NCBI GenBank assembly: GCA_023267375.1
Contig: JAHFNJ010000003.1
Span: 28,579 to 92,578 of the forward strand
Direction of reading: 5' to 3'
Length of the DNA: 64,000 bases
From: Candidatus Nomurabacteria bacterium
GTDB lineage: Bacteria > Patescibacteriota > Minisyncoccia > Phycocordibacterales > UBA9973
The notes beneath the pieces were generated by a model. The model saw only the letters and a list, made by a program, of their open reading frames with translations. It was not told where the DNA came from and did not search any database. Shown piece after piece: positions 1 to 64,000 of the stretch; the stretch's first letter is position 1; each line of letters opens with the position of its first letter. A program made the position numbers and the translations under genes.

Positions 1-223
1 ATAGGAGACCAACCTGTCTCACGCACCTACCATCACTTATACTTTCGACGAAGAAAATATAAACGATTTTTCACACATTACTGTGTGGATTGGACTATAA
101 CTTCATCCTTTCGGATGTTTGACATTTAGTCTCTACGGGCATTTATTTTATGAATTTCACAGAAGAGGCAAGTAACTAATTTTACTCACCTTCAAAAATT
201 TAAATTACTAAAAAGTAATTTCG

Positions 224-298
224 TGGGAGCTACCGGGATCGAACCAGTGACCTTCAGATTATCAATCTGACGCTCTGGACCAGCTGAGCTAAACTCCC
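224..298 (-). tRNA. tRNA-Ile (anticodon GAU), discriminator A73, CCA not encoded
   Basis: Reverse complement GGGAGTTTAGCTCAGCTGGTCCAGAGCGTCAGATTGATAATCTGAAGGTCACTGGTTCGATCCCGGTAGCTCCCA folds as a canonical cloverleaf: 7-bp acceptor, D-stem GCTC/GAGC, anticodon loop TTGATAA, T-loop TTCGATC. It lies inside the 23S insertion. Confidence 0.85.
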
Positions 299-526
299 AA
301 TAACAAAGAACAAAATTTTCCTCTGTGAAACTCACAAAACTTATTTCCCTCGGTATTACCCTCGCTTGCGCGTTCGGGTTCCACCGATACTAGTCAACTT
401 CCTACACTATATTTCTATAATGCACCGCCGTGAAGAACGCCACAGCATTCTTACGGTCTAATCTCTTGTTTTAAAAACAATTGCTTTCACAATCTCTCGA
501 CGGGTTCAAACGGGTTCAGAACTCTA

Positions 527-600
527 GTTGCTAGGGGCTAGTTGCTAGGGGCTAGTGAAATTCACTAGAACCTAGGCACTAGAAACTAGAACCTAAAATG
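527..600. repeat. CTAG-rich ~75-bp repeat, copy 1, containing palindrome CTAGTGAAATTCACTAG
   Basis: Its reverse complement aligns over ~70 bp at ~80% identity with 39165-39237 (ttaggttctag…ttctagtgaattYcactagcccctagYaactagcccctag). Confidence 0.6.
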
Positions 601-917
601 CTGAACGGTTTGAACCCAGCTCGCGTATCTTTTTAATTGGCGAACAGCCAAACCCTTGGTAGCTTCTCCACCACCAGGATAAGATGAGCCGACATCGAGG
701 TGCCGAACTCCGCCGTCGCTATGAACGCTTAGGCGGAACTAGCCTGTTATCCCTAGAGTAGCTTTTATCCCTTAATCTTCCACCGCGTCTAATGCGGATG
801 GTCGGTTCACTTGGTTCTGCTTTCGCACCTGCTCGTCATGTACGACTTGCAGTCAAGCCAGCTTGTGCCCATACACTATCGGCACGGTTTCCATTCGCGC
901 CTAGCTGACCTTTAAAG

Positions 918-959
<42 letters not shown>

Positions 960-1267
960 CCCACCAGAAACTGTCTCTTCGAGTTTTTGCCTCGAGGATT
1001 AGAACATATCATAAAATAGAGTGGTATTTCACTGACGAGTAGAATACAGCCGAAACCGTAAACATCAAACCTCTCCCACCTATGCTACGCAATTTTCCAA
1101 TATGCTCAATATCAAGTTGCAGTAAAGCTTCTAGGGTCTTTTCGTCTATCTGCAGGTAACCGGCATCTTCACCGGTACTGTATTTTCACCGAGCTATTCT
1201 CCGAGACAGTTCCCCAGTCATTACACCATTCGTGCACGTCTGAACTTACCAGACAAGGAATTTCGCT

Positions 1268-1470
1268 CAACTATTCCTCTCAGTTGGACTCTCTCTTCAT
1301 CCCGATCGAAATCGGGAGCATGGCGTTGGTCTCTCGTTAACCATGAACGGACTAGCTGCACATTGCTGCGCAGTAGGTAGCGTTGTTTGTTGTAATGATT
1401 TTAAATTAATTGTTTATCGTTTTCTATAACAGTCCCAGTCCTTTGGTGCACATATAAATACATGTACCAA
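1268..1470 (-). other. ~203-nt insertion in 23S at the L1931-equivalent site; putative small group I intron or IVS
   Basis: E. coli-contiguous 'GGTCCTAAGGT|AGCGAAATTCC' is split: plus strand has 'gaatttcgct' (to 1267) then 203 nt then 'accttaggaccgttatagttacggcc' (from 1471). On the RNA strand the upstream exon ends in U and the insert ends in G. Confidence 0.45.
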
Positions 1471-1505
<35 letters not shown>

Positions 1506-3056
1506 CAGGGCTTGTATCAGTCAGCTGTTCTCTGCCTTGCGGCAGAAAACAACCGCCGATAGTTAACCTTCTGGCATTGGTCAGGTGTCACCCCCTATAC
1601 ATCCTCTTACGAGTTCGCAGGGAGCTGTGTTTTTGATAAACAGTTGCCAGGGATACTTTCGCTGCGGCCCCCCGCTACTTTAGATACTTCTATCATAAAG
1701 TAACGGAGAGTTTTTTGTCTCTTACTTTCTTACTCTCCCACTTTTTGGAATTACCCAAAGTAGCGGGGGGCAAGCCTTATTCCGAAGTTACGGCTGCTTT
1801 TTTGCCGAGTTCCTTGGAGAATACTCACTCGTTCGCTTTGGTCTACTCGACCTGACTACCTGTGTCGGTTTACGGTACGGTTTCTGAAATATTAAGCTTA
1901 GAGATTTTTCTTGGAAGCGTGCTTTATAGAATCATCATGGGCGAACCCACAAATTTATGCTCTGCTTGAATCTTCACATTAAAGTGATTGTATCCGGATT
2001 TTCCTAGACACCATTCTTACAGCACAAACAGAAATCCAATAATCTGCTCTATATACTACACTCCGTCCTCCCATCGCATATTTTAGAAGTCATGGAATAT
2101 TAACCATGTATCCATCGGGTGCGGCTTTCGCCATCCCCTTAGGACCGACTAACCCTTGGCTGATCAACATCGCCAAGGAAACCTTAGTCTTTCAGCGTGC
2201 AGGGATCTCACCTGCATTGCGGTTACTTGTGCCAACATTCTTACTTCCGCACGCTCCAGCATGGGTCACCCCTTTGCCTTCAACGCAGAGCGGAATACTC
2301 GCCTACCACTTATTCCGACCTAAGTCGGAAAAAATCCTCAGTTTCGGTACTATACTTAGCCCCGATTATCTGCGGTGCGAAATCTCTTGATGAGTGAGCT
2401 GTTACGCTTTCTTTCAAGGATGGCTGCTTCTAAGCCGACCTCCTCATTGTTTAAGAAATTTCACCTCCTTGACTTGCACTTAGTATAGATTTAGGGACCT
2501 TAAATAGAGATCCGGGCTGTTTCCCTTTTGACTAACGGAGCTTAGCCCCCGTAGTCTAACTGCTATGTTTTAACTTCTGGTATTCGGAGTTTGATAGATT
2601 TAGCGAGATTTCTCCCTGTCCAAATCTTCCAGTGCTCTACCCCCAGAGGGAACACATAACGCTAGCCCAAAAGCTATTTCGGCGAGAACCAGCTATTACC
2701 AGGTTCGATTAGCTTTTCACTCCAACCCACAAGTCATCCGAATGCATTGTACGACATACCGGTTCGGACCTCCTCTACCATTTCTGGTAGATTCATCCTG
2801 CTCATGGGTAGCTCACCTGGCTTCGGGTCTTATGTATGCTACTTATTGTTCGCGCTATTCACACTCGGTTTCCCTATGACTCCATTTTTTTAAAAACTTA
2901 GTCAGCAACATACATAAACTCGTTGGCTCATTCTTCAATAGGCACGCCGTGACGGTCTGCACTTCACGCAGAAAAAATTCTGCACAAAGTGCAAACCGCT
3001 CCGACTCCTTGTAAGCACATGGTTTCAGATCTATTTCACTGTCCTTATCGGACTAT

Positions 3057-3092
<36 letters not shown>

Positions 3093-4174
3093 ATCTCTAA
3101 GAGTATTTAGCCTTGCCGGTTAGTTCCGGCGGATTCCTCCGAGCTATTCGTGTCTCGAAGTACTCAAGAACGACAACAGAAGAGTCAGTAATATTTTCAC
3201 GTACGGGGCCATCACCCTCTTTGGCGTTGCTTTCCAGCAACTTCCGTTAATATACTGTTTTGTAACTCTCCTCGAATAAACGATGTTGTCGCCTTACAAC
3301 CCCGATTCTTTTTCTTGCGAAAAACAATCGGTTTGGGCTTCTCCGCTTTCGCTCGCCGCTACTTACGGAATACAAATTTGTTTCTTTTCCTCCAGGTACT
3401 GAGATGTTTCACTTCCCTGGGTGAGCGTCACTCTCTTGCGAGAGTAATTACTGAGGTTTACTCAGTAGGGTTTCCCCATTCAGAAATCTCCGGATCAAAG
3501 GTTACTCGGCACCTCCCCGAAGCTTATCGCAGCCACGTTACGTCTTTCATCGCCTCTTAGAATCTAGGCATCCACCATATGCTCTTGTTTCCTATTAGGA
3601 AACTTAAAAACCACATATATTTCTACAGACCGCTCCGTAGAGTATATGCATACACTTTACTTTTTTTGCCCTATCCTCGATGCGTCTGAAAAGACCCTAA
3701 AAACTTCCTGAAAATACAAGAAGTAATTGCACCGGAATAGGATTTACCCAACATTATTGCTTTTAAAAGCAATAATGTTATGGCTTATTTGTCAAAGAGA
3801 CTGGCATTCGATCATTATCACTACTTACTAAAAACTTCAGCCGAGGGAACTAAAAAATCGCCTTTCGGCGACATCTCAAAACGCAAGGTTTTGATTAGTA
3901 TCGCCTCGGTTTCTGTAATTTAGAAGTAATATTCATACAGCCCAAAGAGTATATAGGAAGCGAAAAGCGATGTCAAGTTTCTCTCGGTAGTCCCACCAAA
4001 AAGCACGAATATCTGCCTGCTGGCAGATTTCTCTACTCGAAACGCCTTTCTGCGTAAGGCTTTTTGCGGGACTACCTCGCTCTGGTGAGCAGAGCCTTAT
4101 TTCTTGATTAATGACTTCGATTAAGTTATCCACCATTTTATTCACATGCACAAATCTCTCTTTTTATGGCAAGC

Positions 4175-4204
4175 AAAAACCCCCTCTTTCGAGGGGGTTT
4201 TTGT
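4175..4204 (-). terminator. Rho-independent terminator hairpin (bidirectional) downstream of the 4226..4912 gene
   Basis: aaaaaccccctctttcgagggggttttt. Confidence 0.6.
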
Positions 4205-4225
4205 GAGGATTCAAATAAGAAAGAA

Positions 4226-4912
4226 TTAGCCTCGGTGCATGTCGCCTTTTACTTTTTCGATAGCGCGAGCAGCAGCTTCCTTTCCACCAAGACCGAACGC
4301 CAAACCGCCAGCGATGGCAAGCATAGCAATGATACCAGTGAAGAGTACCTGCATGAACTGTGCAGCAATACCGAGTTCAGACAAAGCGATGATGAGAGCG
4401 AAAATCCAGATTGCGTAGTAAGTGATTGTGCCCATCATGTTTGCGCTGTGTACGTTTGCAGCTTTTGCACTGCCAGTCACAACCTTCTTCATAGATTCAG
4501 CAACAACACTTGCAACGATCAAGATGAGCGCAGCAATGATAACCTGTGGAAGATAGTTCAACACTACTTCGCGAAGGAAATCATTAACTTGTGTGAGGTG
4601 AAGTACTTCAAGAGAAGTCATCAAGAACACAACGACGATGAACCACTTAACGAGACCGCCAATAAAACCGCCGACATTCAATTTCATACCAGCGCGAGAA
4701 AGCATTTCACTAGCACCAGCACTTTCAAAAAGTTTATCGATTTTGAGCGCGCTGATGACCTGTGCGAGAGCCTTGCCGACAACTGAGCCCACCATCCATC
4801 CTACGATGAAGACGATGACGGCGATAATAAGATTTGGTACGAAGCCAATAAATCCCAACCAAAGAGATTGGAGAGATGTAGTAAAGACTTCACCCCATGT
4901 GTTAATCAACAT
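4226..4912 (-). CDS. Multi-pass membrane protein with MscS-like conserved TM-helix repeats (putative mechanosensitive channel family)
   Basis: 228-aa ORF with several hydrophobic helices, GxxxG-rich; terminator immediately downstream. Confidence 0.55.
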   Translation of the reverse strand: MLINTWGEVFTTSLQSLWLGFIGFVPNLIIAVIVFIVGWMVGSVVGKALAQVISALKIDKLFESAGASEMLSRAGMKLNVGGFIGGLVKWFIVVVFLMTSLEVLHLTQVNDFLREVVLNYLPQVIIAALILIVASVVAESMKKVVTGSAKAANVHSANMMGTITYYAIWIFALIIALSELGIAAQFMQVLFTGIIAMLAIAGGLAFGLGGKEAAARAIEKVKGDMHRG

Positions 4913-5080
4913 AAATGGTATATGTTCTCCCTCCTTACAAGGAGGGTCAATAAGCCGTAAGCCTATTGCGATTATTAATAAAACTCAGAGCCTTTCTCAA
5001 AAACAACTATTTTTGCTAAAGGCTCCAAATACCTTAAAGTTCGACCTTTGAAAGTATCGTAGTTCTATTATACCAGCTTT

Positions 5081-5698
5081 TTAGGCCTTTTTTAAAGCGT
5101 GTGTGGAAAACTCCCGAGAGTCTATAAGGCGCTCATGCGGATAGTCAAGGATGTCCCGAACGAGCTTGTCGTACATATTGATACGATAAATAAACTCTTG
5201 TGTTTCGAACATGGCATACGAAAGCTCTTTGCCAATTTCTGCTTCGAGGTTTTTTACCGTTTGTTCGATGAGGTTTTTCTTAAGGTTATCGCCGACAATC
5301 AATATATCCGCACGACTATCTTTTTCATGCAAAAAAACACCGGAAATAAGCATGAGCTTGATCTTCCCTACTGACTGGAAGCGCTTCATAAGCTCATCTT
5401 TCTGGAGGAATGAACCGTCGACTAAAAGGTCTTGGATATGCCTGCGATATTTAAAATCAGGATTGAATACCCAACCTGGGACGCGTTTACTTTTTGTTTT
5501 GCCTTCTTTAATAACCGTTCGCTTCTTAATAAACTTGATACTTGCGAGCGATGCAAGCTCTCCACGTGCTGTTTTAGAAGACACTTTAGTGCGTACTGCA
5601 ATCGTAGCAGTATCAAATCCAATATCTGGATTCAAAAGAAACAACCGCATTATTTTCACCCGTGCAGGCGAGCCGAATAGTTTTCCGAGGATTTCCAT
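5081..5698 (-). CDS. Hypothetical protein with N-terminal winged-helix-like region (possible regulator)
   Basis: 205-aa ORF; N-terminus 'ARVKIMRLFLLNPDIGFDTATIAVRTKVSSKTARGEL' resembles MarR/ArsR-type wHTH. Confidence 0.45.
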   Translation of the reverse strand: MEILGKLFGSPARVKIMRLFLLNPDIGFDTATIAVRTKVSSKTARGELASLASIKFIKKRTVIKEGKTKSKRVPGWVFNPDFKYRRHIQDLLVDGSFLQKDELMKRFQSVGKIKLMLISGVFLHEKDSRADILIVGDNLKKNLIEQTVKNLEAEIGKELSYAMFETQEFIYRINMYDKLVRDILDYPHERLIDSREFSTHALKKA

Positions 5699-5767
5699 GG
5701 CGATAGTATACTCCCCCTTAAGAGTTTTGAAAAGTATTAGCCGTCTCAGGAATAGGGCTGCGCTTGG

Positions 5768-6463
5768 CTAAGCTTTTGTGGCTTCTACTGGATCTTTTAC
5801 GACTCCGGTGTAGGCATATATTCTATTTTTATCTTTACTCCATGTAATCTTGTTTTCATCAAAAACAGGAGTAAGTTCGTACTTAACCTGATGTGATTCT
5901 GGTGCGTTACTGGTTCTGAGTTTTATATACTCATCAAAAAGCATTTCACCCACAAAAACCATTTCTCCTTCTTTAACTTTTTCATTGAATAACTCTTCCT
6001 TCATCTTACATGAGTTATACCATGACTCATGGTACTCTTTCTCATATTTAGTATTTATTTCATTTGCTTTTTGAAGTTGCTCGCCGGTTGGGTTGTTAGG
6101 GGTCTTTATATAACGATATGAAATGATATCCTTTACATTATTTGTCTCGCCATATACGGGGCTAGTTTGTATACGATAGCCATTTTCCATACTTGCTACA
6201 TAGAAATCAACATCGTCAGGATTAAATGTCTCAGTTTTAAATAATTCTTCCGCAAGACCATTTTCTATAAATTCTTTGATTTGTTTATCATCCCTTTCAT
6301 TACTCGCAGAAGCTCTAAGCTTCTGCCATTCTTTACTCAACTTTTCTTTTTGTTTCTGTACCGTCGTCCCATAGATAGGATTTTCTCGTAAATTCTTTAT
6401 TGTCTCTTTTACAAGCTTATCAGCTTTCTCAAAAAGATTTTCTAGTGGTGGTACCTGTTCCAT
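5768..6463 (-). CDS. Hypothetical protein
   Basis: 231-aa uninterrupted ORF, coding-like composition, no recognisable motif. Confidence 0.4.
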   Translation of the reverse strand: MEQVPPLENLFEKADKLVKETIKNLRENPIYGTTVQKQKEKLSKEWQKLRASASNERDDKQIKEFIENGLAEELFKTETFNPDDVDFYVASMENGYRIQTSPVYGETNNVKDIISYRYIKTPNNPTGEQLQKANEINTKYEKEYHESWYNSCKMKEELFNEKVKEGEMVFVGEMLFDEYIKLRTSNAPESHQVKYELTPVFDENKITWSKDKNRIYAYTGVVKDPVEATKA

Positions 6464-6520
6464 ATAAATTTATATTAAAGTAATAATATTATCATTATAA
6501 ACTAGAAGATGCATGCACGT

Positions 6521-8158
6521 CTAATGCCCATAAAACCCTCGCGCAACCGCATCTGGGAGCATCATGAGTGTCGCGCCTTTTTCTTGGCAGAGTTTGATTA
6601 TCATCTCATCATTACGTGAACCAGAAGTTGAAAGGATCGTGGTGACACCAGCATTGATGAGCGTTTCTGGACCATCAGGAAATGGGAAGAAGCTATCGCT
6701 GTAGGCGACCGCACCAGAGAGATCGAGTTCACCCTCTCCTAAAAGTGTAGCAGCATTTTTTGCGCGAGAAATTGCGAGCAGTGCTGCCCCGACGCGGTCC
6801 TGCTGTCCTACACCATTACCGTACAAGCGATTATTTTTCACAATTGAAATAGTGTTACTCGTACTTGTGGAGCCAATTGCCCACGCTAAAATAATATCTT
6901 TTTTTATTGCATCAGATACCGTCGCGCCATTTGCAGAAAATTGAGAATCAGAAAAATCGATTACGAACGTATAGTTTGGTTGCTGTAAAAATCCACCACG
7001 CACATAGCGCACGCGCGTTGCCGTATCCAAACTTTTTTCACCAAGCATCGCCAAATCTTTATTTTTCAAAAGCCGGCACTTCCCGCCTTTGCGTGCCAGT
7101 ATTTCAATCGCTTCGTTCGTAAACGACGGCGCAATAATTGTGTCGAGCAATCGTTTGCCTGCCCCCTCCCCCATCCGCCATTCACGGAGCACTGTTGCTT
7201 CACTCGCGCCGATTTCAAAATTTGCCATGAACGATCCGCCGAAGATTGCTTGCAGATCTCCTTCGGTGACTTTTTTAATTACCTCTTCTGCATTCTCTCC
7301 ATATGCAGCACCGCAGGCATTACCATGCTTCACCGCGATACCAAGCTTTGGCACAGATTTAAAATTACGTTCAAAACCAGCCGCCATGTGGGTGATACTT
7401 TGAAGCATCCGATCAAGATCACAAAAATTGTTATATGAAGGTTCCGTACCTTCCACGAGTTCGAATTTATCTAAAGAAAGCGGGTCAGTATTTTTTTCTG
7501 CATACAAGCCAGCCGGTGTCTGCCACGCATTCTCACCATATTTACACGATGCTACTTTTTCTCCAAAAATCGCAGCGTAAGTTCCCTTCGCGTGATACGC
7601 CCCTGATGCGAATGCGTATTTTGAAACGGTGTACTCTGCTTTCGCGGCGAGCATGGTTATAAATGCAGCAGCATCTTGCTCGCCATTTTTCAGCCACTCG
7701 ATTACTTTTTGACGATCGTTTGCATCGCACACAACAATGCGTCGTCCTTTTGCAGCGGAGCGAATCATCGTCGGTCCGCCAATGTCAGTATTTTCAATAA
7801 CTGATTCTGGTGTGGCATCGGCTTTCGCAATTTCTTTTTCAAGCGGATAAAAATCACAGCAGAGCAAATCGATGCGTGGCATATTGAGAGCAGCAAGCTC
7901 TGCTTCATCTTCCGGAATCGGACGTGCCAAAAGTGCAGCGTGGAATTCACGCGAGAGCGTAACCACACGGTGTCCTAAAATAGGCTTCCCCACGCGGTCA
8001 GCTAAATCAGTAACTGGTACGCCATTTTCTTTGAGCACTTTTGCAGTGCCGGTCGAAGACATAATATCCCAACCAAGCGCTACTAATTCTTTGGCAAAAT
8101 CGACGATACCTTCTTTGTTGGAAACAGATAGAAATGCGGTTTTTTTCGCGATATTCAT
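6521..8158 (-). CDS. purH: Bifunctional AICAR transformylase / IMP cyclohydrolase
   Basis: 545 aa; N-terminal MGS-like domain ('AFLSVSNKEGIVDFAKELVALGWDIMSSTGTAKVL'), AICARFT core ('GIAVKHGNACGAAYG'), typical length. Confidence 0.8.
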   Translation of the reverse strand: MNIAKKTAFLSVSNKEGIVDFAKELVALGWDIMSSTGTAKVLKENGVPVTDLADRVGKPILGHRVVTLSREFHAALLARPIPEDEAELAALNMPRIDLLCCDFYPLEKEIAKADATPESVIENTDIGGPTMIRSAAKGRRIVVCDANDRQKVIEWLKNGEQDAAAFITMLAAKAEYTVSKYAFASGAYHAKGTYAAIFGEKVASCKYGENAWQTPAGLYAEKNTDPLSLDKFELVEGTEPSYNNFCDLDRMLQSITHMAAGFERNFKSVPKLGIAVKHGNACGAAYGENAEEVIKKVTEGDLQAIFGGSFMANFEIGASEATVLREWRMGEGAGKRLLDTIIAPSFTNEAIEILARKGGKCRLLKNKDLAMLGEKSLDTATRVRYVRGGFLQQPNYTFVIDFSDSQFSANGATVSDAIKKDIILAWAIGSTSTSNTISIVKNNRLYGNGVGQQDRVGAALLAISRAKNAATLLGEGELDLSGAVAYSDSFFPFPDGPETLINAGVTTILSTSGSRNDEMIIKLCQEKGATLMMLPDAVARGFYGH

Positions 8159-8343
8159 AGGGCCAGTATAACAAAAAATCCCTGGATGACCAGAGATTTT
8201 TTGCTTATTCGGATTATTTCAATGTAACCTTGTCACAGATATTTTGTTCGCCGTCGCTCACAAAATTCTGCGACCCCGGCTCGGTATTTTCTTCTACTGA
8301 AGAAAATATACCTGCGCCCGAAAGGTCACCTAAAATAAGTTCC

Positions 8344-8730
8344 TTATTTAAGTGTGACCTTTCCTCCCGCCTCTTCAATCTTCTTCTTCGCATCTTCTGC
8401 TTCAGCTTTCTTCATACCTGTTTTAAGCATAGAAGGAGCATTGTCAACGAGATCCTTTGCTTCCTTAAGACCCAAACCAAGCATTTCCTTAACTACTTTC
8501 ATCACGCCGATTTTCTGATCGCCAGATGAAGTAAGTTCAACGTCAAAACTGTCTTTCTCTTCAGCTGCAGGACCAGCTGCAGGACCAGCGACAGCAACTG
8601 CTTGTGCTGATACGCCGAATTTTACTTCAAGCACTTTTACAAGTTCGTGCAAATCAAGCACAGACATTCCTTCAATCTTATCAACGAGTTCCTTGAATTT
8701 TGCAGGAACTTCTACTTTTGTTTCTTCCAT
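8344..8730 (-). CDS. rplL: 50S ribosomal protein L7/L12
   Basis: 128 aa, Ala/Pro-rich hinge plus C-terminal domain '[15 protein letters not shown]…[21 protein letters not shown]'. Confidence 0.9.
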
Positions 8731-8846
8731 AATTTTTTAGTATGTTAGTAAATTAGTAAGTTAGTATGCTAGATGAATGCATTTTGCATTTTCTAGATTA
8801 CTAGTTTACCAGCTTACTAAATTACTTTGATTTAATAATTTGTAAT

Positions 8847-9335
8847 TTACACTCCCTTATCCGCAATTGCTTTCAAACCAACAACCAATCCTTGAATTGG
8901 CGAGTTGATAAGATTGACGAACATTCCGCGAAGCGTATGCATCGATGGAATCATTGCAATAGCAATCATTTCATCTTTTGCTTTATATGCTCCGTCAAAA
9001 ATACCGCCGACAATTGCAATTGCATCTTTGTGTTCCTTTTGGAACGCGTACACTTCACGTGCTGGAGCAAGTAAATCTGCGCCATAAGCAACAGCAACTT
9101 CACCATCAAGCGAAGGCATTTCACCACTAACTCCTTTTGTTGCGAGAGCGCGCTTCATGAGCGTCTTCTTAGCAACACGCAAACCTACTCCTCCTTCGCG
9201 CAATTTTGAACGAAGTGCCATAGTGTTTGCTACTGAAAGTCCGTGAAAATTTACAAAGACTGCTGAGTTCGCACCGGCAAAAAGGGTGTCGAGCTCTTTT
9301 ACTGTTTCTGCCTTTTTCTGTTTAGTAACTGGCAT
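8847..9335 (-). CDS. rplJ: 50S ribosomal protein L10
   Basis: 162 aa, immediately upstream of rplL in the conserved order; L10-like sequence. Confidence 0.85.
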   Translation of the reverse strand: MPVTKQKKAETVKELDTLFAGANSAVFVNFHGLSVANTMALRSKLREGGVGLRVAKKTLMKRALATKGVSGEMPSLDGEVAVAYGADLLAPAREVYAFQKEHKDAIAIVGGIFDGAYKAKDEMIAIAMIPSMHTLRGMFVNLINSPIQGLVVGLKAIADKGV

Positions 9336-9546
9336 AATATAGTTCTTTTTGTTTCTTAAAATAAAACAACCCCGGATGGGGTCGGTAGGATCCTGCCCAA
9401 CAAGTGAGCAGAATATTTCGACCTCGGAAGGATTTACTGCCCGCCCGCACTGCGTTCGGGTACACCTTCTTTCTTTGGCCTACAACAGGATATTATCGAT
9501 TTATGATGGATTTGTCAACACACAGAAAACAGTGGCATTTCATGAA
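9336..9546 (-). promoter_or_regulatory. Long structured 5' UTR of rplJ; candidate L10-leader autoregulatory RNA
   Basis: ~210-nt non-coding GC-richer segment (ccccggatggggtcgg…cccgcccgcactgcgttcggg) upstream of rplJ; L10 leaders are widespread. Not modelled. Confidence 0.25.
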
Positions 9547-11211
9547 CTACGAGGCGGTGCTCTCGCAATCTAAAGGGTACTTGTTTGCTTCGTCGTATAT
9601 AAACAACGGAGGGGTTGAAACAATGGGGCCACAACTATTACCTCCCCCATCTTCCGCAATGCCAACTGGCCAAATAAGTGGTGCCATATATGTTCCAAAA
9701 TTATTATTCATAAAAATATTGTGCTCGGCAGTGATACCCATACGCAACAACGCCCCCTTAGGAAGAATAGCGAATTCAGCAGGATGTCCACCAGGAAGCA
9801 GTGCAATGCCTTCTTTCGGATGGGTAAATATATTGCCAATAAATTTATTATTGGAAAAATCAGCGCTTATTTTTGACCAATACCCATACCCATCTGAATA
9901 AAAAAAGACGAACGGGGCAAACGTATCATCGAGTATATTATTACTGAAAATAGTATCCGTAATAGTAAGTCCATACCATCCGCCAATACCGCACTGTCCG
10001 GCATTTGAAATCAAATTACGATCAACAACCGAGTGAGTAAGTGATCCGATCGTCTCGATACCGCAATCATACACATTATGTATCGTATTGTCTGAGATCG
10101 TATCATTGGTCTCATTCTCAAGAAGCACGCCATCGTCAGATCCTACTTTCATTGTACGATCGCCAGGCGAACTGCCATCAATAGTATTCTCGCTGACGTG
10201 ATTCAATGATCCCCCACTTAACCACACCGGCGCAAAACTTTCATCTGAATACAGTGGAAGCGTGATGTTATTATTTTCAACAGAAACTCTCGAAGCTTTT
10301 GTTGCCTTAATCATTCCATAGACAGTATTTGATACTACGACAACGTCGCGTGAATTATTTTTTATCTCAAGTGTTGCTGAATGAACAGGATCATTCCGAC
10401 CAATTGCACATGAGCGAATTGTTACATACGAAACAGCGTCAACAACAATCGACGGAACATCCTTTGCATAAATACTATTCCCTTCACAATCTATTGCCAC
10501 AGAATCACTCGCTACATGCAGACACGGAGAAGTGTCTCGAGAGATAATATCTCTTGTAAGGACATAGCTCCCAGGCGTATCGATGGTTTGACACGAAGAG
10601 ATAGTTCGTGGTTCAACAATAGTCATTATGTTGCCCGACAACAGCACTCCTTCGTCAAAAACGAGGCTGGTCAAATTGCTCCGCACATCTGTTGCCGTCA
10701 TACCATTGTAAGCAAAACCTACCGACTGCCCGACATCACCGACCACATCCCCTCGTAATTCAAATGACTGCGTTGTTCCAGCAGGAATCAAAATATCGAG
10801 TCCCGTAAAATCACTGTTAGAACTACCAGAAAGAGTTGCTCCAACTTGTTCTCCTTTATGATGGAGCGTCAAATGAGCAACAGTAGCGTGGCCGACTCCA
10901 TCTGAGTAGGACTTAAAAGACAAGCTATTGAGGCGAATCCCACAGCTATTTGCTTTGATATCAAGTGTGATAAAACTGAAACCTGGTGTACCAATAGAAA
11001 TAGCTTGCGCGGTTGCTGTGTTTTTATTAAGGGTAACTATTGCAGCAGGAAACGAAGGACAAGAAACTGATTCTCCTGTGGCAAAATTCTGAAGTACTAA
11101 CTTTACAAACGAACTGTCTCTAGCAAACACAATAAGAAGAATCATAAAGATGCCGACCAAAAGAGTCATTCTTCTGAAATTTATGGGTGGAGTATTTTTT
11201 TGATTATCCAT
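9547..11211 (-). CDS. Membrane-anchored secreted protein with right-handed parallel beta-helix (pectate-lyase-fold) repeats
   Basis: 554 aa; N-terminal TM 'MTLLVGIFMILLIVFA'; repeated 'N-N-I/F…' beta-helix rungs (SNNILDD, SNNKFIGN, MNNNFG); many Cys. Confidence 0.55.
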   Translation of the reverse strand: MDNQKNTPPINFRRMTLLVGIFMILLIVFARDSSFVKLVLQNFATGESVSCPSFPAAIVTLNKNTATAQAISIGTPGFSFITLDIKANSCGIRLNSLSFKSYSDGVGHATVAHLTLHHKGEQVGATLSGSSNSDFTGLDILIPAGTTQSFELRGDVVGDVGQSVGFAYNGMTATDVRSNLTSLVFDEGVLLSGNIMTIVEPRTISSCQTIDTPGSYVLTRDIISRDTSPCLHVASDSVAIDCEGNSIYAKDVPSIVVDAVSYVTIRSCAIGRNDPVHSATLEIKNNSRDVVVVSNTVYGMIKATKASRVSVENNNITLPLYSDESFAPVWLSGGSLNHVSENTIDGSSPGDRTMKVGSDDGVLLENETNDTISDNTIHNVYDCGIETIGSLTHSVVDRNLISNAGQCGIGGWYGLTITDTIFSNNILDDTFAPFVFFYSDGYGYWSKISADFSNNKFIGNIFTHPKEGIALLPGGHPAEFAILPKGALLRMGITAEHNIFMNNNFGTYMAPLIWPVGIAEDGGGNSCGPIVSTPPLFIYDEANKYPLDCESTAS

Positions 11212-11240
11212 GTAGATTGATTATACAATTTAAGTACACA

Positions 11241-11266
11241 AAACCCCACCGATTGGTGGGGTTTTG
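11241..11266 (-). terminator. Terminator hairpin downstream of the giant surface protein gene
   Basis: aaaccccaccgattggtggggtttt. Confidence 0.6.
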
Positions 11267-11288
11267 AAAAATCTATTATGAACAAAGA

Positions 11289-14200
11289 TTATTGATGCAG
11301 CCCAGCGCTTCCGCACGAATGATTGATCAATCCACGAGTGATTGGACCAACCAATCCATCTTGTATGGTACCGAGGAATGCCTGCATTCTCTTAATAGCA
11401 CCATCTGTCAACGGACCAATGATTCCATCGATCGGTCCTGGATTAAACCCAAGACGCTGCATGTGAGTCTGCAGAATTGCTGCTTCGGTCACGATACCTC
11501 CAGTGTAAGAATTAAATTCTCCATTCTTTGACGGAGCACGTAAGTTTTGAGTAAGAATCAAATCTGCAGAACACTGCCCTGAAGAATCAGAATTTGTTGG
11601 AGTGTTTTGCGATGGAGGGAGAGCTCCGCACGCTTTTCCTGTTGTTGAACTAAATAGATTTCCAGCAACACAACCCGTATCAGGAGTTGTTGGAGATGCT
11701 ACGGGAGGGGTAACAACACTACTTCCACTACTACTTCCTCCACCTCCTCCACCGCCTGATGACTTATGAATAGTGAAGGTAAATGTCGAAACAGAAGAGG
11801 AAACTGATCCTGGATAACACGCAATTGCTTTGATTGTAGTCGTTGCTGTTACCGATATCGCACTAGAATAGACAGTACCGCTACCACATGTTGGATTTGC
11901 TGGACTTGAACCACTATTGTAACGCATCGAGGAAACACCTGCCCCACCAGAGAGTGTTATTGATTGATTTGAAGTATATGTTCCCGCAACTGGACTTGCA
12001 GTCGGTGCACTTGCTGGACTAATCGTATAGGCAAATGTTGCCACTGCCGACTCACCTCCCGTATAACACGCAATCGCTTTGATTGTCTTTGTGGTTGCAA
12101 CAGAGATCGGGAATGTCGTACTTCCAGTCGAACATGTTGGGGTTGTTCCATTTACGGTATAGTGGATACTTGTCGAATCAGTTGCTGAAAGTGTTACGCT
12201 TTGTGTCTCATAGTAGGTGCCTTCTTCCACATCAGTATCAGGAGCAGCAAGCACCCCAGCAACAGTGATCTCATCACTGTCTCCTGTAATACCCGCATCG
12301 CCAAACTTAGTAGCAGTAATCACAATTCCCTCTCCTTCAGCAGTGAAATTTTGTCCAGTAAATGTTTTTGTACCTTCATCTTCTGAAACAAACGTATACG
12401 TGTTCGTAATATTTCCCGCAGTGACAGGATCCATGTCGATAACAAAATGACTTGTATCTGCGGTGGCACCATTATCAGAACTCATGACGTTTCCATATTC
12501 ATCCTCTGCTGTCACTGTCATTGTAAAGTTCTCATTCATCGCGAGTGTCGTTTTTGAAGTTTCAACAGTGTAGTGGTGAAGCGCAGCATGACGCACGGTG
12601 ATAGCTGATTGTGTACCCGTTGCATCTTCATCTTCAGAATCAGTGGCGGTCAATGATTGTTCGCCAGCAGTGTAGAAAATCACTCCATTTTCTCCGCTGA
12701 ACGTCGCCGAACCGTGGTCGCCAACTTGAAAGGCGTAGCTTGTCGGATAGATGCCCGCCTCTTCATCGCTTGAAGAGAAGTTGACCGTGCCAGTGTAATC
12801 TGTTTTTAAGTTGTTATCACTATCATATGCATTCACGGTAAACAAACTTCCTGCTCCAGCCGCAACAGGATCAACTGCGTCGGTGACAGTAAAGTGGTCA
12901 ATTGCACCCAGAGTTACTCCAAGTGTTGTGGTGTCAGAAAGTTCGCCATAGTCAGCAGACACAGTCCACTCTCCAGGAACCTCAGCATAGTAGACATTGT
13001 CATCCCAATCTCCACCTGCCCCACCTTCTATGGATATATCTGAATCATCGGTCACATCACCGATAAAGTTTTCATCTGCATCGTATGCATCAACAGTAAA
13101 TTCTTCACTGTCATCAGCTGAGATTGTGTCACTGTCTGGCGAGAGAACTATATAGCTAGGATCACCAGGATCAACATCCAGCGAGACAGAATCAGAGAGT
13201 TCTCCGTATTCACCGGTCACAGTCCATTCACCAGAAACTTCAGCAGTGTATACATTATCAGTAAATGATCCGCCAGCACCCATCGAAATACTAAAAGTTG
13301 TGTCATCAGTTACTTCATCAATATCATTGCCGTGTGAATCATATGCTTCTGCATGGAATGTTTGCGTATCATCAGCACTGATCGTGGTGTTGTCTGGAGT
13401 AACAATAATATAATCAGCAGTACCAGGACTTACGGTGAGCCCCGTGGTGTCAGTAAGACCGTTGTAATTAGCTTCTATAGTCCACTCCCCAGCATTATCC
13501 GGGTTGTATACATTATCTGTAAATGAGCCACTAGCACCTTCGGAAATAGTAAAGGTTGACTCAGTAGTCACATCCCCTAATGAGTTGTCATATGAATCAA
13601 AAGCCTCAACTGTAAACGTAGCTGTCTCATCAGCGGTAATAGTACTGTCGTTTACAGTAAGAGTAATGTAGTCGTAATCTTCATCGTTGGTAATAACATC
13701 TATTGATGCAGTTTCAGTAACCTCGCTGTCATCTGCTTCAATATCAGCCCCACCCACTACATGACCAGTAAATAGAGCGCCTTTATTATCTACATCAGCA
13801 ACAAGATCACCATCTACGATACCTCCAGTCTTGTTTATGAGCGCCCAATCAACTGCTGGATTTGACACAAAGTTGCCATGCTGGTCTCGATACACTGAAT
13901 ACACATGAATCGATCCGCCTGGATACACATCATCAGAACCAACATCATCAGCATAATAACTATCATTATCATATTCAACATGAAGAGAGTCAGTAGCTCC
14001 AGCTGACACATCAATCCAAACAGAATCACTGTGTCCGCCATAATTTGCAGTAACAAGCCACTCGCCTACCCACTGTGGATTGTATACGTTGTCAGTAAAC
14101 GAACCTCCCGCTCCTTCTGAAATATCAAAGCTTGCATCTCCAGATACGTCCCCGAGATCGTTGTCATACTGGTCGTATGCATGCACTGTAAATGTCGCGA

Positions 14201-14804
14201 GGCCATCTGCTGTAATCGTTGAATCATCAACAGAAAGATTGATGTACCCATAATCTCCAAAACTTCCTTCATCAGGAGTCGTAGTAACAGTATCGCAAGC
14301 AGGCGTCGTATCAACACCTGTCTTTACACAAATTTCTTGATCGTCTACAGAATAGGGATTTCTGATGCCCTGATTTATCTCAAATGAAATGAGTCCGCCA
14401 TTTAAATCGATACTACTATCGAGAGTAATTTTAATCGTGGTTGAATTGAGCCGAACAACAGAAGATACTGGATAGAGCCCCTCATCTTCCCCTTCACCAA
14501 CAGAAATAAATCCATCCCATGCACAACCAGCACTACAGATAACATCCGCCACATCGCCGAGTGAGCCATTGTCGCCATCATTCAAATCGTACCCACCTGG
14601 GAATATAATAGAGATCGTCTTTGTTTTAGTACTGACATCTGTCGTAAATGAAAAATTGTAATCGCTATAATCCCCGACCATAGCATCATCTGCGGAAATC
14701 GTCACATCAGCAATCACCGCTTTTGCACTACGTGCAAAAGAAAGTACTGCCACCATCGAAAGCACAAAGATAGCAGAGAACAGAAAAAACTTTTTATGTA
14801 ACAT
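11289..14804 (-). CDS. Giant secreted surface protein: signal peptide, 5 tandem ~78-aa Ig-like repeats, two CHB_HEX_C-like domains, Gly/Ser linker, C-terminal peptidoglycan-binding domain
   Basis: 1171 aa. Signal 'MLHKKFFLFSAIFVLSMVAVLSFARSAKA'. Repeats 'TI(T/S)AD…TF(T/H)V(E/H)A(Y/F)D…GDV…SEGAGGSFTDNVY…GEWT'. 'TTIKAIACY…TFTFTI' ×2. 'GGGGGGGSSSGSS'. C-terminal 'LGFNPGPIDGIIGPLTDGAIKRMQAFLG…DGLVGPIT' (PG_binding_1-like). Confidence 0.75.
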   Translation of the reverse strand: MLHKKFFLFSAIFVLSMVAVLSFARSAKAVIADVTISADDAMVGDYSDYNFSFTTDVSTKTKTISIIFPGGYDLNDGDNGSLGDVADVICSAGCAWDGFISVGEGEDEGLYPVSSVVRLNSTTIKITLDSSIDLNGGLISFEINQGIRNPYSVDDQEICVKTGVDTTPACDTVTTTPDEGSFGDYGYINLSVDDSTITADGLATFTVHAYDQYDNDLGDVSGDASFDISEGAGGSFTDNVYNPQWVGEWLVTANYGGHSDSVWIDVSAGATDSLHVEYDNDSYYADDVGSDDVYPGGSIHVYSVYRDQHGNFVSNPAVDWALINKTGGIVDGDLVADVDNKGALFTGHVVGGADIEADDSEVTETASIDVITNDEDYDYITLTVNDSTITADETATFTVEAFDSYDNSLGDVTTESTFTISEGASGSFTDNVYNPDNAGEWTIEANYNGLTDTTGLTVSPGTADYIIVTPDNTTISADDTQTFHAEAYDSHGNDIDEVTDDTTFSISMGAGGSFTDNVYTAEVSGEWTVTGEYGELSDSVSLDVDPGDPSYIVLSPDSDTISADDSEEFTVDAYDADENFIGDVTDDSDISIEGGAGGDWDDNVYYAEVPGEWTVSADYGELSDTTTLGVTLGAIDHFTVTDAVDPVAAGAGSLFTVNAYDSDNNLKTDYTGTVNFSSSDEEAGIYPTSYAFQVGDHGSATFSGENGVIFYTAGEQSLTATDSEDEDATGTQSAITVRHAALHHYTVETSKTTLAMNENFTMTVTAEDEYGNVMSSDNGATADTSHFVIDMDPVTAGNITNTYTFVSEDEGTKTFTGQNFTAEGEGIVITATKFGDAGITGDSDEITVAGVLAAPDTDVEEGTYYETQSVTLSATDSTSIHYTVNGTTPTCSTGSTTFPISVATTKTIKAIACYTGGESAVATFAYTISPASAPTASPVAGTYTSNQSITLSGGAGVSSMRYNSGSSPANPTCGSGTVYSSAISVTATTTIKAIACYPGSVSSSVSTFTFTIHKSSGGGGGGGSSSGSSVVTPPVASPTTPDTGCVAGNLFSSTTGKACGALPPSQNTPTNSDSSGQCSADLILTQNLRAPSKNGEFNSYTGGIVTEAAILQTHMQRLGFNPGPIDGIIGPLTDGAIKRMQAFLGTIQDGLVGPITRGLINHSCGSAGLHQ
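12880..14230. repeat. Intragenic tandem repeat array (~234-bp units ×5) encoding the Ig-like repeats
   Basis: Repeated peptide units are visible in the translation; approximate boundaries. Confidence 0.5.
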
Positions 14805-14999
14805 AAATAATTACCTAAAACAATTAACTCTTAAAAAAGACCTAACCATACTTTTTAAATAAAATAAATACTTTTTTAATTTTAACACCTAATCGATGCT
14901 CTGACTCCTAAAAATGTGGATAACCCTCGGTTAATGGATTTATTACTACTGCCCTACTGAGAATGCCCCAGAAGCCCCTTTGTCGCTACTCTCAGTAAA

Positions 15000-16487
15000 A
15001 TGATTAATGAGAAAAAGGATGACAATACCCAAAATAAGCATACAAAGAAAACTGAAAAGGATTTTGAAAAAATGTTTGGTAACCATGCAATGAGTATACT
15101 AAAAAAGTGTACTTTTACGAACACAGCTCCTGTGGTACGCTGTGGTCATCCTCATATGTTACGCTCACTTATCCGCCAGAATAAAGCAGGTATCATCCTC
15201 GTTGGAGACATCACCTTATTTGCACTGTCTCTTGTGTTCACCCTTCTCCTTCGCTATGGAAATACGGCTTTCGCCGCAGTGTGGAAAGAGCACTTCTCCC
15301 CATTCCTCGTACTCCTCTGTGTCTGGATCTTCGTTTTTTATATTGCCGGTCTGTACACGTACACGACATTTCGAACGACGATCGACAACGCAAAACTTTT
15401 TGGCACAACACTTCTCGTAAATTTTTTCCTCTCCATCGGCATCTTCTATGCATTCAGCGACTTCTTTCAGTTAACACCAAAAATAAACCTCGTTATCTTC
15501 ACACTGCTCTTTGCTGTCTCTGATGGGCTCTGGCGCTACCTTCTCGCTCGAATACTTTCATCAAAACATCGACGGGAAACAATTCTTTTTGTCGCAACAT
15601 CACCGCTTATCACTGTAGTGCAGGAACACCTTACATCCCATCCGCAACTCGGAATAGTTTCACATACGTTTACTGGATCTGATTCCCTTTCCACTGCTGT
15701 AACACAAAAGAGATGCGACACTGTTGTCGTCGATGCGGCAATGATTAAAAATGCACCCGTAGCGAAATCACTCTATGAATTATTTGCACATCACATTAAA
15801 GTGCAGACACTTGGCGACTTTTATGAATCACTCTTCAATCGTGTGCCACTGAGTGAAATTGAAGAAGAGTGGTTCGTGCAAGAAATGGGACAGAAAACAG
15901 ACGTGTACGGCTCACTCCGACAACTCTTCGATACTGTTTTTGCTATTACCCTTGTGATTATCTTGTCCCCACTTTTTTGTATCGTTGCAATCCTTGTAGT
16001 ACTCACATCACACGGACCTATTATTTACCGACAGCAACGCATTGGAAAAGATGGCGAAGTATTTACGCTCTACAAATTTCGCAACATGTATCACCGCGCT
16101 GAAAAAAATCCTGATGCAACAAACGGCAATCCGACCTGGTGGCAATCTAATGACGCACGCGTAACCCCTGTCGGAAAACTCTTACGAAAAACACACCTCG
16201 ATGAACTGCCCCAACTGTTGAATATCATCAAAGGTGACATGCTCTTAGTCGGCCCTCGCCCAGAACGCCCAGAATTTGTAGCGACACTTGAAGAACAAAT
16301 CCCCCACTACATGATTCGCCACATCATAAAACCGGGGATCACTGGCTGGGCACAGGTACAGTATCACTATGGCGGATCGGTTGCAGCAAGCGCAACTAAA
16401 CTTGAATATGATATTTACTACTTAAAACACCGATCGTTTGTGCTCGATGCACTCATTCTTCTAAAGACACTCCGCCATTTTTTCTAA
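15000..16487 (+). CDS. Polyprenyl-phosphate sugar phosphotransferase (bacterial sugar transferase, WbaP/CpsE-like)
   Basis: 495 aa; N-terminal TM helices; C-terminal Bac_transf domain 'LRQLFDTVFAITLVIILSPLFCIVAILVVLTSHGPIIYRQQRIGKDGEVFTLYKFRNM…LLVGPRPERPEF'. True start may be internal. Confidence 0.8.
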   Translation: MINEKKDDNTQNKHTKKTEKDFEKMFGNHAMSILKKCTFTNTAPVVRCGHPHMLRSLIRQNKAGIILVGDITLFALSLVFTLLLRYGNTAFAAVWKEHFSPFLVLLCVWIFVFYIAGLYTYTTFRTTIDNAKLFGTTLLVNFFLSIGIFYAFSDFFQLTPKINLVIFTLLFAVSDGLWRYLLARILSSKHRRETILFVATSPLITVVQEHLTSHPQLGIVSHTFTGSDSLSTAVTQKRCDTVVVDAAMIKNAPVAKSLYELFAHHIKVQTLGDFYESLFNRVPLSEIEEEWFVQEMGQKTDVYGSLRQLFDTVFAITLVIILSPLFCIVAILVVLTSHGPIIYRQQRIGKDGEVFTLYKFRNMYHRAEKNPDATNGNPTWWQSNDARVTPVGKLLRKTHLDELPQLLNIIKGDMLLVGPRPERPEFVATLEEQIPHYMIRHIIKPGITGWAQVQYHYGGSVAASATKLEYDIYYLKHRSFVLDALILLKTLRHFF

Positions 16488-16502
16488 TACAACCTATCGC
16501 AA

Positions 16503-17309
16503 TCACCTACCTATAGTTCGATAAAGTTTTGCACGTGAAAAGAAATATGAATGTTTCCTAAATAAGTACAGTAGACCAGCGAGATGCTTTAGTGCGAGTA
16601 ACGGCTTCCGGTAAGAAGCGCGCTGTGCATGATGGATGACAATAGCACGTGGACAAAAAATCACTTTGTAGCCCGCCTTCCAGACACGTATGCAAAAATC
16701 AACATCTTCTGGGGCATAAAAAATATGCTCGTCAAAAAACCCAACCTCCTTAAAAAGCTCCTTCTTCATACACCAGCACGCAGAAATACCGTAATCAGGA
16801 TACGTAGTGACATTTCCCTCGTACAACTCATCTCGCACGAGCGCGCCATGAAAAATTCCAAACAGTGAGTAACTAGCACGCAAGACCTTCGTCACAATAG
16901 TTGGAAATCGTTTTATAGATTCTTGTACAGATCCATCAGGGAAAATAATTTTTGGACAGATGATTCCCGGCATTTCATGCTTCCCTAGTTCCTCAATCAT
17001 TGCAGAGAGAGCGCCAGGAGTAGTTTCTGTATCCGCATCAATGCATATAACATACTCCCCTGTTGCCTGTGCGATGCCAACATTCCTTGGGTATGTGGTG
17101 CCTTTATTGCTCGTGTATTTTGTGAGATGAATTGACGCATTACTTGAATACGCTGTCTCAACAATAGAGACAGTACTGTCGGTTGATCCATTATCAAAGA
17201 TAAGAACTTCAGTCTCTAGCCCTGACGCCTTAGCATCTGACAACAAGCTATCGATACATTTTTTAATATACCGCTCGCTGTTCCACGTAAGAATAATGAT
17301 TGATATCAT
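16503..17309 (-). CDS. Glycosyltransferase family 2
   Basis: GT-A motifs 'ISIIILTWNSERYIKKCIDSLL…LIFDNGSTD…DADT'. Start trimmed to Met 'MISIIIL' to remove overlap with upstream gene. Confidence 0.75.
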   Translation of the reverse strand: MISIIILTWNSERYIKKCIDSLLSDAKASGLETEVLIFDNGSTDSTVSIVETAYSSNASIHLTKYTSNKGTTYPRNVGIAQATGEYVICIDADTETTPGALSAMIEELGKHEMPGIICPKIIFPDGSVQESIKRFPTIVTKVLRASYSLFGIFHGALVRDELYEGNVTTYPDYGISACWCMKKELFKEVGFFDEHIFYAPEDVDFCIRVWKAGYKVIFCPRAIVIHHAQRASYRKPLLALKHLAGLLYLFRKHSYFFSRAKLYRTIGR

Positions 17310-17325
17310 ACTCTGAAAGTATACC

Positions 17326-18234
17326 TTATGATTTACGAAAAAGACTCCGATAAAAAGTGGCTGCGATTCCAGATACATTCGCGAGTGTGCAAAGATAGGA
17401 AACGCCCATCATTTTTATAAGCGGATATGAAATATCTTTCCTTCCCCATTTTGTAATGAGCCCAGGCAATCGAAATGCGAGGATCGGCAAAAACAAACTC
17501 GCAATTCGTGCGCTAATCCAAAACACATTCTTACCTCTTCCCTGCCACACAGCTACACACCCCCGGCCAACACGAAAATGTTTTTCAAGTAATTCTTTAC
17601 AATTCCTTGTTGGATGAAATACCACAACCGAAGCGTCGTACACAAGGGATTTTCCACCTTTCCATGCATTATTTGTCCAAAGTGCATCTCCTCCCGAAAC
17701 CGCCGTATCAGGGAATAAACCAAGTTCTGTAAAAAGAGTCTTTGGTATAAAAACGTTCGCAGTCTGTGCCGAATGACGCAATGTAATAAATAACTCATTA
17801 TTTAAATTGATGAGCGAGTCGAGCAGTTCAGCACTTGTTTTTTTCTCAGAAAAAAGAAATTCTATTTTTCCCCCAACAATACCGCCTTGTTCTTGCGACA
17901 CCCGAGCAATGCCTCGAGAAATCCAATCAGGCTTTGCGACACAGTCGGCATCAGTAAAAGCAAGAATACTCCCCTTTGCAACTGCAATACCTCGATTTCT
18001 CGCCACATATGAATTGCGCGCTTTGCTTTCTTCAATACGCGTAACTGGGTATGCGGCTGCTATTGTGTTCGTGGCGTCAGTTGATCCATTATCAATAATA
18101 AGTATTTCGTACTTCTCTTTCGGATACTCTTGCGCCAGTAGAGACTCGATATTTTTCGCAATATAGTTCTCTCCGTTATATACAGGAACGACAACTGAAA
18201 CAAATGGCAATTCTTCATTAGACGACATGTTCAT
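17326..18234 (-). CDS. Glycosyltransferase family 2
   Basis: 'VSVVVPVYNGENYIAKNIESLLAQEYPKEKYEILIIDNGSTDAT…DADC'. Confidence 0.75.
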   Translation of the reverse strand: MNMSSNEELPFVSVVVPVYNGENYIAKNIESLLAQEYPKEKYEILIIDNGSTDATNTIAAAYPVTRIEESKARNSYVARNRGIAVAKGSILAFTDADCVAKPDWISRGIARVSQEQGGIVGGKIEFLFSEKKTSAELLDSLINLNNELFITLRHSAQTANVFIPKTLFTELGLFPDTAVSGGDALWTNNAWKGGKSLVYDASVVVFHPTRNCKELLEKHFRVGRGCVAVWQGRGKNVFWISARIASLFLPILAFRLPGLITKWGRKDISYPLIKMMGVSYLCTLANVSGIAATFYRSLFRKS

Positions 18235-19234
18235 GTTCTCGTGCGGTAATTTTTGTAAATAAATAATCGCGATTACACAACGTAATCAATGCTCCGACAA
18301 AAATAACAAATGATGATACAAGCACAATTGGAAGCGAGAGTACGAGTCGCCCAATTGATGTCCAACGTTCCCTGACGATGTAGTACGAGCGGAGGAAAAA
18401 TTTATATACTTTAAATGCAACAAAAAAACCAAGATTAAAAAAACGGCGAGCGAGAGAATATTTTTCAACGACCGTCCCGTCGGGTGAAAAATAAAAATCA
18501 GCTTTCACTATTTCGTCCGCGCCAAAAATGAGCATCCGGTACCACCAATCCCAAAAATTGCCAGGCGGGGCATGGTACCCTTTTGCATGGGGAGCCTGCA
18601 CAATAGAATAACCACGACATTTGAGTAACCGTATCCATTCGGCAATACTTGAACGATAGAGCGGCAGTTTCGTAAAAAACGGCACCGAAAGCATCACGTC
18701 TTTTTTAATAGCAAAATTATTCAAATAAAAATTCCGCGCAAAACGAGGATACGCATTGTTACTCGTGATGTTCGACATCCAGATCAGCTGAATAGCCATT
18801 GTATATATAGACACAACTCGTATCCGCGTCTCCCCCGCAACAATACTTGCACCCGGGGCCCACATAAAAGTGTAGAGCATATTTTCGAGCCATGTTTTGT
18901 CATACACAACATCCGAATCAGCAAATACAACAATGTTCCCCGTCGCACGTTCTGCCCCGCGCATTTTTGCTCCGGTATATTCAAGGTCCCCCGACTCTAC
19001 ACAAACAGCAGCCCAAGGATACTTCGTGTGTAAAAGAGTAATTGTTTCTGGCGATACATGACCACCGGCAATAAGCAGCACTTCTTTTGCTTGAGTAATC
19101 GGATAGGTCTGCTCTTTCAATGAATCGAGTGTCTGCTCAAGATCGGCGATCCCAGCCATGCCAAGATTCTCCGTTTCAACAACGATAGAAAAGCTAAGAC
19201 TCTCGAGCTGTTCCTTAGTAGGACGGTATTCCAT
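18218..19234 (-). CDS. Glycosyltransferase (GT-A-like) with C-terminal TM segment
   Basis: 338 aa; 'FSIVVETENLG…LDSLKEQTYPI…FADSDVVYD'; hydrophobic C-terminus. Confidence 0.6.
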   Translation of the reverse strand: MEYRPTKEQLESLSFSIVVETENLGMAGIADLEQTLDSLKEQTYPITQAKEVLLIAGGHVSPETITLLHTKYPWAAVCVESGDLEYTGAKMRGAERATGNIVVFADSDVVYDKTWLENMLYTFMWAPGASIVAGETRIRVVSIYTMAIQLIWMSNITSNNAYPRFARNFYLNNFAIKKDVMLSVPFFTKLPLYRSSIAEWIRLLKCRGYSIVQAPHAKGYHAPPGNFWDWWYRMLIFGADEIVKADFYFSPDGTVVEKYSLARRFFNLGFFVAFKVYKFFLRSYYIVRERWTSIGRLVLSLPIVLVSSFVIFVGALITLCNRDYLFTKITAREHEHVV

Positions 19235-19297
19235 ACGCGAAAATGGCCCTTATTATACCATGGTTGCTTTTATCCCCCTCTCCTCTATAATTGGGAA

Positions 19298-19714
19298 ATG
19301 ACTTATGAAATAAATACTCAGGATGCCATCAGTGAGACGCTCGACGGCGAAACAATTGTTATAAACCTAAAGAGCGGAAATTACTACAGTTTAAATGAAA
19401 CTGGTACGCTCGTATGGACCTACATTGTCGAAAAGTACAGCACCGAATCCATGGCCGCAACCTTGGCAAGCCACTATGGCGCAGACACAAGTACTGTTGA
19501 AAAAGCTATTGCAGACTTTATCGAGACCTTACAAAAGGATTCGCTTATTCAGGAAACAACCCAAACAAATAACTCTCCAATACCTTCACCAACAACAGAG
19601 AAAAAATTGTTCGTTGCTCCAAAAATCGAAAAATACGAAGATATGCAGGAAATGATTATGGCTGACCCCGTACACGATGTTGATGAAATGGGCTGGCCTA
19701 ATTTGAAAAAGTAA
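19298..19714 (+). CDS. PqqD-family (RiPP-recognition-element-like) protein with ~65-aa C-terminal extension
   Basis: 'LDGETIVINLKSGNYYSLNETGTLVWTYIVEKYSTESMAATLASHYGADTSTVEKAIADFIETLQKDSLIQE' fits PqqD/RRE pattern; tail ends '…DVDEMGWPNLKK'. Confidence 0.7.
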   Translation: MTYEINTQDAISETLDGETIVINLKSGNYYSLNETGTLVWTYIVEKYSTESMAATLASHYGADTSTVEKAIADFIETLQKDSLIQETTQTNNSPIPSPTTEKKLFVAPKIEKYEDMQEMIMADPVHDVDEMGWPNLKK

Positions 19715-19718
19715 GCGT

Positions 19719-20399
19719 ATGGAACACCCCCTCATCTCTGTTATTATCCCAACGTTCAATACAGGGAAATACATATCGGAAGCAATTACTTCTGTCTTTG
19801 CACAAAAGTACCCGAACATAGAAATCATTGTTGTTGATGATGGCTCGACCGACAACACCCTCGAGGTACTTAAAACATTTGGTGACACCATAAAAGTCAT
19901 TTCTCAAAAAAATACCGGACCTGCAGCTGCGCGAAACACTGGATTGCGAAACGCACGAGGCACTATTGTTGGACTCCTCGATGCTGATGATATTTGGACA
20001 GATGACTGCATCGAGAGCTTGCTCCCCTACGCGCTTAGCGATGAGTACGACTTTGCTCGCGGCATTACCAGATATTTCAAAGATGAAAATGGTACCCGTA
20101 TCTTCACCGACAAACTCTGGATAGAAGTACAAATGGGAACAGCATTATACAAAAAAACATTTCTCGACAAAGTAGGACCGTTTGATGAGACGATGCACTA
20201 CGGCGAGGATATGGATTGGAATATGCGCATGCTCGATCTAGGTGGCAGAGAAAAAAGAGTTGAGAAGATAGTGCTCTCGTACCGCAGACACGACACGAAT
20301 ATGACAAATGATAAAGAGCGCACTAAAAATGGTCTCCTTGAAGCATTTCGAAAACGAATCGATCGGAAAAAGACACAAAAACTGCATGACAAACAGTAA
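19719..20399 (+). CDS. Glycosyltransferase family 2 (short GT-A-only)
   Basis: 'ISVIIPTFNTGKYISEAITSVFAQKYPNIEIIVVDDGSTDNT…LDADDIW'. Stop overlaps start of next gene. Confidence 0.8.
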   Translation: MEHPLISVIIPTFNTGKYISEAITSVFAQKYPNIEIIVVDDGSTDNTLEVLKTFGDTIKVISQKNTGPAAARNTGLRNARGTIVGLLDADDIWTDDCIESLLPYALSDEYDFARGITRYFKDENGTRIFTDKLWIEVQMGTALYKKTFLDKVGPFDETMHYGEDMDWNMRMLDLGGREKRVEKIVLSYRRHDTNMTNDKERTKNGLLEAFRKRIDRKKTQKLHDKQ

Positions 20400-21483
20400 G
20401 AATCAAACAAAACATTTAAGCACTGACAATTACACCATCGTGCGAAAGAACTATTTTGACACAATAGTTGTTCCTGCATTGTCATCACTGCAAAAAAAGA
20501 CAGAGCCGATCATAAAAAACTACATCATCGCAGGAAAAAAAGTGCACTTAGTATTCTACTCCCCTATTCTTTCAGAGAAGATGTCGCACGCCCTCGAACA
20601 CCATAGTGGATTTTCTGGCGACCAAGGAGATCTTACGGTTCATCTCTGGGACTCAATAACAACAGAAACTAAAATGATGTCCCCATGGAGCAAGCCCGAA
20701 TACTCAGATCGGCAAACCAACGCGCAAAATACAATTGGTGATGCACATTTTTTGGGGGTCTATCTCTTCGGCGAAGAAACACTCAACCTCTACAACAAAG
20801 AAAATAAAGTGGCCTATTTTTGGACACGCGATGCAAACGTACTGCCTGATTGGATAAGTGCCGCCCCACTACGTACCCTCTTGCACTGGTTTTTATCAGA
20901 CTACAATATTCACCTTGTGCATGGCGGCGTAGTCGCAAGTGGTGGTAACGCGATACTGCTTGGCGCAAAAGGCGGATCCGGAAAATCAACAACGGCACTC
21001 TCCTCATTGCTCTCTGGTATGGACTATCTTGCTGATGATTACGTGGCAATTGAGATCGGAGAAAAAAATATCGCCTATAGCTTATACAACTCAGTGAAGA
21101 TAACTCCGAACACACTGAATGTCTTTCCGGAACTCTCTGAAAAAATATGGAACAAAGAAACCGTTGGCGGCGAATTAGATCTCGGAAAAGCTATCGTCTT
21201 TATGTCGAAATTTTTTCCAAAACAAATGGTGGAAAAATCAGAGCTGGTCGCTATATGCATTCCCACAATCAAGAATGAGACAAAAATTGTTCCCGCCAGC
21301 AAGCTTGCCACAATGCTGGCGCTCGCACCAACCATCCTTTTCCAACTGCCGCTTGCATCAAGCTCAAAGATGTCCGACTTAAAGGAAATCATCGCTACAA
21401 CCCCCTGCTATTTCCTTGAATTAGGGCCCGAGATCCGCAAGGTTCCAGAGGTACTTCAAGATTTTTTAAAGCACGCCAAATAG
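20386..21483 (+). CDS. HPr kinase/phosphorylase-related P-loop kinase (HprK-related kinase)
   Basis: 'HLVHGGVVASGGNAILLGAKGGSGKSTTALSSLLSGMDYLADDYVAI' matches HprK C-terminal Walker-A region. Start set to ATG 20386, which overlaps the upstream stop by 14 nt. Confidence 0.7.
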   Translation: MTNSKNQTKHLSTDNYTIVRKNYFDTIVVPALSSLQKKTEPIIKNYIIAGKKVHLVFYSPILSEKMSHALEHHSGFSGDQGDLTVHLWDSITTETKMMSPWSKPEYSDRQTNAQNTIGDAHFLGVYLFGEETLNLYNKENKVAYFWTRDANVLPDWISAAPLRTLLHWFLSDYNIHLVHGGVVASGGNAILLGAKGGSGKSTTALSSLLSGMDYLADDYVAIEIGEKNIAYSLYNSVKITPNTLNVFPELSEKIWNKETVGGELDLGKAIVFMSKFFPKQMVEKSELVAICIPTIKNETKIVPASKLATMLALAPTILFQLPLASSSKMSDLKEIIATTPCYFLELGPEIRKVPEVLQDFLKHAK

Positions 21484-21489
21484 CATATA

Positions 21490-22206
21490 ATGGCAGGTAT
21501 GGAACAAAACCCCCTCGTGAGCGTTGTTATGCCTGTCTACAATGCCGAAAAGTACGTTGATGCGGCACTTCAAAGCGTTTTTGGCCAAACCTACAAGAAT
21601 CTTGAAGTAATTTGCGTCTACGATAAATCAACCGACAAGTCACTCGACAGGCTAAAATCTTATGGAGATAAAATCCATCTTAGAGAGAACGGCGAGAAAC
21701 TTGGCATCGGCGGAGCACGCAATAATGGCATCGAAATTGCACAGGGGGCATTTCTCGCGTTCATGGATGCCGACGATATTTGGGAGCCACAAAAAATCGA
21801 ACGGCAAATTGAACAGTTTATAAAAGACCCGACACTGGATGTCAGTTTCACCTACATGCAATGTTTCTTAAGCGAAGATATCCCTGAAGAGGTAAAAAAA
21901 ATTCGCTACTGTAACCCTGATCCAATGCCGGGATACCTCGCTGCTGCCGCAGTTGTAAAGACCACCTCATTTCACAAAGTTGGATTATTCAATCCAAAAT
22001 GGAGGGTTGGCGAGTTTGTTGATTGGTCAAAGCGAGCAAAGGAACTACATCTCAAAATGGATATCATACCAGAAACACTACTACGACGAAGAATCCACGA
22101 AACAAATACCGGCGTCACTGAACGTCCATCGAGGAATGATTACATCACGATTATGCGAGAATCTTTGCAGCGAAAAAAGAACAAGGATAAAGAACATGAC
22201 TCCTAA
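21490..22206 (+). CDS. Glycosyltransferase family 2 (short GT-A-only), paralog of 19719..20399
   Basis: 'VSVVMPVYNAEKYVDAALQSVFGQTYKNLEVICVYDKSTDKS…MDADDIW'. Confidence 0.8.
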   Translation: MAGMEQNPLVSVVMPVYNAEKYVDAALQSVFGQTYKNLEVICVYDKSTDKSLDRLKSYGDKIHLRENGEKLGIGGARNNGIEIAQGAFLAFMDADDIWEPQKIERQIEQFIKDPTLDVSFTYMQCFLSEDIPEEVKKIRYCNPDPMPGYLAAAAVVKTTSFHKVGLFNPKWRVGEFVDWSKRAKELHLKMDIIPETLLRRRIHETNTGVTERPSRNDYITIMRESLQRKKNKDKEHDS

Positions 22207-24595
22207 ACTACCATTCCCAAAAAGTTTCCCGACGAAAGAAGAAACCAAGTTTCTACAGATGCTCTTGTCGAACGATTCAGATTTTCCAAAACTCTGGAAG
22301 GAATGGAAGGACACTGTTGTTTGGGAAGAGCTCGATCCGGCCACTTCTCGATTGCTCCCACTCGCCTATTTGCGAATTAAGAAACTCAATATTACTGATG
22401 AAATTACTGCTCGCGTAAAAGGAATCTACAAATCCGCGTGGGTAAAAAATCAGCGGCTCCTGCATGTAGTAAAACAAGTGGCAGAAACCTGTGACAAAGA
22501 ACACATCCCACTCATGCTCTTGAAGGGCATGCCGCTCATCCTTGAAGTCTATCGCGATCCTGGTGCACGTTTTTTGGGCGATGCAGATATTTTGATTCCA
22601 CCAGAACATGGACCACGCATCATACAGCTATTGAAAAAGAGTGGCTGGAGCTATGCTCATCCATGGGTCGCCGACAATCACAACCCAGTACCGAGCGTCT
22701 TCACAGTAATTAAATCAACAGAACTTGTTGATCACATGGGAGTCGAAATGGACGTCCATTGGAATATTTTTGCGGCCAATCACGGCGTCACGCTTCCGCG
22801 CGTTTTTCTGTTGGGCAAGATGCCTACGTTTGCGTTCCGAGAATACTTCTGGAAACACACTATTCCGATGACGGTAGATGGTGTTCCCTGCAAGCGGCTA
22901 TCCAACGAAGACATGCTCATTCATATCATCGTGCACGGAGCCGAAGGTAACACCCACCGCGCACTCCGCTGGGTTACTGATGCGATAACAACGATCAACA
23001 CACTCCCTATCGACTGGGAGGTAGTTATCAAACACGCCGAGCAATTCGGGTTTGCGATAGAACTCAAATTGGGCTTTGCCTACATCACAAAACATTTTGA
23101 TACTCCGATTCCCGATTCATTCATGCAACAACTTTCCCTGCTCCCCATTACAAAAGCAAAGCTACAAAAATATTACAAAATTGCAAATACCGAACACTCG
23201 AGGCGCATCAACATCCTCGGAAATATTCCCCTGCTCTGGTATGCCTATTTTAAATTCGAACCAGGTGTCTCATTCCCAAAAAATATCTTTGGATTCTTTA
23301 CCTACCTTCGTAAATCGTGGGGGCTTGAAAGCTATCGGAAGGTCGTTGCCTTTGCGATACATCACTACAAACGAAAATTGGAAACAAAAGATCCGACATT
23401 ACTCGATGGCACAAAAAAAGCGTTCTTCGATAGCGCCTATATCATTTCGGGTAAAGCAGTGTCGTTCATGGCGTCATTTGCCGTTATTACCGTATTAAGT
23501 AGAGCACTCCCGCGCGAGACTGCCGGCTCATACAACTACATAATCGCCACACTTGCCATTGTGAGCATTACCACACTCCCCGGAATGAATAATGCTTTGA
23601 CGAGAGCGATCGCAAAAGGCAATCACGGCAGCCTCCCGCATATGCTCCGAAAACGCCTTACATGGGGAATACTCGGTTCCGTTATCGCACTCATTATCGG
23701 CGTAATCTCATGGGCACAAGGAAATACTGCTGTTGGCATTGCCTTTCTCGTTGCAGCGCCGTTTGTCCCCCTGACTGACACGTTCAGCACATTTGCACTC
23801 AATTACTGGCAAGGTAAAAAACGTTTTGATAAAAGTGCGCTTATGGGAGCACTGTACTATGTCTTGCTCGCCCTCCTCTCACTTCCTGTTATTATCTTTT
23901 CACACAACCTGATTATCATCGTCCTGGGTGTCATGATCGCCCAAACGGCCTCAGGATTGCTCATCTACAGAAGCATCAAAAAAGAATCGGGAGAACGAGA
24001 TCATGCGTCTGAAAAACTAGGAATACACCTTACCTTCATCCAGGCATTGCATACCATCGCAGCACAAGCAGACAAAATTATCATCTGGCATTTATTCGGC
24101 GCATCGTTCACTGCGATATATACATTTGCTTCAACTCCGGTTTCAAAAGCAAACCAAATGATTCCGATTGGCATTATCTCACTCCCCCATTTAAGCCAGC
24201 AAGAGTTTACTCCACCACTGAAACGTCAGATGCTCAAAAAAACCTTCGCACTCTTTTTGGTTTCGTTTCCCCTGACACTTGCCGTCATCCTTCTAGCACC
24301 ATTTTTATATAAAATCTTCTTCCCTTCATATCCAGAATCAATCAGATATTTTCAATTCTTAATGATGCCGGTCGCGCTCGCTCCGATGGCAATATTGAAA
24401 TCATCATTTACTGCATTCAATAAAACAAGAGAACTCTACCTGAGCGAGACGAGCGGAACGATTATACGGATACTGTTGATGCTTATCTTTGCTCTCTTCT
24501 TCGGACTATTCGGTATTGTCATAGGTATTCTCATTTCCGCCGTCATCGATTTATGCATAACACTACTACTTTTCACGCGCGCAAAAACAGTCTAG
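22196..24595 (+). CDS. Fusion protein: N-terminal NTP_transf_5-type nucleotidyltransferase plus C-terminal polysaccharide flippase (MOP/Wzx-like)
   Basis: N-terminal 'LLKGMPLILEVYRDPGARFLGDADILIPPEHGP' (PF14907-like); C-terminal half has ~12 predicted TM helices typical of Wzx/PST exporters. Start set to ATG 22196, which overlaps the upstream stop by 11 nt. Confidence 0.65.
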   Translation: MTPKLPFPKSFPTKEETKFLQMLLSNDSDFPKLWKEWKDTVVWEELDPATSRLLPLAYLRIKKLNITDEITARVKGIYKSAWVKNQRLLHVVKQVAETCDKEHIPLMLLKGMPLILEVYRDPGARFLGDADILIPPEHGPRIIQLLKKSGWSYAHPWVADNHNPVPSVFTVIKSTELVDHMGVEMDVHWNIFAANHGVTLPRVFLLGKMPTFAFREYFWKHTIPMTVDGVPCKRLSNEDMLIHIIVHGAEGNTHRALRWVTDAITTINTLPIDWEVVIKHAEQFGFAIELKLGFAYITKHFDTPIPDSFMQQLSLLPITKAKLQKYYKIANTEHSRRINILGNIPLLWYAYFKFEPGVSFPKNIFGFFTYLRKSWGLESYRKVVAFAIHHYKRKLETKDPTLLDGTKKAFFDSAYIISGKAVSFMASFAVITVLSRALPRETAGSYNYIIATLAIVSITTLPGMNNALTRAIAKGNHGSLPHMLRKRLTWGILGSVIALIIGVISWAQGNTAVGIAFLVAAPFVPLTDTFSTFALNYWQGKKRFDKSALMGALYYVLLALLSLPVIIFSHNLIIIVLGVMIAQTASGLLIYRSIKKESGERDHASEKLGIHLTFIQALHTIAAQADKIIIWHLFGASFTAIYTFASTPVSKANQMIPIGIISLPHLSQQEFTPPLKRQMLKKTFALFLVSFPLTLAVILLAPFLYKIFFPSYPESIRYFQFLMMPVALAPMAILKSSFTAFNKTRELYLSETSGTIIRILLMLIFALFFGLFGIVIGILISAVIDLCITLLLFTRAKTV

Positions 24596-24601
24596 TACTT
24601 T

Positions 24602-25039
24602 ATGAAAACACCCAAGAAAAAACAAAAAATAGTCGGCTTCACCTGTGGCGCATTTGACCTCACGCACGCTGGGCACTACCTCATGTTTAAGGAATGTAAA
24701 CGTCAGTGCGATACGCTCATTGTTGGATTACAAATAGATCCTTCGGTTGATCGTCCGAATAAAAACAAACCAATACAAAGCTTGAAAGAACGTAAAATAC
24801 AGCTCGCTGCGTGTAAGTACATTGATACGATTGTGACCTACAAAACAGAGAAAGGACTCCTCGCTCTTCTTAAAAAAATAAATCCAGACATTCGCTTTAT
24901 GGGGGCTGACTGGAAAGGAAAAGAAAATTACTCAAGAGACAGGCTCCCTGACATGAAAGTCATCTATAACAGTCGCAAACACACCTACTCATCAACAAAT
25001 CTGCGAAAACGCATCGTCGCAGCAGAGAAGAAAAACTAG
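24602..25039 (+). CDS. Cytidylyl/adenylyltransferase-like nucleotidyltransferase (TagD / HldE-domain-II family)
   Basis: 145 aa; 'VGFTCGAFDLTHAGHYLMFKECKRQCDTLIVGL' is the (H/T)xGH nucleotidyltransferase motif. Confidence 0.7.
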   Translation: MKTPKKKQKIVGFTCGAFDLTHAGHYLMFKECKRQCDTLIVGLQIDPSVDRPNKNKPIQSLKERKIQLAACKYIDTIVTYKTEKGLLALLKKINPDIRFMGADWKGKENYSRDRLPDMKVIYNSRKHTYSSTNLRKRIVAAEKKN

Positions 25040-26061
25040 CGCTCCTGATTCTTTTTGAGCTCCCATCCCCAAGCAGTTTTTACAATGTCTGCCAAAGAAT
25101 ACTTCGGCACCCACTGCAGTAGAGAAGCCGCTTTACTCGCGTCAGCGTATGCGATTGGCATGTCCCCCGCTCTTCGTGCTCCAACCTCGTAGGGAACCTT
25201 TATATTATTTTCTGTTTCAAATGCACTGATTATTTCCTTAACCGAAATACCCTTTCCTGTTCCAATATTAAAAACATCATAGAATGAAGAAGTTGCAGCA
25301 TCAAGATGCTCAAGTGCGGAAACATGCGCCTTCGCCACATCGGCAACATGGAGATAGTCTCGCACACAGGTGCCATCTGGGGTTGCATAATCGTCACCAA
25401 AAACAGTAAACGGTTTTCCAGTCTTCACCGCATCCGTGACCACCGAAACAAGATTTTCTGGCGCCTTATCTGTATTTTCCCCAAGCAAACCTGATGGATG
25501 TGCTCCTGCTGGATTGAAGTATCGCAAAGTGATTGCCTTACAACCCTCTGTATTTTTTACGTAGTCTTCAAGAAGCTGTTCGCCGAGTAATTTTGTCATA
25601 CCATAGGGAGTTCCAGGTTTTATCGGACTTATTTCGGCATACGGAGGCACCGTTTCAGGATCATAGACCGCACACGTTGAAGAAAATATAAAATGAGAAG
25701 TCTTACATAGTTTAGAAATAAGAAGCGCTCCTAGTAATCCATCAACATTATTTTGGTAATATGCCAGCGGGTTTTTTAAAGAATCTGGAACTGACTTAAA
25801 CGCCGCGAGATGGATAATTGCATCAAATGTCTTCCCCTGAAACACCTCTTCGAGTTTTTTGTAATCACACAAATCGATCTCAATATTTTCAATCCTCTTG
25901 CCAGTTATTGTTTCAATTCGCTCAAAAACCAACGGGTTAGAATTTGAAAAATTATCAATCGAAACAACATCGTACCCTGCAGCAACAAGCTCCACGATTG
26001 TATGGCTTCCAATGTACCCCGCCCCGCCAGTGACGAGAATTTTTTTACGAGTGTTTATCAT
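25036..26061 (-). CDS. galE: UDP-glucose 4-epimerase
   Basis: 341 aa; 'KILVTGGAGYIGSHTIVELVAAGYDVVSIDNFSNS', YxxxK, full-length SDR extended family. Confidence 0.85.
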   Translation of the reverse strand: MINTRKKILVTGGAGYIGSHTIVELVAAGYDVVSIDNFSNSNPLVFERIETITGKRIENIEIDLCDYKKLEEVFQGKTFDAIIHLAAFKSVPDSLKNPLAYYQNNVDGLLGALLISKLCKTSHFIFSSTCAVYDPETVPPYAEISPIKPGTPYGMTKLLGEQLLEDYVKNTEGCKAITLRYFNPAGAHPSGLLGENTDKAPENLVSVVTDAVKTGKPFTVFGDDYATPDGTCVRDYLHVADVAKAHVSALEHLDAATSSFYDVFNIGTGKGISVKEIISAFETENNIKVPYEVGARRAGDMPIAYADASKAASLLQWVPKYSLADIVKTAWGWELKKNQER

Positions 26062-26095
26062 ATATTCTTATAAAAACAACTATATACTAGTCTCC

Positions 26096-26131
26096 ATAAA
26101 AACAAAACAGGTGCTACACATGCAGCACCTG
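26096..26131 (-). terminator. Terminator hairpin downstream of 26151..27044
   Basis: aggtgctacacatgcagcacct followed by a T-run on the minus strand. Confidence 0.5.
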
Positions 26132-26150
26132 CTTCTCTTCAAAAAATGAT

Positions 26151-27044
26151 TTAATAAAACTCGGTTACAACGACAACCCCAGAGCTACCGTTACCACCAC
26201 TTTTTATCGCACCATTACAATTGCCACCACTACCACCAGAGCCAAAATTAGAAGCTGGTAAACCATTAGCAGCAACAGCAATAGATCGTGATGGAGCACC
26301 ACCACCAAAGAAGGAAGAACCTCCACAATAAGTTGGTTCAGCTGAACCAACGGCTCCACCACTACTTTGCCCGCTGATATTTAAATCACCACCAACACCG
26401 ATACCTCCCTGAGATCCATCAGAATTTTTAACAGCAGCAGTCTGCCCAACTCCTCCTTTTCCACCAGTAGCAGAGCAATGAGCACCGAATGAAGAAGTTC
26501 CCCCATCACCGCCAGCTGTTATTGGAGCTCCTCCAGTACCACCGATCCCAACTGAAACAGTTTCAGTCGCGCTAAGTGAACTAGCAGCAATAATTTTTCG
26601 GGAATAACCAGCACCGGCTCCAGCGCCACCACCATATGACTGACATCCGCCGCCGCCTCCGCCTCCGCCAACCAATTCGACGAGTATATACTTAACACCA
26701 ACAGGTTTTGTCCATAGTGTATCTGCTGTATAAACATGGATAGTTGGAACTTGGGTCGCACTAACCGTCCCACACATGGTCAGCCAGACTGATCCGGTGT
26801 AATAGTTAAGACAGTTTTCATCGAGATTATAGATAATGAGTCCTTGGGACAATTTCGGAAAGGCATTCCGTTGGGCCGTCGTAACACGAGGGGCAAGAAA
26901 CCCCTTGTCGATCGCCGAAGCATCGAGTATTGCAGAACTATCTGGTTTTGCTCCAGTAGCATTAACACTGACACCTTGAGCATATACGGGAACCGTATAC
27001 AACGAGCAATACAATAAGAAAGAAAGTACAATAATCTTTTTCAT
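26151..27044 (-). CDS. Secreted glycine-rich repeat protein
   Basis: 297 aa; signal peptide; N-terminal 'KGFLAPRVTTAQRNAFP…GLIIYNLDENCLNYYTGSVW'; long Gly-rich C-terminal region including GGGGGGGG. Confidence 0.6.
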   Translation of the reverse strand: MKKIIVLSFLLYCSLYTVPVYAQGVSVNATGAKPDSSAILDASAIDKGFLAPRVTTAQRNAFPKLSQGLIIYNLDENCLNYYTGSVWLTMCGTVSATQVPTIHVYTADTLWTKPVGVKYILVELVGGGGGGGGCQSYGGGAGAGAGYSRKIIAASSLSATETVSVGIGGTGGAPITAGGDGGTSSFGAHCSATGGKGGVGQTAAVKNSDGSQGGIGVGGDLNISGQSSGGAVGSAEPTYCGGSSFFGGGAPSRSIAVAANGLPASNFGSGGSGGNCNGAIKSGGNGSSGVVVVTEFY

Positions 27045-27155
27045 GACATTATTTTGTTTTGAAAGTTAAAACTATTTTTACTCTATAATACCACCAGCAA
27101 CAAAGAACCTCAAAACCACTTGGTGGTTATGATAGAATTTCCTTTTATATAAAAA

Positions 27156-29060
27156 CTACTGAGATCCAGTTATTCTCTTAAACTCCGCGAGATACGCACT
27201 TGATGCGGAGATATTCGGATTCAACTCATACGCTTTCGTAAAATACTCTTTCGCTTTTTCGAATTCCCTCGTATAGGTAAAGAGCTGTCCATAAATCCAG
27301 TAACCACGCGGATCAGCCGGGGCAAGCGCCACTGCTCTGTCGGTATAAGATAACGCACGAGCAATAGTCTCTTCTGAGTAGTCACCACTTATTGAAATAT
27401 CTGCATTCATGAGATTTGCGCATGCAAGCCAGAGACGATGATTGTAGGTGGCAGTATCAGCAACCAAATCAACTTGCTGCAAGAGTTCGAGCGTCTGCTC
27501 GTGAACACGCGAAGCTTTCACAGGGTCAGTCTGTAATTCTTTCATTTTCGATTTTACGTCTTTGTATTTAAAGTCAACAATATAGCCGACATCACTGCCA
27601 TTCCCCATTGAAGATATGGCAGTGAGGGTACTTGGATCATTCCCTAGAACACCAAGCATCTTTCTTGCTTTGTGTGCCGGCTGGTGGACAAAAAAGATAT
27701 AGGCAGGAATGAGGATAATAAAACAAGCGCTGGCAATAAAGGTGCTCTGCTCTCGTAAATCACGAGGTAGCTTCTTTGGGTCGAGCACCACAGGCAACTG
27801 TCCAGCCAGCACGCCATAGAAGGCAAAGAGGGCAACATACGTCGTCGGGGTATCGAACACCACCATATCTTGCAAAAAATAAGCGAAAAACATTCCGACA
27901 AAGAGAGAGAGTTCCCCTTTCGAGAATCTGTCTTTTTTAAAGAGTAGATATGGCAGGTATAAAAATAGCGAAAGAAACAAAAGATACAGAAGACCTCCGG
28001 GAACACCCCCCGCAACAAAAAATTCAAGGACGACATTGTGTGGGCGATCAATGTCTGGTTCATTAGTAATTCCAGGCTCAAGGATTTTTGGGTCAAAATA
28101 TTTGGAAAAGACAATATTAAAATTATCGAGCCCCCAACCAAAAAGCGGTCGTTCTTGTATCCCTTGATAAGCCGTATGCCAAAAAATGAGGCGTCCACCA
28201 TGTACGGCAGTGCTGAATTTTTGATGCAGGCGTGAACTTGGAATCAAAACAAGGATTCCCAAAACGAGAACACTGATGATACTTATAGCAATGAGTGAGA
28301 AGCCAATAATTTTCTTTTTCTTATTTAGACTTAACGCAAGCCATAAGAAGCAAGCAAAAATACTTCCAATAAATACTGAAGCGGCGGCGGCCCGTGCGCC
28401 AATCATAAAAAGTACACTCACAAAAAGAATGCTGCCAAGCAGATACCATAGTTTCGTGCGCCAGTATTGAGCACTGAAGAAAAGAATACTGCCGGCAAAA
28501 AAAGCAAACACGAGGTATGCACCAGTATATGAAGAATTGCCCGTGAGGCCTCCTCGTCGAGCTGCTTGGCCTAAAACCTCTGGAAAGAATGTCGACAAAG
28601 CAAGAACAACTCCAGACAGAAAGAACGCGGTAAGTACTTTTTTAAGAAAACCAACTCCTTCTTTCCTTGCAAGCGAAGCAACCATGAGTCCAAAGAAAAA
28701 ACAGTGATATAAAAAGATAAGTCCGGTACCACGCAAAAACGATGACCAGAAAGCTGTATTAGGATTTTGAGAAAAAGCTGCACTTACTGAAAGCCATACC
28801 AAAAGAAGTAATGGTACCGTAAACACGAGAAGCTGCTTTTTCGAGAGCCGATAGCGATTATTAACGGCAAGCAGATAGACCCAAAACACGAGCATCGCTT
28901 CCACAAGCCCCATAAAGAAAAAGCTTTTTGAAGTTGTGAACGGAAATAGTCGATGTGGGATGACAATCAACGGTACCGCAAAAATCCCAAGAAGTGCCAA
29001 GAAGGCAAAGATATCTTCCATAAACCCCCCGCGACTGCTGTATCTACTGTTCTGTGGCAT
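27156..29060 (-). CDS. O-antigen-ligase-like polytopic membrane protein with C-terminal TPR repeats
   Basis: 634 aa; ~12 TM helices with Wzy_C-like loop region; C-terminal TPR-like 'KAKEYFTKAYELNPNISASSAYLAEF'. Confidence 0.6.
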   Translation of the reverse strand: MPQNSRYSSRGGFMEDIFAFLALLGIFAVPLIVIPHRLFPFTTSKSFFFMGLVEAMLVFWVYLLAVNNRYRLSKKQLLVFTVPLLLLVWLSVSAAFSQNPNTAFWSSFLRGTGLIFLYHCFFFGLMVASLARKEGVGFLKKVLTAFFLSGVVLALSTFFPEVLGQAARRGGLTGNSSYTGAYLVFAFFAGSILFFSAQYWRTKLWYLLGSILFVSVLFMIGARAAAASVFIGSIFACFLWLALSLNKKKKIIGFSLIAISIISVLVLGILVLIPSSRLHQKFSTAVHGGRLIFWHTAYQGIQERPLFGWGLDNFNIVFSKYFDPKILEPGITNEPDIDRPHNVVLEFFVAGGVPGGLLYLLFLSLFLYLPYLLFKKDRFSKGELSLFVGMFFAYFLQDMVVFDTPTTYVALFAFYGVLAGQLPVVLDPKKLPRDLREQSTFIASACFIILIPAYIFFVHQPAHKARKMLGVLGNDPSTLTAISSMGNGSDVGYIVDFKYKDVKSKMKELQTDPVKASRVHEQTLELLQQVDLVADTATYNHRLWLACANLMNADISISGDYSEETIARALSYTDRAVALAPADPRGYWIYGQLFTYTREFEKAKEYFTKAYELNPNISASSAYLAEFKRITGSQ

Positions 29061-29092
29061 ACGCTGATTCTAACAGACTTGGCTAGAAAACA

Positions 29093-29118
29093 AAAAACCA
29101 CCCGAAGGTGGTTTTTTG
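29093..29118 (-). terminator. Terminator hairpin downstream of 29136..31148
   Basis: aaaaaaccacccgaaggtggtttttt. Confidence 0.65.
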
Positions 29119-29135
29119 TTAAACTAGCGAACTAG

Positions 29136-31148
29136 TTAAGCATCAAGCGTGTCTGACAAAGTGTCATAGTCGCCTGCTGGAGCTAGATCAAGAGTTTCAT
29201 CAGCGCCAGATCCGTCTGTATTGTAACCAACTTGTGTAAGTTGGAGGTGTACATAGTGACCAGCAGTAATGGTTCCGATCTGTTCAGACATAGTTGCAGT
29301 GAAGGTCTTTGTATCACCTTCATCAACAGTGTAGTAACCAGAGAAATCAGTATCTGAAGCACTTGAAGAAAGTGTTGAAGCAGATTCTGTTCCTGCAGTT
29401 GTTACACTACCAGCAGTTTCATCATACATAGTGTATGAGAGACCACTTGCACCAGCGATAGTTGCACCCTGTTCGATTGCCTTCGGAATGTAGAAGGTAT
29501 CGCCGAACGCACTAACATCGAAGCTTACTTTCCATGCCAACTTGGTGTTTTCACCAGCATTGTTGGTAGTAACGATTGGATTTGAACCAATCACTTTGAA
29601 GTTAGAGACAGTAAGACCTGTTGCGTAGAGCTGCATAGTGTTACCACTTGGAGTTCCACTAACATTACCAATGTCATCGCCAGTATCAGCATCTTCGAAA
29701 TCATTTTCATCGGCTGCTGAAGTAGCGTAGATGGTGTCACTGTTTGCGTAACCACCAGCGTTTTGTGACTTGAATTTGATCTTAACAGTTACTTTCATTG
29801 TATCACCAGCATCAATAACGACGTCGTCGTCTTCAATGTCAGTGAAGTTAAATGTAGTACTTGAATCAGCGTCTGGAGTATCATCGGTTGAGTACGTAGT
29901 ACCATCAATTACGAGTGTGATGTCATCAACGATTTCATCGTTGTCTGAACCACCTGTAGTGATTGTAACTGGGAAGTTATCAATCTTTACATCGCCGCCA
30001 TCAGAATCAGCTTTGATTTTGAAGACTGCAATTGTTTCTGTGGTTGAAGATGTTTCATCAACCTGGAGCGTTCCCGCTGCAGGAGTTGAAGAATCCTTGG
30101 TGATAGTAAGGTCAGAGTTTGCACCTGAAGCTTCAAGTGAGAAACTAGCTGTACCAGTACCATTGTCTACAGTGTTGATGCCAGCACCGTCAACGAAGCG
30201 AAGGCCTGTTGAAGAGTTTGTGTCATCAATGTATACATCCCAATCTTCGCCATCATCAATACCATCGATTGAATCAGTTACGTCAGCAGCAACTGTAAGT
30301 TCAGCGTGTACGCCTTCCTTGAAGTTTGCAGCAAGACCACTCATACGAACGCGGTAGATGCCTGAGCCTGAAGATGTTTCATCCCAGTCAGACTTTGATG
30401 AAGAATCCATAGAACCGAGTTCTTTTGAACCATCCATCAAGTAAACTGTGTCAAAAACTTTCCAAGGCTTAGTCTCATCGTTACCACCATTTGCTTCGAA
30501 TACGATGTCAGCGCGTGTGAGCTGAGCATCAGCATCCTTCACAGTGAATTTGATGGTTGCAACATCTGCCTTTGAAGCACCTTCCTTAATAGAAGTGTCA
30601 TCAGCTGAAGTTGTCTTTACGTTTGAGATTGAAGTTTCGCCACCAGAAAGATTTCCTCCTGATGATGAAGTGTTTGAATCACACTTTGTTCCAGTTGTTG
30701 AACTGTAACCAGCTGTTGATGAACAACCTGCTGGGAGACCTGCTGAAGGACCTGAGTTACAAGCCATACCAGTTGTTGTACTGTAGCCTGAAGCTGAAGT
30801 ACAACCTGCTGGGAAGTTACCTGAAACTGAAGTTCCGCCATTAAGTACTGCCATAGAAGCAGGACCAACAACGCCGTCAGCTGTAAGACCAGCAGCAGCT
30901 TGCCATGCCATAACTGCGGTAGCGGTCTTTTGACCGAATGAACCGTCAGTTACGAGTGCAGGGTTAGCATAACCACCAGCATTCAAGATTTTCTGTAATT
31001 CCATTACTGCTGTGCCGGTTGAACCGACGCGGAGTGTTGGAGGAGTAAATGTATATGCACTTGCTACAGAAGCTGCAGCAAGAACAGCAACAAATACTGC
31101 CAATCCGAACACTGCCTTAGCAGCTTTAGATTTTAGTAAATTACTCAT
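29136..31148 (-). CDS. Secreted surface protein: N-terminal peptidoglycan-binding domain, Cys-containing repeats, Thr/Ser/Asp-rich beta-rich region
   Basis: 670 aa; signal peptide; 'LRVGSTGTAVMELQKILNAGGYANPALVTDGSFGQKTATAVMAWQAAAGLTADGVVGPASM' (PG_binding_1-like); repeats 'AGC(T/S)S(A/T)(S/A)GYS(T/S)TTG'. Confidence 0.65.
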   Translation of the reverse strand: MSNLLKSKAAKAVFGLAVFVAVLAAASVASAYTFTPPTLRVGSTGTAVMELQKILNAGGYANPALVTDGSFGQKTATAVMAWQAAAGLTADGVVGPASMAVLNGGTSVSGNFPAGCTSASGYSTTTGMACNSGPSAGLPAGCSSTAGYSSTTGTKCDSNTSSSGGNLSGGETSISNVKTTSADDTSIKEGASKADVATIKFTVKDADAQLTRADIVFEANGGNDETKPWKVFDTVYLMDGSKELGSMDSSSKSDWDETSSGSGIYRVRMSGLAANFKEGVHAELTVAADVTDSIDGIDDGEDWDVYIDDTNSSTGLRFVDGAGINTVDNGTGTASFSLEASGANSDLTITKDSSTPAAGTLQVDETSSTTETIAVFKIKADSDGGDVKIDNFPVTITTGGSDNDEIVDDITLVIDGTTYSTDDTPDADSSTTFNFTDIEDDDVVIDAGDTMKVTVKIKFKSQNAGGYANSDTIYATSAADENDFEDADTGDDIGNVSGTPSGNTMQLYATGLTVSNFKVIGSNPIVTTNNAGENTKLAWKVSFDVSAFGDTFYIPKAIEQGATIAGASGLSYTMYDETAGSVTTAGTESASTLSSSASDTDFSGYYTVDEGDTKTFTATMSEQIGTITAGHYVHLQLTQVGYNTDGSGADETLDLAPAGDYDTLSDTLDA

Positions 31149-32232
31149 AATATAAACTTATAACGCGAACCTCGAGTACATCAGTCCCCTTACGGAGACA
31201 ATAATATAGACACGAGATCCGCAATGCGCGGTTAGATTATTTTCGACGCGTCCGCAACGCTCGATAATAAAAATTATAGTTGAGCGAAGCAAAACAAAAA
31301 ATAATGTGGTGCGCATTTATTGAACGTAATCCAAAGTTTGCACTTTGGATTATTTTTCTAACCATTCTTTTATATCTTGCGATACAAAAGAAACAGTTGA
31401 CTAAATAATGCGTCGCGTGCACGCGATGATGAATCGCACGCACACAACCTACAATCTGCCGTGTCGACATGGCAAATGAATCGTGATCATGAAACGAAAT
31501 TATTTTATTCGGCCTATCTCCGAACACAAAAATAATTTGTATCGCAACACAACCATGGATCATTATTAAACTTCATAACAAAAATAAATTTTTATCATGA
31601 AGTTCCCACGGAGTCGAAGCACGGGAAACAAAATACGAACAGAAGTTATTTGGTATTAACAACGTCTGCACTTTTCTGTTTTCAATGATCGCTCCGTTTC
31701 GCAAATGCCTTTTAGTACTCACTATAGTTCCTATCACTAAAGAGAGTGACAAAAAGCACTGCATACATAATAGCATAATGCGGCGAACCGCACGATACTA
31801 CGCTGTACCAACATTATATTATCACGTGCTTGTAACAGCAAGACAACACAATGTGGATAATCGTTTTTCGAACAAAGCACGAGAGAAGTAATTCCTAAAT
31901 TCAAACCCCTACGGTCTAAACAAAACTGCTTAGACACGAGGAATGAGTTGTCTAGGTATCACCACTTCGGGCAGTGCTCGAAGTTGATATAGTCTCATAT
32001 TTTAGGCTTAAAATCAATGGGTAATTAAGAAAAGACGTACTCTCCAAAATCACCTGATTCATAGATCATATAAACCTTATCGAGACTACACAGGTACTAA
32101 CGTTAAAAATAAGGCTAAATTACAGGTGAAATACTATTACACCACACATTATTAGATATGTCTAAATAGCAAAACGGTGGCCAAAATTATTTGTAAGCCA
32201 CCGCTTCTTTCAATAAGACACACCTCAAATTT

Positions 32233-33138
32233 TTATGAAAGCGCGTATCTACTCCAGCGCTTACTCCCCTTTTTCTTAAGGACACCCTCAGCGACTAATG
32301 TGTTAAGTTCTCGCTGAATTGTCTTTTCACTGCAATCAGAAATGACCGTAGAAATATCTTTGATCATCACCTCTTTCTTGTCCTTTATAAGTCTTAAAAT
32401 ATTGTTACGTCTATTTATTTTTAGAGCGATGTCTGATTGGCGATCTTTTACTAAAACAGCTCCTTCCGGACGACGAGCCCCCGCACTCTGTCCATTTACT
32501 TTGCTTTGTTTTTGGTAAAGGACATTGTCCTTTACGTTCTGCTTTTGCTGCACTGGAGTAGCAGGAAGTTGCTTTTCAGTGTTTGTTTTTTCCTCAGAAA
32601 ATGACGAGAAAAAACCTTCAGGAATGACTGCCGTATTCGGTCCCTGGCTCGCAAAAAAAGAATCTTGAAAGCCGCTCTTTTTATTAAGCTCTTCCTTCTC
32701 TTCAATGCTCTTTTTGAGGAGCAAAAGTTCGTTGCCCAAGATCGCACTATTCATCGAAGAAATGATCCCGACCAGCCCTGCAACTTCAACCAACGCCACT
32801 ACCTCATTTATTAAACTTTTACTTTCTTCAAAACGAAACATCTTTACCAAAGCACGCTCTTTCGCAAGCACGCGCATGTCTGATAAGAGGCTTACCCCGA
32901 GCGTTCGCAACCGGAACTTTATCGGCTCACCATCTTCAAGACAGTCGGTCACCATATAGAGGGCTGTGAGTAGCTTCTGGGTCCGCTTAAACAGTGTATC
33001 AAAAAATATCTCTTTATTTTCAAGGTTATTATCTACGACAAGAGGAGTTTGTCCTTTACTGTCTACGCCCTGTGGGGTTGTGTCTTTTTGATAGTCCATG
33101 AGTTTGGTGGGTGTCTTTTTACTTATGAGACATCCCAA
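32233..33138 (-). CDS. Hypothetical protein with C-terminal DeoR-like winged-helix DNA-binding domain
   Basis: 301 aa; C-terminal 'ILRLIKDKKEVMIKDISTVISDCSEKTIQRELNTLVAEGVLKK'. Confidence 0.5.
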   Translation of the reverse strand: MGCLISKKTPTKLMDYQKDTTPQGVDSKGQTPLVVDNNLENKEIFFDTLFKRTQKLLTALYMVTDCLEDGEPIKFRLRTLGVSLLSDMRVLAKERALVKMFRFEESKSLINEVVALVEVAGLVGIISSMNSAILGNELLLLKKSIEEKEELNKKSGFQDSFFASQGPNTAVIPEGFFSSFSEEKTNTEKQLPATPVQQKQNVKDNVLYQKQSKVNGQSAGARRPEGAVLVKDRQSDIALKINRRNNILRLIKDKKEVMIKDISTVISDCSEKTIQRELNTLVAEGVLKKKGSKRWSRYALS

Positions 33139-33302
33139 AATGCCCGCTCATTATATATCGGACAACCCCTCAAGCGCAAGCACGTGCGGGTATACTTTGA
33201 TAAGCTTTTGCGGGCCCGCGTTTTAAATAAAAATGAGTATATTTTTATTTATTTTTTAAAAAGAAAGTGCATCGCAATATGATATAATTACCTAACAAAA
33301 AT

Positions 33303-35531
33303 ATGGCGAACAACAAAAAAACTTCTAAAGATTCAGCGGCAAACGGAAAAAAGAAATCAAAAAAAGAGCGCGCTGATAGCGGCAGCGGATCTCGTTTGAG
33401 TGTCGAGACTCGCCACAGTATTTGGGCTATCGTTTCGTTTTTAATTGCCCTCTTTTTGATCGTTGCTGGCTTCGGCGGCGGCGGAGCTGCTGGCAATTTT
33501 TTCTACCTACTACTTGCCTCCCTTTTTGGCTGGGGATACGTTTTCTTGCCAATTGTCTGCATTCTTCTTGGCGCATCTTTTGTACAATCACTACGACCAA
33601 ATATCGCGCTCGTGCACACCATAAGCTCTGTTGTTTTTCTACTATCAGGACTCGGTATTATTGATGCAACACTTCCAGAAAAAGCGGGTGGTGGATATAT
33701 CGGTAAACTTGTTGCCTACCCCTTTGTGCGACTATTCGATCAAACAATGGCGATCGTTATTTTGGGCGCACTCTTTGTTATTGCCCTGATCGTTCTCTTT
33801 AATCGCCGACCAGAACTTCTCCCAATTATTCGTCGCATTATTTCTTTCTTTAAATGGAATCGTAGAGAAGCAGGGGAAGCAATGGCTGAAAATTATGAGG
33901 ACGAAGAAGATGAGGAGGACATCGAAGATGAGGAAACAGAAGAAGTTGACGAAGAGGAAGAAGCACCCGCCACAGTCACTGCTCAAAAAACTGTTCCAGC
34001 TGCTCCGATCAGCGAAGAAGAAGAGTTTGAAGTCGCATCGAAGCTCCGAACAAAACCGTCTAAAGTAAACACGACCTACAACGCTCCCCCACTCGACCTG
34101 CTTGAGGTAGACAAAGGAAAGCCGAATACTGGCGACATTAAAGCAAACTCAAATATCATTAAACGCACGCTCATGAACTTCGGTATCGAAGTTGAAATGG
34201 ATGAGATCACCGTTGGACCGTCAGTCACCCGCTACGCCTTGAAGCCAGCCGAAGGGGTAAAACTGTCACGTATCGTCGGCCTTCAAAACGACCTGGCGCT
34301 CGCACTTGCGGCTCACCCGATCCGTATCGAAGCCCCGATTCCTGGTAAATCACTCGTGGGTATCGAAATCCCAAACCGCACCAAATCAACTGTTGGCTTG
34401 GGCACGCTCTTGGGTGATGAAAAATTCCGCCTCGGTGAGAAGCCGCTCCTTGTGGCTCTCGGCCGCAATATTTCTGGCAAATCACTCTTTGGCAACCTCG
34501 CCAAAATGCCCCACCTTTTGATCGCAGGTGCGACTGGTAGTGGTAAGTCCGTTACTATTCACTCTATTATTACATCGTTGCTCTATCGTAACGGTCCAGG
34601 AGAAATGCGCTTTATCATGGTTGACCCAAAGCGTGTTGAACTTACGCTCTACAACAAGATCCCCCACCTGCTCACTCCAGTGATTACTGATGCCAAGAAA
34701 ACGATCTTAGCGCTCAAATGGGCGGCAAAGGAAATGGATCGCCGTTACGATATTTTGGAGACAGAAGCCTGCCGTGACATTGAATCTTATAATGCAAACC
34801 GTAACGCGAGCGGCAACCGTAAGCAAAATGGCGACGACATGGAAGCAATGCCGTATATTGTCATTGTTATTGATGAATTGGCAGATATTATGAGTTCCTA
34901 TCCACGCGAATTGGAATCAGCTATCGTTCGCCTCGCCCAAATGTCTCGTGCAGTCGGTATTCACCTTATCCTTTCGACTCAACGCCCTGAAGTAAACGTC
35001 ATTACCGGACTCATCAAGGCAAACGTTCCAGCTCGTGTGGCCCTCAAGGTTGCCTCTCAGATCGACTCTCGTACCATCTTAGACGCTGGTGGCGCTGAAA
35101 AACTCTTGGGTGCCGGTGATATGCTCTACTCTTCTGGAGAAGCCCAGCCTGAACGCTTACAGTGTGCATACATATCTGAAACCGAAGTAAAGAAAGTAGT
35201 GAAGTATTTGGCTGACAATAACCAAGATGACGGGTCTGAGATTACGCTCTCGGGCACTAATTTGAGCCCTGATAAATCTATTTTTGAAAGTACCCTCGAT
35301 GATGAGGCTGAAGCTGACGATGATTTATACGAAGAAGCCCGCCAAACAGTTATTGAGACTGGCAAGGCATCAACCTCATTTCTCCAGCGAAAACTAGGCG
35401 TAGGCTACGCTCGTGCTGCCCGTTTGATCGATATGCTTGAAGAACACGGTGTCGTCGGTCCGGGTAATGGTGCCAAACCTCGTGATGTTCTTGAAAAAAC
35501 ACCGAGCGAAAGCACTGAAGGATTTCAGTAG
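33303..35531 (+). CDS. ftsK: DNA translocase FtsK/SpoIIIE
   Basis: 742 aa; N-terminal TM helices; acidic linker (EDEEDEEDIEDEE); motor 'LIAGATGSGKSVTIHSIITSLL'; C-terminal gamma domain 'STSFLQRKLGVGYARAARLIDMLEEHGVVGP'. Confidence 0.9.
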   Translation: MANNKKTSKDSAANGKKKSKKERADSGSGSRLSVETRHSIWAIVSFLIALFLIVAGFGGGGAAGNFFYLLLASLFGWGYVFLPIVCILLGASFVQSLRPNIALVHTISSVVFLLSGLGIIDATLPEKAGGGYIGKLVAYPFVRLFDQTMAIVILGALFVIALIVLFNRRPELLPIIRRIISFFKWNRREAGEAMAENYEDEEDEEDIEDEETEEVDEEEEAPATVTAQKTVPAAPISEEEEFEVASKLRTKPSKVNTTYNAPPLDLLEVDKGKPNTGDIKANSNIIKRTLMNFGIEVEMDEITVGPSVTRYALKPAEGVKLSRIVGLQNDLALALAAHPIRIEAPIPGKSLVGIEIPNRTKSTVGLGTLLGDEKFRLGEKPLLVALGRNISGKSLFGNLAKMPHLLIAGATGSGKSVTIHSIITSLLYRNGPGEMRFIMVDPKRVELTLYNKIPHLLTPVITDAKKTILALKWAAKEMDRRYDILETEACRDIESYNANRNASGNRKQNGDDMEAMPYIVIVIDELADIMSSYPRELESAIVRLAQMSRAVGIHLILSTQRPEVNVITGLIKANVPARVALKVASQIDSRTILDAGGAEKLLGAGDMLYSSGEAQPERLQCAYISETEVKKVVKYLADNNQDDGSEITLSGTNLSPDKSIFESTLDDEAEADDDLYEEARQTVIETGKASTSFLQRKLGVGYARAARLIDMLEEHGVVGPGNGAKPRDVLEKTPSESTEGFQ

Positions 35532-35536
35532 AACTC

Positions 35537-36013
35537 ATGCGAGCAACCTTTAAACACCGCTTGGGAATAACACTGGTTATCGTTTTGTTCATCCTCATCG
35601 GCTATTACGCCTTTGCACGAAGTGCTGCTGTGCGACAAGGGGTTACTCTCACGGTCGCAAGCATTACTGATGGAGAAACAGTCACTGATGGAACACTCCA
35701 TGTAGCAGGAACAGCCAAAAATGCTACTAGACTATCGTTGAACGATGGACCGATCCTTATCGACCAAGAAGGTGCCTTCAACGAACAATTGCTGCTTCTT
35801 CCGGGGTATAATATAATTACCTTAAAAGCGGAAGATCGTTTCGGAAAAAAAGCACAAAAAATATTCCGCGTGCTCTATACCCCACTTACTACCGACATAC
35901 CGATTCAAGAACAAGCACCAGCAGAACCAGTCACTCCATCAAGCAATAATCCATCAGCGGAAACAACGCCATCACAAACCGATGGCACAGGAAGCATCAT
36001 TATTAATAATTAA
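35537..36013 (+). CDS. Hypothetical membrane-anchored / secreted protein
   Basis: 158 aa; N-terminal TM; Pro/Thr/Ser-rich tail. Confidence 0.45.
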
Positions 36014-36024
36014 GCAACAAGTAT

Positions 36025-37083
36025 ATGGCATTCAACAAACCAAAGAAAGAAAAAGTTTTAAAAACATTAGGCACAACTGAAATTGAAGATACGATCAAAT
36101 CGATTCAGACAAAATTCGGCGAGGGAGCAATCATGAAATTGGGAGATAGCCCGAAAGTTGATCTTGATGTCATCCCTACTGGATCATTAGGCCTTGATAT
36201 GGCACTCGGTGTCGGCGGTGTTCCCCGCGGACGTATTATTGAAATTTTTGGACCAGAATCATCTGGTAAAACAACACTCGCCCTCCATATTGTTGCCGAA
36301 GCACAAAAGAAAGGTGGTGTGTGTGCATATATTGATGCTGAACATGCGATGGATCCTGATTATGCAGCAAAACTCGGTGTAAAGATAAACGATCTGCTTA
36401 TTTCTCAACCAGACACTGGTGAACAAGGACTCGAAATTACCGAATCACTCGTCCGTTCAGGAAAGATTGATGTCATCGTCATCGACTCTGTTGCCGCTCT
36501 TACTCCAAAGGATGAAATCGAAGGCGATATGGGGCAATCACACGTAGGAAAACAAGCTCGCTTGATGTCACAAGCACTCCGCAAGCTCACAGCGATTGTT
36601 GCTCGCTCAAAAACGCTCGTCATTTTCATAAACCAAATCCGTATGCAGATCGGTGTCATGTTCGGCAATCCTGAGACTACCCCAGGTGGTAAGGCACTTA
36701 AATTCTATACATCAGTGCGTTTAGATATTCGTCGTATCGCCCAGATCAAAAAAGGTGAAGAAGTAGTTGGCGGTCGTACACGCGTGAAAGTTGTGAAAAA
36801 TAAAGTCGCTGCGCCATTCAAGCAGACTGAGTTCGATATCATTTACGGCGAAGGAATCTCCCGCGAAGGCGAACTAATGGCGCTTGGCGAAAAGCTTGGC
36901 ATTATTGAGAAATCAGGCGCTTCGTATTCATACAAAGATAAAGAAGGTGCGAAGGTTCCGATGGGTCGCGGGTATGATGCAACACGCACCTGGCTCAAAG
37001 AAAATCCTAAAGTGGCAAATGAATTCATGAAAGAAATTAGAAAGCGGTTTGGGGAAATACAGGTAGCAAGTACAGGAGAATAG
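36025..37083 (+). CDS. recA: Recombinase A
   Basis: 352 aa; '[48 protein letters not shown]…IVIDSVAAL'. Confidence 0.95.
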
Positions 37084-37087
37084 GAAC

Positions 37088-37127
37088 AAAAAGACTGTTG
37101 TTGATTAAATCAACAACAGTCTTTTTC
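37088..37127. terminator. Bidirectional terminator between recA and the convergent lipoprotein gene
   Basis: aaaaagactgttgttgatttaaatcaacaacagtcttttt. Confidence 0.7.
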
Positions 37128-37148
37128 ATAGTTGGTGACAGATATTAA

Positions 37149-37688
37149 TTATCGGTCAAAGATTCCATTTCCATTTACCCCAGGGAAAGAATACTCCCCA
37201 AACATTATTGGTCTACTTAGACTAGGACAAGCTCCCTGGCCACCCATCGTATCATCACCATCCACTATTATTTTTACAAAAGTGAAGGATGAATTACCAT
37301 CCACAGACTCCCAGCCTATTGCTATTGGGATCCTGTAGTGATACTTCCCTGGCGTATCATCTGAAGAACCAGGTATTCGCTCACGCTTGGGGTGCATCAC
37401 AACAGTAAAAATAAAATCCCCTGTTACAATTGTATCCTTGAGCAGCGGGACTGTCGTACCAGCACTATCCTCCCAGTCATACGCGAAGGTGATTTTTCTT
37501 GTATACGCATCGGGCGAAATAGTATCCATGTCCACATAATTAGGATGTACTGAGTGCGACTTGCATACTTGGTATACAATACGTCCTTCTGTCAGCGGAT
37601 CAGGAAAAATAATTTGATCAAATTCTTTCTTCTTACAAGAAGAAAGAAGAGCAATCGCAATAGCGGCAAACAATATGAAGTTTTTCAT
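37149..37688 (-). CDS. Putative lipoprotein
   Basis: 179 aa; lipobox-like 'LLSSC' after a signal peptide. Confidence 0.5.
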   Translation of the reverse strand: MKNFILFAAIAIALLSSCKKKEFDQIIFPDPLTEGRIVYQVCKSHSVHPNYVDMDTISPDAYTRKITFAYDWEDSAGTTVPLLKDTIVTGDFIFTVVMHPKRERIPGSSDDTPGKYHYRIPIAIGWESVDGNSSFTFVKIIVDGDDTMGGQGACPSLSRPIMFGEYSFPGVNGNGIFDR

Positions 37689-37860
37689 CTGTGAGTAGTT
37701 TGGGAAAGAGCCTTAAAGCCTTTCTGGTTTATTTGCTATTACTTTATCACATTTTATGTAGTATGTCAATATAACATAAAATGTGCCCCTAGCAGAAAAA
37801 AAGAGCCTGCAACATTGTCGTTACAAGCTCTTTTTCATTTTTACGATGCGGCCGCGCTAT

Positions 37861-38130
37861 TTAGTGCCCGCCCTTGCTGGTAAACACCTCCTTCATTGCC
37901 TGAATGCTCAGTGTCTGTGCCAACAAAAGTGCTCCTTCTTCCGGAAGCTTCAATTCCTTTGCCAGGTGACGTACTGAATGCTTTGTGTGATGGGAGATTT
38001 CGACTCCTTTTTCTATAAGCACCATTAGTACCAGCCGGCGGAGAAGTTTGTTTTCCTCTTCAAGGGTAAGCTTTCTCCTCTTCGTTTTTTTTGATTTCGG
38101 CTTTCTTTTTGCCGAATTTGCAGTTGCCAT
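37861..38130 (-). CDS. Small highly basic hypothetical protein
   Basis: 89 aa; N-terminal 'KRKPKSKKTKRRK'. Confidence 0.35.
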   Translation of the reverse strand: MATANSAKRKPKSKKTKRRKLTLEEENKLLRRLVLMVLIEKGVEISHHTKHSVRHLAKELKLPEEGALLLAQTLSIQAMKEVFTSKGGH

Positions 38131-38323
38131 AATCGTCTGTATTTAGTTTTATCCCTGTCTTTCAGCCCTAGGGATGGTTAGGCTTAATATCTGCTTCGTA
38201 TTATAAACTATAATACATATACTGTCAATATATCTCGTTGGACAATCCTACCCCCATTTTGTATACTCTCCCATGTACGTTAGCCCTCCGGGCTATTTTT
38301 ATTACTAGTTTTTAAATACGTTT

Positions 38324-38902
38324 ATGGCATTACTTGAATACAACGAAATTAAACAGGGTAAGGTTATTATTTACGAAAACGAACCATGTGAGGTCATGGA
38401 GTCTCATGTCGCTCGCACTCAGCAGCGCAAGCCGCAAAACCAGACCAAATTGAAGAGCTTGGTTTCTGGTCGCACCTACAATGCAACCTTCCAAGGATCT
38501 GATATGGCCCCAGAAGCCGAGATCGAGAAGCGTGAAGTAAAATTCCTCTATGCAAACCGTGGTGAATACTGGTTTTCTGATCCGAACGACCCAAAAAACC
38601 GTTTCAAGCTTGATGAAAAGCTTATTGGTGATGGTGTTAAGTTTTTGAAAGACAATATCCTCGCAACTGCCATGGTCTTCGATGATGATGGTGAAGAAAA
38701 GATAATTAAAGTTAAATTACCGATCAAGCTCGAATTTACCGTCAAAGAAGCTCCCCCATCAATGAGAGGAAATACAGCTTCGGGAGGCGGAAAAGTTGTT
38801 GTTCTCGAGAATGGGACAAACATAAACACTCCGATGTTTATCGAAGCTGGAGATAAAATCATCGTCAACACAGACACTGGAGAATACGTTGAACGCGCGT
38901 AA
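38324..38902 (+). CDS. efp: Elongation factor P
   Basis: 192 aa; three OB-like segments typical of EF-P; length matches. Confidence 0.75.
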   Translation: MALLEYNEIKQGKVIIYENEPCEVMESHVARTQQRKPQNQTKLKSLVSGRTYNATFQGSDMAPEAEIEKREVKFLYANRGEYWFSDPNDPKNRFKLDEKLIGDGVKFLKDNILATAMVFDDDGEEKIIKVKLPIKLEFTVKEAPPSMRGNTASGGGKVVVLENGTNINTPMFIEAGDKIIVNTDTGEYVERA

Positions 38903-38917
38903 CTACCCTTAAAAAAC

Positions 38918-38947
38918 AAAAACCCTCGACATTAGTCGAGGGTTTTT
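38918..38947. terminator. Bidirectional terminator between efp and rpsR
   Basis: aaaaaccctcgacattagtcgagggttttt. Confidence 0.7.
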
Positions 38948-38958
38948 GTTTTTAGTGC

Positions 38959-39159
38959 TTATCGAGCAACGTACGGGAGAAGTCCCATGAATCGTGAACG
39001 CTTGATAGCGAGCGCGAGTTTACGCTGATTCTTCGCAGTAATACCCGTGCGTCGGCGTGACATGATGCGGGCATTCGGCGTCAAAAATCGCTTGAGGATT
39101 TCCAAATCCTTGTAATCGATATGCTTTATATTATTTGCTGAAAAGTAATCTTGTTTCAT
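38959..39159 (-). CDS. rpsR: 30S ribosomal protein S18
   Basis: 66 aa; '[29 protein letters not shown]'. Confidence 0.85.
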
Positions 39160-39164
39160 ACTTA

Positions 39165-39237
39165 GGTTCTAGGTTCTAGGTTCTAGGTTCTAGTGAATTC
39201 CACTAGCTCCCTAGTAACTAGCCCCTAGTTAACTGTT
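39165..39237. repeat. CTAG-rich repeat, copy 2 (tandem ttctagg ×4 then palindrome CTAGTGAATTCCACTAG then cccctag units)
   Basis: Aligns with the reverse complement of 527-600; sits in the ssb-rpsR intergenic spacer. Confidence 0.6.
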
Positions 39238-39688
39238 AAAATGGAATATCTTCTGGGTTTGACTCTTCTTCAGGATATTCAATCGTATCGAGCTCTCCGA
39301 TATCTGCTTTGGGAGCTTTTGAATCCCCCATTCCAGATGGCGCTCGGCTTCCCGAACCTTCCATGCGCGGACCAAATTGCATACGGTCAGCTACAATTTC
39401 AGTGCGATACTTCTTTGAACCATCCTTATCATCCCAGCTTCGTGTCTGAATGCGGCCTTCAATCAAAACTGAGCTCCCCTTTTTCAAATATTGCGCGGCA
39501 ACTTCTGCTTGGCGTCCGAACATCACAATATTGTGATAATCTGCCTGCTCTTTCTTTGCACCGCTTTGGTCTTTCCAGACCCGATTGGTCGCTACAGAAA
39601 ATGTTGTTACCTTAATACCCGATGGAAGCGCGCGCATCTCAGGGTCGCGAGTAAGATTTCCGATAATGAATGCTTTGTTAAGATACAT
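39236..39688 (-). CDS. ssb: Single-stranded DNA-binding protein
   Basis: 150 aa; OB fold; Gly-rich linker; acidic tail ending 'DIPF'. Confidence 0.9.
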   Translation of the reverse strand: MYLNKAFIIGNLTRDPEMRALPSGIKVTTFSVATNRVWKDQSGAKKEQADYHNIVMFGRQAEVAAQYLKKGSSVLIEGRIQTRSWDDKDGSKKYRTEIVADRMQFGPRMEGSGSRAPSGMGDSKAPKADIGELDTIEYPEEESNPEDIPF

Positions 39689-39746
39689 AGTTTATGTTTC
39701 GTGTTATTTTTATAATGTATTCTACTTGCACGTTTAGACTCTTTAT

Positions 39747-40253
39747 TTATGCGGCAACTTCTTCGGATACGAGTGCCTCAATTTGTTTGTCGATTTCTTC
39801 TTTGTTTATCTCAGCTGGTGGGACAGTGGTACCATCTTCAGCTTTTGTCGTTGTACGGCGCTTGGTGTCGCGACCATACGGACGTTTTGAAGACATAGTG
39901 CTTCCTCGAACAGTCTTGATAAGGAGGAAACGGATCAATTTATCAGAAAGTGCGAGCTTGTCGTGCAATGCTGCCACTTTTTCTGGATCAAGATCAAACT
40001 TGAGCCATCCGAAATATCCAGTCGTGAAATATTCCTTCTTGTTGTTAATAGTTGCTTCCATCTCGTACGCGAGCTCGATCAAACGTGGATACTCTTCCGA
40101 AATAGGGAGAGCGCCAAATGAGAGAACGAGGTCCTTGAGAGCGGTTGCTTCAGCGGCTACGTTTTCTTCCAGAATTCCTGGAACAAAGAGGTAACCAAGT
40201 TCGTAGACTCGGTTACTACCGACTTCTACTTTTGTCTCTGTGTTTTCTTCCAT
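39747..40253 (-). CDS. rpsF: 30S ribosomal protein S6 with long C-terminal extension
   Basis: 168 aa; S6-like core 'YELGYLFVP…GWLKFDLDPEKVAALHDKLALSDKLIRFLLIKT'; classic rpsF-ssb-rpsR order. Confidence 0.7.
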   Translation of the reverse strand: MEENTETKVEVGSNRVYELGYLFVPGILEENVAAEATALKDLVLSFGALPISEEYPRLIELAYEMEATINNKKEYFTTGYFGWLKFDLDPEKVAALHDKLALSDKLIRFLLIKTVRGSTMSSKRPYGRDTKRRTTTKAEDGTTVPPAEINKEEIDKQIEALVSEEVAA

Positions 40254-40400
40254 GTAATAGGCCTGTTTTACCAGGCAAAATGCTAATAAAGTGAGTATTT
40301 ACAATAAAGTAAAGCTCGTTCCGTTATGGACCAGGGCGTCCACGACTTCAGGGTCGGGACGAACGGAAACATGTCGATATTACTATAGAGAGGCCTCTTT
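40254..40400 (-). promoter_or_regulatory. Structured rpsF 5' leader (candidate S6:S18-binding leader RNA)
   Basis: 'gctcgttccgtt…gggcgtccacgacttcagggtcgggacgaacggaaac' has stem potential; rpsF leaders are a known motif class. Not modelled. Confidence 0.25.
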
Positions 40401-40402
40401 GT

Positions 40403-40437
40403 AAACCCCCACACCTAAAATTTTAGGTGTGGGGGGG
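40403..40437 (-). terminator. Terminator hairpin downstream of the tatD-like gene
   Basis: aaacccccacacctaaaattttaggtgtggggggg. Confidence 0.55.
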
Positions 40438-40454
40438 GTAAAGGCGCAGGTGGC

Positions 40455-41249
40455 CTATAAACCGAAGACTCGAGAAGCATTTTCCAAGAGCACTTTTTGT
40501 ACAGTTTCAAGGCTTTCTCCCTTTATTTCAGCGATTTTTTTGACTACTTCTTCCACCATCCATGGCTCGCAGGTCTTGCCGCGATACGGTAATGGTGCGG
40601 CAAATGGGGCGTCTGTCTCGGCCATCAATGATTCAAGTGGTAAAAATTTGATAACCTCATCATAATCACGCGCAAAGGTTATGGGACCATCAAATGAGAC
40701 CGTCCAACCTTGGGCAACAATTTTCTTTGCAATAGAAACATCGCCGACGAAGAAATGAAAATTACAGGTAAGATTTTGATGTTCTGAAAGAATTTCGAGC
40801 GCTTCTTCGTACGCATCCATTGTTCCTTTTGAAGGCCGGCAATGGAGCATGAGTGGTTTTTTTAATTCTACTGCCAACTCAATGTGTTTTTTAAATAGTT
40901 CTTTTTGTCGTCCTATCACTGTAGCCGCCTTCTCGCCAGCTGGTAGTCGAAAATAATCGAGTCCACACTCCCCGATCGCAACCACCTTAGGACTCTGTGC
41001 GAGCTCACGATATTTTTCCATATCAAAAACTTCTTCTTCATTATCGTTTGGATGCAGACCAACAGTGGCACCAACGACGATGTCTGGAAACTGCTCCGCT
41101 GTTTCAATAGCTTTCTGCGAAGTGGCGAGATCTGTCCCAACCGTAATGGTTCCAATCCCCTTTTCACGCATACGAACAACCAACGCTTCGGCGTTTTCCA
41201 AAAGTGGTGAAAGGTTTAAATGTGAGTGGATATCGATGTATTTATATTG
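40455..41249 (-). CDS. TatD-family metal-dependent hydrolase/DNase
   Basis: 'YIDIHSHLNL…GECGLDYFR…LMLHCR…ETDAPF'. Start trimmed to Met 'MQYKYIDIHSH'. Confidence 0.8.
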   Translation of the reverse strand, partial: QYKYIDIHSHLNLSPLLENAEALVVRMREKGIGTITVGTDLATSQKAIETAEQFPDIVVGATVGLHPNDNEEEVFDMEKYRELAQSPKVVAIGECGLDYFRLPAGEKAATVIGRQKELFKKHIELAVELKKPLMLHCRPSKGTMDAYEEALEILSEHQNLTCNFHFFVGDVSIAKKIVAQGWTVSFDGPITFARDYDEVIKFLPLESLMAETDAPFAAPLPYRGKTCEPWMVEEVVKKIAEIKGESLETVQKVLLENASRVFGL

Positions 41250-41424
41250 CATAAAAGAACAGTACCACAAAAACGTTCATAACTTAATAGAATAAGTAGC
41301 AGGCTCAGCTCCTTGGAGCGAATCTAGGGCTTTTGAAAAGCCTTGCACAGGCTAGCGAGCCGAGCAGAGAAAATTTCCAGGAGGAAATTATTCGTGCTTT
41401 TCAAAAGCTCTAGCTGAGCGTATT

Positions 41425-42867
41425 TTAATCTTTACGGGCAAAAAGCGGAGTCGCTGGCTTTTTATTTTCTTTAATAAGTTTTTTAAGTGTTGCATTAGTC
41501 TCAGGCATAATTGGGTTTAACATTCGAGCAATCGTATACAGTTGTACTACTAATTCAGAAATAATTGTTCTCCCTTTCTCTGCATCAACCTTCACTACTT
41601 TAAATGGCTCTGTTTCCTGGATCTTCTTATCGAGCATCTGAATTTCATTCCAAATATAATCGACTGCTTTCTGAATTTCAAATTTCTCGAGTAAATCAAA
41701 AAAGGGTTGTGGAATAGATTGCTCTGGGATTGATGGACACGAGTCAAGATGCTTCTCAGAGAGAGCCAGAATACGCGAAGCCAGATTCCCCAAACCATTT
41801 GCGAGGCCCGCATTGTACGCTTCTTTGAATTTTTCCATAGTCATATCCGAGTCTTCAAACGCGGAGAGTTCCCGCGCGACATAGTAGCGGAGCGCGTCAG
41901 TGCCGTATTCAGCGACAATATCGTATGGATTGATTACATTACCGAGTGACTTCGACATCTTCTGACCACCAGAATTGATGAAACCATCAATCACGATATG
42001 TTTTGAATTCGGTAGCCCTGCCGCCATCAACATCGCCTGCCACATCGCCGACTGCTGGCGAAGATTGTCTTTACCGCAGTATTGGACCGGTGTTCCATTT
42101 GCCCAGAATTTTTCAAAGCTTACAGTATCTTCTGGCCAACCGATTGTAGAGATATAGTTCACCAGCGCATCAAACCACACGTACATGACCTGTTCCGGAT
42201 CACCAGGCACTTCCACTCCCCAACTCATTTTTGATTTAAGACGTGAAATGGAAAAATCTTGCAGCCCTCGTGCCACAAATGCTTTTATCTCATTGAAACG
42301 AAAATCAGGCACAACAAAGTCGGGATTGTTCTCATAAAATTCAAGCAGTGGTTTTTGGAATGCTGAAAACTTGAAGAAGTAATTTTCTTCGTCAATAAGT
42401 TCAATTTCTTTGTTGGGGTGAATCGGGCAGCGACCATTATCATCGAGCTCGCTATCAGTCTTTTCAAGTTCGCAGCCAACACAGTATTTCACCTGATACT
42501 GCTTCTTGTAGATGTAACCGTTCTTTTCTACGCGTCGCCAGAATTCTTGCGCGGCTTGTTCGTGATGTGTGTCAGTCGTACGAACAAAATGAACATCTTC
42601 TGATATTCCCAAAAGTCCTTTGAGGCCGCGGAATTTCTCCGCATACTCATCAACATATTCTTTCACTTCCCTTCCGGCCTTCTTCGCATCAGCCAAAAGC
42701 TTCTGCCCGTGCTCATCGGTACCGGTATTGAAAAACACCTCATGGTCAGTGAGTTTTTTATACCGCGCAATAATATCCGCACGGATAAGTTCCATCGCAA
42801 ACCCTACATGAGGATCTGAGTTTACATATGGAAGTGTCGTAGTAATGTAAAATGATTTCTTTTCCAT
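41425..42867 (-). CDS. metG: Methionyl-tRNA synthetase (short form)
   Basis: 480 aa; 'TTLPYVNSDPHVGFA…FFNTGTDEHGQKL'; zinc knuckle 'CVGCE…GRCPIH'; 'KMSKSLGNVINP'. Confidence 0.8.
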   Translation of the reverse strand: MEKKSFYITTTLPYVNSDPHVGFAMELIRADIIARYKKLTDHEVFFNTGTDEHGQKLLADAKKAGREVKEYVDEYAEKFRGLKGLLGISEDVHFVRTTDTHHEQAAQEFWRRVEKNGYIYKKQYQVKYCVGCELEKTDSELDDNGRCPIHPNKEIELIDEENYFFKFSAFQKPLLEFYENNPDFVVPDFRFNEIKAFVARGLQDFSISRLKSKMSWGVEVPGDPEQVMYVWFDALVNYISTIGWPEDTVSFEKFWANGTPVQYCGKDNLRQQSAMWQAMLMAAGLPNSKHIVIDGFINSGGQKMSKSLGNVINPYDIVAEYGTDALRYYVARELSAFEDSDMTMEKFKEAYNAGLANGLGNLASRILALSEKHLDSCPSIPEQSIPQPFFDLLEKFEIQKAVDYIWNEIQMLDKKIQETEPFKVVKVDAEKGRTIISELVVQLYTIARMLNPIMPETNATLKKLIKENKKPATPLFARKD

Positions 42868-42880
42868 GAATCAGACGTAG

Positions 42881-43951
42881 TTAATTCGAGCTTCCCACCG
42901 CCAAGGTCTTTCTTCGTTCAATATCATCGGCATACTCCATAATAGCCACCGCGACAGGAACTGCAAGTATCAATCCCCAAAAACCTGCGAGTTTTGCCCC
43001 AATTAACACAGCAAGAATAACAATAAGTGGCGAGATACCAATAACCCGTCGAATCACCAATGGCTGGATCAGATATGTTTCAAACTGCTGCACAATGAGG
43101 TAATAGCCAGCAACAATAAGAGAAAGGGAGATACCTCCTTTTGTATACGCAAACGCGATCGCTGGAACCACGGCCAGAATGAGGCCAAATGGAATGAGTT
43201 CGCAGATCATTGCCAGCACCGCAATCAAAAGGGCGTACGGCAATCCGATGATAGCGAGACCTAGGTAAATAAGGACTCCGATCAACACCCCGAGAAGCAA
43301 CTGCCCTTGTATCCAAAGTGCGATTTTTCGTTCTGTTCTCGCCCATAAATTTATGGCGTACTCTTCTTTTTTCGCAGGAATGACAATACGCAAAAATTTC
43401 TCCACTCCTCGTTCTTGAATCGAAAGATAAAATGAGATGACAATAATAAGTATAACGTTTACCACGCCGCCGAAGACAACGGAGAGTGTTCCGAAAAATC
43501 CACTTGAAACACTTGAGACCATAGTGCGAGCGTTGGTCACAACATCAGAGAAAGAGAAGTTTTGTGAGAGAGACTGAACGACATTGCTTGCAGTATGTAA
43601 CGAAGAAGTCGTCTCAGCAGGGACATACTGATTAAGAATATCCGCAAGCGTAGACACTTCAGTAATAAGCATTGGCACAAAGAGATAAAACACTCCCGCA
43701 AGAAAACCAAGGACAACGATGTAGAGGAACACGACGGCAAATGTTCGATGTACTTTAAAACCGAACATTTTATTACGAATCATGCGATTCGTCGCCCGTT
43801 CTATAAACGACGCCAGTACAACAGAGGTAAGGATAACCAAGAGAAGATCCCGGAGAACAAAAAGGATAACAAGGATAAGGAGAAAGAAAATGACACGGAA
43901 AATTGTCCCGTTTGAGATTGATATTCTGACGCTTTTAGGAAGTTCTGGCAT
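42881..43951 (-). CDS. AI-2E (PerM/UPF0118) family membrane transporter-like protein
   Basis: 356 aa; ~8 TM helices; overall topology matches. Weak assignment. Confidence 0.45.
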   Translation of the reverse strand: MPELPKSVRISISNGTIFRVIFFLLILVILFVLRDLLLVILTSVVLASFIERATNRMIRNKMFGFKVHRTFAVVFLYIVVLGFLAGVFYLFVPMLITEVSTLADILNQYVPAETTSSLHTASNVVQSLSQNFSFSDVVTNARTMVSSVSSGFFGTLSVVFGGVVNVILIIVISFYLSIQERGVEKFLRIVIPAKKEEYAINLWARTERKIALWIQGQLLLGVLIGVLIYLGLAIIGLPYALLIAVLAMICELIPFGLILAVVPAIAFAYTKGGISLSLIVAGYYLIVQQFETYLIQPLVIRRVIGISPLIVILAVLIGAKLAGFWGLILAVPVAVAIMEYADDIERRKTLAVGSSN

Positions 43952-43996
43952 ACCTCCATAATAGCATAGAAGCCCTCCTCCGCTAAAAAACCTTAA

Positions 43997-45268
43997 CTAG
44001 AGGTGGAGCTCCGCCTCAAAGGGCGTCAGGTCTTCAAATGGCCCGATAACCGCGAGGTTGAGGCCCTTATCGACAAATATCTTCTTGGCGAGGCGACGAA
44101 TATCAGCGGCCGTAACTGCCTGGATTTTACGAGCAATCGCCTTAGGATCTTCAATCTTTTTCTTACGCATGATTTCTTGAGTACCGTAGAATTGTGCAAT
44201 AGCATCGCTTGATTCCAACCCTAAATCCATCATTCCGGTCATATAGTCTTTAGTTTTCTTGAGTTCCTCTTTTGAAACAAGCTCGGTCGTCATTCGCTTG
44301 CATTCAGAAAGAATTGCTCGAATAACTTCATTGATGCGCTTTGGATCTACCCCTGCGCTGATTTCAAAAAATCCATGGTCAGTATATGCATCGTTGTCAG
44401 CGCGGACATAGTACCCTACCCCCATCTCTTCGCGAATTTTCTGGAAGAGACGTGAACTCATCCCGCCAGCAAGCACTCCAGTCAACACAGAAATAATGGC
44501 ATTTTCTTTATTGAAAAAATCAAACGTACGAAATGCAATCACCAAGTGGGCCTGATCAGTCTTTTTGTACTTGATATGGATTGCTGGTTTTTTCTGACTC
44601 TCGACTACTTTCTGTTTTGCAGGTGGATTACCAGCAGGCATTGCATCGAAATATTTTTTCACCTGTGCCAGTACTTTTTTCTCATCGATATTCCCCGCTA
44701 CTACTACTGCGGTCTTCTTCGGCACATACTGTTTGGTGCGGTACTCACGCATGGCTTGTTCGGTCATTTTTTGAATATTTTCTTTGGTACCAATTACGCG
44801 CCATCCGGCCGGCGTATCGCCATAGAGCAACTCCATCGCCACCTCCTGCACTGTACGATGTGGCATATCCTCATACAGATTTATCTCATCGATAATGACT
44901 CCTTTTTCTTTTTCGAGTTCCTCTTTTTTGATAACCGGATTTAAATAGACATCTGCCACGATATCGATGAGTTTTGCGGTATGTTTCGAAACACTCTTTG
45001 CATAGTAGCCAGTAAATTCGTGCGAGGTAAAGGCATTCGATTCTGAACCAAGGGCATCGAGTTCATGTGAAATCGCAAGCGCGGTCGGGCGCTTTTCAGT
45101 CCCCTTGAAACACATGTGCTCAAGAAAATGCGAGACGCCATTTATTTCTTTTGTCTCATACTTTGAACCCGCTTCAACGAGCACCAATACCGTCACCGTC
45201 GGATTATCCTTCATCGGAATCGTGAGAATTCGTAAACCGTTTTTGAGAATTGTTTTTTTTAATTTCAT
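43997..45268 (-). CDS. M16-family zinc metallopeptidase (insulinase-like)
   Basis: 423 aa; inverted zinc motif 'HFLEHM' plus downstream Glu. Confidence 0.75.
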   Translation of the reverse strand: MKLKKTILKNGLRILTIPMKDNPTVTVLVLVEAGSKYETKEINGVSHFLEHMCFKGTEKRPTALAISHELDALGSESNAFTSHEFTGYYAKSVSKHTAKLIDIVADVYLNPVIKKEELEKEKGVIIDEINLYEDMPHRTVQEVAMELLYGDTPAGWRVIGTKENIQKMTEQAMREYRTKQYVPKKTAVVVAGNIDEKKVLAQVKKYFDAMPAGNPPAKQKVVESQKKPAIHIKYKKTDQAHLVIAFRTFDFFNKENAIISVLTGVLAGGMSSRLFQKIREEMGVGYYVRADNDAYTDHGFFEISAGVDPKRINEVIRAILSECKRMTTELVSKEELKKTKDYMTGMMDLGLESSDAIAQFYGTQEIMRKKKIEDPKAIARKIQAVTAADIRRLAKKIFVDKGLNLAVIGPFEDLTPFEAELHL

Positions 45269-45274
45269 ATACTC

Positions 45275-45709
45275 TTATTGAGGTAATTGATTGATAATTT
45301 TTGGCAATACTTGCTTCCAGCAACTGTGAAGTGGCTCTGGCAGCGCATCAAGTCTTGCCCAACGAATCTCATCAAATTTATGCGGTTCGCCATTCTGTAC
45401 TTGTTCCCGCTTTACTTCTACCAAAAAAATAAAGGATATCCAGTGCGTTTTTTTACCATTGAGCTCGCGAAACATATCATGATAACGCATGAATTCATAT
45501 TTGATTGGTTCTATACAATATTCTTCTTTGAGTTCCTTGAGAAGTGTCGCCTCGACAGTATCTCCCCAATCGACACTGCCACCGCCAAAATCCCACGTGC
45601 CGTGTTCATCGCGACAGTTTGTACTCCGCTTATTCATTACATAATTTCCTTTTCCATCGTGGCATAAGTATGAAACAGTTATGCCGATATAATCAATTCC
45701 TTTTTGCAT
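45275..45709 (-). CDS. NUDIX hydrolase
   Basis: 144 aa; Nudix-box-like 'GGGSVDWGDTVEATLLKELKEEYCI'. Confidence 0.6.
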   Translation of the reverse strand: MQKGIDYIGITVSYLCHDGKGNYVMNKRSTNCRDEHGTWDFGGGSVDWGDTVEATLLKELKEEYCIEPIKYEFMRYHDMFRELNGKKTHWISFIFLVEVKREQVQNGEPHKFDEIRWARLDALPEPLHSCWKQVLPKIINQLPQ

Positions 45710-45718
45710 ATAATTTGC

Positions 45719-45988
45719 TTACTCTTCTGACTTTGAATCCATAAAGTGCCTAGAGAAAAAAATCGCCGGACAAATTATAATGAGTGCAATAATCTTAAAA
45801 AATAATCGATCTTTTATGAAGTGATCAAGAAGCATAATCAGTCCGAAAATTAACCCGTAATAGATAACGAGATAAAGCCACCCTTTCCAGTTTCTAGGAA
45901 TAAATAGAATACTTTTATACCAAGTCTGCGGAAACCGTTGATCAACCGCATAAAACCATGTTCGCTTTTTCTTTTGTATTTCCTCCAT
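45719..45988 (-). CDS. Small membrane protein (hypothetical)
   Basis: 89 aa; two hydrophobic helices; tightly packed between neighbours. Confidence 0.4.
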   Translation of the reverse strand: MEEIQKKKRTWFYAVDQRFPQTWYKSILFIPRNWKGWLYLVIYYGLIFGLIMLLDHFIKDRLFFKIIALIIICPAIFFSRHFMDSKSEE

Positions 45989-45989
45989 A

Positions 45990-47312
45990 TTAATTTAACT
46001 TCTCTTTGATGTAGCCAACCAATTCATTCATTTGGACTCGTTCCTGTTCGCCCGTATCACGGTCACGAATAGTTACTGTGTCTAGCAGTTCAGGTTTTTC
46101 ACCAAGAGTATCGAAGTCGATAACGATACACCATGGCGTGCCGATTTCATCCTGACGGCGATAGCGCTTGCCGATATTGCCGTTGTCGTCCCACATCACA
46201 CGACCGAATTCTTGTTTGAGTGTCGTATAGACTTCGCGAGCTTTCGCTATGAGTTCTGGTTTATTTTTAAGAAGCGGAGACACCGCGCAAATCACCGGTG
46301 CAATGCTTGGCTTGAATTTCAGATATGAGCGCACTTCTCCACCCTTCTCGTCTTCTGCGTATGCAGAGAGGAGTAATGCGAGCACCAAACGATCAACACC
46401 GATCGAAGGCTCAATCACATGTGGTGTTATTTTTTCTTTTGCTTCTTCGTCTTGATATTCAACGTTGTGGTTTGATAAGTCAAAATTGCCGCGATACACC
46501 AAACCGAATAGTTCTTTCTGTCCAAATGGATACTCAAACTCGAAATCAATCGTGCGTTTTGAGTAGTGAGCGCGATCAGCTTCAGCAATTTCCACTTCAT
46601 GAACAAGCGAAGTATCCAAACCAAGCTCACTGACAAATTCGTTCAAATTTTTCTGCCATAAGGTAAACGCATCTTGCCAGTCACTTTCCTTTACAAAATA
46701 TTCCACTTCCATCTGCTCAAATTCACGAACACGGAAAATAAAATCACGCGGGGTTATTTCATTGCGGAATGCTTTACCAATCTGACCGATACCGAATGGC
46801 AACTTTGGATGAAACGAATCAACAACATTTTTGAAGTTGGTGAAAATACCCTGTGCTGTTTCAGGGCGAAGATATACAGTTGAGGCAGAATCTTCCACGG
46901 CACCAATTTTGGTTGAGAACATCATGTTGAACTGACGCGCTTCGCCGAGCGCACCGTCACAGTCAGGACATTTTGTAGGATCTTCAAGCTGGTCGGCGCG
47001 AAAGCGATGCTTGCACTTACTGCATTCAACTAACGGATCCGAAAATCCAGCCACGTGGCCAGAAGCCTTCCAGACCTCGCTGTTCATCAAAATTGCAGCG
47101 TCTACCTCATACATATCATCACGGCTCGCTACAAACTTTTTGCGCCACGCGTCCTTAATGTTGTTTTTGAGGGCCACGCCAAGCGGGCCGTAGTCGTAGG
47201 TTCCGCCCAGTCCCCCATATATCTCAGAGCCCGGAAATACAAAACCACGTCGTTTTGACAACGACACTATTTTGTCCATTAATTCATTATCTTCCTGTGT
47301 TTTTTTAGCCAT
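45990..47312 (-). CDS. glyQS: Glycyl-tRNA synthetase (dimeric class II)
   Basis: 440 aa; 'RRGFVFPGSEIYGGLGGTYDYGPLGVALKNNI'. Confidence 0.85.
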   Translation of the reverse strand: MAKKTQEDNELMDKIVSLSKRRGFVFPGSEIYGGLGGTYDYGPLGVALKNNIKDAWRKKFVASRDDMYEVDAAILMNSEVWKASGHVAGFSDPLVECSKCKHRFRADQLEDPTKCPDCDGALGEARQFNMMFSTKIGAVEDSASTVYLRPETAQGIFTNFKNVVDSFHPKLPFGIGQIGKAFRNEITPRDFIFRVREFEQMEVEYFVKESDWQDAFTLWQKNLNEFVSELGLDTSLVHEVEIAEADRAHYSKRTIDFEFEYPFGQKELFGLVYRGNFDLSNHNVEYQDEEAKEKITPHVIEPSIGVDRLVLALLLSAYAEDEKGGEVRSYLKFKPSIAPVICAVSPLLKNKPELIAKAREVYTTLKQEFGRVMWDDNGNIGKRYRRQDEIGTPWCIVIDFDTLGEKPELLDTVTIRDRDTGEQERVQMNELVGYIKEKLN

Positions 47313-47334
47313 TCGAAATTATATAGTTATATTT

Positions 47335-49278
47335 TTATCTGACCACTCGTTCAGCGTTCCCAAGAAATGCTGGATCATTTACCAAAAATGTATTGAGTGG
47401 TTTCTTTGAAAAAGAAAATACAGTATTAGTAAAAGTATCTGTTCCGGTCACCGATGTTTCATTTAAGAGAAGTGGGACACTCCCTACTTGGCTATCAGAT
47501 GGAGTAAGTCCAACCTGAAACGATACTTCTCGGGCCGCACCAGAAAAACCAGTGCCTTTCTCTACGGTACCAATCTTCCAATCGATAGTATTGGTTGAAG
47601 GATCATAACTTATATTTTCATTTTTGGGAAATACCATATTCTTCCACTTTACCACAGGTGGCAAAGTAGCCCGAGCATCGGCTTGTACAATACGATTCGC
47701 GGAGTTTGTTACTGTCCAGGTAATAGTATACGTAGATTCTTGTTCGGCTTTTGGTGGCAATGGACCTGTATTGGTGAATGGCCCAGTTGATCGTGAAGCA
47801 TGCGCGACAAGTTGAAAATCAGAATTCATTTTCACCACCTTATGTTCAAAGTTATTTACTTCTTGAACCGTACTACCACCGCTTGGCTCTTGCCCCTTGA
47901 TACTGACATCAATAACGATCTGGGGATTCACTAATGCAATGTTTGAAGAACCAATAAGTGGTAGAGACATGAGAGAAAAATCAACAGTACCAGTCTCCCC
48001 AGGCTCAATACTCGCAAATGAAGGGATTGTGTTACGGTCCCAAATAATTTCGTTGGTAAGAGAATTGTAAAATCCACTCGAGGTCTGCACTCCGGCTTTA
48101 TCAAACGCATTTCCAGATAGTGTTGCATGGATTTCTGCATTCATAATTTGCGTTGATAAATTATTAGACCAAGAAATCTTTCCCCGAATTGGTGATTGCG
48201 CAGAAGCAACTGTCTCCGCTTGGCTATTATCATTGATTGCAAGCTTTGCTTCAAGAAACGGTTTAGTGATCGAAATTGTCTGAAGCACTGAATTATAGAC
48301 AGTTGAAACAATAGGATTGCTGTTAACACTCCCTTCACCTGCATAGAAGTGGAACGATTTGTCTTCCCCACTATCAGCAATAATCGAACCAGTGATCGTA
48401 ATATTCTTTTCCACACCAGGCTCAAGATTACCAAGATCCCACACATTATTTCCGGTGATTGGTCGTGGATCTGATCTTTTAAAAACGAATCCTGGAGGAT
48501 ATTCTCCTTCAAGCACAATCCCCTGAGCAGGCTTCCCTGCATTCAGCGTCGCTTTAATTTTAAGTGTGATATCCTGATTTGCGTTTGCCGTTGTTGGAGC
48601 ATCGACAGAAAGTGTTAGTGGCGCAGAATTAATATTTACCTTATATGCTGTCTCTTTTATAAAAATCGCATTCGAGCCCTTGAGTCGATATTCGAGCGTG
48701 GCTTTGATATCTCGGGTACTTCCCTGTTCACCATAGAGTGTTACCTTCTCAACATCAGTCACCATCTGACCTGCCGCAATGGTGCCGAGCGATTTTCGAA
48801 TACGTACCGTATCAGCAACCACGTTTGGGTCACCACCTCCAGATTTTGGATATTCAATTAATAAGTCAGCACGATCAAGGGCAACGGCATTTTGATTTTT
48901 TATTTCTATTTGTAGTGGTAATTCATCGCCGCCATTCGTAAAAGCATTGCCTAAAATTTTTATATCAATATTTTGCGTTGAAACAGTATTTGTCCCACCC
49001 AAAAACATGTACGCAGCAAACGCCATTGCTGCAACAAAAAAAACGACAGCAACGACAAAAAATTTTTTAAATATAGAAGTTTTTGGCATGTAGTTCATAA
49101 ATTGTGGATGCTCGGTTGATTTCTCTTCCGTCCATGAAGCATTTGATCCGAAAGCAACACGATGTAGAACCCCTGGTCTTTTCCGAGGTACTTTTCGCTC
49201 ATCACTTGAATAGAGTTTCTGTTCAAGTTCCTCTATTGCTTCTGGTTCATGGTCTTCTCGTAAATCGAGTGTTGACAT
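47335..49278 (-). CDS. Large membrane-anchored extracytoplasmic hypothetical protein
   Basis: 647 aa; single N-terminal TM 'FFVVAVVFFVAAMAFAAYMFL'; beta-rich remainder. Confidence 0.5.
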   Translation of the reverse strand: MSTLDLREDHEPEAIEELEQKLYSSDERKVPRKRPGVLHRVAFGSNASWTEEKSTEHPQFMNYMPKTSIFKKFFVVAVVFFVAAMAFAAYMFLGGTNTVSTQNIDIKILGNAFTNGGDELPLQIEIKNQNAVALDRADLLIEYPKSGGGDPNVVADTVRIRKSLGTIAAGQMVTDVEKVTLYGEQGSTRDIKATLEYRLKGSNAIFIKETAYKVNINSAPLTLSVDAPTTANANQDITLKIKATLNAGKPAQGIVLEGEYPPGFVFKRSDPRPITGNNVWDLGNLEPGVEKNITITGSIIADSGEDKSFHFYAGEGSVNSNPIVSTVYNSVLQTISITKPFLEAKLAINDNSQAETVASAQSPIRGKISWSNNLSTQIMNAEIHATLSGNAFDKAGVQTSSGFYNSLTNEIIWDRNTIPSFASIEPGETGTVDFSLMSLPLIGSSNIALVNPQIVIDVSIKGQEPSGGSTVQEVNNFEHKVVKMNSDFQLVAHASRSTGPFTNTGPLPPKAEQESTYTITWTVTNSANRIVQADARATLPPVVKWKNMVFPKNENISYDPSTNTIDWKIGTVEKGTGFSGAAREVSFQVGLTPSDSQVGSVPLLLNETSVTGTDTFTNTVFSFSKKPLNTFLVNDPAFLGNAERVVR

Positions 49279-49336
49279 AGTGAGATTATAGCATAGGCAT
49301 CAATAGTATAAAGATGCCTATGTAATGTTACAAAAC

Positions 49337-49921
49337 TTACAATTGGGTCTCCCGAAGCGATTGATTGATGGCAGTGAGCATTTCGGCTCGCACCTTTGCC
49401 GCTTCCTCTATGAGACGCCCGTCGAGCGGACTTCTGACAAGAGCATCATTTTCTTTGGTGTGTGCCAAGTAACCCAGATGGTACAAAATCCGTAGAACCA
49501 CAACCACCTCAAAATGTTTTAGGTCGGTCGCTGTAAACTTTTTTTCAGAAAGAGCAGTAAATGTTTCCATGAGGTGATCGAACAATGCTTCGTTGGGTGA
49601 TTCCCCGTCATAAAGCCTGCCGACAAGCTTTATTATATTTTTAAAAAGTGGCGCAGTGTCACGCGAGAGCGATAACGAGAGAAAACTAGAAATCGGCTGC
49701 GCAGAAGTCACGCGCCAGACATCACGGCCGCGCACCAAATCGATTTTGGCATACGAAAAATCCTGGAGTGCAAATCGAAGTTTTGATTTTCCATGGCGTA
49801 TCCCCTGTGCGGCCGCGCGCACCATCCCCTCTTCGCGCGTCAAAATCGTCAAGAATTTATTTGCCTCGCCTGTCTCACGAGCATCAAAGATAATTCCAGT
49901 TGTGTGATAGATATGATGCAT
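49337..49921 (-). CDS. recO: DNA repair protein RecO (short form)
   Basis: 194 aa; N-terminal OB fold 'TTGIIFDARETGEANKFLTILTREEGMVRAAAQGIR…SKL'. Confidence 0.6.
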   Translation of the reverse strand: MHHIYHTTGIIFDARETGEANKFLTILTREEGMVRAAAQGIRHGKSKLRFALQDFSYAKIDLVRGRDVWRVTSAQPISSFLSLSLSRDTAPLFKNIIKLVGRLYDGESPNEALFDHLMETFTALSEKKFTATDLKHFEVVVVLRILYHLGYLAHTKENDALVRSPLDGRLIEEAAKVRAEMLTAINQSLRETQL

Positions 49922-50087
49922 AACTATATCCTCTGGTACAAAATATTAAATACGATGTTCATAATTTTTCTCACTTCTCGCCCCGTAGTCAGCTGAGCGC
50001 GCATTCGGCGCGAAGATGTACTACTGGGGTGATAAATGTGGTGCATGGTAGTAAGTACGATAGTGTTACTATTTCTTATTTTAAATA

Positions 50088-51308
50088 TTATTCGATAGAA
50101 ACTTTTTTATCAATAAATTTTTTTTCTTTTATATAATTAAAAAATGTCTTCATATACCCATCCCAAATCGGATCTTTTTCTAAATCAGCCAATGTCTTCC
50201 CTTCTTCTTTAAGCTTATATATATGTTTAACAAACAGATCTTTCACCCCAGCTTCTTCTAAAAGTGACGCGAGGTAGGTATTTTTGTTTAATTCAATTTC
50301 GTAGTCAGTCGCATTTATAGCGTCCCAGTTACGATACAGTTTCCGTAAAGCTGCTCTCTCTTTTTCAAATAATTCCCAATTAAAACTAGGGTTTCGCTCT
50401 TTTAGAAGAATTTCTCCTCGTCTATCTGCTGGCAAATATTTTTTTAAAAAGTCCATCACTGGAATTATTCCTTTTACCACCTTATGCGGCGGGATGCCTG
50501 TCTTTAAAAGTTGTTCCACCTTTTCTTTATTCAGAGTTCCATCTTTATTTAGAAATTGCCACCAAAATTTTGGCCCGGAAGCAAATGATTCTTCTTTTAT
50601 ATTCTGGAAACCAATAGCTTTAGCCAATTTTGTATCGAGCAACCATGATTCACCACTGATTACCGAAACTTGCGGAAAACGATCCACGATAGACGTGGCA
50701 ATTTTTGACATACTCTCTGAAAAAGAAATGGATTCATTGTTACCGTATTTAGTTTCATACAGTGGATCCAGATGAAGCTGCATTACACTACCATATTGCT
50801 GAAACTCAGCGGGTGAATCTTCTGATACATCATCAACAAAAAAACGAATGTTACCTATCGTACCCGAATCGAAGGATAATTCTTGATTATTTTCTGATGT
50901 GTTCTCGGGATGAAGAATCTTGTATTCTTTTGCTTTCTTTTTCTCTTCAAGCAACCAATCCATCGCCTTTTGTTTCCACGTAGCGGGATCAGTGTTATAA
51001 AAATCAATGATTTTATTCAGATTTTGTTCATAAAGACTATCCCATTCACCTTTCTCTTGGTCTCTTTCGTAAGCTGTAATCCACCCTGCAATATCTGCAT
51101 ATCTACTGATAATAAACTTGGGATCAAGTTTCGATGATATTGTTTCGCCCTCAATAGAGATAGTTGTCTCCTCAGGAAACGGGATTTGGCGCTTCAAAAT
51201 GCGATCAGCATATTCTAGCCGAAATTCAGCAAATTTTTCTTGCAAAAGATCTTGATGTTCTTCTAATGACTGCGTTCGTATTGGTTGTGAAATATTCTCT
51301 AAGCTCAT
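50088..51308 (-). CDS. Hypothetical protein (no recognisable domain), carried on a 1.44-kb insert
   Basis: 406-aa clean ORF; SD 'agaggagga' upstream; flanked by a duplicated recO 5' segment. Confidence 0.55.
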   Translation of the reverse strand: MSLENISQPIRTQSLEEHQDLLQEKFAEFRLEYADRILKRQIPFPEETTISIEGETISSKLDPKFIISRYADIAGWITAYERDQEKGEWDSLYEQNLNKIIDFYNTDPATWKQKAMDWLLEEKKKAKEYKILHPENTSENNQELSFDSGTIGNIRFFVDDVSEDSPAEFQQYGSVMQLHLDPLYETKYGNNESISFSESMSKIATSIVDRFPQVSVISGESWLLDTKLAKAIGFQNIKEESFASGPKFWWQFLNKDGTLNKEKVEQLLKTGIPPHKVVKGIIPVMDFLKKYLPADRRGEILLKERNPSFNWELFEKERAALRKLYRNWDAINATDYEIELNKNTYLASLLEEAGVKDLFVKHIYKLKEEGKTLADLEKDPIWDGYMKTFFNYIKEKKFIDKKVSIE

Positions 51309-51314
51309 AGTATT

Positions 51315-51413
51315 TTAGATTTCCTCCTCTCTTTTAATTTCTAATTTTTTTAATACAACTCCTGTCTCGCGAGCATCAAGGATGATACCGGTTGTGTGAT
51401 AAATGTGATGCAT
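51315..51413 (-). pseudogene. Duplicated recO 5' fragment encoding a 32-aa remnant/leader ORF
   Basis: 'MHHIYHTTGIILDARETGVVLKKLEIKREEEI*' against recO 'MHHIYHTTGIIFDARETGEA…'; 53-nt DNA match at 87% identity. Confidence 0.55.
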
Positions 51414-51416
51414 GAA

Positions 51417-51896
51417 TTAATTTGAAGCGTAGGTATGCATTATTATTTTTGCGTAGGTTGCGTAATCACTATCAACTACTTGGAAGAAATATGGCGCATC
51501 AACATGCTGCAGTGGTTGCGTTTTTTCATGAGAGAAACATGGCGCCTTTATTTGCGGATTTGTTGGACAGCCAGTCATCGTATAGAAAATATCAAGACCG
51601 CTCCAAATACACTGGCTACCTGTTGGGCATGGATGGTTGTAGAAACCAGTCACAGTAAACGTCGTTGTATACATCGAATTTGTATCTACAATCGTATATG
51701 TTTCTCCTTGCTTCACCGTCACCGTTTCACCTAAAGTAATAGTTTTTGCTAGGGGGGCAGGAGGCGTAACTACAGTATCTGTTCCCGGTACAGGTGGGAT
51801 GACGGCATTGTTACTATGAATGAGGCCGTAGACAATAACAACAATTGCTATCAAAAAAATACTTACTGATATAATTATTTTTTTATGATTTTTCAT
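51417..51896 (-). CDS. Membrane-anchored hypothetical protein
   Basis: 159 aa; N-terminal TM 'IIISVSIFLIAIVVIVYGLI'. Confidence 0.45.
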   Translation of the reverse strand: MKNHKKIIISVSIFLIAIVVIVYGLIHSNNAVIPPVPGTDTVVTPPAPLAKTITLGETVTVKQGETYTIVDTNSMYTTTFTVTGFYNHPCPTGSQCIWSGLDIFYTMTGCPTNPQIKAPCFSHEKTQPLQHVDAPYFFQVVDSDYATYAKIIMHTYASN

Positions 51897-51910
51897 ACAT
51901 GTAAATGTTC

Positions 51911-52513
51911 CTAGGAATTACCTTTTATATTTTCGACAAGTTCTGGAAATGTTTCTTGGCGAAAGTGGCCACGATCTGAAAAAGTAAGGAGCGTCGCTTC
52001 TGGAAAAACTTTTTTATATTTCAGGGCTTCAGCTGGCAGCACTGCAGTATCATCGTCACTTTGATAGATAAAAATCTTTGGGACTTGGGCAGATACATTT
52101 TCGAGATTCTCTTTGAGTTTAAAATCCCCTAGCGACTCAACCGACTCATCATCAAATGGCGCAGCTACTAAGTGCATACTCTCTATCTTTTTTAGTAAAG
52201 TATTCTCAGAGAGATACTTTGCCAAAAAGATGCCCCCAAGCGAGTGCCCCACAAGTGTCACACCGTCCTGTAAAAATGGGACAATTTTATCAAAAAATAT
52301 TTTCCACTCGAGATACTTCGCATTCATATCATTTGGCATCTCTGGAGTAATAACCTCATATTCAGGCAAATAGTCAGCCAACGTGCGTCGCCATCGTTTT
52401 CGAGTTATCCCCTCAAGAGTCAGTTCATAACTACGCAAAAAAGTAAGGTATGCTTCGTATGTATCAAAAACGTCTCCTCCGTGGATTATTAAAACTTGTT
52501 TCTTTTGGTCCAT
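51911..52513 (-). CDS. Alpha/beta-fold serine hydrolase (YdeN/RBBP9-like)
   Basis: 200 aa; 'VLIIHGG…', nucleophile elbow 'GHSLGG'. Confidence 0.65.
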   Translation of the reverse strand: MDQKKQVLIIHGGDVFDTYEAYLTFLRSYELTLEGITRKRWRRTLADYLPEYEVITPEMPNDMNAKYLEWKIFFDKIVPFLQDGVTLVGHSLGGIFLAKYLSENTLLKKIESMHLVAAPFDDESVESLGDFKLKENLENVSAQVPKIFIYQSDDDTAVLPAEALKYKKVFPEATLLTFSDRGHFRQETFPELVENIKGNS

Positions 52514-52517
52514 AAAT

Positions 52518-53096
52518 TTAGTTAAGTTTTAAAACTGCCTCCAAGACTTCTGGGAGCTCTAAACACTGATTCGTACTCCCGCTGAAATGCCCTCGTCCTG
52601 ATAATATTATAATTTTAGAACCAAGCTTGTCCCTATAGTCATCCACATTATCAAGAGGTACAAATGGATCATTATCAGAAAAAATAGCTACGCTTTTAGG
52701 AAGATGTGTTTTTACTTTTTCAAGACTAAGAGGTGTGGTCATCCATTCTTTTTGAACACTTTGCTCGGCATCATCGCTTCCTATATTCGTCAGTCGTTTA
52801 AAAAATCCTGCAACAAAGACAGCACCACCAACTTGCACTCCCTCAGGTAGGGCTTCCAGATAACGAGCAATAGTCTGACAACCCATACTGTGGCCAACAA
52901 AATACATATTCTCATCAGGAGTAGAAGCAACTTCTTGTAATTTAGGCACCCAATTATGAATGCGGGGAGTCGCTGCATCTGGAAGCTGTGGCACTATCAC
53001 CTCAAAACCTGTTGCTTCAAGTTCTTTTTTTAGCCAAGGAAACCAGCCTTCTTCTGGATACCCGTCCCACCCATGTACTATAAATACTCTTTTCAT
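52518..53096 (-). CDS. Alpha/beta-fold serine hydrolase (YdeN/RBBP9-like), tandem paralog
   Basis: 192 aa; 'VFIVHGWDGYPEEGWFPWL…', 'GHSMGC'. Confidence 0.65.
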   Translation of the reverse strand: MKRVFIVHGWDGYPEEGWFPWLKKELEATGFEVIVPQLPDAATPRIHNWVPKLQEVASTPDENMYFVGHSMGCQTIARYLEALPEGVQVGGAVFVAGFFKRLTNIGSDDAEQSVQKEWMTTPLSLEKVKTHLPKSVAIFSDNDPFVPLDNVDDYRDKLGSKIIILSGRGHFSGSTNQCLELPEVLEAVLKLN

Positions 53097-53740
53097 AATT
53101 GAATTTCTTTTATTTTATTTGCTAATGCATTTCCTAACGAGATATTACCCGCTTCATCTAAGTGAACCCCCTCACCATCGGCTGTAGTACAAAATGCTGC
53201 TGCGTCAAAAAACATATACTTTTCTTCCGCACAAAATGCCTTGTATATGTCTTTCAATTTCTTTGATTTATATTCTGCCTCTGACCCAAAAATAGTACTC
53301 ATTGCCTCATCAAGAACTACTTGATCACTGCGAATTACCGGCGGAGAAATAATCATGACTTTCGGTTCCATCTCAATAGATAAGTTTTTACACCAAATAC
53401 TTATCTCATCTTTATATTTTGGCAAACTCTGAGCAATTTCTTCGGTTGTCTTGGTATCTTTATTATTACAATCATTGGTCCCTAGAAAAATACACACGAG
53501 GTCAACAGGTAAATGACTCCCTAAAATTGGTCCAAATTGCGCTAGGCCATCTCTGTTAGGGAAAAATCCATTCTCACCGGAGAGGGTCCTTGCACGCAAC
53601 CCTTCATCAATTATCCGGTACTCACCTCCTAGTAATTGTTCAAGTACCCCTATAAAATTCTTGGCACGCTCATATCGCTTTGGAGTTTTAGGCATTTTCC
53701 CATAAACAAGAGAATCGCCATAAATAAGGATAGATTTCAT
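53093..53740 (-). CDS. SGNH/GDSL-family hydrolase
   Basis: 215 aa; 'ILIYGDSLVYG' (GDSL block I), 'GTND', 'DGVHLD' (catalytic His block). Confidence 0.7.
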   Translation of the reverse strand: MKSILIYGDSLVYGKMPKTPKRYERAKNFIGVLEQLLGGEYRIIDEGLRARTLSGENGFFPNRDGLAQFGPILGSHLPVDLVCIFLGTNDCNNKDTKTTEEIAQSLPKYKDEISIWCKNLSIEMEPKVMIISPPVIRSDQVVLDEAMSTIFGSEAEYKSKKLKDIYKAFCAEEKYMFFDAAAFCTTADGEGVHLDEAGNISLGNALANKIKEIQL

Positions 53741-53967
53741 GCTTCATATTTTACCACACCACACACGTTGACGAGACCCTGCTTCTGTCCTATTGTTAGG
53801 GAAAATCAAACCCTTAAAATCATTTCCGATGAAAAGCTTACGCGTCCTTTGGGAGAAATTTGCTTATAGACTATACGTCTTTTTCTCTAACCCACTCAAA
53901 ATGTGGACAACAGTACTTCTTATGATGGCTGCCGTCATTATTTGTACCTTAAAAGTGTTTACTATAA

Positions 53968-54000
53968 TCTAAAAACAGCGTCCCTCACCCGGACGCTGTC
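53968..54000 (-). terminator. Terminator hairpin downstream of the ASCH-HAD gene
   Basis: acagcgtccctcacccggacgctgt plus T-run on the minus strand. Confidence 0.55.
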
Positions 54001-54001
54001 A

Positions 54002-54931
54002 TTACAATAACTTCTCGATTGTTTCAAGCAACTCCGCAGGATTATCTAGAATCGCAGCCGGGTTCCCTTTTTGAAGTGTTTCTCGCTCTTGAAAACCCCA
54101 AGTGACGGCGATAGTCTTAACGCCACATTCTGTGGCATCACGAATATCTCCAAGCGTGTCGGTAATAAACACGACGTTAACCGGGGCAACTCCTTCTCGT
54201 TCTAAAATCATCTTAATTTTTTTTACCTTACTAATATGTACATCAGAACCTAAAACATCCTTAAAATAAGCTGCGGCCTTTTCTTTCTCCAAAAAAGTCC
54301 GGATGCTGCTACTCATACTTGAAGACACGATTGCGAGTATGTATTTCTGCGTGAGTACCGAAATAGTACCGAGTAAAATATCGTGTATGGAAAGAGTAAT
54401 TAATCCATTTTCATAATGAGTATCAAAATCTGGTGGACGTTTGTACCCCTCTTCTACTCGGAGTTTTTCAATCACCTCTTCCCAGCTGTAGCTCGTCAAT
54501 TCTTTATAGCGCTCTTTCGTCAGACCGCTATTCGCATCCTGGTGAATCTTGTAACAAAGATCAGCAGTATTCACGAGCACGCCGTCGAAATCGAATAAAA
54601 CTAATTTTTTTGGTTTACTTTGAAAATCAAAACCAATCAATTTAACAGTAGTATCGTCATCTATATTTTCATAATACTTACCAAGACTAGCGTACATTTC
54701 ATCCTTCGACGAATATTTACCATGCATATCCTCATTGGTTAATTCTCCGATGGTTTTCTCTATAAGAGAAGTGATTTTTGCAAAACCAAACTGTTCCCCT
54801 GTTTCAGAATTTACCAAGATGAGATCGTCCCCTATTTTTAAATCTTTATCATCGAATAAACGCCACGTTGAGCGCTTTTCTCCTGATACAATTTTTTGCG
54901 AAAGATCGTTGGTAAATTTAAGAACTTTCAT
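54002..54931 (-). CDS. ASCH (PUA-like) domain fused to HAD-family hydrolase
   Basis: 309 aa; N-terminal 'QKIVSGEKRSTWRLFDDKDLKIGDDLILVNSETGEQFGFAKITS'; C-terminal 'LVLFDFDGVLVNT…' HAD motif I. Confidence 0.6.
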   Translation of the reverse strand: MKVLKFTNDLSQKIVSGEKRSTWRLFDDKDLKIGDDLILVNSETGEQFGFAKITSLIEKTIGELTNEDMHGKYSSKDEMYASLGKYYENIDDDTTVKLIGFDFQSKPKKLVLFDFDGVLVNTADLCYKIHQDANSGLTKERYKELTSYSWEEVIEKLRVEEGYKRPPDFDTHYENGLITLSIHDILLGTISVLTQKYILAIVSSSMSSSIRTFLEKEKAAAYFKDVLGSDVHISKVKKIKMILEREGVAPVNVVFITDTLGDIRDATECGVKTIAVTWGFQERETLQKGNPAAILDNPAELLETIEKLL

Positions 54932-54942
54932 TTTTATGTTTT

Positions 54943-57900
54943 CTACTTTTCAATTGAAATCTCTGCCACACCAGCCTCAACAGAAATATTTTTTGCCGTA
55001 ACCGTTTTCTTGAGTTCGTCGCCAAACGTCGCCGCTAGTTCTTTGTATGAATCTGGGAGCTTAATATTGATGCTGTCGCTTGGCATTAAACCTTTCTGTT
55101 TACGCAAATCTTGAATAGCGCGCACAAGTTCACGGAAATCCCCTTCTTTTTTGAGCTCTGGAGTCATCTCGGGATCAAGTAGGACTTGGTCTTTCAGCGA
55201 ATCACTCTCCACGACTTCTTTCACATTGAGTTCATCTTTTAAAACATCTTTGAAATACGTCTCGAGTTTTATATTTGGCACAGTAACCTTCTGGAGTGGC
55301 TGACGAACAGGAATCCCAGCTTTTTGCCTTTCTTTTAGCCCCATAGATGCGAAGTCCCGAACATTACTCATTTGAGTAATTAATTCTTTTTCCACCTTCC
55401 CACCTTTAGGCCAACTGGAAAGATGCACACTTTCTGTATCTGATTCTGCCCGCAGTTTCAGCCATATATCTTCCGCGGCAAACGGCGCAGCAGGAGCCAT
55501 GATCTGCGCTACTGTTTTAAGCACAAAATAAAGTGTCTGTTTTGCGTCAGCATCCCCTTCTTTGATACGGTCACGTGAACGACGTAAGTACCAAGTAGAA
55601 AGATCATCGATAAAATCTCGAAGTGCACGCACTGGTTCCATAAGTTTGTAACCGTCCAAGCTCTCAGTGGTAAGCGCTACAAGCTGATTAAGTCGAGCAA
55701 GAATCCATTGATCGAGAACATTGCTAGTTTCTAGGTTATAGTTGCTAGTTTCTAGTGAAGGGTCACGATAGAGTTCATAAAATGCCAACACATTGTAGAG
55801 CAAACCGAATACCTGGCGATGCAATTCCATCACTGTTTTCTCATCGTAATTTTTTGAATCCCCTGGCTGGTTCACCGAGTACATCCAAAGGCGCAGTGTA
55901 TCAACACCAAATTTTTCAATCTGGAAAAATGGTTCGACAATGTTACCGATTGACTTCGACATTTTCTTGCCATCTTTATCGAGTAAGTGTCCTAAGCAAA
56001 TCGCATTCTTAAATGGCGTACCGCATTCCATAAGCGTACCGACAGCAAGCAGTGTATAGAACCATCCGCGGGTTTGATCAATAGCTTCAGAAATGAAATC
56101 TGCTGGGTAGCCATGTGATTTTTTGAGCAATCCACTCTTCGGCTGAAAGGTATCTTTGTTTTCAAACGGATAGTGATCTTGGGCAAACGGCATAGAACCA
56201 GAATCAAACCACACATCCATCACTTCTTTTACACGACGAAATTCTTTGCCGTCTTTTTCAAGCACCACTTCATCAATATATGGCCGATGCGGATCAAGCT
56301 CGTAGTTCTCATTGTGCGGAAGTGGGACGAATGGAACATCATAAAAAACAGCATTTTCAATGTAATGAAAATCTTTCTTTCCCCGGATCATATCGAGTGC
56401 CTGCTCAGCACTATACCCATGAGCACCAACGACCATGAGCCAAGCAGGTCCGCCATGGGTCACAATCAAAATATTTTTATTGCTGTATTTTTGTTCTAGC
56501 TCATATAGCAATTCACTTACGCGTTTACGAACATCGCTATATGATTCGCCTCCTGGAAGAACTGCAGAAAAATTATCCGCCGTCTTTGGAAATTTATCAT
56601 GATACTCTTTCCATGTCGTGCCACTAAACGTACCGACACGCATCTCGTGGAGCCGAGCATCCGTACTCACTGATTCCTCAGGCAAGCCAAGAACACCTCG
56701 TACGATATCTGTTGTTTCTTTCGTGCGTATAAACGGTGAGGCAACAATCAAATCTATTTTTTTGTTTTTCAATAACTCTGCCGCTTCTTGTACCTGCGAT
56801 TTTCCATGGTCAGTCAAATGATCGTTTACTGCATCTTGTTTATCGCTGATCAAACCTTGCAAATTATGCTCTGATTCACCGTGACGCATCACGATATAGT
56901 TATTCCCGCTTTTCTTTGTATATTTTTTGAGTGTTTCAAATGAATCAACAACAATGCGCTCGCCATCAGCGTTCTGCCACACTGGCATCGGTGTTCCCCA
57001 GTACCGCTCACGAGAAATCGCCCAGTCTTTCACCTCGCGAATCCACTCGCCGAAACGCCCTTCTTTGATATGAGATGGCTCCCAATTTATCTTTTCATTT
57101 TCAGCGACGAGATCATCCCGAAGCGCCGACATTTTGATGTACCACGAATCGCGTGCGTAGTAGATGAGCGGCGTCTTACAGCGCCAGCAATGTGGATAGC
57201 TGTGCGTGTATTGTTCTTTCGCAAAAAAGTTTCCGTGCTCTTGGAGATATTTCAACACCTCAACAGAAGTCTTGAGACCATTGTCTTCCCTATCTTTTGC
57301 TGGCATTCCCTCGAGACTACCCGTGCCTTTTATAAAATGTCCGGATTCATCAACGAGATGAAATTTCGGCAACCCAACTTTCGAACCAAGCTCGAAGTCG
57401 TCCTGACCGTACATCACGGCTGTGTGCACGATGCCGGTACCATCTTCGGTGTTTACGAAATCTGCCGCGTATACTTTGTATGCGTTTTGTAACTTATCGT
57501 CACCCTTATCCAATTCAGAGAGATATGGATAGAGTGGTTCATATTCCGTGCCACTAAGTTCTTTACCGAAATATCTACCTGATACTTCGTATAAGGTTTT
57601 TTCTGCTCCAGGTTTTGGAGATCCACTAAGAGTCCTTCCAAAAACACCATCACTATTTATTAACTCTAAACCAAAAATTTTATTGACCAAATCCCATGCC
57701 AGGATATAATTTTCTACACCTGAATTGTTTGTAACTTTTACTTTTACATAGTCGATTTTCTCACCCACAGCCAAAGCAACATTCCCAGGCAAGGTCCAAG
57801 GTGTTGTGGTCCATGCAAGAAAATAAGTATTCTCATTTCCGACTACTTTAAATTTCGCGATAACTGACAAATCTTTTACATCTGCATAGCCCTGCGCGAG

Positions 57901-58467
57901 TTCGTGCGACGAAAGGCCAGTTCCACAGCGCGGACACCATGGCACGACTTTGTAATCTTTGTAGAGCAGCCCCCTTTTATCGACATGCGCAAAGACATTC
58001 CAAAGCGATTCAACATAGTTTGTATCAAACGTGTAGTATGCAGATTTTTTATCTACCCAGTAACCGATACGGTCCGTAAATTTTTCCCACTCACCGATAT
58101 ATTCAAAAACAGAATCCTTACATTCTTTATTGAATTGAGCGATACCATACTGTTCGATTTCTTTTTTTGATTTGAGCCCAAGCTTTTTTTCAATCTGAAG
58201 TTCTACTGGTAATCCGTGAGTGTCCCACCCCGCACGTCGTCGTACGTGAAAACCCTGCATCGTTTTATAACGAGGAATGACATCTTTGAATGCGCGTGCT
58301 TCCAAGTGGTGGAGTGCTGGTTTGGCATTGGCTGTTGGTGGACCTTCATAGAACACAAATTCGTCATTGCCAGCATTTCTTTCAACCGACTTTTGAAATA
58401 TATTTTCTTTCTGCCAAAACTCCAAAACCGCTTCTTCTCGAAGCGCTGCTGCTGATTTTTCATTCAT
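54943..58467 (-). CDS. ileS: Isoleucyl-tRNA synthetase with an embedded histidine-phosphatase (PGAM-family) domain
   Basis: '…WDTHGLPVE…WAISRERYWGTPMP… [NYIVMRHGESEHN … ILIVTHGGP] …DVWFDSGSMP…KMSKSIGN…'. Start set at Met 'MNEKS' just after the T-box terminator U-run. Confidence 0.85.
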   Translation of the reverse strand: MNEKSAAALREEAVLEFWQKENIFQKSVERNAGNDEFVFYEGPPTANAKPALHHLEARAFKDVIPRYKTMQGFHVRRRAGWDTHGLPVELQIEKKLGLKSKKEIEQYGIAQFNKECKDSVFEYIGEWEKFTDRIGYWVDKKSAYYTFDTNYVESLWNVFAHVDKRGLLYKDYKVVPWCPRCGTGLSSHELAQGYADVKDLSVIAKFKVVGNENTYFLAWTTTPWTLPGNVALAVGEKIDYVKVKVTNNSGVENYILAWDLVNKIFGLELINSDGVFGRTLSGSPKPGAEKTLYEVSGRYFGKELSGTEYEPLYPYLSELDKGDDKLQNAYKVYAADFVNTEDGTGIVHTAVMYGQDDFELGSKVGLPKFHLVDESGHFIKGTGSLEGMPAKDREDNGLKTSVEVLKYLQEHGNFFAKEQYTHSYPHCWRCKTPLIYYARDSWYIKMSALRDDLVAENEKINWEPSHIKEGRFGEWIREVKDWAISRERYWGTPMPVWQNADGERIVVDSFETLKKYTKKSGNNYIVMRHGESEHNLQGLISDKQDAVNDHLTDHGKSQVQEAAELLKNKKIDLIVASPFIRTKETTDIVRGVLGLPEESVSTDARLHEMRVGTFSGTTWKEYHDKFPKTADNFSAVLPGGESYSDVRKRVSELLYELEQKYSNKNILIVTHGGPAWLMVVGAHGYSAEQALDMIRGKKDFHYIENAVFYDVPFVPLPHNENYELDPHRPYIDEVVLEKDGKEFRRVKEVMDVWFDSGSMPFAQDHYPFENKDTFQPKSGLLKKSHGYPADFISEAIDQTRGWFYTLLAVGTLMECGTPFKNAICLGHLLDKDGKKMSKSIGNIVEPFFQIEKFGVDTLRLWMYSVNQPGDSKNYDEKTVMELHRQVFGLLYNVLAFYELYRDPSLETSNYNLETSNVLDQWILARLNQLVALTTESLDGYKLMEPVRALRDFIDDLSTWYLRRSRDRIKEGDADAKQTLYFVLKTVAQIMAPAAPFAAEDIWLKLRAESDTESVHLSSWPKGGKVEKELITQMSNVRDFASMGLKERQKAGIPVRQPLQKVTVPNIKLETYFKDVLKDELNVKEVVESDSLKDQVLLDPEMTPELKKEGDFRELVRAIQDLRKQKGLMPSDSINIKLPDSYKELAATFGDELKKTVTAKNISVEAGVAEISIEK
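56341..56904 (-). other. Inserted histidine-phosphatase domain within ileS (residues ~543-730)
   Basis: Canonical branch-1 histidine phosphatase signatures 'VMRHGESEHN' and 'VTHGG', ~190 aa, between the IleRS WGTP region and the DVWFDSGS/KMSKS region. Confidence 0.7.
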
Positions 58468-58482
58468 ATTTTTTTCTTGCAT

Positions 58483-58760
58483 AAAAAAAACTCGTCCTCG
58501 CGTAACAATTAATGAATAATTGCAATGCAAGGACGAGTTTCTGCTCGTGGTACCACCTTACTTACTTCTCTTTACCGCTGTATCGGGCTTACCCGCTAGG
58601 ATCTACTCGCCAAATAGCTTTCTGCCTAGAGCCTGCCTGCCAGCAGGCAGGCTCGGAGGTGATTACTCTCCTTAAGCTGTAGTTCCATCATACGAATCAT
58701 CCTAAAAAAAAGCAACCCCATCCGATAAAGGATGGGGCGCAATACTGTTTACTGTGGGAT
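58483..58760 (-). promoter_or_regulatory. T-box riboswitch leader of ileS
   Basis: RNA strand contains T-box consensus 'AAGGUGGUACCACGAG' then terminator 'ACUCGUCCUUGCAUUGC…GCGAGGACGAGU' + U8; UGGU bulge predicts discriminator A, matching the tRNA-Ile in this window. Confidence 0.6.
58703..58738 (-). terminator. Terminator of gene 58766..59455
   Basis: ccccatccgataaaggatgggg plus U-run on the minus strand. Confidence 0.65.
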
Positions 58761-58765
58761 ACTTT

Positions 58766-59455
58766 TCAATTCGATTTGTAACCCACATCTTCAATCATAA
58801 CCACTAACCCCGGCAACACACTGCTGATGTTACTCATTCCTTTGTAAAGCTCTTCAATGGCTTTATTCACCTCAGGAAGCGCCTGCACAGGGAAAGAAGT
58901 CATGCGATCAATTAAAGCACTCCTGAATAACCACATGTTACCAAAAGTGATTGCGGTGGGATGTTTCTCCTGTAGGAAAATAGCAACATTTCTCAATTCT
59001 ACAGTAGGCAAAAACTCTCTTTCCAACTTGAGCGCATTTTTATAAATGGCTACAGTATTTTCTGCAAGTTGGTCAATTGTCTCAATAGAAGTCTGGGTCG
59101 TCCATAAAAAGTAGGCGTTCCGGAAAACTGCAACAATATCAGCTTGCAGTTGCCGAATATGGACATCTTCTTCCGAGACTAGTGTGTGCAGAAGAGTATC
59201 TAAAGATGCTTCTTCTTCACCTGCGGTCTTTTTGGAACTGAAACGTTTCCAGGGGATAAAGAACGCTGCGAGGTATGCCACGGCAACAATACCTGTAGCC
59301 AGTGGGTGCTCGTTTTTGGTTTGCCATGCAATTGCAAGCAAAACAACAGAAATAAAGAATTGGCTCCACTGAGTCTTGCGTGCAGTGCGAGAAGACACGA
59401 TAACGGGATTAGTTTTTTTCATAACGGGGGGGTTTTTGGTTTTAAAAATGAACAA
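58766..59455 (-). CDS. Hypothetical membrane protein; C7 homopolymer within codons 9-11
   Basis: 229 aa; two TM helices; 'NPPV' encoded by aaC CCC CCC gtt (59426-59432). Confidence 0.45.
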   Translation of the reverse strand: MFIFKTKNPPVMKKTNPVIVSSRTARKTQWSQFFISVVLLAIAWQTKNEHPLATGIVAVAYLAAFFIPWKRFSSKKTAGEEEASLDTLLHTLVSEEDVHIRQLQADIVAVFRNAYFLWTTQTSIETIDQLAENTVAIYKNALKLEREFLPTVELRNVAIFLQEKHPTAITFGNMWLFRSALIDRMTSFPVQALPEVNKAIEELYKGMSNISSVLPGLVVMIEDVGYKSN

Positions 59456-59559
59456 TTAAACGATTTATTTGACTTATTTCGCCAGTGATTGTAATACAAT
59501 TTTTAGGTAAAGTCAAGAACCCGCCTTTTGGGCAGGTTTGGATTGAAACTAAAGGGTTT

Positions 59560-61275
59560 TTACATCCTTTCGGGGGCAGTAATACCAAGGAGTGCAAGCC
59601 CACTCTCGAGGACCGTACCGACAGCTGTCGCCAAAGAGAGTTTATACGGGGTCGCATCACTATCATCTAAAATCTTGGTACTATCATAAAAACTACTCCA
59701 AGCACGGGCAAGACTGCCCAAATACGAAGCGATATGATGCGGCGCATATTCCCTGCTTGCACGTAATGCAGTATCGGGGAATCGTGAAAGCAATCGTTCA
59801 AGTACTGTTGTCTGCCATTCTTTTGGAAGTGACGCATCTACTGAAACCTTTTCATTCTGTGCTTTTGCAAGCACTGATTTTACACGCGTCGCACTGTACT
59901 GCAAATACGGCCCAGAATCACCTTCGAATGAAATAGATTTTTCGAAATCGTAAATAATATCTCCTCCAACGGCTTGGCGAAGTATCGAATATTTGAGTGC
60001 ACCGACTCCGACAATCGCACTGACAGTTTCTTTTTCTTCCGCAGTAAAATCACGATCAGCAATTTTTTCCATGATCATCGCTTTTGAATCACGCACAAGC
60101 GACTCGCCAGTAATGATATTTCCTTTTCGAGAACTCATCTTCCCTTCTGCAAAGCGCATCATACCGTGCGTAATATGCTTCATTTTTTCTGCGTACTCTG
60201 GCTTAAGCAATGACATCGCTTTTTCTACCACCTTCATATATTCAGCCTGTTCAACTGCTGTATCGACAATAGAAAGATCAAGATTTTGTTCTTTTGCAAA
60301 TTTGGTCATCGTGAGACCGATTTCTTTTGTCTCGTACGTAGGCAAACCTTGCGAGTTTATGAATACGCGTGTATGAAGCTTTGGATCGTACTTGTCAGCT
60401 TTGAACACAATCGCGCCATCACTTTCTTCAAACACTGGCCCGACATTTTCTTGTACTATCTTTTGCCCAATCGGCGCCATTTCGCTCTCGAAAAAGTAGT
60501 AGTCGAATTTTGTTCCAAGTATCGCGTATAGTTCTTCAAATGCATCGAGTGTTACCTTTCTCCCCCAGTCGTATACCTTATTTATTTCCTCATCGCTCTT
60601 TTCGTAGATTTTTTTATTGATCGCATCAATTTCTTTTTTTGTTTCAGGATCCTCCTCGTATGCTTGCGAACCTTGGGAATAGCACTTACCGATATATTCC
60701 GCTTGCGAAGATGCGGTTGTCAGTTCAGCCGGTGCTGGATTTTTTAGTAAAATATAAATCGCTTTTGCCACATGTGGACCAACATCACCTTGATAGTTTG
60801 CACGTACAGTTTTTGCTCCACTCCATTCGACGAGCCGTGCGAGTGATTCCCCGACCGCATTCGACATAAGGTGTCCAATATGAAATGGCTTGAATGGATT
60901 CGGTTGCGTATATTCCACCATCACTTTTTTGCCTTTCAGGCTTTCATTTTTCCCGAACTCTTTTCCTTCTTTCACAATTTGTCCGATAGTACCAGCAAAG
61001 AATTGCGGGGCAAGATAAAAATTGATAAACCCAGGACCAGCTACTTCCATTTTCGTGATATCCACTGGCTTATTCTTTTCAATTTCAGCCACGATTTTCT
61101 CAGCCAATTCACGAGGATTAACCCCTGCCTTTTTGGCACAGGCAAGCGCTATGTTCGTCGAAAAATCGCCGTGTTCCATGTCGGCTGGATATTCAAGCTG
61201 TATGGTTTCAAAGGGAATTTTAAGGTTTCCGAGAATCCCCTCTAACAATGTGATAATCATCTCTTTCATGCACAA
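59560..61275 (-). CDS. argS: Arginyl-tRNA synthetase
   Basis: 571 aa; 'HIGHLMSNAVGESLARLVEWSGAKTVRANYQGDVGPHVAK'; C-terminal DALR-like anticodon-binding domain. Confidence 0.85.
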   Translation of the reverse strand: MCMKEMIITLLEGILGNLKIPFETIQLEYPADMEHGDFSTNIALACAKKAGVNPRELAEKIVAEIEKNKPVDITKMEVAGPGFINFYLAPQFFAGTIGQIVKEGKEFGKNESLKGKKVMVEYTQPNPFKPFHIGHLMSNAVGESLARLVEWSGAKTVRANYQGDVGPHVAKAIYILLKNPAPAELTTASSQAEYIGKCYSQGSQAYEEDPETKKEIDAINKKIYEKSDEEINKVYDWGRKVTLDAFEELYAILGTKFDYYFFESEMAPIGQKIVQENVGPVFEESDGAIVFKADKYDPKLHTRVFINSQGLPTYETKEIGLTMTKFAKEQNLDLSIVDTAVEQAEYMKVVEKAMSLLKPEYAEKMKHITHGMMRFAEGKMSSRKGNIITGESLVRDSKAMIMEKIADRDFTAEEKETVSAIVGVGALKYSILRQAVGGDIIYDFEKSISFEGDSGPYLQYSATRVKSVLAKAQNEKVSVDASLPKEWQTTVLERLLSRFPDTALRASREYAPHHIASYLGSLARAWSSFYDSTKILDDSDATPYKLSLATAVGTVLESGLALLGITAPERM

Positions 61276-61322
61276 AAGTGTACCCTAGAATGGGTAAAAT
61301 AAAAAGCGGTAGATATTTTATA

Positions 61323-62246
61323 TCATATCCCCGCTTTCTCATCATTACTATTATTTTTTATGCGTACATCTCCCAATTGAGCACTTTGAAGTATTTTATT
61401 TCCTTCAATAAAACACTCTTTGTACTTGAGCGTTTTCTCATCAACAACTCCAGGAAAATCAGCATCCTGCAAAATATCACTGTGCCTCCTAAAAGCGCTT
61501 GAAACGAGCGGCGCCACACCAAAGACAAGGAGTGAAATTTCTTTATTTCTGAGATCAAACACTTTTCTTAATAGTGCACAAATGATTGTACGCGGATGCG
61601 ACACCTCACTCTTATTCGATATTTCACTGAAAAATCGCTCCGGATGAATGAAGTACCGTTCAGTCAAAAAATCAGTGAGTTGCTTAAGTGCATCAAAGAA
61701 TTCACCCGTAAAATGCTTCAGAAATTCACTCTTATCGTAAAACTGCCCCGTCGCATCAAGGGGAATCATTGCTCCACGCGAATCTGCAGTTTCAGTGATA
61801 AGCATCTTGGTTTTTAATTCCCCTGTCCCTGGATTATGATCATCAGTATCAATATATCCAAGTTCCTGTAACTTTTGGGAAATTTTCTTGTCGACAGGCA
61901 CAGCTAGTTCATGATACGTACTATGCTGTTCATACTCTTTACGACTAATCATAAAGAAATACCCCGTCCGCTCAGTCATGCTGAATTTCTCAAAAAGAGC
62001 ATTATACTCAGGTAGCGTGCATTCTCTTTTGAAAAACTGATGGAAATATATTCCAAAAAGACGCAGTAGTACATAGCGTTGCACAGAAGACAGACGCAAG
62101 AGATACGTATCACCTTCAACAATCAGGACTCCTGGATAACACTCAATTAATACACCGACGAAAATATCCAATAATTTTTCCGCAGTGAGATCTTTGTGTA
62201 CCGCAATAGATAGTGGTACTTTGATAACAAATTCATAGACTCTCAT
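61323..62246 (-). CDS. Hypothetical protein
   Basis: 307-aa clean ORF, no motif recognised. Confidence 0.4.
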   Translation of the reverse strand: MRVYEFVIKVPLSIAVHKDLTAEKLLDIFVGVLIECYPGVLIVEGDTYLLRLSSVQRYVLLRLFGIYFHQFFKRECTLPEYNALFEKFSMTERTGYFFMISRKEYEQHSTYHELAVPVDKKISQKLQELGYIDTDDHNPGTGELKTKMLITETADSRGAMIPLDATGQFYDKSEFLKHFTGEFFDALKQLTDFLTERYFIHPERFFSEISNKSEVSHPRTIICALLRKVFDLRNKEISLLVFGVAPLVSSAFRRHSDILQDADFPGVVDEKTLKYKECFIEGNKILQSAQLGDVRIKNNSNDEKAGI

Positions 62247-62306
62247 GTTGTCAATTTTTTACAAGTTTATTTTTCTTATTTCTACGCTAAAAAACGTAAA
62301 ATGTCA

Positions 62307-62342
62307 AAGCCCCGCGCTCGAGTATGAGCGCGGGGCTTTTTG
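62307..62342. terminator. Strong GC hairpin terminator between dut and the upstream gene
   Basis: aaagccccgcgctcgagtatgagcgcggggcttttt. Confidence 0.7.
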
Positions 62343-62382
62343 TCTACTTAGAACATTAGAAATTAGTTATTAGACATTTCTC

Positions 62383-62808
62383 CTACTTCTTCCCTGTCGA
62401 TCCCTCCCTTCCTTCCCCGCGGACTGTCTCCGTAAGATCGACGACTTCTTCAATATCGCAATGTTCAAATTTTTGGATAATCATCTGCGCAACCTTGTGT
62501 CCTTTCGGTAAAGTGTACGGCACAGTTGAAAGATTAATAAGATTCATGATGATCTCTCCGCGATAGCCAGCATCAATGACACCACCCATTGTTTTTAAAC
62601 CATGATTGAATGAGATGCTCGATTTATCCCAAATGAGTCCAACGTGTCCTTCAGGAATCTCCACCGCAATACCTGTGTGCACCCGCGCTTGTGCGCCTGG
62701 TGCAAAAACAACGTCTTCCGCCGCATAAAAATCCATCCCCGCATCGCCCGGATGTCCGTGCGTTGGCAATTTTGCATCGCTGTTTATTTTTTTAACTTTG
62801 AGTTTCAT
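62383..62808 (-). CDS. dut: dUTP diphosphatase
   Basis: 141 aa; 'PGDAGMDFYA…', 'GVIDAGYRGEI…' dUTPase motifs. Confidence 0.85.
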   Translation of the reverse strand: MKLKVKKINSDAKLPTHGHPGDAGMDFYAAEDVVFAPGAQARVHTGIAVEIPEGHVGLIWDKSSISFNHGLKTMGGVIDAGYRGEIIMNLINLSTVPYTLPKGHKVAQMIIQKFEHCDIEEVVDLTETVRGEGREGSTGKK

Positions 62809-63331
62809 ACATTTCTTTGATTATTTCTAGTTTAAGCGGAAACGAAAGGAGAAAATCTCCAGGTTTTTCTTTGGCCCATTTTTCTAAATCAGGCAGGTTC
62901 ACCCATTTGATTTCAGCTACTTCATCTTCCTGTAAGGATAATTTTTCCGAAGAATCAATCCTTACAGAATAGAAACTTACAAAACGCCGAGCTATCGCAT
63001 TTTCATAAAAAAGTTTTCTATAAAAAACAGGTCTGATGTTTTTTAAGCCAACTTCTTCTTCGGCTTCTTTCACAACAGTCGCATCATAGTCATAACCCTC
63101 ATCCACTGTTCCTTCTACGGCGGGACCCCACATATTAGGATCCAACTTTTTTGTTGCGTGTCGTTTCGCAATCAATACTTCATCTTTTTCATTAAAAATG
63201 TTGAGTGTAACAATACGACGAATATCCTCCCGGGTTGTCTCTTCGCGTTCTTTATAACCTATAATGTTGTCCTCCTGATCAACAATTGGAATTTTCATAG
63301 TAGATTTAATTGTAACATAATTTATATGCAT
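62792..63331 (-). CDS. NUDIX hydrolase
   Basis: 179 aa; 'GPAVEGTVDEGYDYDATVVKEAEEEVGL' Nudix box. Confidence 0.6.
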   Translation of the reverse strand: MHINYVTIKSTMKIPIVDQEDNIIGYKEREETTREDIRRIVTLNIFNEKDEVLIAKRHATKKLDPNMWGPAVEGTVDEGYDYDATVVKEAEEEVGLKNIRPVFYRKLFYENAIARRFVSFYSVRIDSSEKLSLQEDEVAEIKWVNLPDLEKWAKEKPGDFLLSFPLKLEIIKEMYETQS

Positions 63332-63384
63332 TGACTTTTATATATTGTATAGTATAATAGTACAAATACTAAATCCATACAGAT

Positions 63385-63753
63385 ATGAAAAATGTTCCCC
63401 AAAAAGGCTTTGACGCCTCTACAAACACCTTAAACGATAATAAGTTTATCGGTAGCACTGGAAAAGGTGCCGCGGATATGGACCCCATTGAAAGAAACTG
63501 TCATTTTTGCTTTTACAGAAATGAAGGAGAACCAAGTGATCCAATTTTTAAGCACACAGTGAACGGAAAAGAGGTGTTTGGCATCAATGCTGAACTTGAG
63601 CCAGGTGCCGGAAATTGCTCAATCGGTGAAGAAGGAGATACCGCAAAAAAACTCTTCGGATACACAGCACAAGATATCATGCCAACCAAGATTGATGGTA
63701 AAGAGGTTGGGAATTTTTGTTCCCATTGGTTTGATTTTCGCCGTGCAGAGTAG
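63385..63753 (+). CDS. Small Cys-containing hypothetical protein
   Basis: 122 aa; CxxC…C…C; terminator follows. Confidence 0.4.
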   Translation: MKNVPQKGFDASTNTLNDNKFIGSTGKGAADMDPIERNCHFCFYRNEGEPSDPIFKHTVNGKEVFGINAELEPGAGNCSIGEEGDTAKKLFGYTAQDIMPTKIDGKEVGNFCSHWFDFRRAE

Positions 63754-63772
63754 ACGATCTCAATTTAAACAA

Positions 63773-63815
63773 AGGGCTGGTGAATTTTTAATTCGTCAGC
63801 CCTTTCGTCTTTTAC
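63773..63815 (+). terminator. Terminator hairpin after 63385..63753
   Basis: gggctggtgaatttttaattcgtcagccc plus T-run. Confidence 0.5.
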
Positions 63816-63822
63816 AGCAGAT

Positions 63823-64000
63823 TACCTTTTTAAAACTTTTTTAACATTTTCATATACCATTCCATGAATCATTTCTCGTGACAACAACGCTCCATCTGGC
63901 GCACAATCAATTTTGGCAAAATTGTTGAGCTCTTTCACGAGCTTGAGTGCGCTCTGGCGAGAATTTTCCATAAACTGCATATCGCTCTCATGCACATCTT
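63823..64000 (-). CDS. C-terminal fragment of a gene running off the window end
   Basis: Open frame '…QFMENSRQSALKLVKELNNFAKIDCAPDGALLSREMIHGMVYENVKKVLKR*' to the window edge. Confidence 0.3.

Follow-up and report, generated by a model that had tools for sequence, protein, structure and literature searches.

The ileS gene of the stretch of DNA analysed here (64,000 nt, hereafter the window), which comes from an uncultured, ultra-small CPR bacterium of the Paceibacteria, raises the question of why a complete second enzyme should be nested in the connective peptide of an essential synthetase, with its active site preserved over deep divergence. Aminoacyl-tRNA synthetases are among the most intensively studied enzymes, and an accessory domain on one of them usually indicates an added task (editing, tRNA binding, localisation or signalling). 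A first-pass annotation of the window had placed at positions 56341-56904 a complete histidine phosphatase, with both of its catalytic signatures, in the catalytic core of an isoleucyl-tRNA synthetase (IleRS) read in one continuous frame; it had considered the architecture undescribed, had suggested a PF00300 profile search, a structure prediction and a survey of orthologues as checks, and had named a chimeric contig as the finding that would undo it. The reading put forward here, to which we assign a probability of roughly one half, is that of a bifunctional enzyme in which a phosphatase lobe recruited from a neighbouring gene, and mounted on a type-2 IleRS, would be an active small-molecule phosphomonoesterase.

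A histidine-phosphatase lobe in the CP3 subdomain of IleRS

The ileS ORF lies on the reverse strand (54943-58530), as do all the features given below, and runs for 1195 codons from its listed TTG to a stop codon at 54943-54945, unbroken as first described. Its real start is probably the ATG at 58480-58482 (M17), which yields a product of 1179 aa, because a 100% identical NCBI protein (P0001) has precisely this length. The N-terminal part of the synthetase (aa 17-537; 56920-58482) comprises the first Rossmann half, the CP core, the CP1 editing domain, CP2 and the first half of CP3, and the C-terminal part (aa 743-1195; 54946-56304) contains the rest of CP3, the second Rossmann half, the KMSKS motif, the anticodon-binding domain and the type-2 C-terminal domains, with Pfam matches to Anticodon_1 and DUF5915 and an alignment to residues 484-1008 of the Priestia megaterium enzyme (PmIleRS2). 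Both class-I signatures are present: KMSKS (aa 856-860; 55951-55965), in which K856-S860 are invariant, and ALHH (aa 72-75; 58306-58317), with invariant H74 and H75, a non-canonical G/AXHH variant of HIGH that has been documented as functional (PMC10485003). The block ISRERYWGTPMP occupies aa 505-516 and HRPYID aa 748-753, and DVWFDSG (56197-56217; DVWFDSGS, aa 772-779) falls in the second Rossmann half. The CP2-CP3 linker is DWAISRERYWG (aa 502-512; 56995-57027); in the yeast IleRS this segment forms part of the wall of the pocket for the tRNA CCA end (PMC7955072).

The protein scores 859.8 bits against the ileS equivalog model TIGR00392 (cut-off 621.4), combines the CP1 editing domain with type-2 C-terminal domains, is closest to PmIleRS2 and TtIleRS2, and keeps its editing-domain and signature residues invariant among the 120 nearest homologue clusters. 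The host is, as judged from its sequence, an intact and functional-looking type-2 IleRS. It shares with the G/AXHH IleRS2 of D. radiodurans exactly the ALHH tetrapeptide in place of HIGH, but the described G/AXHH enzymes have no insertion in CP3 (PMC10485003).

The alignment with the solved PmIleRS2 stops at residue 477 of the latter and restarts at residue 484, so that about 205 aa of the window protein (aa 538-742; 56305-56919) stand in place of a loop of about 6 aa. The site lies in the CP3 connective-peptide subdomain of the catalytic domain, a subdomain that begins just after the DWxxSRxRYWG linker (nomenclature as in PMC7955072 and PMC7191050). This corrects the initial placement in the catalytic core, for the site is outside the core strands of the Rossmann fold, the HUP core of PmIleRS2 being made up of residues 40-168 and 513-632. 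The insert consists of a histidine-phosphatase lobe, which encompasses the segment first noted (aa ~543-730), bordered by conserved linkers on its N-side (KKSGNxY...) and C-side (...F(V)PLPHNExYELD). Its GC content (0.43-0.44) equals that of its flanks and therefore shows no sign of recent transfer.

The suggested profile search returned a strong match to the Pfam His_Phos_1 family (E=1.8e-36, 126.1 bits against a gathering cut-off of 21.7), which spans aa 546-712 (56395-56895), covers profile positions 2-167 of 194 and sits between the two halves of tRNA-synt_1. AlphaFold2 predicts the insert to be a compact phosphatase lobe both within the full-length protein (pLDDT 90-98) and in isolation (pLDDT 91.5, pTM 0.90), with the alpha/beta fold of branch 1 of the histidine phosphatase superfamily. 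The best Foldseek matches to the insert model are PspA (4ij5, 4ij6), GpgP (the Rv2419c glucosyl-3-phosphoglycerate phosphatase, 4qih), PhoE/YhfR (1h2e, 1ebb), the HFP of the riboflavin pathway (9mmh) and CobC (6e4b), all with TM 0.70-0.76, and TM scores against phosphatases of about 200 aa reach 0.69-0.77 when normalised by target. The insert is hence a branch-1 domain of the histidine phosphatase superfamily, complete and lodged inside an IleRS that itself looks functional. It is also mildly acidic (pI 6.0, net charge -5), and this net charge lends no support to a basic RNA-binding module, which was considered and set aside.

Catalytic residues and family relationships

Both quoted signatures of the phosphatase, VMRHGESEHN (aa 547-556) and LIVTHGGP (aa 688-695), were recovered at this locus, together with the remainder of the catalytic set. 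The RHG motif (56878-56886) provides R549, the nucleophile H550 and G551, with R549 and H550 invariant in 120/120 orthologues and in all 102 ungapped embedded copies retained after clustering at 50%. The second phosphate-binding arginine, R602 (56725-56727), is likewise invariant, and so are, among the 120 orthologues, the phosphate-pocket asparagine N556 (56863-56865), the general acid/base E629 (56644-56646), which in 106 embedded copies is Glu in 101 and Asp in 5, and the second catalytic histidine H692 of the THGG motif (56455-56457), found in 103/104 ungapped embedded copies. All six residues are thus invariant across 120 orthologues of 58-67% identity and kept in about 96-100% of the 106 embedded copies defined at the 50%-cluster level. 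Outside these positions the insert evolves fast, with a pairwise identity of 0.45 vs 0.72-0.76 for the IleRS core. Invariance of the catalytic six over such deep divergence in the IleRS clade would be the expected signature of retained catalysis.

The best curated phosphatase model for the insert is that of CobC alpha-ribazole-5'-phosphate phosphatase (TIGR03162; 94 bits, cut-off 162.9), followed by the RNase HI/acid phosphatase model NF005567 (88 bits, cut-off 326), and PspA-type phosphoserine phosphatase (NF045917) scores 64.9 bits against a cut-off of 350, though PspA is among the best structural matches. All these models stay well below their cut-offs, and homology therefore does not fix specificity. 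The compact branch-1 phosphatases named above, as well as a second CobC structure (6nru), share only 22-26% identity with the insert and are free-standing, whereas the insert is nested in a synthetase; together with the equivalog scores, this means that a substrate cannot be transferred by homology.

The available comparisons nonetheless bear on whether the insert might be the cofactor-dependent phosphoglycerate mutase (dPGM) of the cell, a glycolytic enzyme hitch-hiking on IleRS. This notion draws on weak matches to the short archaeal dPGM model NF038349 (73.1 bits for the insert and about 98 bits for free-standing homologues, against a cut-off of 225) and on the JGI name of one such homologue, 'probable phosphoglycerate mutase'. 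Every dPGM equivalog model is nevertheless far under its cut-off, bacterial dPGM reaching 40.8 bits (PRK01295, cut-off 316) and GpmB 41.1 bits (PRK03482, cut-off 261), and solved dPGMs fit the insert model worse than the compact phosphatases do (TM 0.53-0.64, normalised by target). Furthermore, the positions that we take to be the dPGM substrate residues by E. coli GpmA numbering are not conserved, with EMRVG instead of ERHYG and HGG instead of HGN, and a glycolytic enzyme would hardly be expected in arrays of up to four copies, as seen in some valyl-tRNA synthetases. The curated cut-offs and the structural fit lead us to reject a mutase as highly improbable, and the evidence favours an autonomous small-molecule phosphatase.

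Distribution and gene neighbourhood

The survey of orthologues found the insert in 120/120 of the nearest homologue clusters, drawn from NCBI, JGI, ENA and Logan. At least 322 species genomes of GTDB (Paceibacteria, Nomurabacteria and relatives) carry it. An assembly artefact is ruled out by the sharing of this architecture among clusters and independent species genomes, and the chimeric contig initially envisaged as a refutation did not materialise. That the insert could instead stem from a frameshifted gene fusion or from an intein-like selfish element has nothing in its favour except the unusual length of the gene, and the continuous ORF, uniform GC content and conservation across independent genomes leave chimeric assembly and frameshift with a practically negligible probability. 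An intein is rejected as well: the fold is His_Phos and not HINT, the N-side junction (TKKSGN) lacks the intein nucleophile, and the C-side junction (PHNEN, with E or D after PHN in the consensus of the family) breaks the HN+C/S/T rule.

The domain is also found in the ValRS of Gracilibacteria and Peregrinibacteria, where one to four copies occupy the equivalent CP3 loop. Among the IleRS, some have the domain in tandem or use a second insertion site, which lies far from the CCA pocket. A fusion of the domain to TsaC was also seen among relatives, and the associations of the domain among the top 150 relatives are exclusively with tRNA/aminoacylation genes (IleRS, ValRS, the argS operon and TsaC). 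Roughly one ValRS host in three has lost the general acid, and some of these also the second histidine, with the Arg/His phosphate pocket still in place; about 26/70 ValRS hosts have no copy bearing the full catalytic hexad (e.g. RHNRSN, RHNRAH). Full catalysis is therefore not required for the domain to persist.

Upstream of ileS, and co-directional with it, lies argS (59560-61275; assigned by Pfam), an arrangement that recurs in 54/80 related loci. In three loci of other genomes (L081, L082 and L084) ileS has no insert, the L081 enzyme having the short loop MSGQKVT in its place, and a free-standing homologue, 37-40% identical to the insert, lies between argS and ileS in the order argS->hisphos; the same order is seen in a fourth locus (L085) before its contig ends. 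Such homologues evidently function untethered. A neighbour-joining tree built from 148 copies of the domain has a star shape in which free and embedded forms intermingle, and it does not polarise the two. No second His_Phos copy was detected in the window or within ±6 kb of ileS in the 80 related loci. An ASCH-HAD gene downstream of ileS is conserved in only 4/80 loci and therefore lies outside the feature.

Proposed function of the embedded lobe

In the proposed bifunctional enzyme, a compact PhoE/PspA/GpgP-type phosphatase would be rigidly attached at the tip of CP3, acting beside the aminoacylation and editing sites and not inside them. Following the mechanism of the family, a phosphomonoester would be held by R549, R602, N556 and H692, H550 would attack the phosphorus to form a phospho-histidine intermediate, and E629 would protonate the leaving group and then activate water. 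The substrate would presumably be a small phosphorylated metabolite or nucleotide, but not 3-phosphoglycerate. Synteny suggests that the lobe may have originated through the capture of a free-standing phosphatase gene from the argS-ileS neighbourhood of related genomes, and the large monomeric class-Ia synthetase might either do no more than carry the lobe, being constitutively expressed, or join it in some task linked to translation.

Several lines of evidence support this autonomous phosphatase. The PF00300 match, the fold, the invariant catalytic set and the intact host enzyme are all consistent with it, and so are the acidic character of the insert, unlike that of typical appended RNA-binding modules, the free homologues of the argS-ileS neighbourhood and the use of the equivalent loop by ValRS. 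An active site kept over deep divergence, recurrence throughout large CPR lineages in one or the other of IleRS and ValRS, at times in up to four copies, and a free neighbouring gene where the domain is not nested form a pattern that normally marks a real functional link. Against the autonomous reading, ValRS copies devoid of the general acid persist without full catalysis, rigid tethering gains little for diffusible substrates, and the conserved linkers, the CP3 loop shared by IleRS and ValRS and the linker of the CCA pocket fit a cis-acting role at least as well.

It is possible, if on the unlikely side, that the lobe is a third active site working in cis on a macromolecular substrate, which would free the acceptor end of the tRNA from a phosphate that blocks it (a 3'-phosphate, an opened 2',3'-cyclic phosphate or a 3'-pyrophosphate added by toxins), or do so for the synthetase itself (for example at a phosphorylated serine of the KMSKS loop), and couple repair to charging. 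CP3 begins at the CP2-CP3 linker, part of the CCA-binding pocket (PMC7955072), the identical loop is used by two paralogous editing synthetases, and a fixed orientation is implied by the strong conservation of the two linkers and by the confidence with which they are modelled; the invariant catalytic set and the exclusive association with tRNA/aminoacylation genes add to this case. The nearest structural relatives are nevertheless all small-molecule phosphatases and the domain is acidic, and delivery in cis hardly seems required when the domain also exists free-standing and fused to TsaC, a protein that binds no tRNA. Tandem arrays of two to four copies, and a second site remote from the CCA pocket, are hard to square with one precise geometry, and PADLOC returned no defence match for the insert, for one free homologue or for the ASCH-HAD neighbour. 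A generalisation to CPR class-Ia synthetases, in which the CP3 phosphatase of Paceibacteria IleRS and of Gracilibacteria/Peregrinibacteria ValRS would constitute a third catalytic site that takes up in cis the acceptor end of the tRNA, or a nucleotide bound to the synthetase, and strips a 3'-phosphate or pyrophosphate before charging, we consider unlikely. Action of the phosphatase on tRNA ends or on aminoacylation products would add a new layer to the quality control of translation in minimal genomes, and clearing of 3' ends in cis would give the synthetase its own tRNA-end repair or anti-toxin step, a form of synthetase quality control not known anywhere.

All hosts and partners of the domain (IleRS, ValRS, ArgRS through its operon, and the threonylcarbamoyl-AMP synthase TsaC) are enzymes that convert ATP to an X-AMP intermediate and PPi, which would suit a lobe that hydrolyses a product of the adenylate reaction (PPi, AMP or another nucleotide) at its source and so pulls aminoacylation forward in organisms of minimal metabolism. 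Histidine phosphatases can hydrolyse phosphoanhydrides, as E. coli AppA does, and the best curated model is that of the nucleotide-like CobC substrate, but its cut-off is not reached and we know of no branch-1 member that is a dedicated pyrophosphatase. The domain is moreover present on only one or two of roughly 20 synthetases and AMP hydrolysis would be wasteful for nucleotide-scavenging cells, so that we consider this role improbable. It is quite improbable, too, that catalysis is dispensable and the lobe mainly a dimerisation or assembly module, or a sensor of phosphate ligands that tunes the synthetase. Many members of the histidine phosphatase family are dimers, sequence change is much faster in the insert than in the host, and the ValRS hosts that lack the full hexad still keep the RH...R phosphate pocket; CAAD, likewise, shows that synthetase insertions can be non-catalytic (PMC4893482). 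The IleRS clade, by contrast, keeps all six catalytic residues, including E629, invariant or nearly so over deep divergence.

The autonomous small-molecule phosphatase would have its closest precedent, by analogy, in the CAAD domain, a lineage-restricted case of recurrent capture by monomeric class-I synthetases, which in cyanobacteria has entered ValRS, IleRS, LeuRS, GluRS, ArgRS, MetRS and CysRS (PMC4893482). Both are phylum-restricted captures of a domain that also exists alone, at internal positions of large monomeric class-I hosts (mainly ValRS and IleRS, and usually one per genome), with evidence for a neighbouring gene as the source. The insert described here is not itself of the CAAD type (the Curt1/CAAD domain with two transmembrane helices): what was captured is an entire enzyme, soluble and with its active site intact, which resides mainly in CP3 of the catalytic domain and also occurs in tandem copies. 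If the phosphatase is merely carried, it would be a second independent case, after CAAD, of class-I synthetases acting as preferred scaffolds for domain capture.

Other enzymes bear a more partial resemblance. The actinobacterial RNase HI/acid phosphatase (NF005567, Rv2228c type) likewise joins a PhoE/CobC-like phosphatase to a nucleic-acid enzyme, but its partner is RNase H and the fusion is end to end, whereas the insert is nested. The ileS_w_GNAT model (NF040702) is also a curated IleRS with an extra enzymatic domain, in that case an N-acetyltransferase; the window protein, at 303.8 bits against a cut-off of 1999, does not belong to it, and NCBIfam holds no curated model for a His_Phos-bearing IleRS. 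Full-text literature searches and recent papers on IleRS phylogeny and structure yielded no description of a His_Phos domain in IleRS, consistent with the initial view that the architecture was undescribed, and phosphatase inserts of CPR bacteria are not mentioned in the PMC10485003 dataset or in a 2026 IleRS phylogeny. Automated annotation labels such proteins 'class I tRNA ligase family protein', and KEGG-style reconstructions of CPR metabolism might wrongly count the nested phosphatase as a phosphoglycerate mutase.

A phosphatase domain in the CP3 subdomain of IleRS

The isoleucyl-tRNA synthetase (IleRS) of the window is encoded by a single long minus-strand ORF (54943..58530; 1195 codons counted from the listed TTG), which runs uninterrupted, as the first-pass annotation had claimed, and contains every motif quoted there at the position assigned to it. 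Since an identical NCBI protein (P0001) has 1179 aa, the true start is taken to be M17 (58480–58482). The protein scores 859.8 bits against the NCBIfam ileS equivalog TIGR00392 (cut-off 621.4), and Pfam resolves it into tRNA-synt_1, as two stretches (the best at aa 35–544), His_Phos_1, Anticodon_1, and DUF5915. Its nearest special NCBIfam models are those of type-2, MupA/MupB-like IleRS, and its best match among solved structures is Priestia megaterium IleRS2 (PmIleRS2). Instead of HIGH, the enzyme carries the signature ALHH (aa 72–75; 58306–58317, minus strand) of the non-canonical G/AXHH class, with GIHH as the family consensus and H74 and H75 invariant. According to the 2023 IleRS2 paper (PMC10485003), D. 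radiodurans IleRS2, likewise ALHH, has a millimolar Ki for mupirocin, and on this basis the CPR enzymes of this family are predicted to be hyper-resistant to this compound.

The alignment with PmIleRS2 breaks at residue 477 of that enzyme and restarts at 484, spanning 537 to 743 on the query side, so that ~205 residues (aa 538–742; nt 56305–56919) stand in place of a ~6-residue loop. The GC content of the insert equals that of its flanks. DWAISRERYWG (aa 502–512) is the CP2–CP3 linker of IleRS, which in yeast is part of the pocket binding the tRNA CCA end (PMC7955072), and the stretch from this linker to DVWFDSG is the CP3 subdomain, which in T. thermophilus contains a zinc knuckle (PMC7191050). 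Judging from the linker position, the limits of CP3, and the residues of the PmIleRS2 Rossmann/HUP core (40–168 and 513–632; PMC10485003), the insert is nested in CP3, itself inserted in the catalytic domain, and lies outside the core strands. The first-pass annotation was right to propose a nested phosphatase domain, but its "catalytic core" should read CP3. The CP3 hairpins of the window lineage no longer have their cysteines (QNADGE, EKDGKE), and a few relatives retain CxxC pairs on either side of this insertion point (homologue P0166).

The identification of the inserted segment as a histidine phosphatase is borne out by a His_Phos_1 (PF00300) match over aa 546–712 (E=1.8e-36, 126 bits) and by AlphaFold2, which models the insert confidently alone (pLDDT 91.5, pTM 0.90) and within the full-length protein (120 homologues; mean pLDDT 87.7, pTM 0.81), where it reaches pLDDT 90–98 and both linkers are confident. 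Foldseek ranks PspA, GpgP (Rv2419c), PhoE, a riboflavin-pathway phosphatase, and CobC highest against the insert alone (TM 0.70–0.76, identity 22–25%), with a poorer fit for the longer cofactor-dependent mutases (TM normalised by target 0.53–0.64). Across 120 homologues (58–67% identity), N543, Y545, R549, H550, N556, G576, S598, R602, E629, and H692 are invariant, and six of these positions (R549, H550, N556, R602, E629, H692) form the family's complete catalytic set of two Arg, nucleophilic His, Asn, general-acid Glu, and second His, retained in 96–100% of 106 embedded copies (50%-identity cluster representatives). Pairwise identity of the insert outside the catalytic residues is 0.45, versus 0.72–0.76 for the host IleRS; such rapid divergence around fixed catalytic residues is the pattern that would be expected of an accessory domain with its active site under selection.

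Distribution and origin of the nested domain

PF00133 and PF00300 occur together in all 120 of the best clusters from a collection of 5.8 billion proteins (sources NCBI, JGI, ENA, and Logan), named Nomurabacteria, Paceibacterota, Minisyncoccia, or Patescibacteria. A scan of GTDB with one genome per species, counting relatives of the insert that also have its junctions to IleRS, located them in at least 322 species genomes, the matches listed including Paceibacteria, Nomura-, Adler-, Zambryski-, Taylor-, and Vogelbacteria, and Parcubacteria. This recurrence among orthologs disposes of the assembly error that the first-pass annotation had allowed for. With the insert alone as query, 1.84 billion cluster representatives yielded 49 matches below 1e-30, and IleRS flanks are present in 97 of the best 150 matches; the N-halves of these flanks fall to 35–40% identity with the window IleRS, so the architecture is old and lineage-wide. 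Copy number varies: in some IleRS (P0168, P0235, P0221) the CP3 site holds two copies in tandem, and in others (P0200, P0169, P0229) the loop that joins the catalytic and anticodon-binding domains (equivalent to window aa ~921–937) has an additional one.

The domain also occurs in valyl-tRNA synthetase (ValRS), as seen among proteins P0132 and P0280–P0397. The ValRS P0132 has four copies in tandem, and 70 of the 119 ValRS clusters listed in a search from it carry one to three. The domain-bearing clusters are named Gracilibacteria or Peregrinibacteria, and no copy is found in the Nomurabacteria ValRS of the same list. The copies occupy the CP3 loop that is also used in IleRS, between a 20-residue block and QDEDTLDTWFSS. 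The general acid or second His is substituted, with the Arg/His pocket kept, in about a third of ValRS hosts, and ~26 of the 70 have no copy bearing the full catalytic hexad. A further fusion, seen as a single cluster (P0194, 387 aa, Logan contig), joins a phosphatase domain of the same subfamily to the C-terminus of a TsaC/YrdC threonylcarbamoyl-AMP synthase exceeding the TIGR00057 cut-off; TsaC is another enzyme converting ATP to X-AMP and PPi, acting in tRNA modification.

Homologues of the insert (37–40% identity) are also encoded by separate ~190-aa genes. These lie directly downstream of argS in the related loci L081 (8001–8570), L082 (2107–2679), and L084 (581–1147), and after argS in L085 (2181–2762), where the contig then ends. 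In L081, L082, and L084, the free gene overlaps or abuts argS and adjoins a convergent ileS without insert, having ~5 codons at the site ("...GSIEEMEKMSGQKVTDLHRPYIDE..."). In the window, argS (59560–61275, minus strand) is co-directional with ileS and upstream of it, as it is in 54 of 80 loci that bear the insert. Whether free or nested, the phosphatase is thus linked to the argS–ileS neighbourhood, which suggests that the nested form arose when a neighbouring gene was captured; a distance tree of domain copies gives no direction between the two forms.

The closest evolutionary precedent is CAAD, a stand-alone Curt1-type membrane protein that monomeric class-I synthetases of cyanobacteria, mainly ValRS and IleRS, have captured repeatedly, with a documented neighbour-gene fusion in the case of GluRS (PMC4893482). 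Recurrent capture of a stand-alone protein by class-I synthetases is common to both systems, but the module captured here is a complete enzyme, located within a connective peptide of the catalytic domain. NCBIfam curates an IleRS-with-GNAT variant, and none of its models covers IleRS with a histidine phosphatase. In agreement with the first-pass annotation, the architecture was not found in full-text literature searches, nor on targeted reading of the 2023 IleRS2 paper (PMC10485003), AARS Online, and a 2026 preprint annotating 96,219 IleRS sequences. Since automatic Pfam annotations show the domain combination, it is unreported rather than hidden; its conservation, recurrence in IleRS and ValRS, and copy-number variation would surprise a specialist.

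Possible functions of the insert

The data support an active phosphomonoesterase using the family mechanism, in which H550 would take the phosphoryl group, giving a phospho-H550 intermediate, and E629 would serve as acid/base. The insert reaches the NCBIfam cut-off of no characterised phosphatase subfamily, including CobC (94 bits; cut-off 162.9), PspA (64.9; 350), and archaeal dPGM (73; 225), and phosphoglycerate mutase is excluded by these curated criteria.

We favor, with a probability of about 0.5, an autonomous small-molecule phosphatase for which the synthetase is carrier or partner, because the closest structural relatives are all small-molecule phosphatases, the insert is mildly acidic (pI 6.0), the domain evidently can function untethered in some genomes, to judge from its free genes, and it can be multiplied in tandem. 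Other features suit a cis-acting role no less well, namely the conserved linkers, the reuse of one CP3 loop in two paralogous editing synthetases, the proximity of the base of this loop to the CCA pocket (PMC7955072), and the restriction of the domain, among the best 150 relatives, to aminoacylation and tRNA genes. Of the forms this could take, one directed at the acceptor end of the tRNA or at the synthetase itself seems unlikely, and one that hydrolyses PPi or AMP where they are produced is distinctly doubtful. A mainly structural or sensing insert is the least probable of these readings: degenerate ValRS copies lend it some support, but the IleRS clade lends none.

Other genes in the window

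Eleven bases downstream of ileS lies an ASCH and HAD_2 phosphatase fusion (54002–54931, minus strand), which just 4 of 80 related loci share downstream of ileS; ASCH is a putative RNA-binding or N4-acetylcytidine amidohydrolase fold. Three small hydrolase genes follow (51911–53740, minus strand), encoding two paralogous Ser_hydrolase proteins (RBBP9/YdeN-like) and one that resembles GDSL/SGNH lipases. Also on the minus strand are a short MetRS (41425–42867, 480 aa) and a class-II synthetase whose anticodon domain is HGTP (45990–47312), neither of which, like ArgRS, has extra domains. The rRNA genes appear unlinked, as no 16S or 5S gene lies within the 64 kb. tRNA-Ile(GAT) (223–298, minus strand) is downstream of the 23S gene instead of in a 16S–23S spacer. 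The 23S rRNA gene itself (505–3598, minus strand) is 3094 nt long, compared with 2925 nt for the model, and hence likely contains extra sequence.
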